A DNA stretch of 64,000 nucleotides, from assembly GCA_964600785.1 (NCBI GenBank), contig CAZRKH010000082.1, forward strand, positions 8,858-72,857, read 5' to 3'. This document shows positions 1-64,000 of this stretch, in pieces. Numbering within the stretch: the first letter of the stretch is position 1; every line of letters starts with the position of its first letter. Origin of the DNA: an uncultured Chitinophagaceae bacterium (GTDB lineage Bacteria; Planctomycetota; Planctomycetia; Pirellulales; UBA1268). The translations under genes and the position numbers were made by a program. The notes under the pieces are model-generated. The model did not search any database and was not told the origin of the DNA. It saw only the letters and a list, made by a program, of their open reading frames with translations.

Positions 1-1
1 G

Positions 2-577
2 ATTCCCGCGGCCGGCCTCTCGGGGCCCGATCTGCCTTTCATCCAGCCGGCGTCCTGGGCGGTCTGCTGGCTGTTTGCCTGGCATGTCGCCATGGTTGCG
101 GTGCTCATGGCATGGTCGTTGTTTGCCCTCGACGGCTACCGTCCCCGAGTCGCCGGCATCGTGGTCCCGGTTGCCGTGGTGGTCGCGGCGGTGGCAGTTT
201 TTCCGCGGCTTGCTCCGCTTGGGATTGCGGCGGGAGTCGCGGTTGGGTGTGCCGAGACATGGCTTGAGCGGCTTGCCGGCCGGCTGGCCGGGAGAGATGC
301 CGCCCCGTCTTCCGCCAGCGGCTGGTACCGACCGGCGGCCATGGCCCTCGTCGGCGGGGTGGTCGGCTGGCAGGGTCTGCTGGGCGTGGCCGCGATTGAT
401 ATCGGCCTGCTCGGTCTGGCAAACCTGCTCGCTCTGGCGAGTCTGCTGCCGCGTGTCGCGCCGGCCCGCCAGCCGGGGTACCCACGGCCGTTTGCCCCCC
501 TCGCCGTGCCGGTTGCGGTGGTCGTTTTCCTGCTCGCGTGGCGGCCGCTGGCAGCCGTTGCCAGCCGGTTTTTCTGA
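2..577 (+). CDS. Membrane protein, 5'-truncated by the window edge; weak resemblance to a prepilin peptidase (A24) C-terminal half
   Basis: Frame is open from base 2 into ORF 92..577; several hydrophobic helices; PFAPLAV near the C-terminus recalls the PFGP motif of A24 peptidases. Confidence 0.4.
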   Translation: MPAAGLSGPDLPFIQPASWAVCWLFAWHVAMVAVLMAWSLFALDGYRPRVAGIVVPVAVVVAAVAVFPRLAPLGIAAGVAVGCAETWLERLAGRLAGRDAAPSSASGWYRPAAMALVGGVVGWQGLLGVAAIDIGLLGLANLLALASLLPRVAPARQPGYPRPFAPLAVPVAVVVFLLAWRPLAAVASRFF

Positions 578-686
578 GGCCAGCGGATGTCGCCTCATCG
601 TTTGCTCATTCGATCGGCCGGCTCCGAGGGTGTATTCTTGACTTCGGCAGGTGGGTGGTGTCGTTGCCGTGCCCCTGTCCGGCCCC

Positions 687-1760
687 ATGACGATTCATGA
701 TGAGGTTCCAGCCGTGCCATCGCCGACCCAACCACGTTCTGGCTCCCCCCGTGGCGTGTCGCAGGCCCCTGCCGACCCGCGCAAAACTCGCAATGGCGAT
801 GAGCAAGACCTGGGGCTGATGGATGGCTTCCGCAAGCGTTTCGCCGCCTTTGCCGGCGACCTCAGGCAGTCGGACGAACTGTTCTCCTGGATCACGATCG
901 CGGGCTTTACCGTGGCACTGATCTACAGCTATTGGCCGGGCCTGCTGAATGCCGCCTCGAGCTGGAACGATCCGCAGTATTCGCACGGCTGGATCGTGCC
1001 GCTGTTCACACTGGTCGTGCTCTTCTGGTGGCGGAAGCCGATCCAGCAGCCGGTGCCGATGTGGCAGCGGTTCGCCGGCCTGGGGCTGTTGCTGGCGAGC
1101 TTTGCGTTGCGGCTGGGAGTCGCCCAATACCGGATCGTGACGATCGACATGTACACCTTCGTGCCGGCTTTGGCCGGCGTGTTCCTGATGGTCGGCGGCC
1201 TGAGCATGATGCGATGGGCCTGGGCACCGATCGCCTTTTTGATCTTCATGTACCCGCTGCCCGACGAGGCGACCCGCTACCTGCTCGGCCCGCTGCAGAC
1301 GCTGGCCACGATCGTGAGCACCTACGCCCTGCAGACCCTCGGTCTCGACGCCTATCGCGAGGGCAACCAGATCGTGATCGGGGAGATGCACCTCGGCGTG
1401 GTCGATGCCTGCAGCGGCCTGCGGATGCTCACGATTTTTATCGCGCTTTCAGTGGCCCTGGTGATGCTCGGCCACAGCGAGTGGTGGGAAAATGCGGTGA
1501 TCATTGCCAGCGCCATTCCGATCGCGCTGTTGGTCAACTCGATCCGGATCACCGTCACGGGCCTGCTCTACCAGATCTCCAACTCCGAACTCGCCGAGAT
1601 GGTGTTCCACGATCTCGCGGGCTGGATCATGATGCCGATGGCCCTGGGACTGCTGTTTCTCGAGCAGCAGATTCTCGCCCACATTTTCATCGACGACGAC
1701 ATGGCGCCGGTCACCGTCGGGGCCGGGGGCGGGGCGGCGGCCATGGCCCGGCGGAGATGA
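687..1760 (+). CDS. Exosortase (EpsH/exosortase-archaeosortase family)
   Basis: YSHGW, catalytic CSGLR, NSIRI and FHD motifs; multiple TM helices; start uncertain (651/687). Confidence 0.9.
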   Translation: MTIHDEVPAVPSPTQPRSGSPRGVSQAPADPRKTRNGDEQDLGLMDGFRKRFAAFAGDLRQSDELFSWITIAGFTVALIYSYWPGLLNAASSWNDPQYSHGWIVPLFTLVVLFWWRKPIQQPVPMWQRFAGLGLLLASFALRLGVAQYRIVTIDMYTFVPALAGVFLMVGGLSMMRWAWAPIAFLIFMYPLPDEATRYLLGPLQTLATIVSTYALQTLGLDAYREGNQIVIGEMHLGVVDACSGLRMLTIFIALSVALVMLGHSEWWENAVIIASAIPIALLVNSIRITVTGLLYQISNSELAEMVFHDLAGWIMMPMALGLLFLEQQILAHIFIDDDMAPVTVGAGGGAAAMARRR

Positions 1761-2068
1761 GCAGGCCCCGGACAACCGCCATATCCGGCCAAAACTGTCC
1801 ATTGCGATCCGCCGCGATGCTCGGGATTCGTGGCCCGGGGCCGTGGAAGGTGCGAGAATGGAAGTGGAATCTCCGCACAAACAAAGTGTCCATCCGCCGC
1901 GTATGGAGGAAGGCGGCCGAAACCGCCGCCGCACGGGTGTTCCATGAAGGCAGGTTTCGTGGGTAACAAGGCAATTTGGAAACCGCCGGCGAGCCGTGAT
2001 AGTGGGAGCGTTGGACGCCCCGGGTCGCTGGCAGGCCGGCCCGTGAAGGATCCTCGAGGGGGCCGCGA

Positions 2069-4309
2069 ATGAGCGACTACGACGCCGCCACGGACGTTCG
2101 GCAGCCCCAGATAACTCCCGGTGCGTCGGTGGGTGGGCTGGTGGTCCGCGATCCGGCGAGCCTCGCCCCGATGCCGATCCAGCCTCAGGGCATGCCTTTC
2201 CCCGGCGGCGAGGATCCGCTTGGCGGCGGCATCGACTATCGCCGGGTGTTGCATGCCCTGCGGAGGACCTGGCTGCCTGCCCTCCTGCTGGGGGCTGTGC
2301 TCGGGTCGATGGCCGCAGTGGCGACCTGGATCTTCCTGCCTCGTGGCTACGAGGCGGTGGCCTGGCTGCGGGTCGGTGACAGGGCCGGCATGCTTTCGAC
2401 CGCGGGCCGCGACAACGCCGAATATGAGTCCTACCGCAAGACGCAGGTGCAGCTGATCGAAAGCCCCTTCGTGGTCATGTCGGCGCTGCGGAAACCGGGC
2501 ATCGCCTCACTGGACGCCCTCCGAGAAGAGGAAGATCCCGCCGGCTGGATCGAAAACGCCCTACAGGTCACCGCCCCGATGGAGTCGCAGGTGATTCAGG
2601 TGCGGCTCACCGCCGAGAAGCCGGAGGATGCGGCGATGCTCGTGAATGCGGTCACCGAGGCCTACCTCGATGACATTGTCGATAAAGACCGCCAGGATCG
2701 CCTCGCCCGCCGTTCGGTGCTGGAGAAGAAATACAAGGAAAACATGACGGAGATCCGCAAGCGGCGGGAGACCTTCAACAATCTCGCCCGCCAGCTTGGC
2801 ACCGTCGACAGCACCGAGGTGGCGACCCAGCGGAGCCTGCTGCTTGACCATCTCGGCTCCCTGCGGGCCCGCATGACGCGGTGGCAGCAGGAACTCTCCG
2901 AGATCGATGCCGAACTGGCGGTCATGGAGGCCCGTGAGCGTGGCGATATCACGGAGGACGAGAGCATCCCGGAGGAAATGGTGCAGGCGACGATTGCCCG
3001 CGACCCGCAGATGCTCGACATGCAGCAGCAGATCTCGGGGCTCGACCAGACGATCGCCTACCAGGCCCACATCAGCGCCCGCGGCGAGAACGATCCGGCC
3101 GTCAAGCGGCTGCGGCGGCAGCGGGATGAACTGGTGGAACGGATGGATCTTCGCCGAGCCGAACTGCGGCCGCAGATCGTGGCCCAGATGACGCTCGACA
3201 CCACCGGTCGCGGCGGTTCGCAGAAGTTCGAGAGCCCCGCGGTCCTGCAGATGCGTCGGCGGATGATCGCCACGAGCCTCGAGGGGACGTCGGAGGAGTT
3301 TGACAAGGTGGCTCGCGAGGTGGCTTTGCTCGGCCAGGCCAACGCCGATCTCGAGGCCCGCCGCAGCGAAATCGAGCAGCTCCAGATGGTCACCGAAAAG
3401 ATCGGTACCCAGCTGGAGAGCACGTCGATCGATCTCTCGATGCCCAATCGGGTGACGCTCATCGAGCAGGCGGGGGTTCCCGAGGGCAGCGACCGGACGT
3501 TTCGCATGATGCTCTCGGCCGCGGCCGGCCTCGGCGGGCTGGGCCTCGGTGTCGGCCTGATCGTGCTGATCGACTATTTGCGGAATCGGCTGAGCACGCC
3601 CGACGAGGTGCCGCAGCGGATCGGCGTGCGGGTGCTCGGCACGCTGCCGAGGGTCGGCAGGTCCCGCCGCCGGCAGGAGGGGCTTCTGGCGGAGTGCATC
3701 GACAGCATCCGCACGCTCGTCGTGCAAAGCGGCAGAGAGAGCCCCTCGGTGATCCTGGTGACCAGTGCCGTCGAGCAGGAAGGGAAGACCACAGTAGCCT
3801 CGCAACTGGCGGCAAGCCTCGCCCGCTCCGACAAGCGGACGCTTTTGCTCGACGGCGATCTGCGGCATCCCAACGTCCACCTGGCCCTGGGAATCGAGCT
3901 GGGCGTGGGCCTTTCCGAACTGCTCCGTGGGGAGATGACGATCGACGAGGCGATCCAGCCGACCAATGTCGAGGGCCTCTACGCGGTCACCGCCGGAGAG
4001 TGTGACTATGCCGCGGTGACGGCCCTCTCCCGGCCCGAACTGCCGACGCTCGTGAAGGGCTTTCGGGAGTCGTTCGACCATGTCGTGATCGATGCCGGCC
4101 CGGTGCTGGCCTTCGCCGATGCCCTGCTGTTCGGCCAGCAGAGTGATTTCGCCATCGTCACAGCCCTGCGGGATGTGAGCCGGGTGCCCAATGTGACCGC
4201 CGCGATCGACCGGCTGCGGTCGGTGGGTGTTCGCGTGCTCGGCACGGTCGTCAACGGCGTGGTCGATTCCCGTCCGCGGAGGCTCTACCTTTCGCCCCTG
4301 CCGAACTGA
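2069..4309 (+). CDS. Polysaccharide co-polymerase / tyrosine autokinase (Wzc/GumC-like)
   Basis: N-terminal TM, long coiled coil, second TM, then VTSAVEQEGKT Walker A, DGDLRHP and VIDAGP motifs. Confidence 0.9.
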   Translation: MSDYDAATDVRQPQITPGASVGGLVVRDPASLAPMPIQPQGMPFPGGEDPLGGGIDYRRVLHALRRTWLPALLLGAVLGSMAAVATWIFLPRGYEAVAWLRVGDRAGMLSTAGRDNAEYESYRKTQVQLIESPFVVMSALRKPGIASLDALREEEDPAGWIENALQVTAPMESQVIQVRLTAEKPEDAAMLVNAVTEAYLDDIVDKDRQDRLARRSVLEKKYKENMTEIRKRRETFNNLARQLGTVDSTEVATQRSLLLDHLGSLRARMTRWQQELSEIDAELAVMEARERGDITEDESIPEEMVQATIARDPQMLDMQQQISGLDQTIAYQAHISARGENDPAVKRLRRQRDELVERMDLRRAELRPQIVAQMTLDTTGRGGSQKFESPAVLQMRRRMIATSLEGTSEEFDKVAREVALLGQANADLEARRSEIEQLQMVTEKIGTQLESTSIDLSMPNRVTLIEQAGVPEGSDRTFRMMLSAAAGLGGLGLGVGLIVLIDYLRNRLSTPDEVPQRIGVRVLGTLPRVGRSRRRQEGLLAECIDSIRTLVVQSGRESPSVILVTSAVEQEGKTTVASQLAASLARSDKRTLLLDGDLRHPNVHLALGIELGVGLSELLRGEMTIDEAIQPTNVEGLYAVTAGECDYAAVTALSRPELPTLVKGFRESFDHVVIDAGPVLAFADALLFGQQSDFAIVTALRDVSRVPNVTAAIDRLRSVGVRVLGTVVNGVVDSRPRRLYLSPLPN

Positions 4310-4357
4310 TCGCCTCGGCGTCAGCGGTCCCTGTCGATCTTCTTTTCCCGTGAACCG

Positions 4358-4387
4358 TTCGTGTGACCTGCATTCGTGCGACCTGCA
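4358..4387. repeat. 15-bp direct repeat x2 (TTCGTGYGACCTGCA) upstream of the epsI-like gene
   Basis: ttcgtgtgacctgca ttcgtgcgacctgca read directly. Confidence 0.7.
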
Positions 4388-4408
4388 ACCGATGAGGAAT
4401 GACCGATC

Positions 4409-5140
4409 ATGAAATCACTCGGCTCGGGCCTGCTGCCGATTCTCCTTGGACTGCTGCTGGTGATCGCCGTGACCGCGGTGCAGGGCGTGCTCACCGACCG
4501 CTGGGATCCGGGCAACGTCGCGGAGGATCTGGCCCGGGCTGCGGCCGTTCTGGAAAAGAACTTTCCTGATGATTTTGGCGACTGGAAGCTTGCCCAGGAA
4601 CTCGAGGGTGACCCCAAGCAGCTCGAAAGGGCCGGCGCGGTGGGCCACATCTCGCGGGTCTACCGCAACACCCGTTCCGGTGCGACCGTCTCGGCCTTCG
4701 TCGTCTGTGCCACCCCTCACAATGCCTCCGGCCACACCCCCGACCGTTGCTATCCCGGGGCCGGCTTTCGGATCGCCGAGGCCGAGCACAGGCAGTCGGT
4801 GCCGCTGGTCGATGGACGCACGGCGGAAACCTTTACCGGCACCTTTGCCAAGCAGGGACAGACGCTCCGCGTCTATTGGACCTACGGCGTCGATGGCGAA
4901 TGGATCGCACCGCAGATCGCCCGGATCGAGCTGGCCGGGAAGCGGGCGGTCAACAAACTCTATGCCATCGTCGACGAGACGGGCATCCGCGACGGGCGGG
5001 CGCAGAAGCTCGGGATCAAGTTTCTCTCCGAGCTGCTGCCGGCCTTTGACGAACGGGTGACCCTCGCGGCAAGGGCGGAGGCGGCAGCCCAGCCTGCTTC
5101 GCCGACGGCGGTGGATGCCGCCACCAAGCCGGCGGGCTGA
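4409..5140 (+). CDS. Exosortase-associated EpsI-family protein
   Basis: N-terminal TM, FGDW, RVYRN and HTPDRCYPGAGF (H-x-P-x-x-C-Y-x-G-x-G) motifs; near the exosortase gene. Confidence 0.8.
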   Translation: MKSLGSGLLPILLGLLLVIAVTAVQGVLTDRWDPGNVAEDLARAAAVLEKNFPDDFGDWKLAQELEGDPKQLERAGAVGHISRVYRNTRSGATVSAFVVCATPHNASGHTPDRCYPGAGFRIAEAEHRQSVPLVDGRTAETFTGTFAKQGQTLRVYWTYGVDGEWIAPQIARIELAGKRAVNKLYAIVDETGIRDGRAQKLGIKFLSELLPAFDERVTLAARAEAAAQPASPTAVDAATKPAG

Positions 5141-5239
5141 GCGGCCGGTCAGCGGCGGCCGCCACGACCGACCCTTCTGCGGGCCGGGGGGAGCGGGTAT
5201 TGTGGCGGCCAGTTGGAGTGGGCCAAATGGAGCGTGTGA

Positions 5240-6364
<1,125 letters not shown>

Positions 6365-6406
6365 CTGACCCTCGACGCCCCACACCACCGGAGAACAACG
6401 CCCACC

Positions 6407-7363
<957 letters not shown>

Positions 7364-7393
7364 GCCGGCCGTCTGGAGGGGGCCTCGACGCGA

Positions 7394-7708
7394 TCAGACG
7401 CCGGCGGCCATCTTCTCGCCGGCCACCGTGGTGGCGGCCATCTCGCGGGTCTTGCCGTTGTGGGCCCGCCGGTAGAAGCCGATTTTTTCCAGCGAGCGGT
7501 AGACCTCCTCGAGTGTCTTCTCACCGAAGTTGGAGATCGAAAGCAGGTCGGCCCGGGTGCAGTTGAGCAGGTCGTGCACCGTGAAAATGCCCCGTTCCTC
7601 GAGGCAGTTGGTGGTGCGGACCGAGAGGCCGATCTCGGCGGTGCTCATCTCGAGTTTTTCGGCCATCTCGTCGGAGATTGTCAGGTTCTTATAGGGGATC
7701 CGGGGCAT
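7394..7708 (-). CDS. Stand-alone RNA polymerase alpha subunit C-terminal domain protein
   Basis: LSVRTTNCLEERGIFTVHDLL...LLSISNFGEKTLEEV matches the alpha-CTD; GGGAGGG RBS before ATG 7708; no alpha-NTD. Confidence 0.85.
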   Translation of the reverse strand: MPRIPYKNLTISDEMAEKLEMSTAEIGLSVRTTNCLEERGIFTVHDLLNCTRADLLSISNFGEKTLEEVYRSLEKIGFYRRAHNGKTREMAATTVAGEKMAAGV

Positions 7709-7950
7709 GGGGTCCCTCCCGTGCGTTGGTGTGTAATTGATCCTTTGGGTGCCGACTGACGATCCGGCACGACAACATGGCAAGGGAATATAATGCAGCG
7801 GTTCGAAATCCGACTACACCCGATTTGCCTTGTGGCCTTCGGTCCCGTCGACCATGTCGGCCCTCCGGCAGCTCACAGGGCCGTGTTCCGGGGCATGGTG
7901 TCGGAAAACGACGGGAAAACCGGTGCTATCAGGGAAGTGCTGGCGCGAGG

Positions 7951-10245
7951 ATGATGGCAGGAATTCCGGTGGACTACCTCGAGGGACTCAACGAAGCCCA
8001 GCGGCAGGCCGCCTCGCATGTCGAGGGCCCGCTGCTGGTGCTCGCCGGACCCGGCAGCGGCAAGACACGCGTCGTGACTCACCGCATCGCCCACATGATC
8101 GCACGTGGCGTGCGGCCTGAATCGATCGTGGCCCTGACTTTCACCAACAAGGCGGCCGATGAGATGCGGCAGCGGCTTGCCGCGCTGACGGGCCCCCAGC
8201 CGGTCGAGATGGGGACCTTCCACCGCTTCGCCGCGAGGCTGCTGCGACGCAATGCCCGGTATGTCGGGCTGACGAGCGACTACTCGATTCTCGATCCTGA
8301 CGACGCCGGCTCGATGCTCAAGCGGGCCGCCAAGCGAGCCGGGGTGCCGCTGGCCCGGATCCCGGTGGCCCGCCTGGCCGGGGTGATCAGCCGGGCCAAA
8401 AACGACCTGGTGACGCCGGAATCCTTCGAGCCCCGCTGGGGCAGGCCGGTCGACGAGGTGGCAGCCAAGGTCTGGCCCGTCTATGCCGCCATGATGGTCG
8501 AGGCCAACTCGGTCGATTTCGACGATCTTCTGGTGCATCTCGCGAGGATGCTCCTCGAGCAGCCGCAGCTGCGCGGCACGCTCGATCTCCGCCATCGTTT
8601 CATTCTGGTCGACGAATACCAGGACACCAACGCCGCCCAATACTGCATCCTCCGCGGGCTCTCGATCGACCACCCCAACCTCGCGGTGACCGGTGATCCC
8701 GACCAGGCGATCTATGGCTGGCGGGGTGCGAGCATCCGCAACATCCTGGAGTTCGAGCGAGACTACCCCGATGCGACCGTCGTCACGCTCGAGCAGAACT
8801 ACCGCAGCACCGCCAACATTCTCGGCACCGCCGACCGGCTGATCGCCAACAACACCCGCCGCAAGCCGAAACGGCTGGTGACCGAATCGGATGCCGGCGC
8901 TGCGGTGCGGATCGTGCTCGATGAGAGCGGCCGCGAGGAGGCCGACCGGATCGCCGACGAGATCGCTGCGGCCGTGGCGACAGGTGGTCGTTCGCCCCGC
9001 GATTTCTGCATCCTCTTTCGCACCAATGCCCTCTCGCGTTCGGTCGAAGTGGCCCTCCGCAGCCGCGGGGTGCCCTACCAGCTGGTGCGGGGCCTGGAGT
9101 TCTTCAAGCGGCGGGAGATTCGCGACGTGGTCGCCTGGCTGCGGCTGCTGCACAACCCCCGGGACGACGAGGCCTTCCTGCGGGTGGTCAACGTCCCGCC
9201 GAGGGGAATCGGCAAGAAATCACTCGATGCACTCATCGCGGAGGCCGCCCGTCGGGGCCTGACGCTGCTGGAGGCCGCCGCCGAAGCCCGTTCACTGCCT
9301 GGCCTCTCGGCCCGGGCCGCGACCGCGGTTGTGGCGTTTGCCCGGCTGCATGCCGACCTCTCGATGGGAGCTTCGCGGGGTGTGGCAGAAACGGTGCGGG
9401 CGGTCCTCGATCGCAGCGGCTATCGGGCGATGCTCGAGGATGACGACGAGGAAGAGGGTGAGGATCGCCTGGCCAACGTTGAGGAACTCGTGACCGTGGC
9501 CGCTGAAATCGACGCGGAGTGCGGGGAGCAGCCGGGGCAGGGGGAGGCAATCGATCCTTTGGAGGCATTCCTCGAGCGGGTGTCGTTGGTGGGCGACACC
9601 GACCGCTGGGATGCCGCGGCTGAGCGGGTGTCGCTGATGACCTTTCATGCCGCCAAGGGGCTCGAGTTTCCGGAGGTCTATCTGGTGGCGATGGAGGACG
9701 GCATTCTGCCCCACGAGCGGAGCCTGGATCATCCCGAGCAGCTCGAGGAAGAGCGGCGGCTGGTGTTTGTCGGCATCACCCGGGCCCGCGAGGCGGTGCA
9801 TGCCAGTTGCGGTCGGGAACGCGACTACCGCGGCAGTCGCCGCGTGTCGGCCCCGAGCCTGTTTCTGGCGGAGATGTCAGGGGTGGAGACGGAACTCAGC
9901 GGCAGTGAGGCCCCGCATGGCGGCTTGGACGGCGATCCCTGGGCCGATGAGGCCTGCCAACTCCCCGAGGAGGAGCTGCGGCCGGCCCCCCGGCCCGCGC
10001 GGGCCCGCGTCGAGCGTGAGCAGCGGTCGGTGGCCGGCTTTGCCGAGAAACTCGCCGCCCTCGCCAAGCCGGTGGCTGCGGTCGAGCCCGGGCAGCGGGT
10101 CCGCCATGCGGAATACGGCGAGGGAACGGTCGAGCGGGTCGGCGGCACCGGCCCGAGGATGGTCGGCACCGTCCGCTTCGACGGCCCGGCCGGGCGGCGC
10201 ACGTTTATCCTCGCCCATGCCACGCTGGAAGCCCTCGACAGCTGA
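7951..10245 (+). CDS. uvrD: UvrD/PcrA superfamily 1 DNA helicase
   Basis: LAGPGSGKT, TFTNKAA, VDEYQD, GDPDQAIYGWRG, TFHAAKGLEF, EEERRL; C-terminal Tudor-like VRHAEYGEG. Confidence 0.95.
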   Translation: MMAGIPVDYLEGLNEAQRQAASHVEGPLLVLAGPGSGKTRVVTHRIAHMIARGVRPESIVALTFTNKAADEMRQRLAALTGPQPVEMGTFHRFAARLLRRNARYVGLTSDYSILDPDDAGSMLKRAAKRAGVPLARIPVARLAGVISRAKNDLVTPESFEPRWGRPVDEVAAKVWPVYAAMMVEANSVDFDDLLVHLARMLLEQPQLRGTLDLRHRFILVDEYQDTNAAQYCILRGLSIDHPNLAVTGDPDQAIYGWRGASIRNILEFERDYPDATVVTLEQNYRSTANILGTADRLIANNTRRKPKRLVTESDAGAAVRIVLDESGREEADRIADEIAAAVATGGRSPRDFCILFRTNALSRSVEVALRSRGVPYQLVRGLEFFKRREIRDVVAWLRLLHNPRDDEAFLRVVNVPPRGIGKKSLDALIAEAARRGLTLLEAAAEARSLPGLSARAATAVVAFARLHADLSMGASRGVAETVRAVLDRSGYRAMLEDDDEEEGEDRLANVEELVTVAAEIDAECGEQPGQGEAIDPLEAFLERVSLVGDTDRWDAAAERVSLMTFHAAKGLEFPEVYLVAMEDGILPHERSLDHPEQLEEERRLVFVGITRAREAVHASCGRERDYRGSRRVSAPSLFLAEMSGVETELSGSEAPHGGLDGDPWADEACQLPEEELRPAPRPARARVEREQRSVAGFAEKLAALAKPVAAVEPGQRVRHAEYGEGTVERVGGTGPRMVGTVRFDGPAGRRTFILAHATLEALDS

Positions 10246-10335
10246 AACTTGGCGAACAGTGGGCGAACCTGCGAGGATACCGCGGGCGGCCGTCGGCAAC
10301 GGTCGCGGGTAGGCACGCCATCCGCCAGGCGACCC

Positions 10336-11424
10336 ATGGTCCGGTTTCCACGGTTCTTCGAGAAGAAGCGGGGCAATCGCCGCACCGGCTCCCATGTCTG
10401 GGGCAGCCTCGGCGAGGGCCTGTTCTTCGCGGCCCTGTTCACGGCGGGCATCGTGTTTGCGGTGATGCTCGTCGGCGATATCGCCTGGCAGGGCGACGGT
10501 GAGGAAACCCCCGGCATCTGGGCGTTACTTTTATCACTGGTGCTGCCCGGGGCCCTGTTGAGCATCGGTGGGGCGGGACTTGTCAGGGTGGCCCGCGGCT
10601 GGGGCAAGTCGGAGGAGCGGCGGGCCGCATCGGGCTCGCTGCCGGACGTCTTCGAGGTCGCCGCCGGTACCGAGCCGCAGGGCGACCGGCTGCCGACGGT
10701 GCCTTCCTGTGAAAATCTGGTCAACTCCCCCGGCACCATCCTGCGTTATCGGCTGCCGCTGGAGAGCCCGGAGAGTTGGACGGTCTTCGGATTCGGCCTC
10801 TTCGCGGTGCTCTGGAACGCCATCCTGGTGCTGCTGGCGGTGAGTGCAGGTGTCGATCTCTGGAGCGGCCGCACCGACTGGCTGCTCTTCGCGATCCTCG
10901 TTCCGTTCTCGGTCATCGGTGTGGCGGGCATCGTGCTCTTCGTTCGGGCTCTGGTTCTGCAGGCATCGGTCGGACCCACGCAGGTCGAGATCGCCGACCA
11001 CCCGCTGCGGCCCGGTAGTGACTACGAGGTTTTCGTGGGGCAGGGGGGCTCGGGGCTGTTTCACCGGATCACGCTCACCCTTGAACTCGAGGAGATGGCC
11101 ACCTTTCGCCAGGGCACCGACACCCGCACCGAGCGACGGCTGCTCGACTCGACGGTGATCCGCGAGTGGGCCGAGGTCGCGGTGGTGCCACCGCATCGCT
11201 TTGAGGCCACCGCCCGGGTGCGGGTGCCTGCCGCGGCGATGCACTCCTTCGAGTCACCGCACAACGCGGTCAGTTGGAGGCTCGGGGTGCGGGTCGAGCC
11301 GCGACGCTGGCCGGCCTTTGCCCGTCGCTTCCCGGTCGTGGTGCTCCCCGCGGAATCGCCGCGGGGCCGGCAGGGGGCAGTCGAGTCCGGCGGCAGCCGT
11401 TCGACGGTGGGGGTGGGGCGATGA
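10336..11424 (+). CDS. Hypothetical membrane protein (about 4 TM) with a C-terminal beta-sandwich domain
   Basis: Hydrophobic segments followed by a beta-rich tail (EEMATFRQGTDT...MHSFESPHNAVSWRLGVRV). Confidence 0.7.
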   Translation: MVRFPRFFEKKRGNRRTGSHVWGSLGEGLFFAALFTAGIVFAVMLVGDIAWQGDGEETPGIWALLLSLVLPGALLSIGGAGLVRVARGWGKSEERRAASGSLPDVFEVAAGTEPQGDRLPTVPSCENLVNSPGTILRYRLPLESPESWTVFGFGLFAVLWNAILVLLAVSAGVDLWSGRTDWLLFAILVPFSVIGVAGIVLFVRALVLQASVGPTQVEIADHPLRPGSDYEVFVGQGGSGLFHRITLTLELEEMATFRQGTDTRTERRLLDSTVIREWAEVAVVPPHRFEATARVRVPAAAMHSFESPHNAVSWRLGVRVEPRRWPAFARRFPVVVLPAESPRGRQGAVESGGSRSTVGVGR

Positions 11425-11867
11425 GCACACGAACCGGCAGGGCGGCGGAGCCGCGGATCGACCCGCGTGTGTCCGCCGTTTTCGACCGGCAGGGCCGCCG
11501 CTATCGGGCTGCGGACGAGGTGCGGCTGACCTACACGGTCGAGGGCACTGGCGACCTCGCTGTCACCGCGGTGGAGCGATCGGCCGTCTGGTACACCGAG
11601 GGTAAGGGAGAGGAGGACCTTGGCATCGTGCACTTCGAACGGGTCACCGACACGGCCGAGATGCCGCCGCAGCAACTGACCGGGCGGTTCGGGTTTCGTC
11701 TGCCGCCGAGTCCTCTCAGCTACGAGGGCGTGATCGTCAAGATTCGCTGGTGCGTGAGGGTCCGGCTCTTCTTCGCCGGAGGCCGTGACTTTGTCTCCGA
11801 ACATCTCTTCGAGGTCGGCGAGATTCCGCCCGCGATCTATGTCGCGGGCGAGGGGGCGGTGGCGTGA
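11421..11867 (+). CDS. Hypothetical protein, arrestin/Spo0M-like beta-sandwich candidate
   Basis: ATGA overlap with the upstream gene; WYTEGKG, FRLPPSPLSYEGVIVKIRWCVRVRL. Confidence 0.7.
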   Translation: MSTRTGRAAEPRIDPRVSAVFDRQGRRYRAADEVRLTYTVEGTGDLAVTAVERSAVWYTEGKGEEDLGIVHFERVTDTAEMPPQQLTGRFGFRLPPSPLSYEGVIVKIRWCVRVRLFFAGGRDFVSEHLFEVGEIPPAIYVAGEGAVA

Positions 11868-12571
11868 GCGGCAGACTGGCGGTGCAGGCTCGCGGAGAAT
11901 CGCGGCTGGTGTCCAACCCCTTTTCCACGCGTGCGACGCGGGTGGCCGCCGAGAGGCTTTTCGATACCGAGGGCCGGCCACTGGCCGTCGAGGAAATCGC
12001 CGGTCTGATCGAGGTCGCCGGAGGCGGGGCCCTGGTCGGCCCGCACGGCAGCGGCAAGTCGACACGGCTGGCGGCTCTCGCGGCGGTCTTTGCAGCCGCT
12101 GGTCGGGAGGTGCGATCGGTGCGGCTCGATGCGGGCGACCGCCCGGCCGCAGCGGTGCTCGCCTGCCTGAGAGCCACGGCAGGAGGGGTGGTCTGCATCG
12201 ACGGTTTCGACCGGCTCGGCCCGCTGCTCGGAGAAATCGTGCGGTGGCTGACAGTCCGCCGGCGGCTGCTGTTGGTGGTCACGGCCCACTACGGGCGGCC
12301 GCTGCTGCTGCGGATCGAGTGCCGCACGAGCCGTCGGCAGCTTGCGGAGATCGTGCGTCGCCTGCCCGGGGCCGGGGGGCCGCTGGAGGCTCTCGACATT
12401 CACGAGGCTTACGACTCGGCCGCCGGCGATCTTCGCGAGGCCCTCTTCGATCTCTACGACCGCTTCGAGGCCCGCATGCTTCGCAACCAATCTGCCGCGG
12501 GATCAACCGCCTGTGACGGCAATGAGGATTCTGCCGGCGGACGGTCGGGAATTCACGATTCCCCGCGGTGA
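11864..12571 (+). CDS. Small P-loop ATPase (AAA+, Hda/DnaA-like)
   Basis: GPHGSGKST Walker A, VVCIDG Walker B, VVTAH, GDLREALFDLYD; GTGA overlap. Confidence 0.7.
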   Translation: MSGRLAVQARGESRLVSNPFSTRATRVAAERLFDTEGRPLAVEEIAGLIEVAGGGALVGPHGSGKSTRLAALAAVFAAAGREVRSVRLDAGDRPAAAVLACLRATAGGVVCIDGFDRLGPLLGEIVRWLTVRRRLLLVVTAHYGRPLLLRIECRTSRRQLAEIVRRLPGAGGPLEALDIHEAYDSAAGDLREALFDLYDRFEARMLRNQSAAGSTACDGNEDSAGGRSGIHDSPR

Positions 12572-12723
12572 ATTTCGCCGCAGAGAGTGAATCGCCTGGC
12601 CTAGTCTTTCAAGGAATCGAGGAGATTTCCAGCAGATCGGTGCCGGCTCCCGTTCGCCTTGTCACACCACATTTCCCCGGCGGGCAGTCAAAAGGCCCAC
12701 AGCCGGTTCTCGAGGAACCACTG

Positions 12724-13869
12724 ATGCGACTTCGATCTTCGATGGCGATGCTCGCCCTGGCCGCCCTGGCAGGAATCACCCCTGCCACTGCCCGGGCTCA
12801 GTGCTGCCTTTCGGGGCTCTTCAGCGGACTGCATTCCTGCTGTCAGCCACGGGCACCCGTCTACGCGGTGGCCCCGATCGTCGCGCCGCCGGTGGCGGCC
12901 GTGCCGGCGGCTCCGCCCCCGCCCCCGCAGCCGGTGATGGTGCCGGTGCAGCAGGTCAGCTACGTGCCCGAGACCTGCTACCGAACCGAGTATCAGTGCG
13001 TTCCGCAGACCTGCTACCGCCAGATCTGTGAGATCGATCCTTGTACCGGCTGTGCGACGCCCTGCATGGAGCCGGTCACCAGCTACGTCCAAAAGCCGGT
13101 CAACGTGCCTTACACCCAGTACCGTGCCGTGACGACCACGAAATACGTGCAGGTCCAGCCCGGCTCACCTGAATACCCGGCCGCGGCTGCCGCGGTGGCT
13201 GCTCCCCCGGCCGCGGCAAGTCCCTTTGCCGCGCCAACCACACCCCAGGCGTGGGCTGCCGCAGGGGCTGACGTACCGCCCACGCTCACTCCCCAGGCCC
13301 AGCCGACGGCACCACAACAGAGTTTCCAGCAGCAGTTCCAGCAGCAGATCGTGCCGCAGTCGGGCAGCACTCCCATGTCCCAGACCCAGCCCAGGCCCGC
13401 CGGTCCTCAGCCCACCCAGCCGCCGAGCCTCACGCCGGCTCCCTCGCTCAAGCCGACGCCCGGCCCGAGTCCGACCCCTGCGCTCAAGCCGATTCCGGAG
13501 ATGCCCAGGTCGAAGCCGAAGCGGGAGAACTACGACCGAGAGAACCAAGACCAAGAGAACCAAGACCAAGAGAACCAATACCAAGAGAACCACGACCAAA
13601 ATGCCCAGCGGGGCGAGGCTGCCGCTTTGCGACCGCCGGCGTCCTACGGCCAGGGCATGCCGGTGGTGCCCGGTTCCGGGCCGAATCCCGCAACCCGCGC
13701 CTTTCCCCGGCTGCTCGAGCCGAGTGTGCACACCACCTCGACCTCCCCCGGGCAGGCGGCCGGTGGCGGATGGCTCGGCTATCAGCCTGCTCCTCCCGCG
13801 GCGGCTGCGACGCGTCGCGGCGTCACCGGCTATCCCACCGCCCTGATTCCCTCGCCGTCACCCTACTGA
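12724..13869 (+). CDS. Secreted Cys-rich / Pro-Gln-rich low-complexity protein
   Basis: Signal peptide ending ARA-QCC; CYRTEYQCVPQTCY and DPCTGC; long P/Q/A-rich tail. Confidence 0.7.
   Translation: MRLRSSMAMLALAALAGITPATARAQCCLSGLFSGLHSCCQPRAPVYAVAPIVAPPVAAVPAAPPPPPQPVMVPVQQVSYVPETCYRTEYQCVPQTCYRQICEIDPCTGCATPCMEPVTSYVQKPVNVPYTQYRAVTTTKYVQVQPGSPEYPAAAAAVAAPPAAASPFAAPTTPQAWAAAGADVPPTLTPQAQPTAPQQSFQQQFQQQIVPQSGSTPMSQTQPRPAGPQPTQPPSLTPAPSLKPTPGPSPTPALKPIPEMPRSKPKRENYDRENQDQENQDQENQYQENHDQNAQRGEAAALRPPASYGQGMPVVPGSGPNPATRAFPRLLEPSVHTTSTSPGQAAGGGWLGYQPAPPAAAATRRGVTGYPTALIPSPSPY
13525..13599 (+). repeat. 15-bp coding tandem repeat x5 (GAGAACCAAGACCAA; ENQDQ-like)
   Basis: Units encode ENYDR ENQDQ ENQDQ ENQYQ ENHDQ. 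Confidence 0.9.
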
Positions 13870-13968
13870 GCCGGCAGGCCGGAGTCTGCAAAGGCCCGCA
13901 CCGGCAGTCGGTCGCGTCATATCCGGTCCCCAGCGGCTACACTGCGGCAGACGCAGCCGAGGCCGACC

Positions 13969-15741
13969 GTGACAAACCCCGAGATCGCCGCCGTCTTCGA
14001 AAAGATCGCCGATCTTCTCGAGTTCAAGGGGGGGAATGCGTTTCGGATCAGGGCCTACCGCAACGCGGCCCGCCAGATCGACGGCATGGTCGAATCCCTC
14101 GCGGCGGTGCGAGATGATCCTTCCCGTCGGCTCACCGACCTCGACGGCATCGGAAGCGACCTCGCCGCCAAGATCGAGACCCTCCTCGCCGGAGATCGGC
14201 TGAAGATGCTCGACGATCTCGAGGCCGCCGTGCCGTCCGGGGCGTTCGACATCATGCGGGTTCCGGGTATCGGGCCCAAGAAGGCCCGGCTGCTCGTCGA
14301 GCAACTCGGTGTCGATTCGCTCGACGCGCTCGAGGCGGCATGCCGTGCAGGACGGGTTCGGGAGGTCAAGGGCTTTGCCGCCAAGACGGAAGCCGCGATT
14401 CTCGAGAACGTGGCCTTCGCCAAGAGCCCGGAAAATCGCCGGCTGCTGTGGTGCGAGGCCGACGAGATCGTGCAGCGACTGCTGAATTACCTCCGCGAAG
14501 AACCGGCGGCGAAGCGGGTGGAGGCTGCCGGAAGCTGGCGGCGGGGACGACAGACGGTCGGTGATCTCGATGTCGTTGTGGAGAGTGGATCCCCCGGGGC
14601 GGTGATGGATCGGCTCGGGGCATGGGACGATGTCGCGACCGTTCTGCTGCGCGGGGAAACGAAGATGAGCCTGCGAACCTCCGCGGGAGTCCAGGTCGAC
14701 CTGCGGGTTGTTCCTCGTGACTCCTTCGGCGCGGCCTGGCAATACTTCACCGGGTCGAAGGATCACAACGTGCTGCTTCGCGGCCGGGCCCGCGACCGCG
14801 GCCTGACGATCAATGAATACGGTGTGTTTCGCGTGGGAAAGGATGGGCAGGCCGAATCGAAGTCGGTGGCCGGCGGGAGCGAGGAATCGGTCTACGAGGC
14901 GGTGGGCCTGCCCTGGATTCCTCCGGAGCTGCGGGAGGGCCGCGAGGAGGTGGCCTTGGCCGAGCAGGACCGCCTGCCCGACCTGGTCTCCCTCGAGGCG
15001 ATACGGGGTGATCTGCACATGCACACCGACGCCACCGACGGCGAAAACAGCCTCGAGCAAATGGTCGAGGCGGCGATTGAACGCGGCCTGGAGTACATCG
15101 CGATCACCGATCACGGCCAGCGGGTGAAGATGGCCCACGGGCTCGACCGCCACCGCTTGCTGCAACAGTGGGATGCGATCGATCGCCTCAATGAATCCCT
15201 CGCCGGGCGGCATGGCGGGCCGAAGATCGTGGTGCTCAAGGGGATTGAGGTCGACATGCTCGAGAAGGGTGGGCTTGACCTGCCCGACGAGGTGCTCGCC
15301 CGCGGCGATTGGGTCGTGGCCAGCCTGCATTACGGCCAGAACCAGCCCCGCGAGCGGATCACCGCCCGCATCATCGAGGCCATCGAGAATCCCCATGTCG
15401 ACGTGATTGGCCATCCGACCGGCCGGCTGATCAATCGCCGGCCCCCCTACGATGTCGACATGGAAGCGGTGATCGAGGCCGCAGCCCGCACGGGCACCTT
15501 TCTCGAGATCAACGCCAACCCTCTGCGTCTTGACCTCGACGACGTCCATGCGGCGGCCGCCAAGCGGGCTGGTGTGAAAATCGTGATCTCCACCGATGCC
15601 CATTCGGTGCAGGGCCTCGACCTGATGCGGTATGGTGTGCTGCAGGCCCGCAGGGCGGGCCTGCAGGCCGACGACATCGCCAACACGCATTCACTCACCG
15701 GCCTTCGCACGCTTCTGAGGAGCAGCTCGCACCATGCCTGA
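13969..15741 (+). CDS. polX: DNA polymerase X / PHP 3'-5' exonuclease
   Basis: FRIRAY, GSWRRG..TVGDLD, VDLRVV, YFTGSKDHN, GDLHMHT, ITDHG, STDAH. Confidence 0.95.
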   Translation: MTNPEIAAVFEKIADLLEFKGGNAFRIRAYRNAARQIDGMVESLAAVRDDPSRRLTDLDGIGSDLAAKIETLLAGDRLKMLDDLEAAVPSGAFDIMRVPGIGPKKARLLVEQLGVDSLDALEAACRAGRVREVKGFAAKTEAAILENVAFAKSPENRRLLWCEADEIVQRLLNYLREEPAAKRVEAAGSWRRGRQTVGDLDVVVESGSPGAVMDRLGAWDDVATVLLRGETKMSLRTSAGVQVDLRVVPRDSFGAAWQYFTGSKDHNVLLRGRARDRGLTINEYGVFRVGKDGQAESKSVAGGSEESVYEAVGLPWIPPELREGREEVALAEQDRLPDLVSLEAIRGDLHMHTDATDGENSLEQMVEAAIERGLEYIAITDHGQRVKMAHGLDRHRLLQQWDAIDRLNESLAGRHGGPKIVVLKGIEVDMLEKGGLDLPDEVLARGDWVVASLHYGQNQPRERITARIIEAIENPHVDVIGHPTGRLINRRPPYDVDMEAVIEAAARTGTFLEINANPLRLDLDDVHAAAAKRAGVKIVISTDAHSVQGLDLMRYGVLQARRAGLQADDIANTHSLTGLRTLLRSSSHHA

Positions 15742-16816
15742 ACCGTGTCGCCAGCTGGCGATCGCCTTGGCCGCGATGCTTTTGGCTGCCGTCGCGGCCC
15801 GGGCTGAGCCGCCGAGGGCGGAAGAGGGCGAGGCTCCCTCGCCCGAGACCCTTGCCGCTTTCGAGGCTGCTTACAAAGGCCAGCTTCCCGCGGAAATCGC
15901 CGAGGATGCCAGGCTCTGGCGGCAGATCGCCCCGAGTGTTTACTGGCTCATGCACCGCGGCGGCGATCCCGCCGCCGGCATCGATCCCGGGCCTGCGGCC
16001 AGCTTCATCGTGCAGTTGCGGAAGCTCCACGCCTCGCGGGTGGTGATCGGCAAGGGTATCGATGTCGTCTCCCTGATGGATCCTACGCGGGGTCTCGACC
16101 CCCGGCAGGTGACGACACTGTGTGAGGCCTACGGCACCGCGGCCCGGGTCTTCAAAAAGGGTGAGGGAGCGACCCTCGCAAGCGTTGGCGATGAATTCCT
16201 CGAGGCGGTGGCCCGGCTGGCGGCAGGCGGCAAGCCCGCCACGGTGATCGTGGTCGGCCACGGGCTTCCCCGCGAGATTCAAAGCTACAAAATTCCTGTC
16301 GAGAGGCTGGCAGAGGCCCTGCTTCCGCCGGGCGATGGCGACGTCGATCTCGGTGACCTCACGTTGATCTTCGATGACTGCTACAGCGCCGACTTCTGCC
16401 TCAATCTGGCGGACTGCCTCGGAGAGGCGGCCGACGGGGCAGGCCGTCGCCTGGTCTCCCTGCCGGTGATGGTGGCCGGGGCCAATCGTTGCCAACTCGG
16501 GCATGCCAACGTGGCCGCGAAGTTCGTGCCTCACTTCTGGAAAGAAGTGATCGAACTGCTCTATATCCGCCGGCCGAGGCCCGAGGCGATCACGCTCGGT
16601 GACCTGTTCGGCAGGATCGACAATGCGATGTACGGCTACGGGCGAAGGCCCGAGTTCGTCCGCGGTCGGATCGTGGGCTACCGGGTGGTCGACCCGGAAC
16701 TCGTGCAGGATCCGGTGATCTTCGTGCCGCTCTCCGCGGAAGAGGCGGGCGAACTCGGTCGCCGACTGGGGGCCGACTCCAAGGAAAAGCCGCCCCGGCT
16801 GCTCGATATCGGCTGA
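15734..16816 (+). CDS. Secreted hypothetical protein with a clan CD (caspase-like) His/Cys motif pair
   Basis: Signal peptide; VIVVGHG and LIFDDCYSA; overlaps the polX stop. Confidence 0.6.
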   Translation: MPEPCRQLAIALAAMLLAAVAARAEPPRAEEGEAPSPETLAAFEAAYKGQLPAEIAEDARLWRQIAPSVYWLMHRGGDPAAGIDPGPAASFIVQLRKLHASRVVIGKGIDVVSLMDPTRGLDPRQVTTLCEAYGTAARVFKKGEGATLASVGDEFLEAVARLAAGGKPATVIVVGHGLPREIQSYKIPVERLAEALLPPGDGDVDLGDLTLIFDDCYSADFCLNLADCLGEAADGAGRRLVSLPVMVAGANRCQLGHANVAAKFVPHFWKEVIELLYIRRPRPEAITLGDLFGRIDNAMYGYGRRPEFVRGRIVGYRVVDPELVQDPVIFVPLSAEEAGELGRRLGADSKEKPPRLLDIG

Positions 16817-16836
16817 CTGAAAAATCCTGACGATTC

Positions 16837-17871
16837 TCAGGCCGAGGCTCGTTCGAAATCGCGGTGCAGTCGCCGGCGACGGGAGGGTTTCCACCAGCGG
16901 AGAAACCGTTGTCGTGCAGCGTCGGCCCGGCGGCGTTCATCCGCCTCCATGGCACGCAATGCCTCGCGGCTCTCGAGGGCGGCATCGTCGTGAAGCCAGC
17001 GATGAAAACGCTCGGCAGCAGCCGAGTGGTCGGTGAAGCTGCCGAGCGATTCCTGCAGTTTCTCCAGGGCGGCGGTGCACCGCCGGCGAGATTTCGGGCT
17101 GAAGACGACTCCGCAGACCTCCATTGCGTAGCGGAGCTTCTTGCCCTTGATGCGAAGTCTGTGGAGTTCGTCGGCGTCACGCAGCGGCGCGTCGGCAGCT
17201 TTGAAAAATCCGGCCATCACCGGCCGCAGTCGTTCCGCCGCAAAACGTTCAAAAGGTTCACCGCACCGGTCGCAGCCTCGATCGATGAGCCCCGCGGAGT
17301 GGGCGGGCCAGTCGGCCTCGACGAGATCTTCGTAGATCGCCTCGATCGGCTGTCGCGAGGCCTCGCGACGGCGGGAGAGCATTTCGACGAGTCGCCGACG
17401 GGCGGCCCGGGCGGGAGTGTCGGCCATCGGAACGCCTGGCGACGACGGACGGTGGCTGACACCATCCGGGCGGATCGTGATCGCCTCCGCTTGGCCGCCC
17501 TGATCGACGTGATCGACGTGTTCGGCGGGATCATCGCGTTCAGCGAGTTCAGCCATGCGACCGCTGAGCACATCGAGGTCACGGGCTTCTCCCGCGGTCC
17601 GTCGGATTCGCTTCAGCTGCCTGGCAAACCAGGCATGATGCTTGCCGGCGAGCAGCGGCCTGAAGATTTCAAGGGCCACCACCGCCCTCCGGGTGGCCAC
17701 CCGCAGCTGGTGAACATGCTCGGCCTCACGGCTGCGGTCCACGCAGAGCAGTCCAAGCCCACGCCATACCGCATCGATCCGCCGGCCGAGGATGGCATCG
17801 GCCGCTTCCTCGGCCGTCATCCTGGCCAGTTTCGGCTCAAGCCACTTTCGCGAATTCCGCGAGCCAGGCAT
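16837..17871 (-). CDS. CHAD domain protein
   Basis: VHQLRVATRR, ARDLDV, LHRLRIKGKKLRY, LQESLGSFTD. Confidence 0.9.
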   Translation of the reverse strand: MPGSRNSRKWLEPKLARMTAEEAADAILGRRIDAVWRGLGLLCVDRSREAEHVHQLRVATRRAVVALEIFRPLLAGKHHAWFARQLKRIRRTAGEARDLDVLSGRMAELAERDDPAEHVDHVDQGGQAEAITIRPDGVSHRPSSPGVPMADTPARAARRRLVEMLSRRREASRQPIEAIYEDLVEADWPAHSAGLIDRGCDRCGEPFERFAAERLRPVMAGFFKAADAPLRDADELHRLRIKGKKLRYAMEVCGVVFSPKSRRRCTAALEKLQESLGSFTDHSAAAERFHRWLHDDAALESREALRAMEADERRRADAARQRFLRWWKPSRRRRLHRDFERASA

Positions 17872-18008
17872 GGAAACACCCGCTCAATCCCTGCTGGCGG
17901 ATTCCCATCGCTCCGCCTTGGACAAATTCTAGAAAAACGGCACCGTCGAGTTCCAGTGCCGCCCCACTGCAGCGGACAAGGGCCTGGGATGGCCGTTTCC
18001 ACAGTCTG

Positions 18009-21000
18009 CTAAGAGGCCTCGGTATCGTCGTCGCCGTCCTTCGGCTCAAGCAGTCCGATATCGAGGGCCGCGGCATCCTGGGCCGCCTCCCCCGAAGCCG
18101 CCAGCCCCTCGGCTGCAGCCTGCTCCTCCTCAGCGACGCTCTCGAGCAGCGGGAACTGCCTTGCCAACGCATCGGCGCCACCGTCGCTCTGCAGGGCATC
18201 GAGGGCTTCGGGACGCACCCGAACCTCACCCGACTGGAACGTGTTAAATCCGGTGCCAGCCGGGATCAAATGGCCGAGAATCACGTTTTCCTTGAGGCCC
18301 ACCAAATTGTCGATCTTGCCGGCAAGTGCCGCCTCGGTGAGCACCTTCGTCGTTTCCTGGAAGCTTGCCGCCGAGATGAAGCTCGAACTCTGCACGCTGG
18401 CCTTGGTGATTCCCAGAAGCTGGGTGCTTGCGGTGGCGTGCTTGGGCTTGGTCCCTCTGGCGGGCGTGCCACCAAGGGCCTCGATCTGGGCATTGGTCTG
18501 CTCGAGCACATCCTTGGGAACCACGGTCCCCTCGGAAAATTCACTGTCGCCCTTCTCGGTAATCCGCAGGCCGACATCGATCTGATCGTTCGCCTGCTTG
18601 AACTCAAACTTGTCCATCACGCTACCAGGGAGCAATGTGGTGTCCCCACCGCTGTCGATTTTCACCTTTCGCAGCATCTGCGAGACAATGATCTCGATGT
18701 GCTTGTCGTCGATTTCGACCCGCTGGCTGCGATAGACGTTTTGAATCTCCCGGACGAGATACCTCTGCACCTCCTCCTCGCCCGAGATCCGCAGGATGTC
18801 ATGCGGCACCAGCGGTCCGTCGACAAGCGCCTCGCCGGCCCGCACGAAGTCGCCGGCGTGCACGCGAAGATGCTTGCCGTGGGCAACAAGATGCTCGCGC
18901 TCGATGCCGGCCTCGCTCTTGATCTTGATTGTCCGCTTGCCCCGACGCTTCTCGCCGAGCAGTTCGACCACGCCGTCGATTTCAGCCATGATTGCCGGAT
19001 CTCTCGGCTTGCGGGCCTCGAAGATCTCGGTCACTCGTGGCAGTCCGCCGGTGATGTCCTGGGTGCCGGTCGCCTCACGGGGTGTTTTGGCGAGCACGTG
19101 ACCGGCCGCCACCTGTTCTCCTTCGTCGACCTCGATGTAGGCCTTCTCGGGAAGGTAGTTGAAGTCGAGAATGTTGCCGGAGGCATCTTCGAGCACGATC
19201 TGCGGATGGTAAGCGCCCTTGTGCTCCATGATCATCCGTCTCAGATGCCCGCTGGGGTCCTTCTCGACCCGCACGGTCTCACCCTCCATCACGTCCTCGT
19301 AACGGACCTTGCCGGCCACTTCGGAGAGAATCGGGATCGAGTGGGGGTCCCACTGAACCAGCACGCTGCCCGCCTTGACCTCCTCATTCTCGGTCACCTT
19401 GAGGATGCCACCGACGGGCACGTCAAACTTCTCGAGCTCCCGGCCGGTTTCGTCGACGATCGAGATTTCACCGTTGCGGGTGAGCACCACTTGCTCCCCC
19501 TGCTCGTTGGTCACCGTCCGCAGACGGGTAAACCGCACGAGCCCGGCCTTCTTCGCCTTGCTCTCATTTTCCTCAATCGCACGCTGCCCGACACCGCCGA
19601 TGTGGAAGGTCCGCATCGTCAGCTGCGTTCCTGGCTCGCCAATGCTCTGGGCCGCAATGATGCCGACGGCCATGCCCTCCTCGACCATCGAACCGGTGGA
19701 GAGGTCCATGCCATAGCAGAGCCGACAGACACCAAGCGGGGCCTCGCATGTCAGGGGGCTACGAACCTGAAGCCGATCGAGGCCGAGAGCCTCGATCCGG
19801 CGGGCCACCGCGGGGCTGATCAGTTCGTTCTCGCCGACGACCACCTCGCCGGTCTTGGGATTACGGATCTCGTCGATGCTCACCCGACCGCGGATACTGT
19901 CGGCCAGATTGACCTCCACCTTCTCGCCGCGGTAGATGACCGTCTTTTCGATTCCCTGCGGTGTGCCGCAGTCTTCCATGGTCACGACCACGTTCTGGGC
20001 CACGTCGGCGAGTTTGCGTGTCAGGTAGCCTGAATCGGCCGTCTTGAGGGCCGTGTCGGCAAGACCTTTACGGGCACCGTGGGTGGAACTGAAGTATTCC
20101 AGCACCGTGAGGCCCTCGCGAAAGTTGGCCTTGATCGGGGTTTCGATGATCTTGCCGGAGGGCTTGGCCATCAGACCACGCATGCCGGCGAGCTGCCGAA
20201 TCTGCTCCACGCCGCCGCGGGCACCGGAATGGGCCATCAGATGGATCGGGTTCACGTAGCCGCCACGGCGGTTGGGCTTGGCGTCGGTGTCCTGCTCCAG
20301 CTCGGTCATCATTTCCTTGGTGATCTGCTCGCGGGCGTGGGTCCAGGCGTCGAGCACCTGGTTGTACCGCTCGCCGTCGGTGATCACGCCTCGCTGGTAG
20401 AGCTTCATGATCTTGAGCACGTTCTTCTCCGCCTCGCCGATGATCTTGGTTTTCGTCTCGGGAGTGATCAGGTCGTCGGTGGCGAAGGAGAGGCCGCTGC
20501 GGGTCGCCCAGCGGAAACCGATACGGTTCATGTCGTCGAGCAGGTCGATCGTACTGCGACGGTTGAGCGTCTGATAGCAGTCGGAGATCACGTTGGCCAA
20601 CGCGCCAGACCGCATCGGGTCGTTGTAGAAGAGCATCCCGTCGGGAAGGATCGAGTTGAACAGCACCCGGCCGGCGGTCGTTTCAATCAGGGCACCAGGC
20701 TCACTTTCCACGTCGGCATCGGTCTTCAGCCGCCGATCGCCCGGCAGCTTGACCTTGATCCTCGCATGGGTGTCGACCTTGCCGAGCGAATGGGCCAGTT
20801 CCACCTCCTCGAAGCTGCGAAAGACCATTCCCTCGCCAGCCCGCCCCGGCAGGGCCATTGTGAGGTAGTAGCAGCCCATCACGACGTCTTGCGAAGGCGA
20901 GATGATCGGAGCCCCGTTGGCGGGGCTGAAGATGTTGTTGGTGGAAAGCATCAGGGTGTGTGCCTCCACCTGGGCTTCGATCGAGAGCGGCAGGTGGACC

Positions 21001-22394
21001 GCCATCTGGTCGCCGTCGAAGTCGGCATTGAAGCCCTTGCAGACGAGCGGATGGAGCTTGATCGCGTTGCCCTCGACAAGCACCGGCTCAAAGGCCTGGA
21101 TTCCCATCCGATGCAGCGTGGGCGCCCGATTGAGAAGCACGGGGTGGTTGCGGATCACCTCCTCGAGGATGTCCCAGACCTCCGCCTCCTTCCGCTCGAG
21201 CATCTTCTTGGCACTCTTGATGGTGTCGGCATGGCCGAGATCCTTGAGCCGCCGGATGATGAAGGGCTGGTAGAGTTCCAGCGCGATCTTCTTCGGCAGG
21301 CCGCACTGGTGGAGACGGAGATTCGGCCCCACCACGATCACGCTCCGCGCCGAGTAGTCGACCCGCTTGCCGAGGAGATTCTCGCGGAACCGGCCCTGCT
21401 TGCCCTTGATCATGTCGGTCAGGCTCTTGAGAGGGCGGTTGCTCGAGGCGAGCACCGGCCGCTTGCAGCGGCTGTTGTCAAAGAGGGAATCGACCGACTG
21501 CTGCAGCATCCGCTTTTCATTGCGGATGATCACCTCCGGGGCGTTGAGGTCGACCAGTTTCTTCAGCCGGTTGTTGCGGTTGATGATCCGACGGTAGAGG
21601 TCGTTGAGATCGCTGGTGGCGAAATTGCCGCTGTCAAGCATGACCAGCGGCCGCAGGTCCGGCGGGATCACCGGGATCACGTCGAGCACCATCCATTCCG
21701 GCTTGTTCTCGCTGTCCCGGATCGCCTCAACGATCTTCAGCCGGTTGACGAGGTCCTTCATCTTCTGTTTTGAGCCGGTGGTTGCCAGCTCGTCACGAAG
21801 CTCCTTGGAGAGCGTCACAAGATCGAGCGACAGCAGAAGTTTGCGGACCGCCTCGGCGCCCATGCCCGCCTCGAAGGCACCCTCGCCGTAGTCGGTCTTG
21901 GCCTGCCGGTACTCTTCCTCGGAGAGCAACTGCTGACGCTTCAGCGGCGTGTCGCCCGGCTCGAGAACCACATAGTCCTGAAAATAGATCACCTTCTCGA
22001 GGCTCGAGGTCTTCATGTCGAGCAGGGCGCCGAGTCGGCTGGGCATCGCCTTGAAGAACCAGATGTGGACCACCGGCGCAGCCAGCTCGATGTGCCCCAT
22101 CCGCTTGCGGCGAACGCGGCTGTGGGTGACCTTCACGCCGCAGCGGTCGCAGATCATGCCCTTGTATTTCATCCCGCGGTATTTGCCGCAGGCGCACTCC
22201 CAGTCCTTTTCTGGACCGAAGATCCGCTCGCACATCAGGCCGTCCTTTTCAGGACGGTAGGTACGGTAATTGATGGTTTCCGGCTTCTTCACCTCGCCGA
22301 ACGACCAGCTGCGAATGTCGTGCGGCCTGGCCAGGCTGACCTTCACGGCAGAGTAGTCGTTGACGCGATCGTAGGTGGCTTCGCCGATGCTCAC
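18009..22394 (-). CDS. rpoC: DNA-directed RNA polymerase beta' subunit
   Basis: [50 protein letters not shown]. Confidence 0.99.
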
Positions 22395-22470
22395 GTTTAT
22401 GTCTCCTGAAGTGTTCTCGACTTGTGGTTCATTCCCTGCCCGCGGGGCGAAGGCCGGAATCTGCTCGCTC

Positions 22471-22539
22471 GCGGAAATCCCCGCGGAAATCCCCGCGGAA
22501 ATCCCCGCGGAAATCCCCGCGGAAATCCCCGCGGAAATC

Positions 22540-22540
<1 letters not shown>
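22471..22540. repeat. 12-bp tandem repeat (GCGGAAATCCCC), 5 full copies plus 10 bp, in the rpoB-rpoC spacer
   Basis: Perfect copies read directly; on the transcript the array begins at the rpoB stop codon. Confidence 0.95.
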
Positions 22541-26292
<3,752 letters not shown>

Positions 26293-26620
26293 TGAGAAGA
26301 GGCTCCTGAGTTGGTGGTTTGGCGAGCGGCTGTGAATCGGCAGGCGGCAATCACTGCCGGCAGATGACGGCAGCGCGACTGCGGTCAGGCCGGTTCAGGT
26401 CAGGCTGAGCAAATCGCGTTCCACCGTTGTCGAGGGTGAAGGCGATCGCTTTGGGACACACGGGCATAGGCGGGATCGCGAGCGAGCGGTGGACAGCCGC
26501 GGTGGCTCGCAAACCGAATCCAGGATGGCGGAAGGCTGGGGGCTCTGCAGAACCCGGAAGTATACCGGCTCTTGGCCAGAAATCCAAATTCCCGGCCTGA
26601 GGCCCCGGTTTTTCCGGCGT

Positions 26621-27037
26621 TTACTTGATCGCAACCGTGGCCTTGGCCTCCTCGAGTTCGGCCTTGAGTTTCTCCGCGTCTTCCTTGGAGATGCCCTCTT
26701 TGATCTTTGCCGGGGCGGATTCCACGAGTTCCTTGGCCTCCTTGAGGCCCAGGCCCGTGGCCGTCCGTACGACCTTGATCACGCCGATCTTGTTGTCGCC
26801 GAAGCTCTCGAGCACCACGTCAAACTCGGTCTGCTCGGCTGCGGCCTCGCCGCCGCCCTCGCCGCCGCCACCGCCTGCAGCCACCATCACCGCCCCGCCC
26901 GATGCGGGCTTGATGCCGTGCACCTCGTCGAGGTAGTCGGAAAGCTCCTTCGCCGCCTTCAACGTCAGCCCGACGATCTTGTCACCGAGTTCCTTCGTCT
27001 CGCCGGAAAACTCTCGGGTTTCTTCAGCCGTTGCCAT
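26621..27037 (-). CDS. rplL: 50S ribosomal protein L7/L12
   Basis: [31 protein letters not shown]. Confidence 0.98.
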
Positions 27038-27157
27038 TGCTATCTGATCCTTTCACTGAAAAAAACCGGCGCGACCGCCCTCCGCCGCCGCAACCGATGT
27101 CTCGAACCTGAACCTGTTTTGTTTGTGACGTTGCCGGTGTGATCCCTCTGTGCGTCG

Positions 27158-27691
27158 TCAGCCTTCCGACTTCTCGAGTTCTTCGACCCGCGAGGCGATC
27201 TGCCCCGCCAGCCCTCCGCCGGCGGAGAGCAACTGTCCGGAAAGCAAGCCGCCGAGCGAACTGATCTGCCCGGAGAGAATCGAGAGTTGTTCGGTACGGT
27301 TCGGCCACTTCGCGACCTTTCGCACGTCGTCCGGACCGAGGCGATCACCGTCGAGGGCTCCACCGCGAAACTCCAGCCCTTCGTACTCCGCAAGGCCCGC
27401 GATACGGTCGAGTTCCTTGGCCAGGTCGACGACGTCTTCGCCGCCCCAGGCCATCGCCAGCATCCCTTCCATCTCGGCACAGGCCGGTGCCAGTGGCGTG
27501 TCGGCGGTGGCGAGGCGGGCCAAGCTGTTCTTGACAAGTTGCAGTTTGATGTCCTTCTCGCGGAGTTTCCGTCGCAGTTCGGTCGTCCGCTCTGCGTTGA
27601 GCGGGCCGAGATGCAGCAGGATCACGTCGCCCACGCCCGTGAGCCGCTCGCGGAGATCCTCGATCAGCATTTTTTTGACCCGCTTGCTCAT
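27158..27691 (-). CDS. rplJ: 50S ribosomal protein L10
   Basis: ELRRKLRE..VKNSLARLA; lies between rplA and rplL. Confidence 0.95.
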   Translation of the reverse strand: MSKRVKKMLIEDLRERLTGVGDVILLHLGPLNAERTTELRRKLREKDIKLQLVKNSLARLATADTPLAPACAEMEGMLAMAWGGEDVVDLAKELDRIAGLAEYEGLEFRGGALDGDRLGPDDVRKVAKWPNRTEQLSILSGQISSLGGLLSGQLLSAGGGLAGQIASRVEELEKSEG

Positions 27692-27935
27692 GACTGACGC
27701 TCGCTTCGGACACGCGGAACGTGCTTCCGCATTCTTGACTCTTGTTGATTCACCTGTTCGCTATTTGCAGGGCCGCTCGTCGGCAGCGACCGCAGCCCGT
27801 CGGCGATGGCTGCGGGTGGCAGGCCCACTCCCGCAGATGCCTCAGCCGTCACCGCGACCGCCCGCATACGCGAGCCCCTCATTCTGCCCAAAATTTGCCG
27901 TTCGGGAAGGGGGGGCTCGGGAAAATGCGTGCCGC

Positions 27936-28616
27936 TCAGGCGGCGACCGCCACCCCCGGGCTCATCGTGGCCGCAATCGAGATGCTCTTGATGTACTGCC
28001 CCTTCACGCTCGCCGGCTGCAGCGAGTTGATGTGGTCCACGAAAGCCCGGATGTTTTCCGCGAGTTTCGCCGGTTCGAAGCTGAATTTGCCCACCACCGC
28101 GTGCACGATGCCGGTGGGGTCGTTGCGAAACTCCACCTTGCCCGCCCGGTATTCGCCGACCGTCTTTGAGATCTCGGCGGTGACCGTTCCGGCCCGCGGG
28201 CTCGGCATCAAGCCACGGGGGCCGAGTACCTTCCCGAGAGGGCCCACCAAGCCCATCATGTCGGGTGCCGCAATGCACACGTCAAAATCGGTCCAGCCCT
28301 CCTTGATCCGCTTGGCAAGTTCCTCTCCGCCGACCTCCTCGGCTCCGGCGGCCTTCGCCTCATCGGCGAGGTTGCCCTTGGCAAAGACCACGACCCGCTT
28401 CGCCTTGCCGATGCCGTGGGGCAAAACGAGGGATCCCCGCACGATCTGGTCGGCCTGCTTCGGATCGATCCCCAGGCGAACATGGATCTCGACCGTCTGG
28501 TCGAACTTGGTCGCCGGGAAATTCTTGAGCACCCCCACCGCCTCTTCCAATGGGAGGGGTGCCTCGGATGTGGGAAGCTTTTCCCTGGCGGCTTTCATAC
28601 GCTTGGTCTGTTTCAC
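27936..28616 (-). CDS. rplA: 50S ribosomal protein L1
   Basis: [29 protein letters not shown]. Confidence 0.98.
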
Positions 28617-28647
28617 GGTATTCCCTGACTCCTGACGGCGGTGGCGA

Positions 28648-29073
28648 TCAGCCCTCCACCTCGATGCCCATGCTGCGGCAGGTGCCGGCGATCATGCGGC
28701 GGGCGTGTTCGGTATCCCTTGCGTTGAGGTCGGCGGCCTTGAGTTTCACGATTTCATCAAGTTGGGCCTCGGAGACCTTGCCCACCTTGTCGCGGTTGGG
28801 AACGCCAGATCCCTTCGCCAACCCGGCCGCCTTCTTCAGTAAGGCCGCCGCGGGCGGGCTCTTGGTGACGAAGTCGAACGAGCGATCGTTGTAGACGGTC
28901 ACCACCACCGGAATCGGCATCCCGCCAGCCTCTTTCGTGCGGTCATTGAACTGCTGCACGAACTGCCCGAGGTTGATTCCAAATCGGCCGAGCGATGTGC
29001 CCACCGGCGGGGCCGGCGTGGCCTGCCCGCCCGGCACCTGGAACTTCGCCTGACCGACCATCTGTTTTGCCAT
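28648..29073 (-). CDS. rplK: 50S ribosomal protein L11
   Basis: [34 protein letters not shown]. Confidence 0.98.
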
Positions 29074-29213
29074 CGTCGCGATCCTCTCGTCGTTGCGGGC
29101 TCCGGCCAAAACCGCCCGCAGAATCCTCGTGATTACCCTGCCAGAAGCCGGCTTTCAAGCCCCCGCGGCCACGAGGCCGCAGGAGCGGTCCCCGCCGGGT
29201 CGGCCCCGCGGCA

Positions 29214-30086
29214 TCAGACGGTCTCGATCTGCCAATACTCGATATCAACCGGCGTGGAGCGGCCGAAGATGCTCAAGATTACCGTCACTCGACCGTTGGC
29301 TTCGTCGATTTGCTCGACCTCGCCCTCGAAATTCTCGAAGGTGCCCTCGTTGATCTTCACGCGGTCACCCTTCTTGAAGTTGATTTTCAGCCGTGGCGCC
29401 TCGTCCGCCTTTTCCTCGGACTTATTGAGGAGTTTGGCGACGTCCGCCTCGAGCATCGGACTCGGCCGGCCTGCCGAGCCGGTGAAGTCACCGATTCCGG
29501 AGGTCTCGCGGACGAGATACCACGTCTCGTCATTGAGAACCATGTTCACGAGGATGTAGCCCGGATAAAGCTTGCGGGAAACAACCCGCTTCTTGCCCCC
29601 CTTGAACTCCGTGACCTGCTCCTTGGGCACGATCACCTCGCCGAAAAAGTGATCAAGACCCTGCAATTTGACCCGCCGCAGCAGGCCGTCGCGGATCGAA
29701 TCCTCACGGTTGCTCTGGACCTTGAGGATGTACCACTGCATCTCTCCGGCGGACACGCCGGCCGTGTCGGCCGTTTCCGCCTCGTCATCGGCGTCGATGG
29801 CGACCGGCTCGGCATCTTCGCTGCCGCTGAAGGGATCCTCGGCCTCGACCGGCCCGTCGTCGTCATCGTCTTCATCAAGTTCATCAAGTGCATCAGCGAC
29901 GGCAGCCTCGTCGGCCGGCCGGGCCTCGGCCTCAACGGACTCATCGGCTGCCTGCTCCGCCGGTGCGGCCGCAGGTGTTTCCGCGGGCGGTGGCTGGCCC
30001 TCGCCGATCGTCTCCAACGCCTCGGCGGCGGTTTGGTCGTCGCCGGGCCGCTCCTCGGGTTCTTCGCGTGGCTGGTCAGTCATCAC
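29214..30086 (-). CDS. nusG: Transcription termination/antitermination factor NusG with an acidic N-terminal extension
   Basis: WYILKVQSNRE, KLYPGYILV, KOW motif and IFGRSTPV. Confidence 0.97.
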   Translation of the reverse strand: MMTDQPREEPEERPGDDQTAAEALETIGEGQPPPAETPAAAPAEQAADESVEAEARPADEAAVADALDELDEDDDDDGPVEAEDPFSGSEDAEPVAIDADDEAETADTAGVSAGEMQWYILKVQSNREDSIRDGLLRRVKLQGLDHFFGEVIVPKEQVTEFKGGKKRVVSRKLYPGYILVNMVLNDETWYLVRETSGIGDFTGSAGRPSPMLEADVAKLLNKSEEKADEAPRLKINFKKGDRVKINEGTFENFEGEVEQIDEANGRVTVILSIFGRSTPVDIEYWQIETV

Positions 30087-30195
30087 GTGCCTTCTCGTCT
30101 CCTGCGTGCCGATTTGTGCCTGCCGATTCGTCCAATGTGGTGGGTTTCATTCGCGGTGATGGTCGGTGGTTCGGCCGCTGCCGCCGCGAGCCGGC

Positions 30196-30669
30196 TCAGG
30201 AGCCGATGCCCTGCACGCCGCGGAGGACAAACCACCAGAACAGATCGTACAACCCCAGAATCGCCGCGAGGGCGAACATCATGAAAATCACCACCGCCGA
30301 GGAGCGAACCACCTCCGAGCGGGAGGGCCATGAAACCTTCGCCATCTCCGCCTCCACGGCGATCAGAAAATCGGCGAAGCTGGGCAGGTTGACCGCCCGA
30401 AAGCTCAACCACAGCCCGCTCGCCAGAAGCAGCCCAGGCACCAGGAACCGGACCACTCCGAAGTCGGTGGACACGTCGCTGCCGGAATCGCTGCCAAACC
30501 ACAACGGCAGGAGTTCGGCCAGCCGCCACACGCCAATGGCAACGGTCACTGCCAGGGCTGCAAAAGTGGCCTGCCTGGCGAACCTTCCCTGGTGACGCTT
30601 GTAGACTGAAAAACTGAGGAGATTCGTCCAGAAACTCCCACCAGCTGCGGTGTTGTCTGTGCCTGCCAC
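30196..30669 (-). CDS. secE: Preprotein translocase subunit SecE (3-TM type)
   Basis: EMAKVSWPSRSE motif; lies between tRNA-Trp and nusG. Confidence 0.93.
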   Translation of the reverse strand: MAGTDNTAAGGSFWTNLLSFSVYKRHQGRFARQATFAALAVTVAIGVWRLAELLPLWFGSDSGSDVSTDFGVVRFLVPGLLLASGLWLSFRAVNLPSFADFLIAVEAEMAKVSWPSRSEVVRSSAVVIFMMFALAAILGLYDLFWWFVLRGVQGIGS

Positions 30670-30859
30670 GGCTATTACGCCGCCGTCATCCGTTTCCGGA
30701 TCGGCGCTCCGTCTGCGAAAGGTCAGGAAAAAGCTGCACGCGATTTTCCGGCGTTGTCGTCGGGATCCATGGCCGGGGGTTCACGATGGAAATCAGAATC
30801 CTCAACGCGGCTCGAAACCACCCGGCACGGCCGAGCACGACCGTGCCGGATGGCCCGAA

Positions 30860-30935
30860 TGGCAGGGGCGGCGGGAATCGAACTCGCAACCTCTGGTTTT
30901 GGAGACCAGCGCTCTGCCAATTGAGCTACGCCCCT
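30860..30935 (-). tRNA. tRNA-Trp (CCA)
   Basis: AGGGGCGTAGCTCAATTGG...CTCCAAA...GTTCGATTCCCGCCGCCCCTGCCA; CCA end encoded. Confidence 0.97.
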
Positions 30936-30955
30936 AGTGATTCCACTCTCCGATT

Positions 30956-32155
30956 CTACTCGATGATCTTGGTGACCACGCCGGAGCCGACCGTGCGGCC
31001 GCCCTCACGAATCGCAAAACGGACGCCGTCGTCCATGGCGATGGGCACCATCAACTCCACCTCCATCTTCACGTTGTCACCAGGCGAGACCATTTCCACG
31101 CCGCCGAGCAGCTTCGTCGTTCCGGTCACGTCGGTGGTCCGGAAGTAGAACTGCGGCCGGTAGCCGGCGAAGAAGGGCGTGTGGCGGCCCCCCTCCTCCT
31201 TGGCGAGCACGTAGACCTCGCACTCAAACTTCTTGTGGGGCTTGATCGAGCCCGGCTTGGCGAGAACCTGCCCGCGTTCGATCTCGTCGCGGGCCACACC
31301 GCGGAGCAGACAGCCCACGTTGTCGCCGGCCTGACCCGACTCGAGGATCTTCTTGAACATCTCGACGCCGGTGACGGTCGTCTTCTCGATCTTGTCGGAC
31401 AGGCCGATGATCTCGACCTCGTCACCGACCTTCACCACACCCCGCTCGATACGCCCGGTGGCCACGGTGCCGCGGCCCTCGATCGAGAAAACGTCTTCGA
31501 TCGCCATCAGGAAGGGCTTGTCGATCTCGCGGGCCGGCTCGGGGATGTAGCTGTCGATCGCGTCGAGCAGCTCGCCGATGCACTTGCTCGCCTCCGGATC
31601 GGCAGGGCTGTCGTAGGCCGGCTTGCCCGCCCCCCGAATGATCGGAATGTCGTCGCCCGGGAAGCCATACTTGGTGAGCAGTTCGCGGATTTCCATCTCG
31701 ACGAGGTCGAGCAGCTCTTCGTCGTCGACAAGGTCGACCTTGTTGAGGAAGACGACCAGAGCCGGAACGCCCACCTGCCGGGCGAGCAGGATGTGCTCCC
31801 GCGTCTGCGGCATCGGGCCGTCGGTGGCGCTGACCACCAGGATCGCCCCGTCCATCTGGGCGGCGCCGGTGATCATGTTCTTGATGAAGTCGGCGTGGCC
31901 GGGGCAGTCGATGTGGGCGTAGTGCCGCTTGTCGGTCTCGTATTCCACGTGACTGACCGCGATCGTCACCGTCTTCGTGTCGTCGCGGACCGTGCCACCC
32001 TTGGCGATGTCGGCGTAGCTCTTGGCCACGGCGAGGTCCTTGGCGGCCTGCACGGCCACCAGGGCGCCTGTGAGCGTGGTCTTCCCGTGGTCGATGTGGC
32101 CGATCGTGCCGACATTGACGTGGGGCTTGGTCCTCTCAAACGTATCCTTTGCCAT
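30956..32155 (-). CDS. tuf: Elongation factor Tu
   Basis: [39 protein letters not shown]. Confidence 0.99.
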
Positions 32156-32323
32156 GCTTTTTCCTCGGTTCTCTTCGCAGGGATTGCAGGACTTCGCCTG
32201 CTTCGGGTTTCGATCAACGGTCGTGACAGTCCGCCGGCGGAAACGCTCCGCCGGCTGTTCGGTTGGTTGTCTGGTCGGCCGCCTGGCGGCGGGTGCGGTT
32301 GGTTGTCGTGCCGGCCGCCGGAG

Positions 32324-32396
<73 letters not shown>

Positions 32397-32542
32397 AGCC
32401 GGGCGCACGGGACGGCCTCGGGTGTGGTTTGTGTGGTGTGTAGTGTCGTCGATTGTCTCGTCGTGTGTCTGCGTCGGTTGCGGAATTGCTCGTGTGTGCG
32501 GCTGGCGGTGAGGGGGGTGAGGAGGCAAGAGCGGCAGTCGAC

Positions 32543-32613
32543 AGCGGGTGAAGGGAATCGAACCCTCGTCTTTAGCTTGGAAGGCTATTGCTCTACCATT
32601 GAGCTACACCCGC
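32543..32613 (-). tRNA. tRNA-Gly (TCC)
   Basis: GCGGGTGTAGCTCAATGGTAGAGC...CTTCCAA...GTTCGATTCCCTTCACCCGCT. Confidence 0.97.
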
Positions 32614-32680
32614 GGTGGGTCGCCAACTCCGGCTCTCACAGCCCCGCCGCCTGCGGCCGGTGCTTCGCGGGGGCCGAGAG

Positions 32681-32763
32681 TGGGGAGTGCAGGATTCGAA
32701 CCTGCGAAGGCAGAAGCCATCAGATTTACAGTCTGACCCCTTTGACCGCTCGGGAAACTCCCC
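32681..32763 (-). tRNA. tRNA-Tyr (GTA)
   Basis: GGGGAGTTTCCCGAGCGGTCAAAGGG...CTGTAAA...long variable arm...GTTCGAATCCTGCACTCCCCA. Confidence 0.97.
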
Positions 32764-32961
32764 TGTTCGGATGTAGTGCCCTGCCGGACGCCCGGCATGA
32801 CGGGTATTCAGTTTGCTCACTCCGGAGCCGGGCCGGCTCCATCAAGATCGAATCCGCCGTCCTCCCGGAAATGACCACGACACGAGCCCGTTGGTTTGTA
32901 CGAAAATCCGGACGCTGTCGCGCCACCGCCGGCAGTGGGCAGCGGGAAGGCCTGACGAGTG

Positions 32962-33034
32962 AGCTAGCGGCGGGATTTGAACCCGCAACCTGCTGATTAC
33001 AAATCAGCTGCTCTGCCAGTTGAGCTACGCTAGC
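32962..33034 (-). tRNA. tRNA-Thr (TGT)
   Basis: GCTAGCGTAGCTCAACTGGCAGAGC...TTTGTAA...GTTCAAATCCCGCCGCTAGCT. Confidence 0.97.
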
Positions 33035-33136
33035 GACCGGTTTGGCCCGCGAACCGGTCAAGTGTACGGATTCGCCTTCCCTATGCAACCGGGGAGACCG
33101 ACGCGGCCTCCGGGCCGGCTCCGCGGCCGCGGAGTC

Positions 33137-34354
33137 TCAGCGGAAGCTGACCTCCACCATCGAGAAGTCGTCGCTGAAGTCATCGCGTGCCGAGAGTTCG
33201 CGAATGTGGCCAAGGAGCCGGTCCATTCGGTTTTCCTGCGAGTTTTCCTGGGGTTTTTCCCGGTTCTCGAGCGGCCCGGCGAGGGTCGCCACAAACTCGT
33301 CGAAGGTCCACATTGAGCCGTCGGGGCGGCTCACCTCGAAGGCCCCGTCGCTATAGATAAAGAGCTTTGCCCCGGGGGGCACCACCACCTCCGCCGCCTC
33401 GAACTCGAGCCCCTCGACCGCCCCGATCAGGGGGCCGTCCGAGGTCAGCAGCTCAGGCTCGGCCCCATCGCCGGCGAGGAACACCGCCGGAGGATGGCCG
33501 CCTCCGGACCAGCGGAGCGTTCGGCTGGGGGCATCGTAAACCCCATACCAGATCGTGAAGAACATGTCGTTTTGCCGCTCCATCGGGAAGGCCCGATTGA
33601 GTGCTTCGAGCACCCCGCCGGGGTCGTGGAAGTCGGTCTGGGGCAGGGCCTCGCTCCGCAGGGCATTGAAAGCCGACACGCTCAACAGCGCCGCCCGCAC
33701 GCCGTGGCCGCAGACATCGAGCAGATAGAAGGCGGTGCGGTGCTCGTCGAGGGCGTGGTAGCCGAAGATGTCGCCGCCGAGTTCCGCCGATGGGATGAAT
33801 CGCCAGTCGGCGGTTGCCCCGCCGAGCGTCTGCGGCGGTGGCAGCAGCGATTGCACGTAGTTCGCCGCCGAAGCGAGGTCATCGGCGAGCGTCCGCTGGC
33901 TGGCCTGGAGGGCCTCGAAGGCCGCGTTTCGCTCGACGAGGGCCACATACCCACGGGAGTGGTAGCGGATGCGGGCGATCAGTTCCAGCGGGTCGGGCAG
34001 CTTCACGATGTAGTCGTTGGCCCCCAGGGCAAAGGCCTCGGCCTTGACCGTCGGCTCTTCCCGGGCCGAGAGCACGATGATCGGCACGTCCTGCAGCCGC
34101 TCGTTGGCCCGAAACTCGCGAACCAGATCAAGTCCATCGACGTCCGGCATCACAAGGTCTTGCAGGATCACCGTCGGCCCCAACGCCTCGGCGGCCTCCA
34201 GGGCGGCCTTGGCGTCGTCGCAGAAGTGGAATTCGATCCCCTCCTCCGCGGCCACCATGCGGCGGACCGCCTCACCGATGATCCGCTGGTCATCGACGAG
34301 CAGCACGCGGGCTCGGTCGAGCGATGTTGGTGAGGCGGAGGAGGTGGATGGCAT
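33137..34354 (-). CDS. Response regulator receiver fused to a PP2C/SpoIIE phosphatase
   Basis: VLLVDD, LQDLVMP, DYIVK; LGGD, DVCGHG, YSDG, SDD. Confidence 0.92.
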   Translation of the reverse strand: MPSTSSASPTSLDRARVLLVDDQRIIGEAVRRMVAAEEGIEFHFCDDAKAALEAAEALGPTVILQDLVMPDVDGLDLVREFRANERLQDVPIIVLSAREEPTVKAEAFALGANDYIVKLPDPLELIARIRYHSRGYVALVERNAAFEALQASQRTLADDLASAANYVQSLLPPPQTLGGATADWRFIPSAELGGDIFGYHALDEHRTAFYLLDVCGHGVRAALLSVSAFNALRSEALPQTDFHDPGGVLEALNRAFPMERQNDMFFTIWYGVYDAPSRTLRWSGGGHPPAVFLAGDGAEPELLTSDGPLIGAVEGLEFEAAEVVVPPGAKLFIYSDGAFEVSRPDGSMWTFDEFVATLAGPLENREKPQENSQENRMDRLLGHIRELSARDDFSDDFSMVEVSFR

Positions 34355-34449
34355 CCTGGCTGCCCGGATTTCCGCGGGGGGTCTTCCGGCGAACTGCCGG
34401 AACGAACTCCCTCGACCGGAGGATTCTACTGACGGGTCGCAGGCCGCGG

Positions 34450-34902
34450 CTACCGCGGCAGGCTTCGCTTCGGGCGGCAGGCGGGCTCGGCCGCCAGCGA
34501 AAACACGATCACCTCCTCACCGGTGACGGTCGAGATGTCGTGGTGCACGCTGACAAGCGAAACGCCGGCCGCCTCACGCACGATGCACTCCAGGCGGAAG
34601 CGTCCGATGGCCACCATGTGGCTGCGAACCTGCTTGAGCAGGGCGCGGCCGTTGGTCTCGTCGCCGGCGTGACCATTGCCGTTGTGGCTCGGGTCGGCCG
34701 GTGCGTCTGCCGCGTTGGCGGGCCGTGCATGCGGGACAAGCAGCTGTCGTTCGGCGGCCGAGAGGGCGCCTTGGAGCCGCACGACCAGCAGCGTGCCGAG
34801 CAAATGGGAACGGATGTCCTGGGGGCCGCGACCGATAAATTCCTGATGGAACTTCGAGATGCCGTCGCAGACCGCCGCCTCGATCTCACCTTGGGATTTC
34901 AT
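34450..34902 (-). CDS. DUF2294 (MpsC-like) family protein
   Basis: SQGEIEAA..GRGPQDIR..LSAAERQL..GRALLKQVR..HHDISTVTGEEVIVFSL. Confidence 0.88.
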   Translation of the reverse strand: MKSQGEIEAAVCDGISKFHQEFIGRGPQDIRSHLLGTLLVVRLQGALSAAERQLLVPHARPANAADAPADPSHNGNGHAGDETNGRALLKQVRSHMVAIGRFRLECIVREAAGVSLVSVHHDISTVTGEEVIVFSLAAEPACRPKRSLPR

Positions 34903-34970
34903 GCACCACCTTCGGAAAGTGTTCCTGGGGCTTGCGGGGGAGAGCTTGGGAAGGGAAGCAGATTCGGCAG

Positions 34971-35002
34971 ATGCCGCCGGGGCCCGATGGCCCCGGCGGC
35001 AT
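34971..35002. other. Perfect 14-bp-stem hairpin between csrA and DUF2294
   Basis: ATGCCGCCGGGGCC-CGAT-GGCCCCGGCGGCAT; no U-tract. Confidence 0.8.
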
Positions 35003-35030
35003 GCAAGCAGTCGTCCACATCTGCCTCGAC

Positions 35031-35264
35031 TCAGCGTCGCAGTACGCCGCCGGTCGCAGCCTTCCGCGGCTCGGGAGCCGGCTGGCCGTTGCGGATGCGA
35101 TCCCACACCTCGCGGCGATGGATCGGCATCTTGTTGTCCGCCTCGAAGCCGAGCCGCACGCGGCCGCCTTCGATTTCCAGGATCGTGATCTCGAGCACGA
35201 CCTCGAGGTCTTCGGCGCGGCCGATGACCACGCTCTCTCGGTTCTTCCGGGTCAGCACCAGCAT
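35031..35264 (-). CDS. csrA: Carbon storage regulator CsrA/RsmA
   Basis: MLVLTRK..ESVVIG...VRLGFEA...IHRREV. Confidence 0.93.
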   Translation of the reverse strand: MLVLTRKNRESVVIGRAEDLEVVLEITILEIEGGRVRLGFEADNKMPIHRREVWDRIRNGQPAPEPRKAATGGVLRR

Positions 35265-35310
35265 TGGGTACCTCGGTTCCTATGGGTCATCGAGTCCTTC
35301 GGGAAAGAGT

Positions 35311-35817
35311 TCAGCTGCTTGCGGCACCGGTGCCGCCCGCTCCTTGGACACGCACGCCCTCGGCATGCATGTGTGCATCGACCGGCACACCGAGCAGCGG
35401 CAGGCCCCTGCCGAGCAGGAACAGCTCCACCGTCGGTGCGGTCGTGAATGTTTTGAGCACGCTGTGGGTCGTGCCATCGACATGGGCGATGCCGCCGCGG
35501 AGTTCCACGCCCGCTGAATCGCGGAGATGGCTGCGAAAGGCATCGAAGGAATTCTCGAAGAGATAGCGGTGAAAATCCTCGATCTTGCCGAGGCCGCCAT
35601 CGGTATCGGCGAGGTCTGCTTCGAGTGGTGAAAATCGCTCGTGCAGGGTGACCACCAGGGAGGACCCGCTGGCCACGACCGTCACGCTCACCGGCGACCG
35701 TCCGGTGAGCAGGTGTTCGAATGTTCCCGCGGCCTGCGCGACACATCGGGCAATCCGTTGATTCATCGGGTTGCGGTCGGCAGGTTTTCGGCCGGCCTTT
35801 TCGGTTCTCGGTGGCAT
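35311..35817 (-). CDS. Divergent DUF2294-like protein
   Basis: TGRSPVSVTVV..LVVTLH..SPLEADLA..IEDFHRYLF pattern; start 35817 or 35766 (the ORF-track start lies inside the terminator). Confidence 0.7.
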   Translation of the reverse strand: MPPRTEKAGRKPADRNPMNQRIARCVAQAAGTFEHLLTGRSPVSVTVVASGSSLVVTLHERFSPLEADLADTDGGLGKIEDFHRYLFENSFDAFRSHLRDSAGVELRGGIAHVDGTTHSVLKTFTTAPTVELFLLGRGLPLLGVPVDAHMHAEGVRVQGAGGTGAASS

Positions 35818-35883
35818 CGTGGCTCCAAACGGTTCGGGGGCTGGGGTGAATCGCAACGTCTTCGTCGATCGCGGGAATCGAAC

Positions 35884-36002
35884 AACAAAAAAAGCCGACG
35901 GGAGTGGTTGCCCGGAGGCACACACTCACGCCGGCTTACGCTGCGATGGACCCTCCGGCCGGCTGGCCGAACTGCCCCTCGACTCGTCTTCCGTCAGGAG
36001 TT
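35884..36002 (-). promoter_or_regulatory. Candidate attenuator/riboswitch leader RNA, copy A
   Basis: CTCC..CGGAAGACG...CGTAAGCCGGCGTGAG...CGTCGGCTTTTTTTGTTG; same blocks as 49914-50037. Confidence 0.75.
35887..35937 (-). terminator. Intrinsic terminator in the leader of the DUF2294-csrA operon
   Basis: AAGCCGGCG/CGTCGGCTT, GAGTG/CACTC and TGCC/GGCA stems followed by U7. Confidence 0.85.
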
Positions 36003-36336
36003 CGTTCCGTGTCGCTTTGAGTCAGCCGACCGCAGCAAGGCGGTTGTCATCAGCAACGCGACGGCGGCGATAATAACCCGGAAAGATGGGCAACGCAAGC
36101 AGGCGGGGGAGCCTGCGTGGATTGTGCGGTTTGCTGCTGAAGGCCGTGGTTGCGGATGCGGGCCGGACAGTTGTGCAAAGTCGGCGTGACCTGCGCAGGC
36201 GGAACTCCGAGCCGTTCGGTCAAGGCGACCGGCTCGCCAACCCGAAGCAAATCGCCAGAGGCAACACCCCCCACATAGAGGGGTTTCTACAACGAGGCGT
36301 GTCGTGCCGGCCGTTCTCAACAGCAGGAGCCCACCC

Positions 36337-36771
36337 ATGCCACGCAGCCAGGAGCCGACGCCTCCCGCGGAGAATGGCCGCCACCGCAGCCAGGGCGAGA
36401 TCGAGGCCGCAATCTGCGACGTCGTCTCCCGCTTCCAGCAGGAATACATGGGCCGCGGACCAAGGGATGTCCGCACCCATCTCGTCGACAACAGGCTCTT
36501 TGTCCACATGCAGGGGGTGCTCACCGCCGCCGAGCAGCGACTGATGGACTCGCATGCCAACGGCAACGGCCGGGGGGCGGAAATCCTCAAGGCTTTTCGC
36601 AGCCATCTTGTCGCCGCGGGCCGTCCTTTGCTCGAGAAACTCGTCGAGAGCGTGACGGGTTCCCAGCCGATCAACGTGCACCATGACATCAGCGCCGTGA
36701 CGGGCGAGGAGGTGATCGTGTTCACGCTCTCATCGCCGCCGGCCTGCAGAGACCGGCGGCGTCGGGGCTGA
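36337..36771 (+). CDS. DUF2294 (MpsC-like) family protein
   Basis: SQGEIEAAICD..YMGRGPRDVR..LTAAEQRL..HHDISAVTGEEVIVFTL; AGGAG RBS; paralog of 34450-34902. Confidence 0.88.
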   Translation: MPRSQEPTPPAENGRHRSQGEIEAAICDVVSRFQQEYMGRGPRDVRTHLVDNRLFVHMQGVLTAAEQRLMDSHANGNGRGAEILKAFRSHLVAAGRPLLEKLVESVTGSQPINVHHDISAVTGEEVIVFTLSSPPACRDRRRRG

Positions 36772-37041
36772 GGCCCGCAGGTTCTTGTGAACGATCCCAA
36801 TCGGAAGCCGATGGCGTTCGGCTTCTCTGGCCGGCGGCGGCGTCCGGGGGTGGTTGCGGCACTCTCGGTCCCGTCGCCGGCCCTCTTTGTCGCTCCCGGT
36901 TTGCCCGCGACAATCGGTGAAACCACGGTCCTCGTCCGTGGCCGGGAATCGCCGGTTGCAACCCTGGCCGCCGCGTCGTTGAATCGATGGCGATCCGCCG
37001 TGAACAACGCGGCCGTCCTTCGCCCCCCGGACGCTCCTCCC

Positions 37042-39506
37042 GTGTCGCAGCCTGCCGCCCCGCCGCCGGCCACACCCGTCGACTTCGAGGGGCTCGGGGT
37101 GTTTTACATGGGTGAGCGGGTCGATCCTGACTCGGGTCGTGGCCTCGCCGAGCCGGTGCTCCTCAAGGCCAAGCGGCTGTGCACCCATGCGGTCTGCGTG
37201 GGCATGACCGGCAGCGGCAAGACGGGCCTCCTGGTGGGCCTGCTCGAGGAGGCCGCCCTCGACGGCATCCCCGCGGTGGTGATCGACCCCAAGGGCGACC
37301 TCGGCAGTCTGCTGCTCTCCTTTCCCGACCTCGCCCCGGAAAGCTTCCGGCCATGGGTCGATCCCGATGCGGCTCGCCGCGAAGGACTCTCGGTGGAGGA
37401 GCTCGCCGGGCAGACGGCCGCCCGCTGGAGCGAGGGCCTGGCCGCCTCCGGACAGTCGGCCGAACGCATCGCCCGTCTCCGGCAAAGCGTCGAGATGGCG
37501 ATCTACACCCCCGGCAGCCGGGCCGGCCGACCGCTGGCGATGCTCGGCAGCCTCGACCCGCCGACCGAGGCGGTCCGCAACGACCCGGAGCGGCTCCGCG
37601 AGCGGCTCGACTCGGTGGCTTCGGGCATTCTGGCCCTGGCCGGCATCGACGCCGAACCGGGCCGCAGCCGCGAGCATGTGCTGCTGTGCACCGTGATCGA
37701 CGCACTCTGGAAGACGGGCCGTCCGCTGAGCCTTGGCGAACTGATTCGGGCCCTGCCGGCGCCGCCGGTGGAGCGGGTCGGCTTCTTTGAACTGGAGCAC
37801 TTCTACCCCGCCGCCGACCGGTTCGAATTGGCCGGCCGGCTGAATTTGGTCGCCGCCTCGCCCGGTTTTGAGGCCCGGCTCGAGGGGGAGCCGGCCGACA
37901 TTGGGCGGCTGCTGTGGACCCCCGCGGGCCGGCCGCGGGTGAGTATTGTCTCGATCGCCCATCTCTCCGACGCCGAACGGATGGCGTTTGTCACGCTGCT
38001 CGCCGGTCAGGCCGTCTCCTGGATGCGGTCGCAGCGGGGCACCTCGTCGCTGCGGGCGATCTTCATGATGGACGAGGTCTTCGGCTACCTGCCGCCCTCG
38101 GCCAACCCGCCGAGCAAACTGCCGATGCTGACGCTGCTCAAGCAGGCCCGAGCCTTCGGCCTGGGCGTCGTACTGGCCACGCAGAATCCGGTCGACCTCG
38201 ACTACAAGGGCCTCTCCAACGCCGGCACCTGGTTTCTGGGCCGGCTGCAGACCGCGCGAGACAAGGCCCGCGTGGTCGACGGGCTCGAAGGGGCCGCGGC
38301 AGCCGCCGGCGACACGCTCGACCGCGGCCGGCTCGACCGGCTGCTCTCGGGACTCGGCAGTCGCACCTTCCTGCTGCACAGCGTGCACGACGATGACGAG
38401 ACCGTCTTCCGCACCCGCTGGACGCTCTCCTACCTGCGGGGACCGCTGGCCCGCGAGGAGATTGCCAGGCTCACCCCCAGGGCCGAGCCGGCTGCCGCAG
38501 CCGAGCCGCCCGCGACGGGCAATGATCGTCCGGCTGGCTCGTCCGGCGGGCCGCGGCCGGTCCTGCCGCCGGGAGTGCGGGAGGTCTTTCTCGCCCCCGC
38601 CGAGCCTCCGATTGGGGCGGTCCTCTACCGCCCTGCCCTCTATGGCCGGGGAAGGATTCGCTTCGCGACCGCCGACGGGGCAGACGGCGGAATCGACATC
38701 AGCCGGCAGTTCGACCTGCTCGCCCCGGCCCCCGAGCAGGCCGCCGACGCCTGGCGGAATGCGGCGGCCCTCGACGAGGGGCCGATGCTGGAGCCTTCCG
38801 CCCGAGAGGGCGACTTCGCTTCGCTGCCTTCGATCCTTGCCGGGCCCAAGGGGCAGGCCTCGCTTGCTACAAGCTTGGCGACGCACCTGGCCCGCACCGG
38901 CCGCCTGCGGCTGTGGAGGTCGGAGCATGCCTCGTCGCTCTCGCGGCCGGGAGAATCCGAAACCGACTATCGCCTGCGGATCGCCCAGGAGGTGCGGGAG
39001 GCCCGCGATGCGGCCATCGAGAAACTACGTGAACGTCATGCGACACAACTCGACCGGCTCGCCGTGAGGATCGACAAGGCCCGGCAGAAGCTCGATCGCG
39101 AACGATCGGCGGCCCGGGGCGGCAGCGTTGCTTCGTGGGTCTCGGTGGGGGTGGCGATTTACGACGTGCTCCGCGGACGTGGTGGCAGCCGCGGGCTCGA
39201 CAAGGTCTCGACCTCGGTGAAGTCGGCCACCAAGGCCTCGCAGCAGCAGGCTGAGGTGACGGCGATGGAGGAGAACATCGACTCGCTCATCGAAGAATCG
39301 GCCCTGCTGCGGGAGGCGATCGAGCGGGAAGTCCGCGGCATCCGCGACGCGATCGATCCCCTCACGATGCCCCTCGAGCCGGTCGAGATCACGCCCCGCA
39401 GTGGCGACGTGGCCGTCGAGGAGGTGGCCATCGCCTGGGTGCCGGATGACCCTGCCGCGGTGATCGCGAGGCTTCGCGAACGCGACACACCGGGCGGACA
39501 GGTCTG

Positions 39507-39507
<1 letters not shown>
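37042..39507 (+). CDS. HerA/FtsK-like ATPase (DUF87/DUF853 type) with a C-terminal coiled coil
   Basis: VGMTGSGKT, VIDPKGD, MDEVFG, LATQNP; start uncertain. Confidence 0.85.
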
Positions 39508-40418
<911 letters not shown>

Positions 40419-40440
40419 GACCGCCGCTTGCCATCTCGGC

Positions 40441-41145
40441 TCAGCGTGGCTTGCGGCGAGCGGGCTTCTCCTGGCCGAGATGCTCCTGCACATGCCGAAT
40501 CGCGCGAGACCGTATTCGGGAAACCGTGCCTTCGCAGACGCCAAGCTTCGCGGCGATCTCGGCCTGCGTGTCACCATCGGCGAGCAACGTGAGCACCTCT
40601 CGACTGCGTTCGTCGAGGAAGCCCAGGACTCGATCAAATGTCTCCCGACGCGACGTAAACTGGAAATGAACGGGCATCTCGTGCCTCTCAGCGAGCTTGT
40701 CGAGCGGAATTGCCGTGTCACGGCGGCGCTGACGGGCAATATCTGCGGCGCGGCTGCGGGCGAGCCAGCGGACATACGCCCGGCCGCTGTCGTGCCGGCA
40801 GGCGGTGGTGCCACCACGACCGCGGTGATGTTTCAGGGGTTCGAACGCCGCGACCGGCAGTTCCTCATCGCCGCAGCCGGCCAGCCGGCGAAGGTGGTCG
40901 AGCACGAGCGAGAGCACATCGTCGACGGCGTTGAGGTCGCGAATGTCGTATTTCAGGAGCGTCTGTCGCGATGCGGCTTTGATCAGCCCGCTCACACGGT
41001 GAACGATCTCGTCAAATACCTGCTCCGCGCGGCTGGCCTGCCAGGCCTCGAGCAGCCGCTCAACCCCACCGTCATCCTCGCGGTCTCCCGCGGGCGGTGT
41101 CTGGTGGTGGCCGCGAGGTCGTGCGTCCCCTTGCTTGCCGTCCAT
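40441..41145 (-). CDS. ECF-type sigma-70 factor (divergent)
   Basis: AVDDVL, YVRWLARSRAADIAR (region 2), TQAEIAAKLGVCEGTVSR (region 4 HTH). Confidence 0.75.
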   Translation of the reverse strand: MDGKQGDARPRGHHQTPPAGDREDDGGVERLLEAWQASRAEQVFDEIVHRVSGLIKAASRQTLLKYDIRDLNAVDDVLSLVLDHLRRLAGCGDEELPVAAFEPLKHHRGRGGTTACRHDSGRAYVRWLARSRAADIARQRRRDTAIPLDKLAERHEMPVHFQFTSRRETFDRVLGFLDERSREVLTLLADGDTQAEIAAKLGVCEGTVSRIRSRAIRHVQEHLGQEKPARRKPR

Positions 41146-41401
41146 GGCTTGTCTTCGCTGGTTGCGGTGAAGGCATTCCGCGACACTCTATGCAGGTTCG
41201 TCACACGAACGACCCTCGTATCACAGGCCCTCGGCACCTTTGGTCCATGCCCATCGACGCTGAGCAGCCGGCAGGGAAGGATCCGGGATTCCCGATCGCC
41301 GCGCAAGATGCCGGCTGTCGGCAGCGTAGAACTGGAAACGGGGGCGTCAGGCGGATGCCCTCTGTGTGATCCGGGGTTTGCATCAGCAAAGGAGGGCTGT
41401 C

Positions 41402-41869
41402 ATGCCTGTTGATCTGGCGGAGTGTGGATTGATACTCAAAGGTGACGGGGTGCGGCATCATCTCGACGCCAGGGCGGGTGTGATCTGGGTGGTGCTGGTC
41501 ACGCGGCAGTACTGCAATGCCCGAGGGGAGCGGCTGGTGGTGGCCGGCATTGAAACCCCCGACGAGGGCCATCGCTGCCGGGTCTCAATCCCGCATGCGT
41601 TCGCGCCACGGCCGGGTGGCGGAATCGATGAGCTTTTTCTGGCGGCCTGCCGACTCGCGGCCGAAATGCCGCTGGTGAAGGTTGAGTGTGATCCGCGACG
41701 CTCCGGCTTGGGGCTCGCCTGCGAACTGCCGGTCGAGGACGGCGGCGTCACTGCCTTGCAGTTGCTCTCAATGCTCGATCGGCTGATCGAGGCGGCCGAG
41801 TCTTGGTATCCCAAACTCGCGAACCCACCGGCCGGCGACACCGCGAAAACACTGCGGCGTTCGGCCTGA
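41402..41869 (+). CDS. Hypothetical protein, YbjN/chaperone-like candidate
   Basis: GGAGG RBS; ELPVEDG.VT..QL..MLDRL pattern. Confidence 0.55.
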   Translation: MPVDLAECGLILKGDGVRHHLDARAGVIWVVLVTRQYCNARGERLVVAGIETPDEGHRCRVSIPHAFAPRPGGGIDELFLAACRLAAEMPLVKVECDPRRSGLGLACELPVEDGGVTALQLLSMLDRLIEAAESWYPKLANPPAGDTAKTLRRSA

Positions 41870-41959
41870 GGGAACAATCCCTCGCTGGCCGAAGACCATC
41901 TCTCACCTGTGACCAACCGTGCCGCGCATTGTGACTACCGTGATCGTAGAAAGGGCGTC

Positions 41960-42781
41960 ATGGCAGGTAAATTTTCGCGACATGAGCAGTTTCTCCGCAT
42001 CTTCACCCTTTTGGAAGTCCTCAATTCCGCCAAGCAGCCGCTCAGCGATGATGTGCTGATCAACGCCCTGCGAGACCGCCTGGGTCTCTCGAATCTTTCG
42101 TCGCGAACCCTCCGCCGCGACTGCGACTTCCTCATTTCCTGCGGCTATCCGCTGGACAGGGTTCCGATCAACTCAAGCCGCAGGACGGGCTGGATGCTCG
42201 ACGAAAACAACATTCCTTCGAGAAAAATCTTTGCCGAGCCGCTGACCCTGCTCGAGTTGGTCGCCAGCGAGATCAGCCGCGAGCTGATGAAACCCTTCAT
42301 CGGCACCGTGCTCTGGACCGGCATCGAGTCGCTCTCCAATCGCCTGATGCGGACCCTGCCGGAAAGCCTGCGTTCACAGCTTGCCAGACAACGCGAGGCA
42401 ATTTACGTGCACCATGTCGAACCGCCCCGCCACAGTGAGCGGCCGCGGCTGATCTCGACACTCCATGCCGCGATCGTGGATTGCCGCGTGATCAACCTGA
42501 AGCTCAAGACGGCGGGGTCGCAGCCGCTGCGTCCGCAGGTGCTTGTGCTCACCGGAGGAAGCATCCTGCTGGTCGGACTCCACGACAACGCGGGCAGCAA
42601 TGGCGACGACAAGCCGGTGGTGATTCCTCTGGAGCAGATCGAGACGGTGAAGCTGCTCGACCGCACGTTCCTGCCCGATGAGGTCAAGGTGCCCCGGTCC
42701 GCCCTGGTGGCGGCCGCGGTCGACGGCAGGCCGGGGGTCAGCGGCTATCCCGCACGTAGCGATGGCATTGCACGCACTTGA
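41960..42781 (+). CDS. HTH-WYL family transcriptional regulator (degenerate)
   Basis: SSRTLRRDCDFL wHTH; LHAAIVDCRVINL..LRPQVL..IPLEQIETVKLLDRTF WYL-type core. Confidence 0.75.
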   Translation: MAGKFSRHEQFLRIFTLLEVLNSAKQPLSDDVLINALRDRLGLSNLSSRTLRRDCDFLISCGYPLDRVPINSSRRTGWMLDENNIPSRKIFAEPLTLLELVASEISRELMKPFIGTVLWTGIESLSNRLMRTLPESLRSQLARQREAIYVHHVEPPRHSERPRLISTLHAAIVDCRVINLKLKTAGSQPLRPQVLVLTGGSILLVGLHDNAGSNGDDKPVVIPLEQIETVKLLDRTFLPDEVKVPRSALVAAAVDGRPGVSGYPARSDGIART

Positions 42782-43160
42782 GCGTGACTTCCATCCAGGC
42801 CAGCGTGGCGGCATCGAGGTTGCGGGCCTTTGCCGCATCGCGAAGCGTGATGCAGGCCCGACGAAACTCGCCGCTCTCGCGGGCGTATTGCTCGGTCTGC
42901 AGCACCTGCCAGCTGGCGGCCTGGCTGGCCAGGGCGAGAGCCTGGGCAGCCCGGGCGAGCTTGTCGTAGTCTTCGACGGCGAGTCCCTCGAGCACCATCT
43001 CGGAGTGGTCGAGCTTGACCCGCATGAACTCCGCCACCCGATTGGCCGCGAGCGGGTCGTCGGTCTCGTCGGCTGTCGTCGGGCTCATCGAGATTGCGAA
43101 GCAGCCGGCCAGCGATGCCGCGGCGAGGCCGGCGAGATGCGGCCGCAAGAAAGATTTCAT
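42738..43160 (-). CDS. Periplasmic c-type cytochrome with C-terminal CxxCH (class II/c'-like)
   Basis: Signal peptide, helical sequence, CVQCH near the C-terminus. Confidence 0.75.
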   Translation of the reverse strand: MKSFLRPHLAGLAAASLAGCFAISMSPTTADETDDPLAANRVAEFMRVKLDHSEMVLEGLAVEDYDKLARAAQALALASQAASWQVLQTEQYARESGEFRRACITLRDAAKARNLDAATLAWMEVTLKCVQCHRYVRDSR

Positions 43161-43189
43161 CGATTGCACTCCGGTGTCGGCGGTCGCGA

Positions 43190-43678
43190 TCACTCGGTCA
43201 GGCCGAGATCCTCGTTGTAGCCCTGTTGGACGATCATGTTTTCGTGCCGTTCGTGGTCGACGAGGTGCAAAGAAAAAGACTCGAACGCCTCGGCAAGTCC
43301 TCGCCAATCCTCGGCCGCACTATCGCCCAGAGGCAGCCGTTCGATCAAGTTGGCAAATCGGACGGCCAGGGCGTCGAGTTCGGCAAGCAGGCCGGAGTGT
43401 TCCGCAAGCAGCGACCGCACCTCGCCGGAAAGCCGCGGCAGACGAGTCTGGGACTCCTCGAGAAAGCCGCCCTCCTCTTCTCTGCGGAAGTGGTCGCCGA
43501 GATGGTCGCGGAGGTCGGCGAGTCGGTCTTTGAGCCGTTCGCAGTCGGCGGCGGTGGGCGGTCGGCCGCTGGCGGCTCTCAGCGGCTCGCGGACCGCCAC
43601 GATCCGTGCGTGGAGGTCGCGGTGTTCCTTGAGAACGTGCTCGAGGATCACGGGGTCGGGCCGGTCGATTGATGGCAT
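43190..43678 (-). CDS. Hemerythrin domain protein
   Basis: EH, HFRREE, EH and HERHE motifs. Confidence 0.85.
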   Translation of the reverse strand: MPSIDRPDPVILEHVLKEHRDLHARIVAVREPLRAASGRPPTAADCERLKDRLADLRDHLGDHFRREEEGGFLEESQTRLPRLSGEVRSLLAEHSGLLAELDALAVRFANLIERLPLGDSAAEDWRGLAEAFESFSLHLVDHERHENMIVQQGYNEDLGLTE

Positions 43679-43925
43679 GGAAAGCCTCGCTGGGCGGTGG
43701 GGAGTGAATGCCTCGGAACGTCCACCGAATCGTATGGAGCCCGCGGGCCGGGCTGCGTGCTGCCGCTGAAATCAGGGCAGCAGACACTCTGTGCCTGCGG
43801 CGTAGGCCGGTTGCGCCGCAACCGGCTGCCGGTGTAGACTCAAGGCCCGACCGAAAGCCCCGGCCTTGAATCCGGGCCTTCTGCACCGCTTTCGTCGCAG
43901 CACGTTCAGGAAGGATCTCAAACCG

Positions 43926-45587
43926 ATGGCGTCGTACGACTCAAAGAGAAGCCGGTGGGCCGCGGTGGTCGCCGGGCTGCTTCTCCTGGCGGGTGGCCGG
44001 GCAACTCTCGCCCAACGTGTCGAGGTCGAGGAGTTCAGGCTCGAGAACGGCATGGAGTTTTTGCTCGTGCCGCGAAGCGACCAGCCCAACGTGGTCAGCG
44101 CCGGCTGGGTGGCCCGCGTGGGGAGCGTCAACGAGCGGCCCGGGGTTACCGGGATCAGCCATTTCTTCGAGCACATGATGTTCAAGGGCACGACCACCAT
44201 CGGCACCCGTGATCCCGCCCGCGATGCTGACTATCGCCGCGAGCAGCGGCAGGTTCGCGACCGCATCAACGAGCTGGTCTGGGGCGAGCAGTATGAGCGG
44301 TTTCGTCGTGGAGAGATCGATGACCCATGGGATCCGGCCAACGATTCGCCCGAACTGCGGGCCCTCCGCGGCAAACTCGACGGTCTCCTGCGGCAGCAGC
44401 AGGGCCGTGGCCTTGCCGAGGAAATCGCCGAGGTCCGTCGCACGCTCGCCGCGGCCGATGGGGATGCCGAAGCCGCCGCTTCGCTGACCGCCCGCCTGGC
44501 AGAGCTCGAGCAGAAGCAGGCCGAGGCGGCGACGATCGTGAAGGACGAGTTTGACGAGGTCTATACCCGGGCCGGCGGCAGCGGGATGAACGCCTTCACC
44601 AGCCACGACCTGACCTGCTACTTCATCACGATCCCCTCCAACAAGCTCGAGCTCTGGGCCTGGATGGAGAGCGACCGGCTCCACGACAGCGTGTTTCGCG
44701 AGTTTTACTCCGAGCGGGACGTGGTCCATGAGGAGCGGCGGCTGCGGACCGAGAGCACCCCAACCGGCCGCTTTCAGGAGCAGTTTGACGCGATGTTTTG
44801 GGTTTCCAGCGGCTATGCCTGGCCGGTGATCGGCTGGCCGAGCGATCTCAACAGCTACACCTTCGAGCAGGCGGTCGACTACTGGAATACCTACTACCGC
44901 CCCGGCAACCTCTTCGGCGTGCTCGTGGGCGACTTCGATCCGACCGAGGCAAAGCAGCTGATCCGGCAGTATTTCTCCCGGCTCGAACCGGGCGAGGAGG
45001 AGCCGCAGCCGGTGGTGACCCTCGAGATCGAGCAGCTCGCCGAGCAGCGGATGAACGCCGAAGGCGACGTGCCGCCGTCGGTCGAAATCCGCTACCACAC
45101 CGTGCCGGCAGGCCATGCCGACAGCTACGCTCTCGACATGCTCGCCGAACTGCTCAACGATCGCACCGGCCGGCTCTACAAGGGCCTTGTCGAGGGCCGG
45201 GGCATCGCGGCATCGGCCCGGGCCTCCTCCGACACCCGCCGGTACGCCGGGATGTTCGCGATCGAGGCGGAGGCCCGCGGCGAGGCCACGCCGGAGGAGC
45301 TCGAGCAGGCCTGGTATCAGGAACTCGCCAAGCTGCAGCAGACCGACGTGCCGCCACGGGAGCTGGAGAAGGTGAAAAACCGGGTGGCAGCCGACAGCTA
45401 CCGCCGGCTGCGGAGCAACATGTCGCTTTTGATCCAGCTCGCCTTCTACGAGACACTCGTCGACTGGCGGGAGATCAACGAGACGCCCCGCCGCTACGAG
45501 CAGGTCACCGCGGCCGATGTCCGCCGCGTGGCAAACGAGTATTTTGATCCCGCCAATCGCAGTGTGGCGACCTTCCGCCGCAAGTGA
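43926..45587 (+). CDS. M16 zinc peptidase, catalytic subunit
   Basis: GISHFFEHMMFKGT (HxxEH), NAFTS, ERDVVHEE. Confidence 0.92.
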   Translation: MASYDSKRSRWAAVVAGLLLLAGGRATLAQRVEVEEFRLENGMEFLLVPRSDQPNVVSAGWVARVGSVNERPGVTGISHFFEHMMFKGTTTIGTRDPARDADYRREQRQVRDRINELVWGEQYERFRRGEIDDPWDPANDSPELRALRGKLDGLLRQQQGRGLAEEIAEVRRTLAAADGDAEAAASLTARLAELEQKQAEAATIVKDEFDEVYTRAGGSGMNAFTSHDLTCYFITIPSNKLELWAWMESDRLHDSVFREFYSERDVVHEERRLRTESTPTGRFQEQFDAMFWVSSGYAWPVIGWPSDLNSYTFEQAVDYWNTYYRPGNLFGVLVGDFDPTEAKQLIRQYFSRLEPGEEEPQPVVTLEIEQLAEQRMNAEGDVPPSVEIRYHTVPAGHADSYALDMLAELLNDRTGRLYKGLVEGRGIAASARASSDTRRYAGMFAIEAEARGEATPEELEQAWYQELAKLQQTDVPPRELEKVKNRVAADSYRRLRSNMSLLIQLAFYETLVDWREINETPRRYEQVTAADVRRVANEYFDPANRSVATFRRK

Positions 45588-47233
45588 GCGGCTGCCCCCC
45601 GACGCCCCACCTTTCGGAGAACCACCTGATGAATGCACGCCATGTGGCGATCGTTCTGGCATTGGGCATCGTGGCGATCGCGCTGGTCAACGCCCGCCCA
45701 GATCCGAAACCGCCACTCCCGCCCGAGCCCGCGGCGGGAAAGAAAGCCGCCGCCATCGAAGACCGGCAGGCCGGGGGTGGCACCGCCGGCTCGGCGGGAT
45801 TGCCGGTGCGGCCGGAGGAGATCGTCTTTGATCCGCTGGAGTTCGCGCCGCCCGTGGCGGCCGACTACCGCCACGAACTGCCCGACGGCACGGTTGTCTA
45901 TCTCGCCGAATCACACGAATTTCCGCTCGTTGATCTGACCATCAGCTTCAAGGGGGGCGACTCGCTCGACCCGGCCGACTGTCCCGGGCTGGCCTCGACG
46001 ATGGCCTCGATGATGCGGGAGGGCGGGGCCGGCGACCTGGGCCCCGAAGCCTTCGACGAAACACTCGACTTTCTGGCGACCGACATCTCGGCATCCGCCT
46101 CGGGCAGCTTCACCACCGTCTCGATGAACTGCCTGGCCCGCACGTTCGACGAGAGCCTGCGGCTGCTGCTGCTCATGCTCCGCGAACCCCGCTTCGACAG
46201 CCAGCGGCTGGCCACCCGCAAGGCCCGGCTGGTGGCGATGATGAAGCAGCGGAACGACGACGGCTCGGCGATCCTCGGCCGTGAATGGCGGGCCTTGCTT
46301 TTCGGCCGCGACCATTTCGAGGGCAGCCAGCCGACCGTTGCCTCGGTGGAATCGGTCACGCCCGAGCGGCTTGCCGAGTTCCACCGACGGGTGATCCACC
46401 CCGGCAACATGATCGTGGCGGTTTCGGGCGATTGTAACGCGGAGGAAATGCTCGCCTCGCTGGAGCGGGCGTTTGCCGGTTGGGAACGTGGGGAGCCCGC
46501 CGCCGACCCGCCCCTTCCCGATCACCAGTTCGAGCCGGGCCTCTACCACGTGCCCAAGGAGATCCCCCAGGGCAAGGTGGCGATCGGCATGCGGTCGATC
46601 GAGCGGGACGATCCCGACGCGATTCCGCTGGCGGTGCTCAATGACATTCTTGGCGGAGGCGGCTTCACCAGCCGGATCATGCGGAGCGTGCGAAGCAACG
46701 AGGGGCTCGCCTATTCCGCCGGCTCACGGCTGTCACCGCGGGTGGAGTACCCCGGCGACTTCCGCGCGGGATTTGAGAGCAAGAACCCCACCGTGGCGCT
46801 GGCCGCGAAGATCATCCGCGATGAGATCGAGCAGATCCGGGAGGAGCCGGTCTCCGAGCAGGAACTCGAAACGGCCAAACGGAGCCTGGTCGAGACCTTT
46901 CCGCGGTACTTCGAGAGCCGTCCGCAGATGCTCTCGGTCTTTGTCAACGACGAATGGACCGAGCGGCCGCTCGACCACTGGCAGACCTACCGCCAGCGGG
47001 TCGAGGCGGTGACTGCCGAGGACGTGCAGCGGGTCGCACGGGAGCATCTTGATCCGGAGAAGATGGCGATCCTCGTGGTGGGTGACTGGAGCGAGATCGC
47101 TCCGGGCGACCTCGACGGCCGGGCGAGCATGGACGAGTTCTTCGGCGGCGAGGTGACCCACCTGCCGCTGCGGGATCCGCTGACCCTCGAGCCCCTCGAG
47201 CCGGCGGCCGAGCCCGCCGGTGAAAGCGGGTAG
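45584..47233 (+). CDS. M16 peptidase, non-catalytic partner subunit
   Basis: No HxxEH; ILGGGGFTSR..VRSNEGLAYS; start 45584 or 45629. Confidence 0.88.
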   Translation: MSGCPPTPHLSENHLMNARHVAIVLALGIVAIALVNARPDPKPPLPPEPAAGKKAAAIEDRQAGGGTAGSAGLPVRPEEIVFDPLEFAPPVAADYRHELPDGTVVYLAESHEFPLVDLTISFKGGDSLDPADCPGLASTMASMMREGGAGDLGPEAFDETLDFLATDISASASGSFTTVSMNCLARTFDESLRLLLLMLREPRFDSQRLATRKARLVAMMKQRNDDGSAILGREWRALLFGRDHFEGSQPTVASVESVTPERLAEFHRRVIHPGNMIVAVSGDCNAEEMLASLERAFAGWERGEPAADPPLPDHQFEPGLYHVPKEIPQGKVAIGMRSIERDDPDAIPLAVLNDILGGGGFTSRIMRSVRSNEGLAYSAGSRLSPRVEYPGDFRAGFESKNPTVALAAKIIRDEIEQIREEPVSEQELETAKRSLVETFPRYFESRPQMLSVFVNDEWTERPLDHWQTYRQRVEAVTAEDVQRVAREHLDPEKMAILVVGDWSEIAPGDLDGRASMDEFFGGEVTHLPLRDPLTLEPLEPAAEPAGESG

Positions 47234-47256
47234 CCATCTCGGCGCGGTATCTTGCC

Positions 47257-48333
47257 GTGATGTCCGCCGACGATGCCACCCTTGACGATGCACGGCCCGC
47301 CGAGGTGCATGCCTTGGCGATCGCCCGCGAATTGCCGGGCGAGCGGATCGTCTGCACGAGCCTCGGCTGGGCCCAGGCGGCCAGAACGCTCGCCGCCGAC
47401 AGGCCCTCCGCCTGCGTCACCGCCTGGTTCCTCGATCTCTACCGGCTCGAGCGAGCCCGCGAGGCGTCCCTCGCCGATGCGGCCGAACCGACGACTGTCT
47501 TCATTTGCACCCCCGACATGCCCCCGGGGCCGTTTGATATCGTCGTGCTGCCCTTTGCTGTCGATGGTGAGGCGGAGCTGACACGGGACCTGATCCAGCA
47601 GGCGATGCAACGGCTGCGGATTGGCGGAAGGCTGGTGGCCGCAATCGACAATCCTCGCGACACATGGCTGCGAGAACAGCTTGCGGCCACCGGCGAGCGG
47701 GTTCGCGTGAGGCCCGACGAGTCAAGCCGGGCCGCCGGCGTCGCCTACCTTCTCGAGAAGACCGCCGAGCCGAAGCGGATCCGCGACTTCCGTTGCAGCT
47801 TCCGTTTTCGCGACCGGGGTCGTCTGCTCGAGGCGGTCAGCCGACCGGGCGTGTTTGCCCACCGCCGGATCGACCCGGCCGCCCGCCACCTGCTCAACGC
47901 CGTCGATGTCGCCCCCGGCACCCACGTGCTCGACATCGGCTGTGGATCCGGCTGCGTCGCGATCGGCATCGCCGCCCGTGACGAGCAGGTCAGGGTGCAT
48001 GCCATCGATTCGGCCGCCCGGGCGGTCGAGTGCACCCGCGAGGGCGTGGCCCGCAACGGCCTGGCCAACGTCACCGTGGCCCTGGAGGCGGCCGGCCGCG
48101 TGCCCGATCCGGGCAATTACGACCTCGTGCTCGCCAATCCGCCCTACTACGCCGGCCACCGCATCTCTGAGCGGTTCGTGGAGGCTGCCTGGGAGGCCCT
48201 CGCCCCCGGCGGCACGCTGCTGCTGGCCACCAAGAAGCCACGCTGGTATCGCGAGACGCTGCCGCAGCGGTGGCGGGACGTCGCCGAGGAATACGTCAAA
48301 AAGTACCACCTCATCGAGGCGGTACGGCCCTGA
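47257..48333 (+). CDS. Class I SAM methyltransferase (RsmC/MTS-like)
   Basis: PGVFAH..ID, LDIGCGSG, ANPPYY. Confidence 0.85.
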   Translation: MMSADDATLDDARPAEVHALAIARELPGERIVCTSLGWAQAARTLAADRPSACVTAWFLDLYRLERAREASLADAAEPTTVFICTPDMPPGPFDIVVLPFAVDGEAELTRDLIQQAMQRLRIGGRLVAAIDNPRDTWLREQLAATGERVRVRPDESSRAAGVAYLLEKTAEPKRIRDFRCSFRFRDRGRLLEAVSRPGVFAHRRIDPAARHLLNAVDVAPGTHVLDIGCGSGCVAIGIAARDEQVRVHAIDSAARAVECTREGVARNGLANVTVALEAAGRVPDPGNYDLVLANPPYYAGHRISERFVEAAWEALAPGGTLLLATKKPRWYRETLPQRWRDVAEEYVKKYHLIEAVRP

Positions 48334-48469
48334 GCCAACGCCAGCGAGAAGATCGGCTCAACTTTCGGCCCCTCTCGGCCCGAAATCAGTTTGGCAGCCT
48401 TTACCCCACCAGAGAGGGGAATAGCTTTCGCCGGCTGACAGGCCCTCGGCACGCGGGAGGACGACCTGG

Positions 48470-49867
48470 ATGGAACGGATTACGGATGGTCGAGAACGGT
48501 GGCGGGCTCAGCGGCGATGGACTCCGCGGATTTTTGTCGATTGCACGCAGTCGCTCGAGTGCCGTGTGCGGCAGGGGATTCCCCGGGTCGTTCGCGAGCT
48601 GGTGCGGCAGGGGCGGCCGGCTGCGCGTCGTCTCGGTGCCGAACTCGTCGCGGTGCGATGGCATGCCGGCAGGTTTTTCCCGGTGGGTCTGCGGGGTGAC
48701 ACGCTGCCGTCGCGATCGTCTCGGGGGGATTGCTCGCTGGGAGAACGGGCGTGCCGGCGGCTTCGTAAGGCCACGCCGCGGAAGCTTCGCCGAATCATGG
48801 GGAAGGCGGTAGAGATCGGGGCGGCGGCGTTGCGACGGGAGATCAGGCCCACGGCCGGTGACATTCTGCTGCTGCCCGACTCCACCTGGGACCGCCCGAT
48901 CTGGGAGGCGGTCGACCGGGCCCGTGACGCCGGTGCGAGCCTGGGGGTGCTCCAGCACGATTTCATCCCGCTAAATCACCCTGAGCTGGTGCCTGAGGAG
49001 ACTGTCGGCCGCTTCGCGACCTGGATGAACGAGTCGCTCTCACGGGCTGATTTTCTGCTCGCGGTGTCGCAGACGATCGCGGAGGAGGCCCGCGCGGAAC
49101 TGCTCAAGCTCGGCCGCGGCCACGTCGCCGCCAAGCGTGTCACCGTCTGCCCCAATGGAGCCGATTTTCACACCTGCTCCCCACGGTCAGGGCTGCGGCC
49201 ACAGGTGCTCGCAGCCCTCGCACGGGGCCGGCCTTTCCTCGTCGTGGGCACGGTCGAGCCGCGGAAAAATCAGGGCCTGCTCGTCGATGCGATCGACCGG
49301 GTGCTCGCCGACTGCCCCGATGCCAGCTTCCTGGTGGTGGGAGCGGTCGGCTGGCGTGGGGAGGAGATCGTACGAAGCATGCGGTCACACGCCGCCTGGG
49401 GCCGGTCGCTTCTGCACCATGACGACTTCAGCGACTACGAACTCGACGCGGCCTACCGGCATGCCAGGGCGGTCGTGGTGCCGTCGCTCGCCGAGGGCTA
49501 CGGGCTGCCTGTCGTGGAGGCGCTTGCCCGCAACACGCCCGTGATTGCCTCTGACCTGCCCGTGCTGCGGGAGGTTGGCGGGAATCGCTGCGACTACTTC
49601 GACCCCCACGACCCGGCAAGCCTCGCGGAGCGGTTGCTCGGCCTCGTTCACCGGCCCCGACCGGTCGCGGCCCCCGATCCGACCGCGGCGATGCCGACCT
49701 GGCGGCGAATGGCCCGCCGAGTCGTGGTGGCCGCCGCGGCGGAGGCGGCTGCGGCGCGGCGTGAGGCGACCGCCCGGAGGAAGGTGTCCGACCGGCCGGA
49801 CCGCGAACAACGCGGGGTTTTCCCGCTGCGGGTGAGCGTGGCTTGCCCCGCGCGTCGCGCCGCGTGA
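48470..49867 (+). CDS. GT4-family glycosyltransferase
   Basis: HDFIP, VGTVEPRKN, PSLAEGYGLPVVEAL. Confidence 0.9.
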   Translation: MERITDGRERWRAQRRWTPRIFVDCTQSLECRVRQGIPRVVRELVRQGRPAARRLGAELVAVRWHAGRFFPVGLRGDTLPSRSSRGDCSLGERACRRLRKATPRKLRRIMGKAVEIGAAALRREIRPTAGDILLLPDSTWDRPIWEAVDRARDAGASLGVLQHDFIPLNHPELVPEETVGRFATWMNESLSRADFLLAVSQTIAEEARAELLKLGRGHVAAKRVTVCPNGADFHTCSPRSGLRPQVLAALARGRPFLVVGTVEPRKNQGLLVDAIDRVLADCPDASFLVVGAVGWRGEEIVRSMRSHAAWGRSLLHHDDFSDYELDAAYRHARAVVVPSLAEGYGLPVVEALARNTPVIASDLPVLREVGGNRCDYFDPHDPASLAERLLGLVHRPRPVAAPDPTAAMPTWRRMARRVVVAAAAEAAAARREATARRKVSDRPDREQRGVFPLRVSVACPARRAA

Positions 49868-49913
49868 ATCTTGGTTGTCACGGGGCGGTCAGCCGGGCGC
49901 GGGCCCGAGCGAC

Positions 49914-50037
49914 GGCTCCGAGATTGTTTCGGAAGACGGATTGTCGGGTCGCCCGCCTGCGGAGCCCCGACACGACGTAGGCCGGCGTGAGACGTTCTCC
50001 CCACTGGGGCGGGCTCTTGCGGCGGCCTTTTTTGTTG
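49914..50037 (+). promoter_or_regulatory. Candidate attenuator/riboswitch leader RNA, copy B
   Basis: CTCC..CGGAAGACG (49930-49938)...CGTAGGCCGGCGTGAG...CGGCCTTTTTTGTTG. Confidence 0.75.
49979..50033 (+). terminator. Intrinsic terminator in the leader of the PEP-CTERM gene
   Basis: AGGCCG/CGGCCT, CGTGAGA/TCTTGCG and CCCC/GGGG stems followed by U6. Confidence 0.8.
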
Positions 50038-50144
50038 CGCGGTTGTCGCGTGGTCCCAGGGCCGGGCCGCGTGGATTGGGCAGGGATCGTCAATGTTCAC
50101 TCATGTTCTCAAAAGCCGTCTGCGGACGGCCCCGGAGGTGTCTC

Positions 50145-50900
50145 ATGAGTTTCAGCGATCTCGTCGATTGTCTCATAAGCCGGCGTCGGCCTGTTGGCCG
50201 CTTCGGCCGAGCCGTGGCTTTTCTCGCCAGCCTGCTCTGCGTCTTGTCATGTGCCTGGCGGGCCGGCCAGGCGATCGCCGCTCCGGTGTTCACCGTCACC
50301 GGCGGCACCACGGTGCTCACGTCGCTGGAAACCTTTCTCTGGGTGACTCCTCGTTTCAACGGGGATGTTCTGCTCTGGGAGCAGGGCGTGATCGGTCTCT
50401 TGGAGCCGGGCAAGGTCTCAATCGAGTATGTCGGGAAGGAAGCCTTCTATGCCGACAACATCTTCCGCTGGGACGGGATTGACATCTTCTCCACCGGTCC
50501 CTCGTCGCCGTTGATCGCAGGCCAGACGGCGGCCACGCCCTTCCCGCCGTTGCCGCTGGCGACCTACGAGGTGCCGGGCGTCGTGCCGGCCGGGCCGCTG
50601 CCGCTGAGCTTCTTCATTTCGGAAACCTCCAAGGCGGTGCCCAATGACGGCAACCCCGACATCGCCTACTGGCCGCTCCCCACCGACATCAGCAGCAATC
50701 CCTACGACCTCGGCTCGGTGGTCTACGTGATGCTCGATGATGCAGACCCGGTCGATACCGACCACGACGACATGATCGTCCAGCTCTCGGTGGTCACGCC
50801 GCCGGTGCCCGAGCCGAGGTCACTTGGCCTGGCCGTGGTGGGAATCCTGCCGCTCGCCGGCTGGATGCTCCACCGACGGCGGGGCCGGCTCAGCGGTTGA
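50145..50900 (+). CDS. PEP-CTERM exosortase-sorted surface protein
   Basis: Signal peptide; C-terminal VPEP + TM + RRRGR; DDADPVDTDHDDMIV acidic motif; start 50103 or 50145. Confidence 0.85.
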   Translation: MSFSDLVDCLISRRRPVGRFGRAVAFLASLLCVLSCAWRAGQAIAAPVFTVTGGTTVLTSLETFLWVTPRFNGDVLLWEQGVIGLLEPGKVSIEYVGKEAFYADNIFRWDGIDIFSTGPSSPLIAGQTAATPFPPLPLATYEVPGVVPAGPLPLSFFISETSKAVPNDGNPDIAYWPLPTDISSNPYDLGSVVYVMLDDADPVDTDHDDMIVQLSVVTPPVPEPRSLGLAVVGILPLAGWMLHRRRGRLSG

Positions 50901-52023
50901 CATGCGCGACCTTCGCCGGCGGGAAGCCGTTGAACCAGGTCGAGCTGGCCGCCGAATAGGCGCCGATATTCTCGCTGTAGAGATAGTCGTCGAGTTGGAG
51001 ATCGGGCAGCGGCTCGGCTAGGCCGATCGTGTCGAGGGCGTCGCAGGTCGGCCCGAACACGGCCGAGGGCTCGGTGGCCCCTCGCTTGAAGCTTTTCACC
51101 GGGTAGTTGCAATGGTCGAAAATCACGCCGGAATAGGTGTGGTAGACGCCGTCGTCGATGTAGTAGCACCGCTTCCCTTCGCGAACCGCTTTCCCGATGA
51201 TCTTCGAGACCGCCGTGCCGGCTGATGCCACGAGGAACCGGCCCGGCTCGGCGAGGATTTCGATCTCCGGCGGAAAGAGCCGGTCGAGCTCGTGATTGAT
51301 CCGCCCGGCCAGCTCCGCAAACTTCGGCACGCTGGCGTCGTAGGCCGCGGGAAAGCCGCCGCCGATGTCGAGCAGCTCGAGTGAAAAGCCGCGCGACTTC
51401 GCCTCGGCGAAGATGCCGGCCGAGAGATGGATCGCCTGGATGAAGTTTTCAGGGTTTGTGCATTGGCTGCCGACGTGAAAGGAAAGCCCCTCCACCGTGA
51501 GCCCCTGCTCGTGGGCGAAGGCGATCAGGTCGACCGCCTCCCCCGGCAGGGCGCCGAACTTGCTCGAGAGTTCGACCATTGACCCGGTGTTGGGCACCCG
51601 CAGCCGCAGGGCAAGGCCGGCATGCGGCGCGTGGCGGGCGATCTTCCGGACCTCCTCCGCGTTGTCGTAGGTGACCAGCGGCTTGTAGCGGTCGAGTTCC
51701 CGGAGGGTCTCCACCGGCTTGATCGGGTTGGCGTAGATGATCTTGTCCCAGATGAAGTCCTGCCGTTGCTTCGCCGGGAGGTGTTCGATGAAACGGTGGA
51801 CGGTGTGGAACTCCTCCATGCTCGCCACATCAAAGCTGCCGCCGAGTTCGTAGAAGGTCTGCACGATCGCTGCGTCGGAGTTGACCTTGACCGCGTAGTA
51901 GGCCTGCACGCGGGGAAAGTGCCGCCGGAAGAGCCGGTAGTTTTTCCGCAGTTCGGCGTGATCGACGACAAACAGCGGCGTGCCGTGTTCGCGGGCGAGG
52001 GCGAGGAGCGTTTTCTTGTTCAT
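50890..52023 (-). CDS. Ornithine decarboxylase (fold-type III PLP enzyme)
   Basis: YAVK, FDVAS, SFHVGSQ, LDIGGGF, EPGRF, GPTCD. Confidence 0.9.
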   Translation of the reverse strand: MNKKTLLALAREHGTPLFVVDHAELRKNYRLFRRHFPRVQAYYAVKVNSDAAIVQTFYELGGSFDVASMEEFHTVHRFIEHLPAKQRQDFIWDKIIYANPIKPVETLRELDRYKPLVTYDNAEEVRKIARHAPHAGLALRLRVPNTGSMVELSSKFGALPGEAVDLIAFAHEQGLTVEGLSFHVGSQCTNPENFIQAIHLSAGIFAEAKSRGFSLELLDIGGGFPAAYDASVPKFAELAGRINHELDRLFPPEIEILAEPGRFLVASAGTAVSKIIGKAVREGKRCYYIDDGVYHTYSGVIFDHCNYPVKSFKRGATEPSAVFGPTCDALDTIGLAEPLPDLQLDDYLYSENIGAYSAASSTWFNGFPPAKVAHVNR

Positions 52024-52093
52024 GACGGAGAATTCTAGCTGCTCGTGGAAAAAGCCCTCCTGGTCCTTCTCCGGAATTTCCCAGCCAGTCCGG

Positions 52094-53554
52094 TCAGTCG
52101 TCGCCGTCGGTGATCAGGAAATTCTTGAACTGCCAGGGATCCCCGAGATCGAACGAGGGGGCCGCGTAGCCCGGGAAGGCCGAGCGGCAGCCCTCCAGAG
52201 GCGTCCAGTCGCTGGCGGTCGAGATGAACTTCCCGAGGTAGGGCTTGGCGATCTCGAGCACGTAGTCGTGGGGCAGGTCGTCGGGCACCAACAGGCCGCG
52301 GTCGGGGTGCTCGATCATCCACATGCAGCAGGCCACCACCGAGATCGCCACCTGCATCGTGGTCGCATTCTGATGGGGTACCAGCCGCCGCGACTCCTCG
52401 ATCGAAAGATCGGATCCGCACCACCAGCTCGTCAGCGGATGGCCCATGATCAGGGCCCCGAGGATGTCGGAGCCGCTGATGATGTCGTCGTACATGATCC
52501 GCTCCCGCGGCGGCATCTTGTAGTCGTAGCCACGCAGTTCGTGGAGCGAGGCGATCGCCGCATCGCAGGGGCAGTAGGCATAGTGCATCGTTGGCCGGTA
52601 GACCGCTCGGCCCTGCTCCCAGACCGTGAGATGGTCGGTGATCGTGAAGGCCTCGCCGTGGCGAACCACCATGCCCAGGATCGGGTAGTCGGGCACCCAG
52701 CTCGAGACGAGGGTGTTGATCCCCATCCTTGCCAGACAGATCTGGTTGCGAGGGCCCGACTCATGCTCGTAGGCGAGCGGCGGCAGCTCTTTTTCGTGGG
52801 TTCCCCAGCCGAGCTCGGCGGTGGTCGTGCCCTCCTCGCGGAAGCCCTCCACGCTCCAGGTGTTGACGAACTCGTCGACCTCCTTGGGACGGTTGGAGAT
52901 CTGGGTGTCGCGTTCACTGCAGTGAATCACCTTCACTCCCAGCTCGCAGGCAAGGTGGTTGAAGCTGCGACTGGCGGCATGGGCGGCGATCCGTTCGGCC
53001 GCCTCGCCGCTGACCTTCTTTTCGGCCAGGCAGGCCTCGGCAATGTCGAGCAGGCCCTGCTTGGTGAAGTGGCTGATCAGACCGGGGTTGGCCCCGTGCT
53101 CCACCACGCAGGTCGCCCCGGGGATCTCCCAGCTCTCGCGGAGCTTCCGCAGGGCCATGTGTCGCCAGTAGAGCGTGAGGTGGGAGGGATGGGTGTCTGG
53201 CGGGTGGTTGTAGGGATCCCAGAGTTCGACCGAGGTGTTGATGTACATCACGCCGTGGTCGTGGCACCAGGCGATGATCTCGCAGGCGTCGATATTCCAG
53301 GCGAGGTCGATCACGAGATCACCGGCGGAAACCTGCCGGGAGAGAATCGAATCGAGGCTCGCGGGGGTGATCTTGTCTTCGAGGAAGTTCACCCCGCGTT
53401 CGATCCAGGGGGCCAGGGCCGGTCGGTCAGGCTTGAAGTCGATGATCGCGACGCGGGCCGGATCGATGCGAATATGGTCGAGCAGGATGGGGAGGGTGCA
53501 GCGGGCGACGGAGCCGAAGCCAATGAGAAAAATACGGTGGTCGTAGGTGAGCAT
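52094..53554 (-). CDS. hss: Homospermidine synthase
   Basis: IGFGSV, GANPGLIS, FVNTWSVEG, YRPTMHYAY, NATTMQV. Confidence 0.92.
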   Translation of the reverse strand: MLTYDHRIFLIGFGSVARCTLPILLDHIRIDPARVAIIDFKPDRPALAPWIERGVNFLEDKITPASLDSILSRQVSAGDLVIDLAWNIDACEIIAWCHDHGVMYINTSVELWDPYNHPPDTHPSHLTLYWRHMALRKLRESWEIPGATCVVEHGANPGLISHFTKQGLLDIAEACLAEKKVSGEAAERIAAHAASRSFNHLACELGVKVIHCSERDTQISNRPKEVDEFVNTWSVEGFREEGTTTAELGWGTHEKELPPLAYEHESGPRNQICLARMGINTLVSSWVPDYPILGMVVRHGEAFTITDHLTVWEQGRAVYRPTMHYAYCPCDAAIASLHELRGYDYKMPPRERIMYDDIISGSDILGALIMGHPLTSWWCGSDLSIEESRRLVPHQNATTMQVAISVVACCMWMIEHPDRGLLVPDDLPHDYVLEIAKPYLGKFISTASDWTPLEGCRSAFPGYAAPSFDLGDPWQFKNFLITDGDD

Positions 53555-53744
53555 CAGGCCTGCTTGCCGGGGAGAGGAGCGGGGGCGGCCGCGGGAGAGA
53601 CGCGGCTGAAACGAGCCCGAACCTTCGGGCAAGAACGGAAGTATATCGGTCTGTGTCGGCGGTTCCACCGCGGCGGCTGCGGTGTGGTATTGTGCCGCGT
53701 CGGGCGATCGGAGCCTTGGCGGACAAAAGCCGGGATTTGCAGCG

Positions 53745-54125
53745 ATGTCGGGCATCACCCATTGGATTTGGCTGGCGGCGGCGGGAGCCGTCGGTGTGCT
53801 CTGCCGTGCCGGGGTGACGGCGGGAATGGTGCGGCTGTGCGGCGAGGCCTTCCCCTGGGGGCTGACGGCGGTCAATCTGGCCGGGTCGCTCGCCTTCGGG
53901 CTGATCGTGGCGGCCACACCGCTGCCCGGTGGTCTTCCGGAGGGCTTCGAGAAGATCCTGCTGGTGGGGCTGCTCGGCGGCTTCACTACCTTCTCGAGCT
54001 TCGCCTTCGACGCGGTGCGGCTCTTCGAGATGGGCCGTCCGGCAGCGGCCCTGGCGCTCGTGGCGGCCAACAATCTCGGCGGGTTTGCCGCCGCCTGGGC
54101 CGGCCTGCGGCTGGGGGGTGGGTAG
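53745..54125 (+). CDS. crcB: Fluoride channel CrcB/Fluc
   Basis: GAVGVLCR, FPWG..AVNLAGS, GLLGGFTTFSSF. Confidence 0.9.
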   Translation: MSGITHWIWLAAAGAVGVLCRAGVTAGMVRLCGEAFPWGLTAVNLAGSLAFGLIVAATPLPGGLPEGFEKILLVGLLGGFTTFSSFAFDAVRLFEMGRPAAALALVAANNLGGFAAAWAGLRLGGG

Positions 54126-54169
54126 CGTTGTTTCCCCTGCGCGACGAATCTCGGCGGTAACCCTGCCGG

Positions 54170-56572
54170 TCAGCTCCCGAGATCGAGCGTGATCAGTTTT
54201 GGCCGATCGGTGGCTGCCTTGATCTCCGCGATCGCCGCCGAGGTTTCCTCGGCCTTCTGCAGACTCAGTCGCCGGGGAAAGTTGCGTTCCTCGTTCTCGA
54301 AGTAGCTGACCGCCTCCTCGAGCAGCGGAATCGCCCGCTGGGCGTGGCTGCCGTAGCTCTCGAGCAGCGCCAGGATGGTGGTGATCCGCTTCTGGCTGCC
54401 ATGCGGCTTCTGGTTTTGCAGGTAGCGGGCGAGCAATTCGATGCCCTCGCTGACGTGGTGCCTGGCGAAGAGTTCCAGCCCCGCGGTCTGAATCTGGTCG
54501 CAAAACATGATGCCGCTGGGGGCCGGGCTGATGATCGCCTCGTGGATTGCCGGCAGCAGTGGCTCGATTTCCTTGAACGAAAGGTTGTGGTAGACGCTGG
54601 TGAACGAGCCACGGGCCCGGCCGTCCTGGTTGCGGAGGCCCGCGCGAACCGCCGTGACGAGCAGATCCCTGTCGACCCCCTCGAGCGAATTGCCGAGCAG
54701 CCCGCCGCGACGGTTGAAGACGGCGAAGGAGAGATAGCGTTGTTCCATGCCCCGCGGATCGTCCTCGGTCGGGCCGACGGCGAGCCTCTCGAGCAGCTCG
54801 GGCACCGCAACCATCGCCGGCTGGCCGATTGCCGCGAGCGCATCGGCGGCTTTGACCCGCAGCCACAAGTGATCCGAATGCAGCGTCTCGCGGAGCTTCG
54901 GCACCGCTTTTGCAGCGCGTCCGCGGAGCTGCGCGATCGCCTGGCAGCCCCCGATGCGAGCCTCGAGGGCCGGGTCCTCGAGCAGTTTGATCAGCGGCTC
55001 GGCCGGGAAAGTCTTCCGTCGGCCGATCGCCATGGCGGCCCGCTCGCGGACGACCGGCGACCAGCTGCCAAGCCGTCTCAGCAGTTCATCGGTCTCGAGC
55101 CGGTCGTAGTCGGAGTTGCGGTCGTTGTTGCTCCAGCCGCGGCCGTCGTGGACGACCTGCCGCGCCGCCTCGGCATCGAGCTGCGGGGCCACCGAGGGTT
55201 TCCTGCCGGTCAGTCGGATCGCCTCGAGCGGCATGCCATAGGCGATGAGATAGCTGCCGGTGGCGTCCCACTCGTGGTAGGCATCGGGCCGGGCCTGCGG
55301 CGGGCCCTGGTGGTGAAAGCTGCCGTCGTGGCCGCGGGCGAGGTCGAAATACCAGCTCCCAAACTCCCGCATCCACTCACCGGTCGCATGAGGCCCGCAT
55401 CGCGACACGCCGGGCATCGCCCAGGTGATGTTGAAGAAGTTGCCGGTGTGCCCGGTGTCGCGTTCGCTGCCGTGGGAGGCGGCACTCATCCTGGCGAAAA
55501 ACCCGGCCGCGTCCTGTTCGTCAAGCTGGTCGAAGAGCACCGCCGCCATGCCGCACTTGCCGTTGTCTTCGTGGGTCTGCATCCACGGGTGGTGGTCGCC
55601 GTAGGGCACCGCGCCCTTGCCGACGTAGAACCGCAAGAGCCTGCTGCTGCGGTCGATCGCCTCGGCGACCTCGGGGTCATCGACCCCGGCCTCGCGGGCC
55701 AGCACCAGCCCGATTGTGAGCACGGCACCCGGCGAGTTCATCATGCCGTAGCCGAGGAGGCGGCCATCCGGTCCGGCAAACTTGTGGCCCCAGGAGCCGA
55801 CAATGCTCTGTCCTTCCGCCGCCTCCAGTGCGATTCGCCGCAGGCCTGGCAGCACCGAGTCGTCGCCGGTGGCCATGACGTATTCCGAGAGAAAGACGGC
55901 GACGTAGCCATACCACCAGGTAGCCATCGCGTCGGCCGAGAAGTCGGCGGCCCACTCCGCTTCCCGCTTCACGATCGGGTGGTATTTCGCCTCACCGCTG
56001 GCCAGCAGCCCGAGGGCATTGAGCGAGCGGGTGATCGCGTTGCCGCGGTACGACGGCCGGGCCATCCGGCCAGCCAGCCTCTCGCAGCCGAGTGAGAAGA
56101 TTTTCTTCGACTTCTCGCAGGCGTAGGGGGCGGTGCTGCTGTAGCTGCCGAGTACCGGTAGTGAGATCGTCACGTTCGAGGTTGTCCCGTCCCGCCAGCG
56201 GATCACGCCGAGCCTGCCATCGGTGACCTCGGCGGCGGTCAGTGCCTTGCCAAAGGCGGTCCTCGGGTCAGTGGCAAACGGTGTGCCGCCAACCCCGAGG
56301 ATCACGTCACCTGTTTTCAGCAGCCCGTCGGCCGGCGAACCCTGCGCCACCTGCGTGATAAAGATTTGGCGGGCTTGGGAGGTTTCCATGTTGCGGAAAT
56401 AGATCCATCCGCGGGCCCCCGTTGCACCGAGGTTCCAATCTTTGGCGGCCCGCTCGGGGATTGCTCCGCCGGCGGTAAAGTCCGGGTTTGGGAGAGGCTC
56501 CGCCCCCGTGGCAACCAGCGAGCCCGCGGCAACCACCGCGGCAGCGAGCATTGAGTGGAAAAACGGATTCAC
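54170..56572 (-). CDS. Secreted DUF6288-type protein with a PDZ domain, alpha-helical core and HEAT repeats
   Basis: WNLGATGARGW, GSPADGLLKTGDVILGV (PDZ), HEDNGK, HTGNFF, C-terminal HEAT-like repeats. Confidence 0.7.
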   Translation of the reverse strand: MNPFFHSMLAAAVVAAGSLVATGAEPLPNPDFTAGGAIPERAAKDWNLGATGARGWIYFRNMETSQARQIFITQVAQGSPADGLLKTGDVILGVGGTPFATDPRTAFGKALTAAEVTDGRLGVIRWRDGTTSNVTISLPVLGSYSSTAPYACEKSKKIFSLGCERLAGRMARPSYRGNAITRSLNALGLLASGEAKYHPIVKREAEWAADFSADAMATWWYGYVAVFLSEYVMATGDDSVLPGLRRIALEAAEGQSIVGSWGHKFAGPDGRLLGYGMMNSPGAVLTIGLVLAREAGVDDPEVAEAIDRSSRLLRFYVGKGAVPYGDHHPWMQTHEDNGKCGMAAVLFDQLDEQDAAGFFARMSAASHGSERDTGHTGNFFNITWAMPGVSRCGPHATGEWMREFGSWYFDLARGHDGSFHHQGPPQARPDAYHEWDATGSYLIAYGMPLEAIRLTGRKPSVAPQLDAEAARQVVHDGRGWSNNDRNSDYDRLETDELLRRLGSWSPVVRERAAMAIGRRKTFPAEPLIKLLEDPALEARIGGCQAIAQLRGRAAKAVPKLRETLHSDHLWLRVKAADALAAIGQPAMVAVPELLERLAVGPTEDDPRGMEQRYLSFAVFNRRGGLLGNSLEGVDRDLLVTAVRAGLRNQDGRARGSFTSVYHNLSFKEIEPLLPAIHEAIISPAPSGIMFCDQIQTAGLELFARHHVSEGIELLARYLQNQKPHGSQKRITTILALLESYGSHAQRAIPLLEEAVSYFENEERNFPRRLSLQKAEETSAAIAEIKAATDRPKLITLDLGS

Positions 56573-56610
56573 AGCGAGGGAATTCCCGGGAAGCAGAAAC
56601 GGTTGAAGAT

Positions 56611-56702
56611 AGCCCGTCCAATGGCACCACCGCAAATGTCCCCGAACTGATGGGCGGCTCGTGAGCGGTGTGCTCCAGTCTCCTGGGTGCGCACCAGGCC
56701 TT
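56611..56702 (-). repeat. 92-bp direct repeat, copy 1 (putative IS91-like element end)
   Basis: Matches 58609-58700 with 6 mismatches by manual alignment. Confidence 0.9.
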
Positions 56703-56759
56703 CGCCCGCTTGCGAACCTCCGGTTCGAAGCGGGCCGGCTCCAGCCGGCCGTCTCCTCT

Positions 56760-56900
56760 CAGATGGATGCCACCGCCGCATGCTGGGCACTCGAGCGGGA
56801 ACTCCTCGCCTACCCGGGCCGTCAGTTTCGCCCAGGTCATCCGGGAGGTGTCGTGCGAGCGGGGTTTTGCGTGAGTGTCGCAGCAGCCATCCGTGGGTTG
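56760..56900 (-). mobile_element. IS91/ISCR-like (Y2) transposase fragment
   Basis: DGCCDTHAKPRSHDTSRMTWAKLTARVGEEFPLECPACGG: W-A-x-L...CPxCGG C-terminal region typical of this family. Confidence 0.7.
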
Positions 56901-56946
56901 TCCGCTAACGGCCCCGTCGACAGTCTCCCCGCCGGTGGCAGCCTAA

Positions 56947-57423
56947 TCACCCGCCCCAAGCGGCGGCGACTATGGGACAATCTTGCTTGTTCAGATCACA
57001 GTCAAACTTCAGCGGTTTTGCCCCTGCGGGAACGGTCAGTTCGATGGTGCTGCCGGCAGGATCCCGGTACTCGTCGGGAACGTGGTTTTTGGGCTGTGGA
57101 CCTTCTGCGGTTGGCGGTCGTTCCCAGCAGTCGAATGCCACTTTGTAGCGACCCGGCATCAGTCCATCCCCTTCCTCCCAGGTGGTCGCCGAGAAGTAGC
57201 CTTCCTCGTCGAACGTGCCCCTGCCAGGCCGCTGAGGAAAGCCCTCGGCCGCTTCCAACGGCGCGAAGTAAACAACGCCGGATTTTGGAAGCGGCTGGCC
57301 GTTGAAGGTGACCCGGCCACTGACGCGGACCGTCTCCGGGCGTTGCGTTCCGCATCCACCCGCCGAAACTGCAGCAACCAGCAGCAGCACGCCGGGGGGG
57401 GTGATTCTCGTGAGGCAGAACAT
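56947..57423 (-). CDS. Lipoprotein with a carboxypeptidase-regulatory-like domain (usual DUF1559 partner)
   Basis: AGGCG lipobox, VSGRVTFNGQPL, GLMPGRYKV, VPDEY. Confidence 0.85.
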   Translation of the reverse strand: MFCLTRITPPGVLLLVAAVSAGGCGTQRPETVRVSGRVTFNGQPLPKSGVVYFAPLEAAEGFPQRPGRGTFDEEGYFSATTWEEGDGLMPGRYKVAFDCWERPPTAEGPQPKNHVPDEYRDPAGSTIELTVPAGAKPLKFDCDLNKQDCPIVAAAWGG

Positions 57424-57443
57424 GGGCTGATCGGCTGATGGGG

Positions 57444-58481
57444 TCAAGGAAGCGAGACGGATTCTTCGCCGGCTCGTGTTCCCAGCTCGTTGTACAGGCG
57501 GTAGTCGAGGGAGTCACTGAAGAAATGAACACTGCCATCTCCCATCACAAACTGAACGCCCCCCGGATGAAAACTCTTGTACCCGCAAGCCCGATAATGG
57601 ATGCCCCCCGCCCTGTTGCACACCTCGAAGGTGTTCATCGGGATGGTCGTCCCTGCGATTGGAAAGTTGATGGAATAGGCGCCGATGTAAACGCACTGGC
57701 TGGGAATCGTTTCACCGAGCATGAGGGTATTCGAGAGGCCGTCGTGAACGTGTGCAAACGTGAAGCCCGACGGAAACCTCCCAAACATTCCCACCGAGTT
57801 GTTGTTCGGTCCTGTCGACCCGTAGTTGAATCCCTGGCAGCAGTAACTGGGACGGGCCTCGGAACAGAAAGGGCAGTGATCCGGCTGGGTCGGCCCCATG
57901 CTGCCCGGATACCACAGGCCCAAGGCGGGGGAGGGATTGGTAGAGGTTATGTTGTCGCGGTCATCCATGATCGGATTGGAAGAAGCTGGATCGCTGGGGC
58001 ACACGACCGTCGGTACAACCGTCCTGACGGCCTCGGCGTTGGCTGAATCGCGCATCGCTTTTGAAAAATCGAACAGGTCGTAGAGCGGCTGCTGCTCCAA
58101 GTGAGGCAGGATCCATGCAACCCACGTCCCCCCCGGCTTGTTATGAGGTGCGACATTGTCATAAGGCGTTGTGATTGGCAGTCGGCCGTGATTCCCATGG
58201 AACCCGTGTAATGCCACCGCCAGCTGCTTGAGATTGTTGCCGCACTGCGTCCTTCGGGCGGTCTCTCGGGCGGCTTGGAGGCCCGGCAGCAGCAGGGCAA
58301 CGAGCAACGCGATAATCGCGATCACGACGAGCAGTTCGACGAGGGTGAAACCATGCAGGGGGCGGGAGAAAGCCGCATTTTCCCTGGGGGCGGGCGGGGT
58401 CTTCGGGACCCTCACCTCGAGTGCACGACGATCAGCGTGGCGGCGGTCGGCATTGATGCGGGTAGCGGAATTGAATTGCAT
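57444..58481 (-). CDS. DUF1559 prepilin-type N-terminal cleavage/methylation protein
   Basis: GFTLVELLVVIAIIALLVALLLP, QCGNNLKQL, DGLSNT, SFHPGGVQFVMGDGSV (H-X9-DG); start uncertain. Confidence 0.93.
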   Translation of the reverse strand: MQFNSATRINADRRHADRRALEVRVPKTPPAPRENAAFSRPLHGFTLVELLVVIAIIALLVALLLPGLQAARETARRTQCGNNLKQLAVALHGFHGNHGRLPITTPYDNVAPHNKPGGTWVAWILPHLEQQPLYDLFDFSKAMRDSANAEAVRTVVPTVVCPSDPASSNPIMDDRDNITSTNPSPALGLWYPGSMGPTQPDHCPFCSEARPSYCCQGFNYGSTGPNNNSVGMFGRFPSGFTFAHVHDGLSNTLMLGETIPSQCVYIGAYSINFPIAGTTIPMNTFEVCNRAGGIHYRACGYKSFHPGGVQFVMGDGSVHFFSDSLDYRLYNELGTRAGEESVSLP

Positions 58482-58608
58482 ATTGGTATCGAGACGCCGC
58501 GTGCCGCCGACGGCTGTCGCGGATAACGACGTTATCTTCCTTACGGATCCCCACGACGGATTCATTACCCGTTTCGCCTCCCCGGCGGAAAAGTAGCCGA
58601 TGAACAAC

Positions 58609-58700
58609 AGCCCGGTCAATAGCACCACCGCAAATGTCCCCGAACTGATGGGCGGCTCGTGAGCGGTATGCTTCTGTCTCCTGGGTGCGCACCAGGCCTT
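58609..58700 (-). repeat. 92-bp direct repeat, copy 2 (putative IS91-like element end)
   Basis: Matches 56611-56702; lies downstream of a transposase C-terminal remnant. Confidence 0.9.
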
Positions 58701-58820
58701 GCCCGACCGCCTGGACCGCCTGCCTTTCCCCTCGGGAGTGGCGGTTTTCTCGTGTCGGCGCGGAGTCTCTCCGAGTCCGGCGGCGCGGCGGCTTTGTCGT
58801 GACCTGGCTGGCGGCGGCGG

Positions 58821-58930
58821 TCACAGGCTGTGGATGTCGATCGCGGGCAGCTCGTTGGGTGACGCCTGAAAGATGTCGCGGTCGAAAGTGCCCATGCACG
58901 AGTTCGTCCAAGTCGATGTGCGGGCCATTC
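58821..58930 (-). mobile_element. Frameshifted extreme C-terminus of an IS91-like transposase
   Basis: GPHIDLDELVHG/(frameshift)/DRDIFQASPNELPAIDIHSL*. Confidence 0.6.
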
Positions 58931-59014
58931 ATGGCCCCGTCCTGCCGAGTCCGGCGTGACGAGCATCAACTACTCGCTTGAGCATCTGGTGGGAGGGAGG
59001 CCGGCATGAAAGGC

Positions 59015-59186
59015 CTACCTCAGCAAGCGGTCGTAGTCGGCGTGGTTACTTTTAGCCGGGGAGCGAAGGATGAAACGCGTCTCGTTGCCACACGCGGTAG
59101 CCAGCGGTTGCCTGTTTCCTCACGTCGCTGGGCAAGCCCCGAAAAGCCTGCCAGAACCGTCGGTTCGCGACGCTCCGAATCGTCAC
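59015..59186 (-). pseudogene. ParE/RelE-like toxin remnant with an internal deletion
   Basis: RSVANRRFWQAFRGLP..RKQA..YRVWQRDAFHPSL, then out-of-frame HADYDRLL*. Confidence 0.65.
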
Positions 59187-59350
59187 CGCCCCGCCTCTGT
59201 GGCGGTATCGCCGTCTTCGGCCAGCAGATCTTCGAGCGGCCGAAAGCGACCGGCGGCGATGTCGGCCCGGGCCTCGGCGACGAGGTGGCCGAGCCGGCCA
59301 GCGGCAGCGTCGGCGGCGATCTGGCGGTCCCAGTCGTCGTCGGTCGCCGG
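59183..59350 (-). pseudogene. 5'-truncated antitoxin remnant
   Basis: DDWDRQIAADAAAGRLGHLVAEARADIAAG; GTGA overlap with the toxin; no start codon before the tRNA. Confidence 0.6.
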
Positions 59351-59394
59351 TCGTCGCTCGAAACCCCCCCCTGATTTTCCAGAACAAAACCGAG

Positions 59395-59469
59395 TCGGGG
59401 CGGAGAGATTCGAACTCTCGACCTCCTGGTCCCAAACCAGGCGCGCTAGCCAAACTGCGCCACGCCCCG
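59395..59469 (-). tRNA. tRNA-Pro (TGG)
   Basis: CGGGGCGTGGCGCAGTTTGGCTAGCGCG...TTTGGGA...GTTCGAATCTCTCCGCCCCGA. Confidence 0.97.
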
Positions 59470-59497
59470 TAGGCAGTGCGACTGAGTCTACCCGACC

Positions 59498-60538
59498 TCA
59501 GCCGGTGATGTGGTCGAGCAGCCGCTCGAATTCGTCGCCGTCGGCAAAGGGGATCACGATCCGGCCCGAGCCCTTGCTCGTGGCATGCACCACCACCTTC
59601 GTGCCAAGGGCCCGGCGAAGCTCGGTTTCCACCGCCGCCACCTCCGCCGACCGTCGCGAGGGCCCCCGGCCCGACCGCCGCGAAGACGCCGCCTCCGCCC
59701 CGGCCCCGTGCAGGCCCTCGTCATCGTCGTCGGCCCGCAGGATCTCCTGCACCTCCGACTCCACCGCCCGCACCGAAAGCCCCTCGGCCTCCACCCGGGC
59801 CGCGAGCCGCTCCTGCTCCTGCTCGTCGCCCACAGGCAACAAGGCGCGGGCATGGCCCATCGAAATCGACCCGGCCCGCAGCATGCCCTGCACCTTCTCC
59901 GGCAGCTCCAAAAGACGGATCAGGTTGGCCACGCTCGAGCGGTTGATCGAGAGCCGCTTGGCCAGTTCCTCCTGGGTGCACTGCCAGTTGGCGAGGTATT
60001 GCTTGAAGCTCGCTGCCTTTTCCAGCGGATCGAGATCTCGCCGCTGGAGGTTTTCCACGATGGCGATCTCCGCCATCTGGCGATCGTCCACCTCGAGCAC
60101 CCGTGCCGGCACCGTCTGCCAGCCGAGGCGTCGAGCCGCCGCCAGCCGCCGCTGCCCGGCGATCAGTTGATACCGATCACCCTGGGTGCGAACCACGATC
60201 GGCTGCACCAGGCCATGCTCCCGCAGGCTTTCGGCAAGTTCCTCGAGGGCGGCGTCGTCGACCACGCTTCGCGGCTGCCACGGGTTGGCATCGATGCCGG
60301 TCACGGCAATCGCGTCGGCCGGCACGCCCGAGACCGCCTGCTCCACCTCCTCGGGGCTGTGCAGGAAGAGCCTCGCTGCAGCCGAGCCGCCACCTGGTGA
60401 GCCGCCACTTGGTGAGCCGCCGGCCGGCGGGGCCGGCTGCGAGGCGACCGCAGAGCTGCCGTCGGTGACGGGGGTTTCGGGGGCAGTTCGTCCCAAGAGG
60501 GCCTCGAGGCCCCGTCCCAGGCGTCGTTGGCTACTCAC
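59498..60538 (-). CDS. parB: Chromosome partitioning protein ParB
   Basis: LGRGLEALL, NPWQPR, LIAGQRRL, ENLQRRDL, HTH, GHARALL. Confidence 0.95.
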   Translation of the reverse strand: MSSQRRLGRGLEALLGRTAPETPVTDGSSAVASQPAPPAGGSPSGGSPGGGSAAARLFLHSPEEVEQAVSGVPADAIAVTGIDANPWQPRSVVDDAALEELAESLREHGLVQPIVVRTQGDRYQLIAGQRRLAAARRLGWQTVPARVLEVDDRQMAEIAIVENLQRRDLDPLEKAASFKQYLANWQCTQEELAKRLSINRSSVANLIRLLELPEKVQGMLRAGSISMGHARALLPVGDEQEQERLAARVEAEGLSVRAVESEVQEILRADDDDEGLHGAGAEAASSRRSGRGPSRRSAEVAAVETELRRALGTKVVVHATSKGSGRIVIPFADGDEFERLLDHITG

Positions 60539-61277
60539 AGTCGCGTACCTCCATGCACAGTTCGGTGTAGGCCCGGGCCCCGGGACTTCGCGGGGCATAG
60601 TCGAGAACGGTCATCGCGTGGCTGGGGGCCTCTGAAACCGCCACGTCGCGGGGGATCACCGTCTCGAAGACGATCTCCCCGAAGAAGTCGCGAACCTCCG
60701 CCTCGACCTCGTGGGTCAACTCGAGCGAGGCGTCGTGCATCGTGAGCACGATCCCGCCAAACTCGAGCCTCCCGGGCCGGGACTGCATCACCTCGCGGAT
60801 CACTTCGATCATTTGCGTGAGGCCCTCGAGGGCGAAATACTCGCACTGTATCGGCATCAAGACCTCCGTGCTGCCGGCAAGCGCCGTTCGCGTGAGGTCT
60901 CCAAGCGATGGCGGACAGTCGATCAGGCAGCAGTCCCAGCCACCGAGGCCGTGGCTCATGTGCCGCTCGAGCACTGCCGATCCGCCGCGGGCCAGCTCGG
61001 CTATCCGCTCCACGTCGCGAACGCTGCGGCTGCCCGGCAGCAAAAACAGGCCGTCGACCGCCGTCTTCACGATCGATTCCGCCAGCGGTCGCTCCAGCAC
61101 CAGCGGGTGTTCCTCGGCCGGAGCCGCCCCGAAGCCGGTGGTGGCGTTGCACTGCGGATCGAGGTCGACCAGGAGCGTCCGCGAGCCGCCCTTGGCCAGG
61201 CCGGCGGCCAGGTTCGAGGCGGTGGTCGTCTTGCCGACGCCCCCCTTTTGGTTGGCAACACACACGATTCGGCCCAC
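60531..61277 (-). CDS. parA: Chromosome partitioning ATPase ParA/Soj
   Basis: NQKGGVGKTT, DLDPQCN, IDCPPSLG, QCEYFALEG. Confidence 0.95.
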   Translation of the reverse strand: MGRIVCVANQKGGVGKTTTASNLAAGLAKGGSRTLLVDLDPQCNATTGFGAAPAEEHPLVLERPLAESIVKTAVDGLFLLPGSRSVRDVERIAELARGGSAVLERHMSHGLGGWDCCLIDCPPSLGDLTRTALAGSTEVLMPIQCEYFALEGLTQMIEVIREVMQSRPGRLEFGGIVLTMHDASLELTHEVEAEVRDFFGEIVFETVIPRDVAVSEAPSHAMTVLDYAPRSPGARAYTELCMEVRDCE

Positions 61278-61449
61278 GTACGAATTTCCCCCCGCCACAA
61301 GGCAGCCTGCGACACGCATTCCGCGCACCATCGATGCACCCGGAATATCGTCCACTCCAGGCATATTCGTCAGATCGCGGCCGGCGGTGCGACCGATCGG
61401 TCCCTCCGCGCAGGCTTGCCCAACAAGCCGGGCAAGATGTGCGGGCTGG

Positions 61450-62772
61450 TCAGACTCGACTCAGGCTGCGGACCTCGTCGGCGATCGCGGCGATGCCGGC
61501 CCGTACGCTCGCCGGATCCATCGTAAACGTCATCCGCAGGCACTCCTCGCGGTGCCGCCAGAGGCCGCCGGGGGATGCATCCGCCCGCCCGCCGGCCTGA
61601 TGCGGGAGCCCCTCGGGCTCCTCGAGCCCGTAGAAGAAATAGTCGCCCGGCACCACGAGCACCCCTCGCCGCTTGAGCCGCTCGTAGAGCTCCCGGGAGC
61701 CGATCGGCAGCCCCGGAAACCAGAGCCATAAAAACAACGCCCCCTCGCTGGCATGAACCGCGTAATCGAAGCTGTCGGCGAAGGCCTCCCGCACCCAGCC
61801 CTGTGCTGCCCGCGACTTTTCCTGGTAATAGGGCCGCACCGTCTCCCGGGCAAGCGAGAGGATTTCTCCGCTCTCCAGAAGCGGACGAACGATCTCCTGG
61901 CCGAGATTCGGGTTGGCCAGACCGATCACCGAGCCGGTCTCGGCGATCGCCGCGGTGATCCCGGGAGGGCCGATCACGATCCCCGTTCGCGTGCCGGGCA
62001 GGCCGAGCTTGGAAAGGCTCAGAGTCAGGATTACGTGCTCGTCCCACAGCGGCGTGGCCCCGGTGAAGATCACGTCGGGAAAAGGGGCCCCATAGGCGTT
62101 GTCGATGACAAGCGGGATGCCATGCACCTTGGCCAGTGCTGAGAGGCGAGAGAGCTCCTCGTCGGTGAGCACGTTGCCGCTGGGATTGGTCGGCCGCGAG
62201 ACACAGATCGCCGCGATGCTCTCGTCGATCTCGAGGGCATCGAAGTCGATGCCGTACTTGAAGCTGTGCTCGCCGGTGCGGTCGATCCGGGGTCGCATGC
62301 CGCGGAAGAGCCCCTCGCAGGAGCCCTGGTTGGCATAGCCGATGTATTCCGGCATCAGCGGCAGCAGGATCTGCCGCCGGCTGCCATCGGGCATCTCACC
62401 GGCGAGTAGATTGAAGAGGATGAAGAAGGCCGTCTGCCCGCCGACGGTGATCGCCACGTGCTCCGGGCCGATCGGCCAGCCAAACTCCCGCCGCAGAAGG
62501 CCGACGAGAGCCTCGATGAACCGCTGGTTGCCTCGCGGCGGGTCGTAGTTGCCAAGCACCCGCTCGAGACATCCGGGCGAGGCGAGGACTTCCTCCATCC
62601 GTCTCCGCCAGAGGGCGTCGATCTCGGGGATGTGGGCCGGCTGCCCGCCCCCGAGCATCTTCACGTCACCCCCCTCGGCGAGCGCCCGGCCGAGATCCTC
62701 CATCAGTTCGCCGATGCCGCTGCCGGCGGCCAGCTGCCGCCCGAGCTTCGAGAACCGCAGGGGCGGATTCAC
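61450..62772 (-). CDS. avtA: Valine-pyruvate aminotransferase
   Basis: MLGGGQPAHIP, SRPTNPSGNV, IDNAYGAPFP, SLSKLGLPGTRTG. Confidence 0.9.
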   Translation of the reverse strand: MNPPLRFSKLGRQLAAGSGIGELMEDLGRALAEGGDVKMLGGGQPAHIPEIDALWRRRMEEVLASPGCLERVLGNYDPPRGNQRFIEALVGLLRREFGWPIGPEHVAITVGGQTAFFILFNLLAGEMPDGSRRQILLPLMPEYIGYANQGSCEGLFRGMRPRIDRTGEHSFKYGIDFDALEIDESIAAICVSRPTNPSGNVLTDEELSRLSALAKVHGIPLVIDNAYGAPFPDVIFTGATPLWDEHVILTLSLSKLGLPGTRTGIVIGPPGITAAIAETGSVIGLANPNLGQEIVRPLLESGEILSLARETVRPYYQEKSRAAQGWVREAFADSFDYAVHASEGALFLWLWFPGLPIGSRELYERLKRRGVLVVPGDYFFYGLEEPEGLPHQAGGRADASPGGLWRHREECLRMTFTMDPASVRAGIAAIADEVRSLSRV

Positions 62773-64000
62773 GCTCCGCTCCCAACAGGCTGCCTCGTCC
62801 AGGTCCCGTCGATCATCCGCCAGGGCGACCCCGGCGGCACGGCATCGGCGAGACAGTCGGGCAGCCGTAGGGGTGAGCAGCCGTCGTAGCAGATGCGGCG
62901 GGCGAAGCGGAGCATCGAGAAGGGCAGCCCCACCGCCGAGAAGAAGGGCGGGCCGGCAGCCGGCCAGGGGCCACCGTGGTGCATCGCCGGACTGACGGCC
63001 AGGCCGGTGGGCATCCGGTTTTCAATCAGCCGGCCGCTGATCGCCGCAAGTCGCGAGGCGATTGGCCCGACAGCCTGCTCGTCGCCGGCATCGCTGTAGA
63101 GGCTCGCGGCGAGGGTTCCCGGCAGCCGCTCGATTGCCTGGGCAAGCTCGTCGAGCGAGTCGCACCGCACCAGCAGCGTGGCGTTGCCGAAGGCCTCGCC
63201 GAGCAGTTCGCCACGCCCGATAAACTCAGAGGCGGTCGTTTCCAGGAGCGTCGCTGCATGGCGGCAGCCTTCCGCGGCCGCCTCGGCCCCCGCGATCCGC
63301 CGGGCACCGGCCCGCTCGAGCGCGGCGAGCGACGCATCGAGCCGCTCCCGCACCGGTGGCCCGAGCAGCAGCTGCGGGGCGACGCTGCGAAACCGCTCAG
63401 CCACCGCCTCCACAAACCCGCGGCCGGCCTCGTCGTCGACGAGAAACACAAGCCCCGGTTTGGTGCACAGCTGTCCGGCCGATCCGGTGACGCTTGTGGT
63501 GAGTTCATCGGCGATCGACGCGGCCCGCGATGCGATCGCTGCCGGCAGAAGCACGACGGGATTGAGGCTGCCCATCTCCACCCAGATCGGCCGACCCGCC
63601 GCCGAGGCTGCGGCAAACAGCCGTCGGCCGGCCCGCTCGCCGCCCGTGAACGCCGTGGCACCCACGCGGGCATCGGCCACGAGCCGCTCACCGTCTTCGA
63701 TTCCAAGGCCGTGGATCAGCTGGATGCTTGCCGCGGGCAGGCCCGACTCCCCGAGGGCCGCCACCGCCTCGCCGGCGGCCAGCTGCGAGACGGCCGGGTG
63801 GCCGGGATGGGCCTTGGCGATCACCGGACAGCCTGCCGCGAAAGCCGCGGCGAAGTCGCCGCCGGTGAGGCACCCGAAGGCCAGCGGAAAGTTCGACGGT
63901 GGCAGCACCACCACCGGGCCGAGTGGAAAGGCTGCCGAGCGGATGTTGCGAGACGAGTCGATCACCGCCAGCCGCCAGTCGCCGCTGCGGGCTGCCGCGG
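62769..64000 (-). CDS. NADP-dependent aldehyde dehydrogenase (ketoglutarate semialdehyde dehydrogenase-like), 5'-truncated by the window edge
   Basis: SNFPLAF, GGDFAAA, FTGG, EMGSLNP, GQLCTKPG, EAFG. Confidence 0.88.
   Translation of the reverse strand, partial: AAARSGDWRLAVIDSSRNIRSAAFPLGPVVVLPPSNFPLAFGCLTGGDFAAAFAAGCPVIAKAHPGHPAVSQLAAGEAVAALGESGLPAASIQLIHGLGIEDGERLVADARVGATAFTGGERAGRRLFAAASAAGRPIWVEMGSLNPVVLLPAAIASRAASIADELTTSVTGSAGQLCTKPGLVFLVDDEAGRGFVEAVAERFRSVAPQLLLGPPVRERLDASLAALERAGARRIAGAEAAAEGCRHAATLLETTASEFIGRGELLGEAFGNATLLVRCDSLDELAQAIERLPGTLAASLYSDAGDEQAVGPIASRLAAISGRLIENRMPTGLAVSPAMHHGGPWPAAGPPFFSAVGLPFSMLRFARRICYDGCSPLRLPDCLADAVPPGSPWRMIDGTWTRQPVGSGA

Follow-up and report, generated by a model that had tools for sequence, protein, structure and literature searches.

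Why do three genes of the DUF2294 (MpsC-like) family stand around a csrA gene in this planctomycete, and what might they control together? The cluster lies within a window of 64,000 nucleotides, the whole stretch of DNA analyzed here (Table 1). A preliminary description had pictured a DUF2294-csrA-DUF2294 row on the minus strand behind a terminator-containing leader, a third, divergent DUF2294 gene, a co-oriented receiver-PP2C gene and no MpsAB transporter nearby. Each of these elements was confirmed, and DabA is absent from the window and from the assembly (92.17% complete). Our analysis suggests that the cluster represents, in this genome, a conserved post-transcriptional control module that occurs across Planctomycetota. 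Within it, we infer protein-controlled antitermination by DUF2294 with feedback from CsrA, a tentative reading to which we give a little less than an even chance.

Table 1. Features of the DUF2294-csrA cluster and of a second leader copy (positions in the window)
Feature	Position	Strand	Evidence
Receiver + PP2C (SpoIIE-type) phosphatase, at the end of the co-oriented row	33137..34354	-	Response_reg 80.4, SpoIIE 145.5 bits
D1, DUF2294/MpsC, canonical type	ORF 34450..35106, likely true start ATG 34902	-	PF10057 86.7 bits, two stretches split by an insert
GC hairpin, 12 bp, csrA-D1 spacer, local to this genome	34964..35021	-	folding
CsrA paralog	35031..35264	-	CsrA/PF02599 63.9 bits
D2, divergent-type DUF2294, first gene past the leader	ORF 35311..35925, likely true start ATG 35817 or 35766	-	MpsC 26.1 bits
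Leader RNA, ~114 nt	35885..36001	-	97.8 bits, E 3.5e-27, covariance model R1
Unpaired CGGA box of leader	35993-35986	-	consensus structure
Rod hairpin of leader	35987-35938	-	consensus structure
Terminator hairpin of leader	35935-35894	-	covariance model + alignment
U7 run after terminator hairpin	35893-35887	-	covariance model + alignment
Promoter-like site for the leader-D2-csrA-D1 transcript	-35 36098-36093, 17-nt spacer, -10 36075-36070	-	sequence reading
D3, DUF2294/MpsC, canonical type	ORF 36304..36771, likely true start ATG 36337	+	PF10057 106.6 bits
HerA/DUF87-like P-loop ATPase, immediately past D3	36787..39507	+	DUF87 27.4, TrwB_AAD_bind 28.9 bits
Second, weaker leader copy	49922..50035	+	43 bits, E 5.9e-11, model R1
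Secreted PEP-CTERM-like protein behind second leader	50145..50900	+	ORF; ends read by eye

A Pfam search of the whole assembly finds PF10057 in D1, D2 and D3 only, all above the gathering cut-off of 23 bits. D2 is marginal for the family, and its D2-type relatives score 79-84 bits. The cluster had been read as two close paralogs plus a divergent copy, which is correct: D1 and D3 are 50% identical, and D2 shares only 24% identity with D3 (78 residues, E 0.01). The copy that diverges in sequence, D2, adjoins csrA upstream, and the divergently transcribed copy, D3, is of the canonical type. Alignment of D1 with D3 leaves a 20-column gap from a low-complexity insert of D1. This is the NGNG insert noticed earlier in two paralogs; relative to relatives from other families it amounts to ~20 residues in D1 and 2 extra in D3. 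D1 has orthologs in seven genomes of the same family and is a family-specific duplicate of D3. For D2, the start at ATG 35817 has GGAG 5 nt upstream. The AlphaFold model of D3 has a pLDDT of 90; that of D2 has 81 overall, with a core above 90 and a disordered C-terminal tail (residues 119-151 below 50). A D2-type profile matches 1472 cluster representatives at E<=0.001, 191 of them at E<=1e-30.

The receiver-PP2C gene has RssB as its top NCBIfam match, far under the cut-off (113.8 vs 700). Its ortholog follows D1 in all four syntenic relatives with a contig that runs past D1 (G012, G016, G018, and G021). The GC hairpin in the csrA-D1 spacer was considered as an element of the module and dropped, as it is not conserved across seven relatives, in which the spacer ranges from 8 to 237 nt.

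CsrA binds GGA motifs in RNA, and its dimers usually bridge two of them. The CsrA of the cluster matches PF02599 over its full length (gathering cut-off 27 bits) with the lowest Pfam score among the seven CsrA copies of the genome. It falls under the equivalog cut-offs of NCBIfam NF002469 and TIGR00202 (56 vs 73 and 51 vs 70.1, respectively), and by these scores is a divergent paralog and no canonical-CsrA equivalog. The extra loop reported for this protein consists of six residues between the second and third strands, with residues 1-58 aligned to profile positions 1-52. All D2-linked CsrAs that were examined carry the insert; the genome's other six paralogs lack it, as do two CsrAs of another genome (G034) that are near D3-type genes. 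In the subfamily alignment the N-terminal strand and the arginine of the HR.E motif are invariant or nearly so, and we take both to have an RNA-binding role in E. coli CsrA.

A survey of DUF2294 and csrA neighborhoods, proposed earlier as a check, found the linkage conserved across Planctomycetota. The cluster block is retained in seven genomes of the same family and is absent, bar one partial match, from the other five of the same genus. In a sample of 41 genomes of relatives, csrA lies directly downstream of 9 of 15 D2-type genes. Further loci were gathered with a narrow D2-type alignment as query; the best 80 (72 assemblies) are the matches most similar to a CsrA-linked query and form a biased sample of kin that are not independent. 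Among these 80, an insert-bearing csrA is directly downstream of D2 in 57, and in 42 a D3-type gene is transcribed away from D2 at a distance of up to 900 nt. The leader precedes D2 by 45-181 nt in 70. Distances from the D2 stop to the csrA start in the 57 loci are mostly -7 to +17 nt (-7 in 12, 1-2 in 5, and 12-17 in 28), and csrA appears to be placed for translational coupling to D2. On this evidence the adjacency of DUF2294 and csrA, which recurs across Planctomycetota, is no chance linkage. Of the 70 loci with leader and D2, 18 lack csrA, which is therefore not obligatory to the module.

The leader also tracks DUF2294 between genomes. Among the 41 genomes the leader is present in 15, PF10057 in 17, and both in 14, and 23 of the 24 genomes without PF10057 also lack the leader. 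One genome (G029, 95% complete) has the leader and no PF10057 match, and two (G024 and G035) have PF10057 and no leader.

The consensus structure of the leader has 32 pairs, 16 of them with compensatory changes. The terminator is a hairpin of 15-17 bp with a U-run and also shows covariation, and the covariation score of the rod and its extension was reached by none of 500 shuffles. The single-sequence fold of the whole leader has a z-score of -1.52, so the structure is supported by covariation, not by folding energy. Internal loops of the rod hairpin are highly conserved, and the leader's only invariant GGA is unpaired. A candidate antiterminator helix (columns 8-13 with 74-79) is 94.4% paired, without double-sided changes, and is at its weakest in the family to which the window belongs. 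The promoter-like hexamers line up with -35-like and -10-like hexamers that are conserved in related loci. A strict promoter scan missed this site and a simple terminator scan missed the terminator of the leader, though the covariance model and the alignment both see it. An Rfam scan of positions 32000-38000 at E<=1 returned tRNAs and chance-level matches only, which leaves the leader without a family. The post-transcriptional nature first proposed for the module is thus upheld by the recurring adjacency and by a leader and terminator that form a conserved, covarying RNA.

Model R1 gives 137 leader matches, in 89 of 101 sources, and only two convincing copies in this assembly. Behind the second copy, the predicted protein has by eye a signal-peptide-like N-terminus and a C-terminus with VPEP, a hydrophobic stretch and an Arg-rich end; it has no Pfam match. 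Leader copies of relatives sit before PEP-CTERM proteins or very large secreted proteins. Also found behind other copies are genes for ferritin-like, CsbD, BON, PRC-barrel, YfdX, and fasciclin proteins, a fatty-acid desaturase, FloA, histidine kinases, and CsrA. These are genes of stress, envelope and signaling, not of carbon uptake.

DUF2294 behaves as an output domain, since 89 of the best 120 matches are fusions of a receiver to DUF2294. The preliminary description had listed sensor, antiterminator and CsrA partner as possible roles; the fusions suggest an effector rather than a sensor. Foldseek found no match to the DUF2294 models in the PDB at E<=0.001. VIA-align, run wide, gave best Z scores of 6.9 for D3 and 7.7 for D2 and no known RNA-binding fold; its best matches (FtsK, phage tail terminators, TRAPP Bet3, RbfA, and V4R) appear to share only a common alpha/beta arrangement with the models. 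A sequence search of the PDB gave no match below E 0.09. Pfam finds no ANTAR, CAT/PRD, HutP, PyrR, or TRAP domain in D1-D3, and no fold match exceeds Z 7.7. FliW is likewise not matched; the three proteins match PF10057 only. Literature searches for DUF2294, alone and with CsrA, returned nothing on such a module, those on YbcI in Bacillus gave no functional account, and the available excerpts of papers on CsrA in Planctomycetes contain nothing on a module of DUF2294, CsrA and leader.

The promoter-like site is predicted to drive the leader, whose default fold ends in a strong intrinsic terminator. The leader is followed by D2, the insert-bearing csrA and then, in this family, D1 and the receiver-PP2C gene, with D3 divergent. 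The DUF2294 proteins may be trans-acting effectors that choose between termination and read-through at leaders. By the simplest route, DUF2294 would stabilize the rod hairpin together with a 6-bp extension that sequesters the terminator base. Feedback may come from the CsrA paralog, bound to the unpaired CGGA box and to those ribosome-binding sites of its operon that contain GGA. DUF2294 activity may be set by phosphorylation, through the receiver-PP2C protein here and receiver-DUF2294 fusions elsewhere. Counting against this reading are the lack of a match to a known RNA-binding fold, the acidity of D2-type proteins, a candidate antiterminator helix without double-sided changes, the genomes that have only one of leader and PF10057, the loci without csrA, and the genomes of the same genus without the cluster. 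In a wider form, which we consider possible but rather doubtful, DUF2294 would be an undescribed RNA-acting effector domain, alone or behind receivers, that with the insert-bearing CsrA switches identical terminator leaders phylum-wide and so runs the planctomycete general-stress and envelope response by termination under Ser/Thr or Asp phosphorylation.

The roles of the two proteins could be reversed. CsrA would then be the RNA-binding regulator that acts at the CGGA box and blocks the antiterminator, D2 a FliW-like antagonist that titrates CsrA in a fixed ratio, and D3 and D1 modulators of D2. The two genes overlap or abut, the insert specific to this CsrA subfamily is found only with D2, the D2-type proteins are acidic (median pI 5.55) and the CsrA basic (pI 10.2), and both the unpaired invariant GGA and the nearly invariant HR.E arginine would fit such a role. 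However, the leader-D2 loci that lack an adjacent csrA argue against it, as do three genomes (G020, G026, and G036) with leader, D2 and D3 in which csrA is not adjacent, and the leader offers one conserved GGA to a dimer that usually bridges two. The WSG motif at the C-terminus of D2, considered as a CsrA-specific contact and rejected, is equally conserved with and without csrA. We also considered MpsC-CsrA fusion proteins (11 of the best 120 matches to the L105 fusion) as Rosetta-stone evidence; several contain frame-shifted stretches and the 7-nt overlap of D2 stop and csrA start (12 loci) adjoins an A-run, so they are probably indel artefacts and were not counted. Altogether we regard this reversal as unlikely, although it is the strongest of the alternatives. 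Less probable still is a leader that acts as a self-contained riboswitch for an ion or metabolite, with DUF2294, CsrA and the others as regulated cargo. The conserved internal loops of the rod, the many unrelated genes behind the leader and the genome that has the leader without PF10057 would suit a riboswitch. Against it are the presence of PF10057 in 14 of 15 leader genomes and the absence of an Rfam match. In addition, D2 is the first gene after the leader in 70 of the 80 loci and D3 keeps its divergent place alongside, an arrangement typical of a regulator and its target.

The family name derives from S. aureus mpsABC, and DUF2294 might be an accessory or regulator of a DabAB/MpsAB inorganic-carbon pump, with this cluster a remnant after loss of dab. 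In 3 of 7 syntenic relatives (G012, G016, and G021) dabA-dabB follow D3 (dabA E about 1e-233); the order in G012 is D3, DabA, two Proton_antipo_M genes and a HerA-like gene, and here the HerA-like ATPase is in the place of dabA-dabB. G035 has a row of LysR, DUF2294, Proton_antipo_M and DabA. Yet no DabA match lies within 4 kb at any of the 80 D2-type loci (with a profile built from three sequences), many relatives have DabA without PF10057, and all three DUF2294 genes are kept here without DabA. In S. aureus, according to PMC6689103, growth was not affected when mpsC was deleted, and mpsAB was sufficient for complementation. We consider the pump explanation improbable. With dabA-dabB missing from this genome, its module has no tie to inorganic-carbon uptake. 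The response to CO2/bicarbonate or Na+ that had been suggested for it keeps indirect support from the three relatives with dabA-dabB, and the other leader copies, which precede genes unrelated to carbon uptake, speak against it. That the genes are chance neighbors without shared function is hardly credible: the distribution is patchy, within the genus too, but several planctomycete families share the order, orientation and spacing of the genes, and these conservation data contradict it.

DUF2294/MpsC is a widespread orphan family, and the one genetic test known for it, done in S. aureus, showed no phenotype. It now has a context in which it can be tested: a fixed place behind or beside a terminator leader, a dedicated CsrA subfamily, and receiver fusions. 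To our knowledge, Planctomycetes have almost no characterized regulatory RNA or global stress circuit, and a shared leader with its own set of proteins would supply one together with defined assay reagents. If antitermination by DUF2294 with CsrA feedback is true, a CsrA paralog would have been recruited to a protein-RNA switch that differs from the two known modes, sponge RNA and FliW.

FliW and CsrA form a partner switch in Bacillus subtilis and Campylobacter. As there, a small protein gene adjoins csrA and its product could act by protein-protein contact, with a dedicated CsrA paralog per circuit; the differences here are PF10057 proteins, no flagellar context, a structured terminator leader, and a csrA that is dispensable in a quarter of loci. 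In E. coli, CsrA autoregulation and CsrA-promoted termination (csrA and pgaA leaders) also involve GGA in an unpaired leader and in CsrA's own ribosome-binding site, whereas the paralog here has a six-residue insert and is linked to DUF2294, and no CsrB-like sponge RNA was seen. Attenuation by HutP, LicT/BglG/SacY, PyrR, or TRAP likewise pairs an intrinsic-terminator leader with a small trans-acting protein in or beside the operon; there is no sequence or fold match to these proteins, and here the putative effector would be autoregulated behind its own leader. ANTAR regulators (AmiR, EutV, and NasR/NasT) resemble the module in having an effector domain alone or behind a receiver and many terminator-leader copies that make up a regulon. 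They differ in the ANTAR domain, absent here, in predicted fold, and in paired hexaloops instead of a rod hairpin and CGGA box. Unlike the S. aureus MpsABC/DabAB system, in which mpsC is dispensable for MpsAB function according to PMC6689103, this assembly has no DabA; the two have the PF10057 family in common, and dabA-dabB follow D3 in three sister genomes.

The window encodes three genes with Pfam matches to DUF2294/MpsC (PF10057), here called D1, D2, and D3; the 2.83-Mb, 92%-complete assembly has no further PF10057 genes. With the Pfam match of csrA, they confirm the grouping of DUF2294 genes around csrA reported in the preliminary description. D1 shares 50% identity with D3. D2 belongs to a distant type and shares 24% with D3 across 78 residues. 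The direct 3′ neighbor of D3 encodes a HerA-like ATPase. Between csrA and D1 (34964-35021) there is a perfect 12-bp GC hairpin that has no U-run and is not conserved in relatives.

Features of the DUF2294-csrA gene cluster in the window
Feature	Position	Strand	Remark
Promoter-like site	36098-36070	minus	first in 5′-to-3′ order
Leader	36001-35885	minus	between promoter-like site and D2
D2	35817-35311	minus	PF10057 (Pfam)
csrA	35264-35031	minus	CsrA (Pfam)
D1	34902-34450	minus	PF10057 (Pfam)
Receiver-PP2C gene	34354-33137	minus	last in minus-strand row
D3	36337-36771	plus (opposite to the D2 row)	PF10057 (Pfam)

PF10057 is present in 17 of 41 genomes (this one and 40 relatives), and we compared 20 regions around the matches with the four proteins of the window. 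Seven genomes of the same family keep the order D2-csrA-D1 (G012, G013, G014, G016, G018, G021, and G023), and in each of them D3 lies upstream of D2 on the other strand. Five have D3 as the immediate neighbor; the other two, G014 and G018, carry an S8 subtilase gene between D3 and the leader-D2 unit (L014:4168-6120 and L016:4285-6192, respectively). The receiver-PP2C gene is 3′ of D1 in all four same-family genomes whose contig extends beyond D1. The distribution is patchy: in the other five genomes of the genus, the search gave no more than one partial PF10057 match. The 41 genomes contain 15 D2-type genes, nine with csrA directly downstream.

A D2-type alignment used for a wider search gave 478 matching stretches, and counts were taken from the best 80 loci (72 assemblies, several planctomycete families; the related loci are from Planctomycetota). 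In this sample, which is biased toward a CsrA-linked query and includes kin that are not independent, csrA lies no more than 200 nt from D2 on the same strand in 57 of the 80 loci and within 2.5 kb in 62; a divergent D3-type gene occurs within 900 nt in 42, and 26 combine adjacent csrA with divergent D3. The linkage of DUF2294 to csrA is conserved, both in the family and beyond it. The distance from D2 stop to csrA start in the 57 loci (-7 nt in 12, 1-2 nt in five, 12-17 nt in 28, 22-44 nt in eight, and four outliers) fits co-translation. Apparent DUF2294-CsrA fusion ORFs (L105:3983-4618; proteins P0122-P0131 and P0160) are probably assembly indels, because several have frame-shifted stretches and the junction is an A-run at the 7-nt overlap of the two genes.

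Every D2-linked CsrA carries a six-residue insert after the second strand, missing from the six other CsrA paralogs of the genome and from two G034 CsrAs near D3-type genes. The window CsrA scores lowest of the seven paralogs and falls below NCBI cut-offs for canonical CsrA; in D2-linked CsrAs the HR.E-motif arginine and the N-terminal strand vary little or not at all. Two GGA-containing ribosome-binding sites lie just 5′ of csrA in the window. This 2.8-Mb genome has seven CsrA paralogs, compared with two to three in the five other genomes of the genus; numbers reach 13 in some relatives in the order.

Upstream of D2, 43 of 48 intergenic regions have a run of at least five T at a fixed distance, which is unusual for DNA of 55-70% G+C. 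Alignment of 42 of them defines a 114-position element in which a nearly invariant, unpaired 5′ CGGA.GAC box is followed by a rod-shaped hairpin, then two unpaired A residues, and finally a long terminator hairpin and its U-run. RNAalifold finds 32 pairs, 16 with compensatory changes. A possible 6-bp helix joining the 5′ box region to the terminator base would lengthen the rod and be incompatible with the terminator. Its positions are 94% paired without any double-sided change, and the helix is weakest in the window's own family. No Rfam family matches the leader.

The covariance model of this leader (R1) has two matches in the genome: at 97.8 bits the D2 leader and, at 43 bits, a weaker copy (49922-50035) before a gene for a secreted PEP-CTERM-like protein (50145-50900). 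The window also encodes an exosortase (EpsH; 651-1760). Convergent with the PEP-CTERM-like gene, adjoining Orn/DAP/Arg decarboxylase-like and saccharopine-dehydrogenase-like genes (50890-54073, minus strand) are possibly for polyamine synthesis. The leader is 45-181 nt upstream of D2 in 70 of the best 80 D2-type loci, 52 with csrA and 18 without. R1 finds 137 copies across 101 sources, a multi-copy regulon. Behind the non-D2 copies are 51 candidate genes, 27 with Pfam matches (two being D2 genes recovered again), including ferritin-like, CsbD, BON, PRC-barrel, YfdX, Transgly_assoc, DUF3309, fasciclin, fatty-acid desaturase, ice-binding PEP-CTERM, histidine kinases, receivers, FloA, and CsrA. 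Additional leaders in the window's own family stand before genes for PEP-CTERM proteins or very large secreted proteins.

Leader and DUF2294 co-occur: 14 of the 15 genomes (of 41) with the leader have PF10057, and the leader is absent from 23 of the 24 without it. The sole leader without PF10057 is in G029 (95% complete; L120:3388-3508), before a fatty-acid desaturase gene. PF10057 occurs without the leader in G024, in G035 (a classical LysR-DUF2294-dabB-dabA row), and as a partial match in G005.

AlphaFold models of D3 (pLDDT 90) and D2 (core pLDDT >90, tail disordered) give DUF2294 the order helix, two strands, two or three helices, two strands; sequence and fold searches found no convincingly similar solved structure. 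In G034 a DUF2294 domain follows a receiver domain in one protein (L030:1013-1849), beside a CheB-CheR-PAS-HWE histidine kinase gene, and both domains are present in 89 of the 120 best database matches to this protein (fusions of about 250-299 aa). DUF2294 therefore occupies the output-domain position of response regulators, which speaks for an effector and against a sensor. The interpretation in the preliminary description holds in part: the proposed post-transcriptional module gains from the conserved gene order and the conserved, covarying terminator leader; the sensor role is disfavored by the receiver fusions.

We infer that termination at the leaders is under the control of DUF2294 proteins. 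Feedback by the CsrA paralog may act via the CGGA box and via the ribosome-binding sites that contain GGA, and the receiver-PP2C protein may supply a phosphorylation input. In the main rival reading the roles are swapped: CsrA would bind the RNA and acidic D2 would antagonize CsrA. The median pI of D2-type proteins is 5.55, in the acidic range, and D3-type proteins have a near-neutral pI and a basic C-terminal tail.

A response to CO2/bicarbonate or Na+ had also been suggested. dabA is 3′ of D3 in G012, G016, and G021, in G012 in the order D3, dabA, two Proton_antipo_M genes, HerA-like gene; in the window the HerA-like gene directly follows D3, so precisely this position lacks the dab genes. 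The absence of an MpsAB transporter noted earlier holds: DabA was not found in the 92%-complete assembly, and none of the best 80 D2-type loci has a match within 4 kb of D2 to a DabA profile built in this analysis. According to a genetic study (PMC6689103), mpsC deletion had no phenotype and mpsC is dispensable for MpsAB function. We regard the carbon link of the DUF2294-CsrA module as secondary. The interval from the D3 stop to the dabA start has no R1 match. It holds a conserved stretch of ~170 nt, rich in GC and in hairpins (L012:6004-6267 in G012 and L017:6197-6490 in G021), which may represent another type of MpsC-linked leader.

The non-subscription literature searched contained nothing on a DUF2294-CsrA link or on the D2 leader. 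The proposed mode of working is similar to that of protein-dependent attenuation, here with components that have had no description in print.

What the first reader, a model, noticed from the sequence alone, without database searches (positions are those of the whole stretch)
35884..36002. Candidate new riboswitch/attenuator RNA, copy A, upstream of DUF2294-csrA-DUF2294
Seen (minus strand): CTCC..CGG-AAG-ACG (35993-35985), a 44-nt insert with hairpin TTCGGCC/GGCCGGA, then CGT-AAG-CCG (35940-35932). The two blocks can pair as CGG/CCG plus ACG/CGT around a purine-rich 3x3 internal loop, and the 3' block is also the 5' strand of a strong terminator ending in U7, so the two folds are mutually exclusive. 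The same blocks recur in the same order at 49914-50037 with different stem sequences, which is the pattern expected of a conserved structured RNA. It does not match riboswitch consensuses I recognise. Inference: a ligand- or protein-controlled ON switch; DUF2294 or CsrA (GGA in CGGAAG and CGGAG) are plausible binders, giving autoregulation.
Basis: partly seen in the sequence, partly recalled or inferred. Interest (0 to 1): 0.88.

Follow-up and report, generated by a model that had tools for sequence, protein, structure and literature searches.

The report
New terminator-switch leader RNA in Pirellulales
The flagged stretch is a real, strongly conserved folded RNA found in front of many genes in one group of planctomycete bacteria, built so that it can switch a transcription stop signal on or off, and no catalogued RNA family matches it.

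Summary
Copy A (window 35993-35887, minus strand) is a ~62-nt irregular hairpin fused to an intrinsic terminator. Copy B (49930-50033) has the same blocks on the plus strand, and a third copy lies on another contig.

It is one member of a large RNA family:
- A covariance model finds it in 113 of 151 genomes of the same family and in 49 of 151 genomes of the order (record titles: Pirellulales).
- It was found in only 4 of 150 other genomes sampled across the phylum.
- In 134 distinct copies, 93.2% of cells pair, against 22.6-55.3% when the partners are slid, and 14 of 20 pairs change on both sides.
- 122 of 133 copies carry a hairpin plus U-run. In 119 of these the P1 3' strand (CCG) is paired inside the terminator stem.
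- No Rfam 15 family matches.

Of 129 first downstream genes, 51 are DUF2294/MpsC, often followed directly by a CsrA paralogue. The rest are regulators, secreted proteins and stress-type proteins.

Most likely this is a default-OFF transcription attenuator that turns ON when an effector stabilises P1 and its purine loop. The effector is unknown. I rank a locus-encoded protein (DUF2294, possibly with CsrA) slightly ahead of a small molecule.

One caveat on novelty: a 2010 candidate called 'Rhodopirellula-1' has no Rfam entry and could not be compared.

The parts
36070..36098 (-). Candidate sigma-70-type promoter of copy A: TTGCGT (36098-36093), a 17-nt spacer, TATTAT (36075-36070).
   Evidence: Read. 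It scores 8 of 12 by my count, so the strict scanner did not list it. In 27 of 34 family type-1 homologues a promoter-like site of at least 9/12 (mostly TTGCGT-16-TATAAT) is present, with its -10 box ending 61-70 nt (20 copies) or about 87 nt (5 copies) upstream of P1. Function is inferred, not shown.
35932..35993 (-). Copy A sensor hairpin. P1 is CGG 35993-35991 with CCG 35934-35932. The 3x3 loop is AAG/AAG. P1b is ACG 35987-35985 with CGU 35940-35938. P2 and P3 lie inside.
   Evidence: Covariance model hit at 35926-35999(-): 73.9 bits with R1 and 72.7 bits with R2. Fold. Covariation.
35887..35935 (-). Intrinsic terminator of copy A: hairpin 35935-35894 plus U7 at 35893-35887. Its first bases, GCCG, are the 3' strand of P1.
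35311..35817 (-). First regulated gene, a DUF2294/MpsC protein of 168 aa. GGAG lies 5 nt before the ATG at 35817.
   Evidence: Pfam PF10057, E=6e-06. Orthologues follow the leader in 33 of 51 family copies.
35031..35264 (-). csrA paralogue of 77 aa in the same operon.
   Evidence: Pfam PF02599, E=1.3e-17. A CsrA gene lies on the same strand within 1.5 kb downstream of 33 of 51 family leaders and 18 of 83 other leaders.
34450..34902 (-). Second DUF2294/MpsC gene of the operon.
   Evidence: Pfam PF10057, E=3.4e-25.
33137..34354 (-). Response-regulator receiver plus PP2C (SpoIIE) phosphatase, same strand. Possibly the last gene of the operon.
   Evidence: Pfam PF00072 and PF07228. Operon membership is inferred from strand and spacing only.
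36304..36771 (+). Divergently transcribed canonical DUF2294/MpsC gene ('A-type'), sharing the intergenic region with copy A.
   Evidence: Pfam PF10057, E=9.7e-31. The same divergent arrangement occurs at 46 of 122 leaders that have at least 700 nt of upstream sequence held, and at 38 of the 53 of those that are followed by DUF2294.
49930..49984 (+). Copy B sensor hairpin ('type 2', with 3' loop AGG).
   Evidence: Covariance model hit at 49924-49990(+): 64.3 bits with R1 and 58.0 bits with R2. Fold.
49980..50033 (+). Terminator of copy B: hairpin 49980-50027 plus U6 at 50028-50033.
   Evidence: The top of this hairpin, followed by the T-run, is listed.
50145..50900 (+). Gene after copy B: a 251-aa secreted protein with a PEP-CTERM-like C-terminus.
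   Evidence: ORF translation. No Pfam family at E<=0.01, so the label is my reading of the C-terminal motif. 5 of 129 downstream ORFs of homologous leaders match PF07589 PEP-CTERM.

Best explanation
Copy A is one member of a previously uncatalogued family of 5'-leader RNAs in Pirellulales (Planctomycetota) that control genes by transcription attenuation.

Structure. The RNA is a ~62-70-nt rod-like hairpin:
- P1: (U)CGG/CCG(A).
- A 3x3 purine loop: A-W-G / A-A-G.
- P1b: ACN/NGU.
- A second purine-rich loop.
- P2, with a conserved A/G.G mismatch.
- A CAR/NGG loop.
- P3.

Mechanism.
- The 3' strand of P1 is also the first 4-5 nt of a ~42-nt terminator hairpin followed by a U-run.
- P1 is weak and the terminator is strong, so the default outcome is termination (OFF).
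- An effector that locks P1 and the adjacent loop would leave the terminator short of its basal pairs and detached from the U-run. That would give read-through (ON).

What is shown: the fold, its conservation, the overlap with the terminator, the leader position and the gene set.

What is inferred: the direction of switching and the effector.

My committed guess for the effector is a protein of the element's own conserved locus. DUF2294/MpsC is encoded both divergently upstream ('A') and as the first regulated gene ('B'). It possibly acts with the CsrA paralogue that directly follows DUF2294-B. This would make an autoregulated stress and cell-surface regulon.
For: The RNA is real and conserved:
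- 134 distinct copies show 93.2% of cells paired, against 22.6-55.3% when partners are slid.
- 14 of 20 pairs change on both sides.
- The covariation score is 0.379 against 0.195 in shuffles, and 0 of 500 shuffles reach it.
- The third pair of P1b switches between UA in 76 copies, GC in 50 and CG in 1.

Distribution:
- 113 of 151 genomes of the family.
- 49 of 151 genomes of the order, in 21 of 30 families.
- 4 of 150 other genomes in the phylum sample.

Terminator:
- 122 of 133 copies have a hairpin plus U-run, with median dG -29.65 kcal/mol and a median of 42 nt from CCG to the U-run.
- CCG is fully paired inside the hairpin in 119 of these.
- Copy A: -56.3 kcal/mol with the full terminator, against -48.5 with P1 enforced. 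Copy B: -55.0 against -45.3.

Leader position:
- Sigma-70-like promoters lie at fixed distances upstream.
- For 131 of 133 copies a co-oriented ORF of at least 38 aa begins 38-450 nt after the end of the model match. The search looked on the same strand only.

The case for a locus-encoded protein:
- 51 of 129 first downstream ORFs are PF10057.
- A divergent DUF2294 lies next to 46 of 122 leaders. This includes a genome of another class, G373, where the downstream gene is not DUF2294.
- Genome co-occurrence in the family sample: both 104, motif only 9, DUF2294 only 5, neither 33 (my count).
- Genome co-occurrence in the order sample: both 43, motif only 6, DUF2294 only 13, neither 89 (my count).
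- A CsrA paralogue follows on the same strand at 51 of 134 leaders.
Against: - No experiment or expression data bears on any step.
- The P1 core (CGG/CCG) is invariant, so covariation says nothing for or against it. Its outer U-A pair fails in 31 of 134 copies.
- 10 copies, all family 'type 2', lack a U-run. They must work differently, or not by termination.
- DUF2294 shows no sign of RNA binding. The AlphaFold model (pLDDT 82) has no PDB neighbour with E below 0.12. The sequence search of PDB gave nothing below E 0.09. The pI values of 25 members run from 4.5 to 9.5.
- Three fairly complete genomes have motif hits but no PF10057 even at E<=0.1: G069 (95% complete), G282 (96%) and G348 (89%).
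- The co-occurrence is partly trivial, because many leaders are physically attached to a DUF2294 gene, and related genomes are not independent.
- 51 of 83 leaders outside the family have no DUF2294 nearby.
- The overall anatomy fits a small-molecule riboswitch equally well: conserved loop nucleotides, covarying stems, terminator overlap, tandem copies.
Confidence: 0.4

Rival explanations
1. The same switch, but the effector is a small molecule or ion. On this reading it is an orphan riboswitch class, for example for a stress second messenger or a cation, that turns on a stress, signalling and cell-surface regulon. DUF2294 is then simply its most frequent target.
For: - The anatomy is typical of a riboswitch. 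Ten nucleotides are invariant and several more nearly so, all in P1, P1b and the loops beside them. The stems covary. The terminator overlaps P1 in 119 of 122 copies.
- Up to 9 copies occur per genome, and two complete leaders lie in tandem 58 nt apart (L077).
- The gene set is diverse: 49 Pfam families among 129 ORFs. They include response regulators, PAS histidine kinases, PEP-CTERM proteins, phosphoketolase, G6PD, desaturase, BON and DUF2934. From my own recall, this breadth resembles the regulons of second-messenger riboswitches.
- Three genomes have the motif but no detectable DUF2294.
Against: - No transporter, biosynthetic or degradative gene set points to a ligand.
- A simple unbranched hairpin is a less common aptamer shape.
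- The tight, conserved divergent pairing with a DUF2294 gene is not explained.
Confidence: 0.33
2. CsrA-driven attenuation. A CsrA paralogue binds the invariant 5' CGGA, and the GGAGG on the 3' side of P3 where present. This prevents P1, so the terminator forms. The result is negative autoregulation of the DUF2294-csrA operon and repression of the other targets.
For: - G8, G9 and A10 (CGGA) are invariant or nearly so, and 56 of 134 copies read GGAUG.
- A second GGA (GG-A-GG, column 73 = A) is present in 70 of 134 copies.
- A csrA paralogue lies in the controlled operon at 51 of 134 leaders.
- CsrA is present in 151 of 151 genomes of the order, with 2-17 hits each.
- That CsrA recognises GGA is established knowledge, recalled by me.
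Against: - CsrA is equally present in the 102 order genomes without the motif, so nothing is specific.
- The extended conserved structure and the non-GGA conserved loop nucleotides are not needed for CsrA binding.
- The second GGA is missing in about half of the copies.
Confidence: 0.14
3. The element is not a switch. It could be a stand-alone small RNA ending at its own terminator. It could also be a constitutive attenuator, stability element or processing element that happens to precede genes.
For: - Element plus terminator (~115 nt from P1 to the U-run) looks like a complete small transcription unit.
- The terminator is much more stable than P1.
- Arrays of copies 300-600 nt apart exist.
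Against: - Nearly every copy has a co-oriented ORF just downstream: 131 of 133, although only the same strand was searched.
- The overlap of P1 with the terminator base is precise and conserved.
- The purine loop next to P1 is conserved.
Confidence: 0.1

Closest known systems
Terminator-coupled riboswitches built as simple hairpins with conserved internal loops.
   Same: - A 5' leader with conserved loop nucleotides flanked by covarying stems.
- The 3' strand of the basal helix is shared with an intrinsic terminator.
- Several copies occur per genome.
   Different: - No sequence or structure match to any of the 4227 Rfam 15 models.
- No ion-transporter genes were among the families listed for the targets.
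- The ligand is unknown.
Protein-dependent antitermination leaders, such as RAT/BglG-SacY type, PyrR and HutP (recalled).
   Same: - A weak imperfect hairpin overlaps the 5' side of a strong terminator and needs a factor to persist.
- The regulator gene lies in or beside the controlled operon, giving autoregulation logic.
   Different: - The candidate protein (DUF2294/MpsC) has no known RNA-binding fold.
- The RNA is about twice as long as a RAT, as I recall it.
- No binding was shown.
CsrA/RsmA target leaders.
   Same: An invariant GGA at the 5' end, and csrA paralogues in the regulated operons.
   Different: - The GGA is part of a helix-loop junction of a long conserved structure rather than the loop of a short hairpin.
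- CsrA is ubiquitous in the order, whereas the motif is not.
'Rhodopirellula-1' candidate motif of Weinberg et al. 2010 (PMC2864571). I saw only its row in the main-text table.
   Same: It is listed as a possible cis-regulatory element in Planctomycetes (and Proteobacteria), has no Rfam accession, and is marked as uncertain to be an RNA.
   Different: It cannot be compared. The taxa listed for it include Proteobacteria, which I could not search.

Membership tests
   The whole window at gathering thresholds gave only tRNAs. The two copies at E<=10 gave only chance-level miRNA, snoRNA and sRNA hits far below their thresholds. Twenty loci with order-level copies gave one tRNA and one Acido-Lenti-1, neither at the motif. 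One order-level copy at E<=10 gave nothing relevant.
Transcription-terminating riboswitch or attenuator (functional class) | A conserved secondary structure supported by covariation. | tested here: met
   93.2% of cells paired, 14 of 20 pairs with changes on both sides, 0 of 500 shuffles reach the covariation score. Caveat: the alignment was fitted to the model.
Transcription-terminating riboswitch or attenuator (functional class) | Location in a 5' leader, co-oriented with the downstream gene. | tested here: met
   A same-strand ORF begins 38-450 nt after the end of the model match in 131 of 133 copies; only the same strand was searched. Promoter-like sites lie at conserved distances upstream. 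Copy A lies in a divergent intergenic region.
Transcription-terminating riboswitch or attenuator (functional class) | An intrinsic terminator whose stem is mutually exclusive with the sensor's closing helix. | tested here: met
   122 of 133 copies have a hairpin plus U-run, and in 119 the P1 CCG is paired in that hairpin.
Transcription-terminating riboswitch or attenuator (functional class) | Effector binding that changes termination. | not testable with these tools
   This needs in-line probing, in vitro transcription or reporter assays.
CsrA-binding leader | Two or more GGA motifs, typically in hairpin loops, and CsrA present in the organism. | tested here: inconclusive
   The first GGA is invariant, but it sits at the P1/loop junction. 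The second GGA is present in 70 of 134 copies. CsrA is present in 151 of 151 genomes, so it does not discriminate.
ANTAR target RNA | Two tandem short hairpins with hexanucleotide loops, the second overlapping a terminator (recalled definition). | tested here: not met
   The motif is a single long hairpin. Its apical loop is variable in both length and sequence.
Kink-turn | An asymmetric 3-nt bulge followed by tandem G.A/A.G pairs (recalled definition). | tested here: not met
   The conserved loop next to P1 is symmetric 3x3, A-W-G opposite A-A-G. This is by inspection only.
Rhodopirellula-1 motif (Weinberg 2010) | A match to its published alignment. | not testable with these tools
   Only the table row is in the main text. 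The alignment is in a closed supplement. No other paper in the library mentions it.

The most novel reading that the evidence does not exclude
DUF2294/MpsC is an unrecognised family of RNA-binding antiterminator proteins. It works with a dedicated CsrA paralogue and reads this leader to run a planctomycete general-stress and cell-surface regulon by transcription attenuation rather than by sigma factors. An equally novel alternative is that the leader is a new riboswitch class for a stress signal molecule.
Probability: 0.25. Interest if true: 0.9.

Novelty: new variant of a known kind. Interest (0 to 1): 0.78.

Why it matters
- **Gene regulation in Planctomycetes is poorly understood.** My library searches found no riboswitch or leader described for Pirellulales beyond one unexplained table entry from 2010.
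- **This element is abundant.** There are 1-9 matches per positive genome in the order sample and about 290 matches in 151 genomes of one family.
- **It is structurally well supported.** It heads a coherent-looking set of regulators, secreted proteins and stress-type proteins.
- **It gives a handle on an orphan protein family.** DUF2294/MpsC has no known function, and the element ties it to the strikingly expanded CsrA paralogues of these bacteria.
- **It could explain coordinated induction.** A single attenuator-based mechanism may account for how many unlinked genes are switched on together.
- **It would be new either way.** If the effector is a metabolite, this is a new riboswitch class. 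If it is DUF2294, this is a new class of RNA-binding regulator.

Tried and rejected
**Ideas considered and rejected**
- The 'CTCC' block as an extension of P1. RNAfold pairs it in copy A, but columns 1-5 are not conserved in 134 copies.
- A leader peptide. The order-level consensus reads AUG-ACU-AGA-UAA, but the U of that AUG is present in only 56 of 134 copies.
- A pseudoknot with the apical loop. That loop is variable in length and sequence.
- A bicarbonate, Na+ or mpsAB link. No such genes were among the families listed for the 129 downstream ORFs.

**Searches that led nowhere**
- DUF2294 fold. The AlphaFold model gave no significant PDB neighbour; the best match was E=0.12, with TM-scores below 0.5 for the matches I checked.
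- PDB sequence search: nothing below E=0.09.
- ESM Atlas: no usable hit.
- Complex prediction of a CsrA dimer with DUF2294: no verdict, score 0.00. This is neither for nor against binding.
- Sequencing runs: no RNA holder was listed for window 35700-36200, so no reads were laid.
- Literature searches found no description of this motif. In Wecker et al. 2009 (PMC2754498) I read passages found by term search and could not link its stress genes to this regulon. In Weinberg et al. 2010 (PMC2864571) I read one passage, the table row. The supplement that may hold 'Rhodopirellula-1' was not seen.

**Method limits**
- The strict promoter/terminator scanner found nothing at copy A.
- My first ORF picker missed many genes and was replaced.
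- Of 133 distinct leaders, 2 had too little downstream sequence, leaving 131 ORFs. I dropped 2 of those as repeats of an ORF shared by neighbouring leaders, so 129 were scanned.
- That sample over-represents the top-scoring family 'type-1' copies.
- The pattern scan also returned about 7 chance matches inside coding sequence (for example L002, L009, L023, L025). I left these out of the alignments.

Full report
**1. Observation**

On the minus strand of the window, one search shows:
- CGG-AAG-ACG at 35993-35985;
- a 44-nt insert at 35984-35941 with the hairpin UUCGGCC/GGCCGGA;
- CGU-AAG-CCG at 35940-35932;
- a long G+C-rich hairpin at 35935-35894;
- U7 at 35893-35887.

GGAG lies at 35826-35823 and an ATG at 35817.

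The same blocks occur at 49930-50033, but on the plus strand. The pattern CGGAAGAC-N20-50-GTARGCCGG matches the window twice, with 0.00 expected from 100 shuffles.

The window's genome is 2.83 Mb in 143 contigs with 68% G+C. It holds a third copy on contig C118.

Both window copies fold more stably than shuffles, with z-scores of -3.39 and -2.45.

- Copy A: -56.3 kcal/mol, against -48.5 with P1 enforced.
- Copy B: -55.0 kcal/mol, against -45.3 with P1 enforced.

With P1 enforced, the remaining hairpin is shorter and sits several nucleotides away from the U-run.

**2. Genes**

Pfam confirms the following genes after copy A:
- MpsC/DUF2294 at 35817-35311;
- CsrA at 35264-35031;
- MpsC/DUF2294 at 34902-34450;
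- a receiver-PP2C protein at 34354-33137.

A further, more canonical MpsC/DUF2294 gene at 36304-36771 is transcribed divergently from copy A.

Copy B follows a glycosyltransferase gene that ends at 49867. It precedes a 251-aa protein (50145-50900) with a PEP-CTERM-like C-terminus, which is my reading; the protein has no Pfam hit.

**3. A large family**

A pattern scan of 61 related genomes found the blocks in 20 of them, 18 of 36 in the same family. The inner stems clearly differ between copies. The reversed-pattern control gave 0-2 hits per genome.

I aligned 28 copies. RNAalifold gave 14 pairs, 8 of them with compensatory changes. From this I built model R1.

| Search | Result |
|---|---|
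| R1, family sample, E<=0.001 | 113 of 151 genomes; 63 of 81 high-quality genomes; 11 of 12 genera |
| R1, order sample, E<=0.01 | 49 of 151 genomes; 36 of 95 genera; 21 of 30 families by my count; up to 9 matches per genome, often clustered |
| R2 (83 sequences, built), phylum sample | 4 of 150 other genomes: one in another order of the class, three in other classes |

Record titles of related loci name the group Pirellulales. A few records are labelled otherwise.

**4. Structure and conservation**

On 83 sequences, 97.0% of cells pair, against 19.8-50.3% when partners are slid.

On 134 distinct sequences with 20 pairs:
- 93.2% of cells pair, against 22.6-55.3% when slid.
- 14 pairs change on both sides.
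- The covariation score is 0.379 against 0.195 in shuffles, and 0 of 500 shuffles reach it.

These alignments were fitted to the model, which favours the structure.

The consensus is U-CGG-AWG-ACN-AGN-YRA-R-GRG-CAR-YC..P3..GG-NGG-YYC-G-UYR-MMG-NGU-AAG-CCG-R.
- Ten positions are invariant: G8, G90, U91, A92, C95 and G97 in all 134 copies, and G9, A13, C14 and C96 in 133 of 134.
- A10, G12, G25, G74 and G81 are above 93%.

The third pair of P1b alternates between U-A (76 copies), G-C (50) and C-G (1).

The P1 core never varies, so it is not supported by covariation. Its double duty in the terminator would explain the invariance.

**5. Expression platform**

Of 133 distinct copies, 122 have a hairpin followed by a U-run:
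- The median dG is -29.65 kcal/mol.
- The distance from CCG to the U-run is remarkably constant, with a median of 42 nt.
- In 119 of them the CCG of P1 is paired in that hairpin.

One further copy (L145) was missed by my script because of an internal T-run. Ten copies, all family 'type 2', have no U-run.

Promoter-like sites:
- Outside the family, TANNNT boxes pile up 19-21 nt upstream of P1 in 17 of 82 copies. A site matching at least 9 of 12 has its -10 box ending 8-20 nt upstream in 12 of 80 copies. This puts the start of the RNA just before P1.
- In family type-1 copies, 27 of 34 have such a site, mostly TTGCGT-16-TATAAT, with its -10 box ending 61-70 nt or about 87 nt upstream of P1. The window's TTGCGT-17-TATTAT fits this pattern.

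**6. Gene set**

I took the best same-strand ORF after each leader and scanned 129 of them against Pfam.

| Pfam family | ORFs matching (of 129) |
|---|---|
| MpsC/DUF2294 | 51 |
| Response_reg | 5 |
| PEP-CTERM | 5 |
| Ice_binding | 3 |
| Histidine kinase / PAS | 3 |
| Phosphoketolase | 2 |
| Fatty-acid desaturase | 2 |
| CsrA | 2 |
| BON | 2 |
| DUF2934 | 2 |
| G6PD, AI-2E transporter, fasciclin, transglutaminase and others | 1 each |

In all there were 49 families. The sample is biased towards high-scoring family copies.

With a local HMM:
- DUF2294 follows 33 of 51 family leaders and 23 of 83 others.
- A divergent DUF2294 lies within 1 kb upstream of 46 of 122 leaders with enough sequence held. 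Among these, it is present at 38 of the 53 that are also followed by DUF2294, and at 8 of the other 69.

A CsrA gene lies downstream on the same strand at 33 of 51 family leaders and 18 of 83 others. In several loci it lies only a few bases after DUF2294, by my comparison of the ORF coordinates.

**7. Co-occurrence**

These are my counts from the listed handles.

| Sample | Both | Motif only | DUF2294 only | Neither |
|---|---|---|---|---|
| Order | 43 | 6 | 13 | 89 |
| Family | 104 | 9 | 5 | 33 |

CsrA is present in 151 of 151 order genomes, with 2-17 hits each, so it does not discriminate.

Three genomes with motif hits have no PF10057 even at E<=0.1: G069, G282 and G348. G373, from another class, again shows the divergent DUF2294 next to the motif.

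Related genomes are not independent, and many leaders are physically tied to a DUF2294 gene. The association is therefore suggestive, not proof of a trans-acting role.

**8. Comparison with known families**

Rfam 15 has no matching family.

The element works like a terminator-coupled riboswitch or a protein-dependent antiterminator. It fails the definitions of ANTAR targets and kink-turns by inspection. Its status as a CsrA site is inconclusive.

The DUF2294 model (pLDDT 82; two helix-plus-beta-hairpin units) has no significant structural neighbour.

Weinberg et al. 2010 list a 'Rhodopirellula-1' candidate without an Rfam accession. I could not see its alignment, so identity with this motif cannot be excluded.

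**9. Verdict**

The finding is a genuine, abundant, structurally supported leader RNA. Its architecture implies a default-OFF, effector-ON transcription switch.

The effector is open. I put a locus-encoded protein (DUF2294, perhaps with CsrA) at about 0.40, a small molecule at about 0.33, CsrA alone at about 0.14, and a non-switch role at about 0.10.

Noticed in passing
Order-wide; window 35031-35264: CsrA is present in all 151 Pirellulales genomes sampled, with 2-17 hits each. This is an unusually large paralogue expansion. One paralogue is regularly placed directly after a leader-controlled DUF2294 gene.
   Followed up: partly
window 50034-50060 (copy B); L019, L021, L022 and L024 just after the terminator: Family 'type-2' leaders carry a second conserved hairpin (GCGCCGA...GUCGGCGC) immediately after the U-run, before the start codon of the secreted-protein genes. 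Ten type-2 copies lack the U-run altogether.
   Followed up: no
L141, L126, L089 and L130, about 40 nt upstream of leaders: A near-perfect palindrome, CTGTTCAAATGAACAG, recurs upstream of several leaders in genomes of one family (f8). It looks like an operator for a DNA-binding regulator.
   Followed up: no
L077:1501-1698 (same place as L142:5219-5416): Two complete leaders, each with its own terminator, lie in tandem 58 nt apart before one gene. Elsewhere, arrays of 2-3 leaders lie 300-600 nt apart, each before a small ORF.
   Followed up: partly
L066:2840-2884: A match to Rfam Acido-Lenti-1 (RF01687, 39.6 bits against a gathering score of 37) lies about 1.3 kb downstream of a leader in a Pirellulales genome.
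   Followed up: no
window 30863-33034 (-) and 59395-59469 (-): A cluster of five tRNA genes lies just downstream of the DUF2294-csrA operon region, and one more lies at 59.4 kb.
   Followed up: no
window 36787-39507 (+): A 906-aa protein with HerA/TrwB-like P-loop matches follows the divergent DUF2294 gene.
   Followed up: no
Same-genus genomes G001-G005: None of the 5 genomes placed in the same genus as the window's genome has the motif, and only 1 has a (weak) DUF2294 hit. The window's genome has 3 motifs and 4 DUF2294 hits. Either both were lost or gained together, or the genus placement is loose.
   Followed up: no

Follow-up and report, generated by a model that had tools for sequence, protein, structure and literature searches.

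Gene regulation in Planctomycetota is, to our knowledge, almost unexplored. The window analyzed here (the whole 64-kb stretch of DNA) contains, between a glycosyltransferase gene and a gene for a secreted-type protein, a segment (49914-50037, plus strand) that folds into a long hairpin followed by an intrinsic terminator. This locus raises the question of whether the segment is a regulatory RNA controlling the gene behind it and, if so, what kind of signal such an RNA would read. An initial annotation had described it as the second copy (copy B) of a leader RNA present also elsewhere in the window (copy A) and proposed that the two define a regulon linking a DUF2294-CsrA module to surface proteins handled by an exosortase. 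The strings quoted in that annotation all occur in the window where it had placed them. The features of copy B and its surroundings, all on the plus strand, are listed below.

48470-49867, plus strand: glycosyltransferase gene upstream of copy B
49917-49933, plus strand: upstream hairpin with arms TCCGAGA (49917-49923) and TTTCGGA (49927-49933), in the minimum-energy fold, predicted for copy B only
49930-50033, plus strand: leader RNA copy B, one of three copies in the genome
49930-49938, plus strand: CGGAAGACG, 5' block of copy B
49930-49932, plus strand: 5' strand of P1a, CGG, complementary to CCG at 49982-49984
49933-49935, plus strand: 5' side of internal loop 1, AAG (columns 10-12 of alignment A6)
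49936-49938, plus strand: 5' strand of P1b, ACG, partner of CGU at 49976-49978
49939-49941, plus strand: 5' side of internal loop 2, GAU (columns 16-18 of alignment A6)
49942-49972, plus strand: P2 hairpin of the minimum-energy fold, stem TGTCGGG (49942-49948) / CCCGACA (49966-49972); P2 pairs covary in 133 homologues
49973-49984, plus strand: 3' strand, consisting of loop 2 CGA, P1b CGU (49976-49978), loop 1 AGG, and P1a CCG (49982-49984)
49976-49991, plus strand: CGTAGGCCGGCGTGAG, 3' block of copy B
49979-50033, plus strand: intrinsic terminator, hairpin 49979-50028 and U-tract 50028-50033, from the minimum-energy fold and a terminator scan
50080-50089, plus strand: GCAGGGAUCG box in the 5' UTR, partial match by eye to the CAG(N)GGAUGCCG box
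50134-50138, plus strand: GGAGG ahead of the downstream gene
50145-50900, plus strand: downstream gene, 251 aa, secreted-type by its translation

A family of leader RNAs and its distribution

A strict two-block pattern, first run over 61 related genomes of the order, matched 42 places in 19 genomes, compared with 5 places for the same pattern reversed, which served as a control. All matches came from the family to which the window belongs, where 18 of 36 genomes were positive; the 25 genomes taken from elsewhere in the order had none. Two sequences (L008 and L022), coding-like and without a hairpin or U-tract, were dropped before model building; the remaining 30 distinct sequences were aligned (alignment A3), and RNAalifold gave a nested fold of P1a, P1b, and P2, from which covariance model R1 was built. 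The scan with a covariance model, which the initial annotation had suggested, recovered three copies in the genome. Copy B, which is cis-oriented to its downstream gene, scored 63.2 bits (E = 7e-13, whole genome) and is a genuine member of a conserved structured leader RNA family, with similarity far past chance. The other two copies and the blocks of copy A are the following.

35993-35883 (approximately), minus strand: leader copy A, R1 74.8 bits, E = 7e-16
35993-35985, minus strand: CGGAAGACG in copy A
35940-35925, minus strand: CGTAAGCCGGCGTGAG in copy A, one mismatch relative to copy B
35940-35932, minus strand: CGUAAGCCG in copy A
35893-35887, minus strand: U-tract of copy A
C118:8700-8761, minus strand: third copy (copy C), R1 E = 7e-9

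In a pairwise alignment, copies A and B have common blocks and a variable middle. What had been taken for a 37-nt insert in copy B is the P2 hairpin, which is present in every member of the family. Copy C precedes a 1,414-aa ORF with a secreted-protein-like N-terminus. Of the four occurrences of TTTTTTGTTG in the 2.83-Mb genome, three are tails of the leader element. A weak fourth R1 match (L035, at C45:510-546; E = 0.035, 37 nt, lacking P2) was left uncounted and, like L008 and L022, had been kept out of the model.

Beyond this genome, R1 found the element in 113 of the 151 genomes sampled from the window's own family (11 of 12 genera, with 1-7 matches each), in 49 of the 151 that represent the order (from 21 of 30 families; at most 9 matches each), and in 4 of 150 others from an even phylum-wide sample, all of these counts overstating the evidence because related genomes are not independent. 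None of the five other genomes of the window's own genus contained an R1 match. The matches in the order genomes are often clustered ahead of consecutive genes. An exact-pattern scan of public species-representative genomes, for which the consensus found outside the family served as the pattern, matched at least 120 stretches; among the matches listed are metagenome-assembled genomes (MAGs) of Pirellulales, Planctomycetaceae, Gemmataceae, Isosphaeraceae, Thermoguttaceae, and Phycisphaerae/Tepidisphaeraceae. The leader element is widespread in Planctomycetota and most dense in the order to which the window belongs.

Conserved structure and covariation

The leader RNA is one long irregular hairpin, in which no junction or pseudoknot was detected. 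The anatomy common to the family consists of P1a (CGG/CCG), a purine-rich 3x3 internal loop, P1b (3 bp), a second 3x3 loop, P2, and an intrinsic terminator. In alignment A6, which comprises 133 matches fitted to R1 and, by this fitting, leans toward the modeled structure, 96.3% of the pair cells hold standard pairs compared with 85.4% in shuffles, the observed value being reached by none of 500; structures slid by one to three columns as a control gave 17-52% standard pairs. The covariation score of the same alignment was 0.418 vs 0.211 after shuffling, again reached by 0 of 500 shuffles. The third pair of P1b (15:87) covaries (UA in 72, GC in 54, and CG in 1 of the 133 sequences), and so do all six modeled P2 pairs along with two distal pairs. 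Covariation thus backs a conserved structured domain comprising P1b and P2. P1a consists of CG, GC, and GC pairs in 128-133 of 133 leaders and is invariant save for five U-G pairs; it shows no covariation, which is uninformative for an invariant helix, so that its pairing is inferred from complementarity. P1a can be extended by a U-A or U-G pair in 103 of 133 leaders, and further in about half, often reaching 4-6 bp.

The unpaired positions are conserved as well. On the 5' side, loop 1 has A10 in 129 and G12 in 128 of 133 leaders, with A, U, or C in column 11, and loop 2 has A16 in 119 and G17 in 98; G85 is present in 111. The 3' strand shows no variation among the 133 leaders at G88, U89, A91, and C94-C95-G96, and has A92 in 112 and G93 in 109. 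Loop 2 of copy B (GAU) departs from the family consensus AGU/AGA. A sarcin-ricin-like AGUA/GAA reading of the loops was rejected because columns 87 and 15 covary as a Watson-Crick pair. A leader peptide (AUG ACU AGA UAA in the consensus outside the family) was rejected too, given that column 11 is variable (71 A and 49 U among 133 leaders), so that the AUG is not conserved.

The minimum-energy fold of 49914-50037 has a free energy of -62 kcal/mol (z = -2.69). It includes the TCCGAGA/TTTCGGA hairpin, which the initial annotation had thought capable of sequestering the 5' block; this holds for copy B and is not a family feature. The complementarity between GGCTCCG (49914-49920) and CGGAGCC (49960-49966), to which that annotation also pointed, is absent from the same fold. 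In 72 of 127 leaders of the family, the 5' CGG finds a pairing partner upstream; shuffling the 45 nt in front gives 78.4 on average. On the ground of this chance-level pairing, an anti-antiterminator hairpin conserved in the upstream region was rejected.

P1a and the terminator share a strand

In copy B, the 5' arm of the terminator takes in bases of loop 1 and of the P1a 3' strand; the terminator hairpin is long and GC-rich and is followed by TTTTTT (50028-50033) and then GTTG (50034-50037). The same arrangement recurs across the family. A run of at least four T is present downstream of 127 of the 133 leaders (median run, 7), the 5' arm of the minimum-energy terminator starts at position 2-5 of AAGCCG in 119 of 133, and in 118 of these 119 the P1a CCG pairs with the CGG of the terminator 3' arm, ahead of the U-tract. 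Covariation extends to the terminator stem, with, for example, A:U in 61 and G:C in 42 at the first position after CCG. Because the 3' strand of P1a provides the first bases of the terminator 5' arm, P1a and the complete terminator are mutually exclusive, an exclusivity that characterizes riboswitch expression platforms. The U-tract is separated from the called start codon by a median of 64 nt. Six of the 133 leaders, all from the "AGG" subtype of the window's family (see below), have no U-tract, so termination is not the sole platform.

When full-length leaders are folded to minimum energy, just 7 of 127 retain P1a and 64 retain P1b, which implies that read-through needs a stabilizer of P1. 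These observations can be cast as an ON switch. The RNA alone is predicted to terminate transcription by default. An effector would clamp the conserved loops and P1a, and the clamped P1a would deprive the terminator of the base pairs adjoining the U-tract, letting RNA polymerase read through; the ON direction is read from these predicted folds. A search for RNA sequencing runs covering 48500-51500 listed none.

Genes downstream of the leader

The commonest unit behind the leader is a DUF2294(MpsC)-CsrA operon. Copy A precedes such an operon, flanked by a divergent DUF2294 gene; these genes and the exosortase gene of the window are as follows.

35311-35817, minus strand: DUF2294/MpsC-like gene, first after copy A (PF10057, E = 6e-6, 26.7 bits with a cut-off of 23)
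35031-35264, minus strand: csrA paralogue, second after copy A (PF02599, E = 1.3e-17)
34450-35106, minus strand: second DUF2294/MpsC gene of the copy A operon (PF10057, E = 1.4e-24), its true start probably near 34902 judging from the ORF translation
36304-36771, plus strand: divergent DUF2294/MpsC gene (PF10057, E = 1e-30)
651-1760, plus strand: exosortase gene (PF09721, Exosortase_EpsH, E = 2.6e-61)

A frame-free search placed the start of a DUF2294/MpsC domain at most 400 nt downstream and on the same strand for 59 of the 133 leaders and within 1,500 nt for 70; DUF2294 followed by CsrA is present downstream of 55. A dispersed repeat inserted irrespective of gene orientation, the outcome that the initial annotation had named as speaking against a regulatory role, is not the case: downstream DUF2294 genes share the strand of the leader in 70 cases and run against it in none, and for CsrA (within 1,500 nt) the counts are 55-56 and 0. 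On the upstream side, 58 of the 133 leaders have a DUF2294 gene transcribed divergently.

Among 129 first ORFs, Pfam searches identified MpsC in 49; CsrA, CsbD, PEP-CTERM, response regulator, and fatty-acid desaturase in three each; ice-binding-like, PAS kinase, and GT1 in two each; and phosphoketolase, AI-2E transporter, MscS, and fasciclin in one each. The ORF calls are heuristic, and several are wrong-frame DUF2294, so this tally is an undercount and the frame-free counts are the better ones. The gene set shows no coherent metabolic pathway, and the same gene families recur downstream of the leader across many families of the order.

Within the window's family, two subtypes can be distinguished. 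The "AAG" subtype, to which copy A belongs, lies ahead of DUF2294 in 36 of 39 cases. Behind the "AGG" subtype, which includes copies B and C, DUF2294 is found in 0 of 16 cases and secreted proteins take its place; in all three relatives tested, these are exosortase-dependent surface proteins of the XDD4 family. The product of the gene downstream of copy B (50145-50900) had been annotated as a PEP-CTERM surface protein. By eye, its C-terminus indeed resembles PEP-CTERM (VPEP, a hydrophobic stretch, and RRR), but the protein has no Pfam or NCBIfam match, PEP-CTERM models included. The proposed regulon accordingly stands in part. The same RNA precedes a DUF2294-CsrA operon and surface proteins of the exosortase-dependent type (PEP-CTERM in 3 of 129 first ORFs, XDD4 in 3 of 3), and the exosortase named in the initial annotation is encoded at 651-1760, its link to the leader being one of association. 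Outside the window's family, the regulon consists mainly of DUF2294, CsrA, and stress-type genes (CsbD, fatty-acid desaturase, MscS, phosphoketolase, and others) and is not specifically one of surface proteins.

What might stabilize P1?

From its conserved fold, its overlap with the terminator, and its downstream genes, copy B may well be a cis-regulatory attenuator leader that works as an ON switch, with a small ligand as the likeliest effector, which would place it in an orphan riboswitch class. Several features favor a small ligand over a dedicated protein: the loop nucleotides are near-invariant across the phylum; the downstream genes are heterogeneous, with up to nine leader copies per genome; two complete leaders are arranged in tandem in L101; 4 of the 49 leader-positive genomes show no DUF2294 when the sensitive profile is included, two of them being 96-99% complete; and no CAT_RBD antiterminator was found in the genome. 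For the latter, PF03123 had no match in this 92%-complete genome, and as a control, it matched in 4 of 14 known genomes. ANTAR (PF03861) had no match either, but its control likewise gave 0 of 14; the leader has one long hairpin, not the two hexaloop hairpins of ANTAR antitermination. The genes that follow the leader could suit a ligand that signals stress or acts in the manner of a second messenger. The small-ligand reading is weakened by the RNA being a single low-complexity hairpin, a type of motif that is often a protein site, by the absence of a transporter or enzyme set that would indicate a ligand, and by the identity of the commonest downstream genes, the regulator CsrA and the small protein DUF2294: a regulator gene behind a leader is a pattern typically seen with RNA-binding proteins that regulate themselves and not with riboswitches for metabolites.

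These last points bear on a possible, if somewhat doubtful, alternative in which the clamp would be a protein, DUF2294 alone or together with the CsrA paralogue, that binds the two purine-rich loops and stabilizes P1, resulting in autoregulated antitermination like that of BglG/LicT on the RAT. This model fits a simple RNA with an overwhelming tie to a regulator operon, and regulators sitting behind their own RNA target are common. The RAT layout, a terminator-overlapping hairpin whose two internal loops are spaced by three base pairs, can be likened to that of the leader, which has two internal loops at the same spacing. Besides the proximity of DUF2294 to the leader (59 and 70 of 133, with CsrA next in 55), the two co-occur across genomes, DUF2294 being present in 43 of 49 leader-positive order genomes by PF10057 (44 of 49 with a more sensitive profile) vs 13 of 102 leader-negative ones. 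Two leader-carrying genomes, G282 (96% complete, two leaders) and G200 (99% complete, one leader), argue against a DUF2294 clamp, as no DUF2294 was detected in them with the sensitive profile. Furthermore, we know of no RNA-binding activity of DUF2294, and its fold matches are weak and mixed. A search of solved structures by sequence found none below E = 0.09; with a structure model (pLDDT 83), Foldseek found none in the PDB at E of 0.001 or less, the best matches being YslB and Bet3/TRAPP at about 0.01; and VIA-align gave a best Z-score of 7.2 (FtsK motor domain), with TRAPP subunits at 5.5-6.4, a range in which common arrangements fall. As for the paralogue, CsrA usually binds single-stranded GGA and not helices and would therefore be a poor clamp.

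CsrA could act in another manner, by binding the GGA in UCGGA(A/U)GAC when P1a is open and so favoring termination, or by being titrated by the terminated RNA as a decoy; we consider this unlikely. The 5' GGA, at the P1a/loop junction, is present in 128 of 133 leaders, the sequence GGA(U/A)GA fits the CsrA consensus in its 3' half, and csrA lies behind 55 of 133 leaders. In addition, "AGG"-type leaders have a CAG(N)GGAUGCCG box ahead of the start codon (by eye, clear in 8 of 16 related leaders and partial in 2), to which the GCAGGGAUCG box of copy B is a partial match and which may resemble a CsrA site. CsrA is encoded in 151 of 151 order genomes (2-17 matches each), in keeping with this reading, but a protein universal in the order discriminates nothing by its presence. 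A single GGA is conserved, a second one being present in the 3' half of only 65 of 133 (per element, one GGA in 63, two in 52, at least three in 16, and none in 2), whereas CsrA decoy RNAs have many GGA sites in loops. With termination already the predicted default, a factor favoring termination would add little, and nothing in this reading would explain why the 3' strand, the loops, and P2 are conserved.

An effector-free physical sensor, in which a weak P1a with its noncanonical loops would be stable only at low temperature or a certain ionic strength and thus allow cold or osmotic read-through, appears very unlikely. Such a sensor would fit the fatty-acid desaturase (3), ice-binding-like (2), MscS (1), and CsbD (3) genes among the 129 first ORFs, but most downstream genes (DUF2294 and CsrA) say nothing on temperature, and loops near-invariant across the phylum exceed the needs of a simple melting element.

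Finally, although copy B begins 63 nt past the stop codon of the same-strand glycosyltransferase gene and ends in a good terminator, a nonregulatory role, as a dispersed repeat or as no more than the terminator of that gene, is highly improbable in view of the strict orientation of the leaders, the recurrent downstream gene families in many families of the order, the compensatory changes in the nonterminator part, and the lack of a same-strand gene upstream of copy A, whose neighbor there is divergent; a pure terminator role of copy B in particular is disfavored by its conserved aptamer-like part and its association with downstream genes.

Implications

A frequent element, with up to nine copies per genome and present in most genomes of the window's family, has a clear switch anatomy and marks a regulon in which a CsrA paralogue and the uncharacterized DUF2294/MpsC are joined to stress and cell-surface genes. 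The small-ligand reading can be extended, as a tentative possibility, to a new phylum-wide riboswitch class of Planctomycetota, in which an aptamer of approximately 60 nt for a stress or second-messenger signal would drive CsrA-DUF2294, stress, and exosortase-dependent surface genes. If true, this would couple a small-molecule signal directly to a post-transcriptional master regulator. The leader offers an experimental handle on the role of DUF2294, on the reason for the 2-17 CsrA matches per genome, and on the signal behind the surface and stress program, and a defined ON switch would serve as an inducible expression tool in planctomycetes, which are hard to engineer.

Comparison with known RNA families and regulatory systems

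None of the 4,227 models of Rfam 15 matches the leader by sequence or structure. At the Rfam gathering thresholds, the 64-kb window contains six tRNAs only; the region 49700-50300, searched at E up to 10, gave three chance-level matches, and four homologous loci, searched at E up to 1, gave a single, unrelated Acido-Lenti-1 match elsewhere in L069. Full-text literature searches on DUF2294, on riboswitch candidates or RNA motifs of Planctomycetes, and on planctomycete CsrA paralogues returned nothing relevant, and those on MpsC and Na+-translocating returned unrelated papers only. With the possible exception of "Rhodopirellula-1", no described RNA family or paper covering the element was found, leaving the element as a candidate terminator/antiterminator leader and orphan riboswitch candidate.

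The table entry for "Rhodopirellula-1" (Weinberg et al. 2010, PMC2864571) gives RNA as "?", cis-regulatory as "y", and switch as "?", with no Rfam number, and lists Proteobacteria and Planctomycetes. By this entry, the leader element might be "Rhodopirellula-1": both include Planctomycetes and are probably cis-regulatory, and "Rhodopirellula-1" is present also in Proteobacteria. Were the two identical, the lack of an Rfam match would follow from the entry having no Rfam accession. The covered parts of the Breaker laboratory genome surveys hold nothing related, the nearest item being the yjbJ motif of Streptococcus, for which no relation in sequence would be expected. As described there (PMC11109978), this motif comprises hairpins and a terminator upstream of a CsbD-like stress gene, is restricted to Streptococcus with 40 representatives, and is a weak riboswitch candidate for which the authors leave the choice between ligand and protein open; by its description, it is like the leader in having hairpins and a terminator ahead of CsbD-like genes.

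With regard to better-understood systems, strict orientation and recurrent downstream families set the leader apart from REP/MITE-like dispersed repeats. It shares with CsrA-controlled leaders and CsrB/RsmZ decoys a GGA(U/A)G element and the presence of csrA in the controlled operon, but unlike the decoys, with their many GGA sites mostly in loops, it has one conserved GGA, located at a helix-loop junction instead of in hairpin loops. In the BglG-SacY-LicT/RAT system, a hairpin with two internal loops overlaps the terminator and is clamped for read-through, and the operon of the regulator lies behind the leader; the system differs from the one described here in that the latter has no CAT_RBD (PF03123) match in the 92%-complete genome and no PTS context, and its candidate protein, DUF2294, is unrelated. 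Transcriptional ON riboswitches with multigene regulons include c-di-GMP-I/GEMM, fluoride, and ZTP. Although the leader is much simpler than these, with one hairpin and no Rfam match, it resembles them in its aptamer-like 5' leader fold, in the closing helix, a few of whose nucleotides also belong to the terminator 5' arm, and in the presence of several copies per genome before heterogeneous genes, surface and signaling genes included.

Conserved layout of the leader-DUF2294-CsrA locus

The leader-DUF2294-CsrA locus with its divergent DUF2294 gene has a conserved layout. A divergent DUF2294/MpsC gene lies 5' of 58 of the 133 aligned leaders and points away from the leader-DUF2294-CsrA operon. 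The corresponding gene and other features in the window are as follows.

36304-36771 (+), second DUF2294/MpsC gene, divergent from the leader-DUF2294-CsrA operon
36787-39507 (+), 906-aa protein with weak matches to HerA/DUF87/TrwB-type P-loop proteins
33137-34354 (-), RsbU-like fusion of a response-regulator receiver and a PP2C/SpoIIE phosphatase
30863-33034 (-), cluster of five tRNA genes
59395-59469 (-), one additional tRNA gene

The gene for the 906-aa protein adjoins the divergent DUF2294 gene, and that for the RsbU-like receiver-phosphatase lies 3' of, and is co-oriented with, the DUF2294-CsrA-DUF2294 genes.

CsrA paralogues are numerous: the window's own genome (2.8 Mb) has 7 matches, and in the order sample CsrA was detected in all 151 genomes, at 2-17 matches each. 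At one locus (genome G069, contig C20, 38858-39287), the DUF2294 gene was matched as two pieces with overlapping coordinates, suggestive of a frameshift or an assembly error.

Leader copies in relatives

Locus L101 carries a tandem pair of complete leaders ahead of a single gene, and both leaders have a terminator of their own. In a related genome, locus L069 contains an Acido-Lenti-1 RNA about 1.3 kb 3' of the leader copy.

3219-3289 and 3348-3416 (-), tandem leaders of L101
2840-2884 (+), Acido-Lenti-1 RNA (RF01687) of L069; 39.6 bits, gathering threshold 37

Elements between terminator and start codon

In the 'AGG'-type leaders of the window's family, which precede secreted proteins, a second hairpin (GCGCCGA...UCGGCGC) was observed 3' of the terminator, as was a CAG(N)GGAUGCCG box some 35-45 nt 5' of the start codon.

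50080-50089, box of copy B, a partial match to CAG(N)GGAUGCCG

By eye, the box is clear in 8 of these 16 leaders and partial in 2, copies B and C included; the leader loci named here are copy B, L021, L020, L012, L018, L015, L014, and L007. The box appears to resemble the CsrA consensus.
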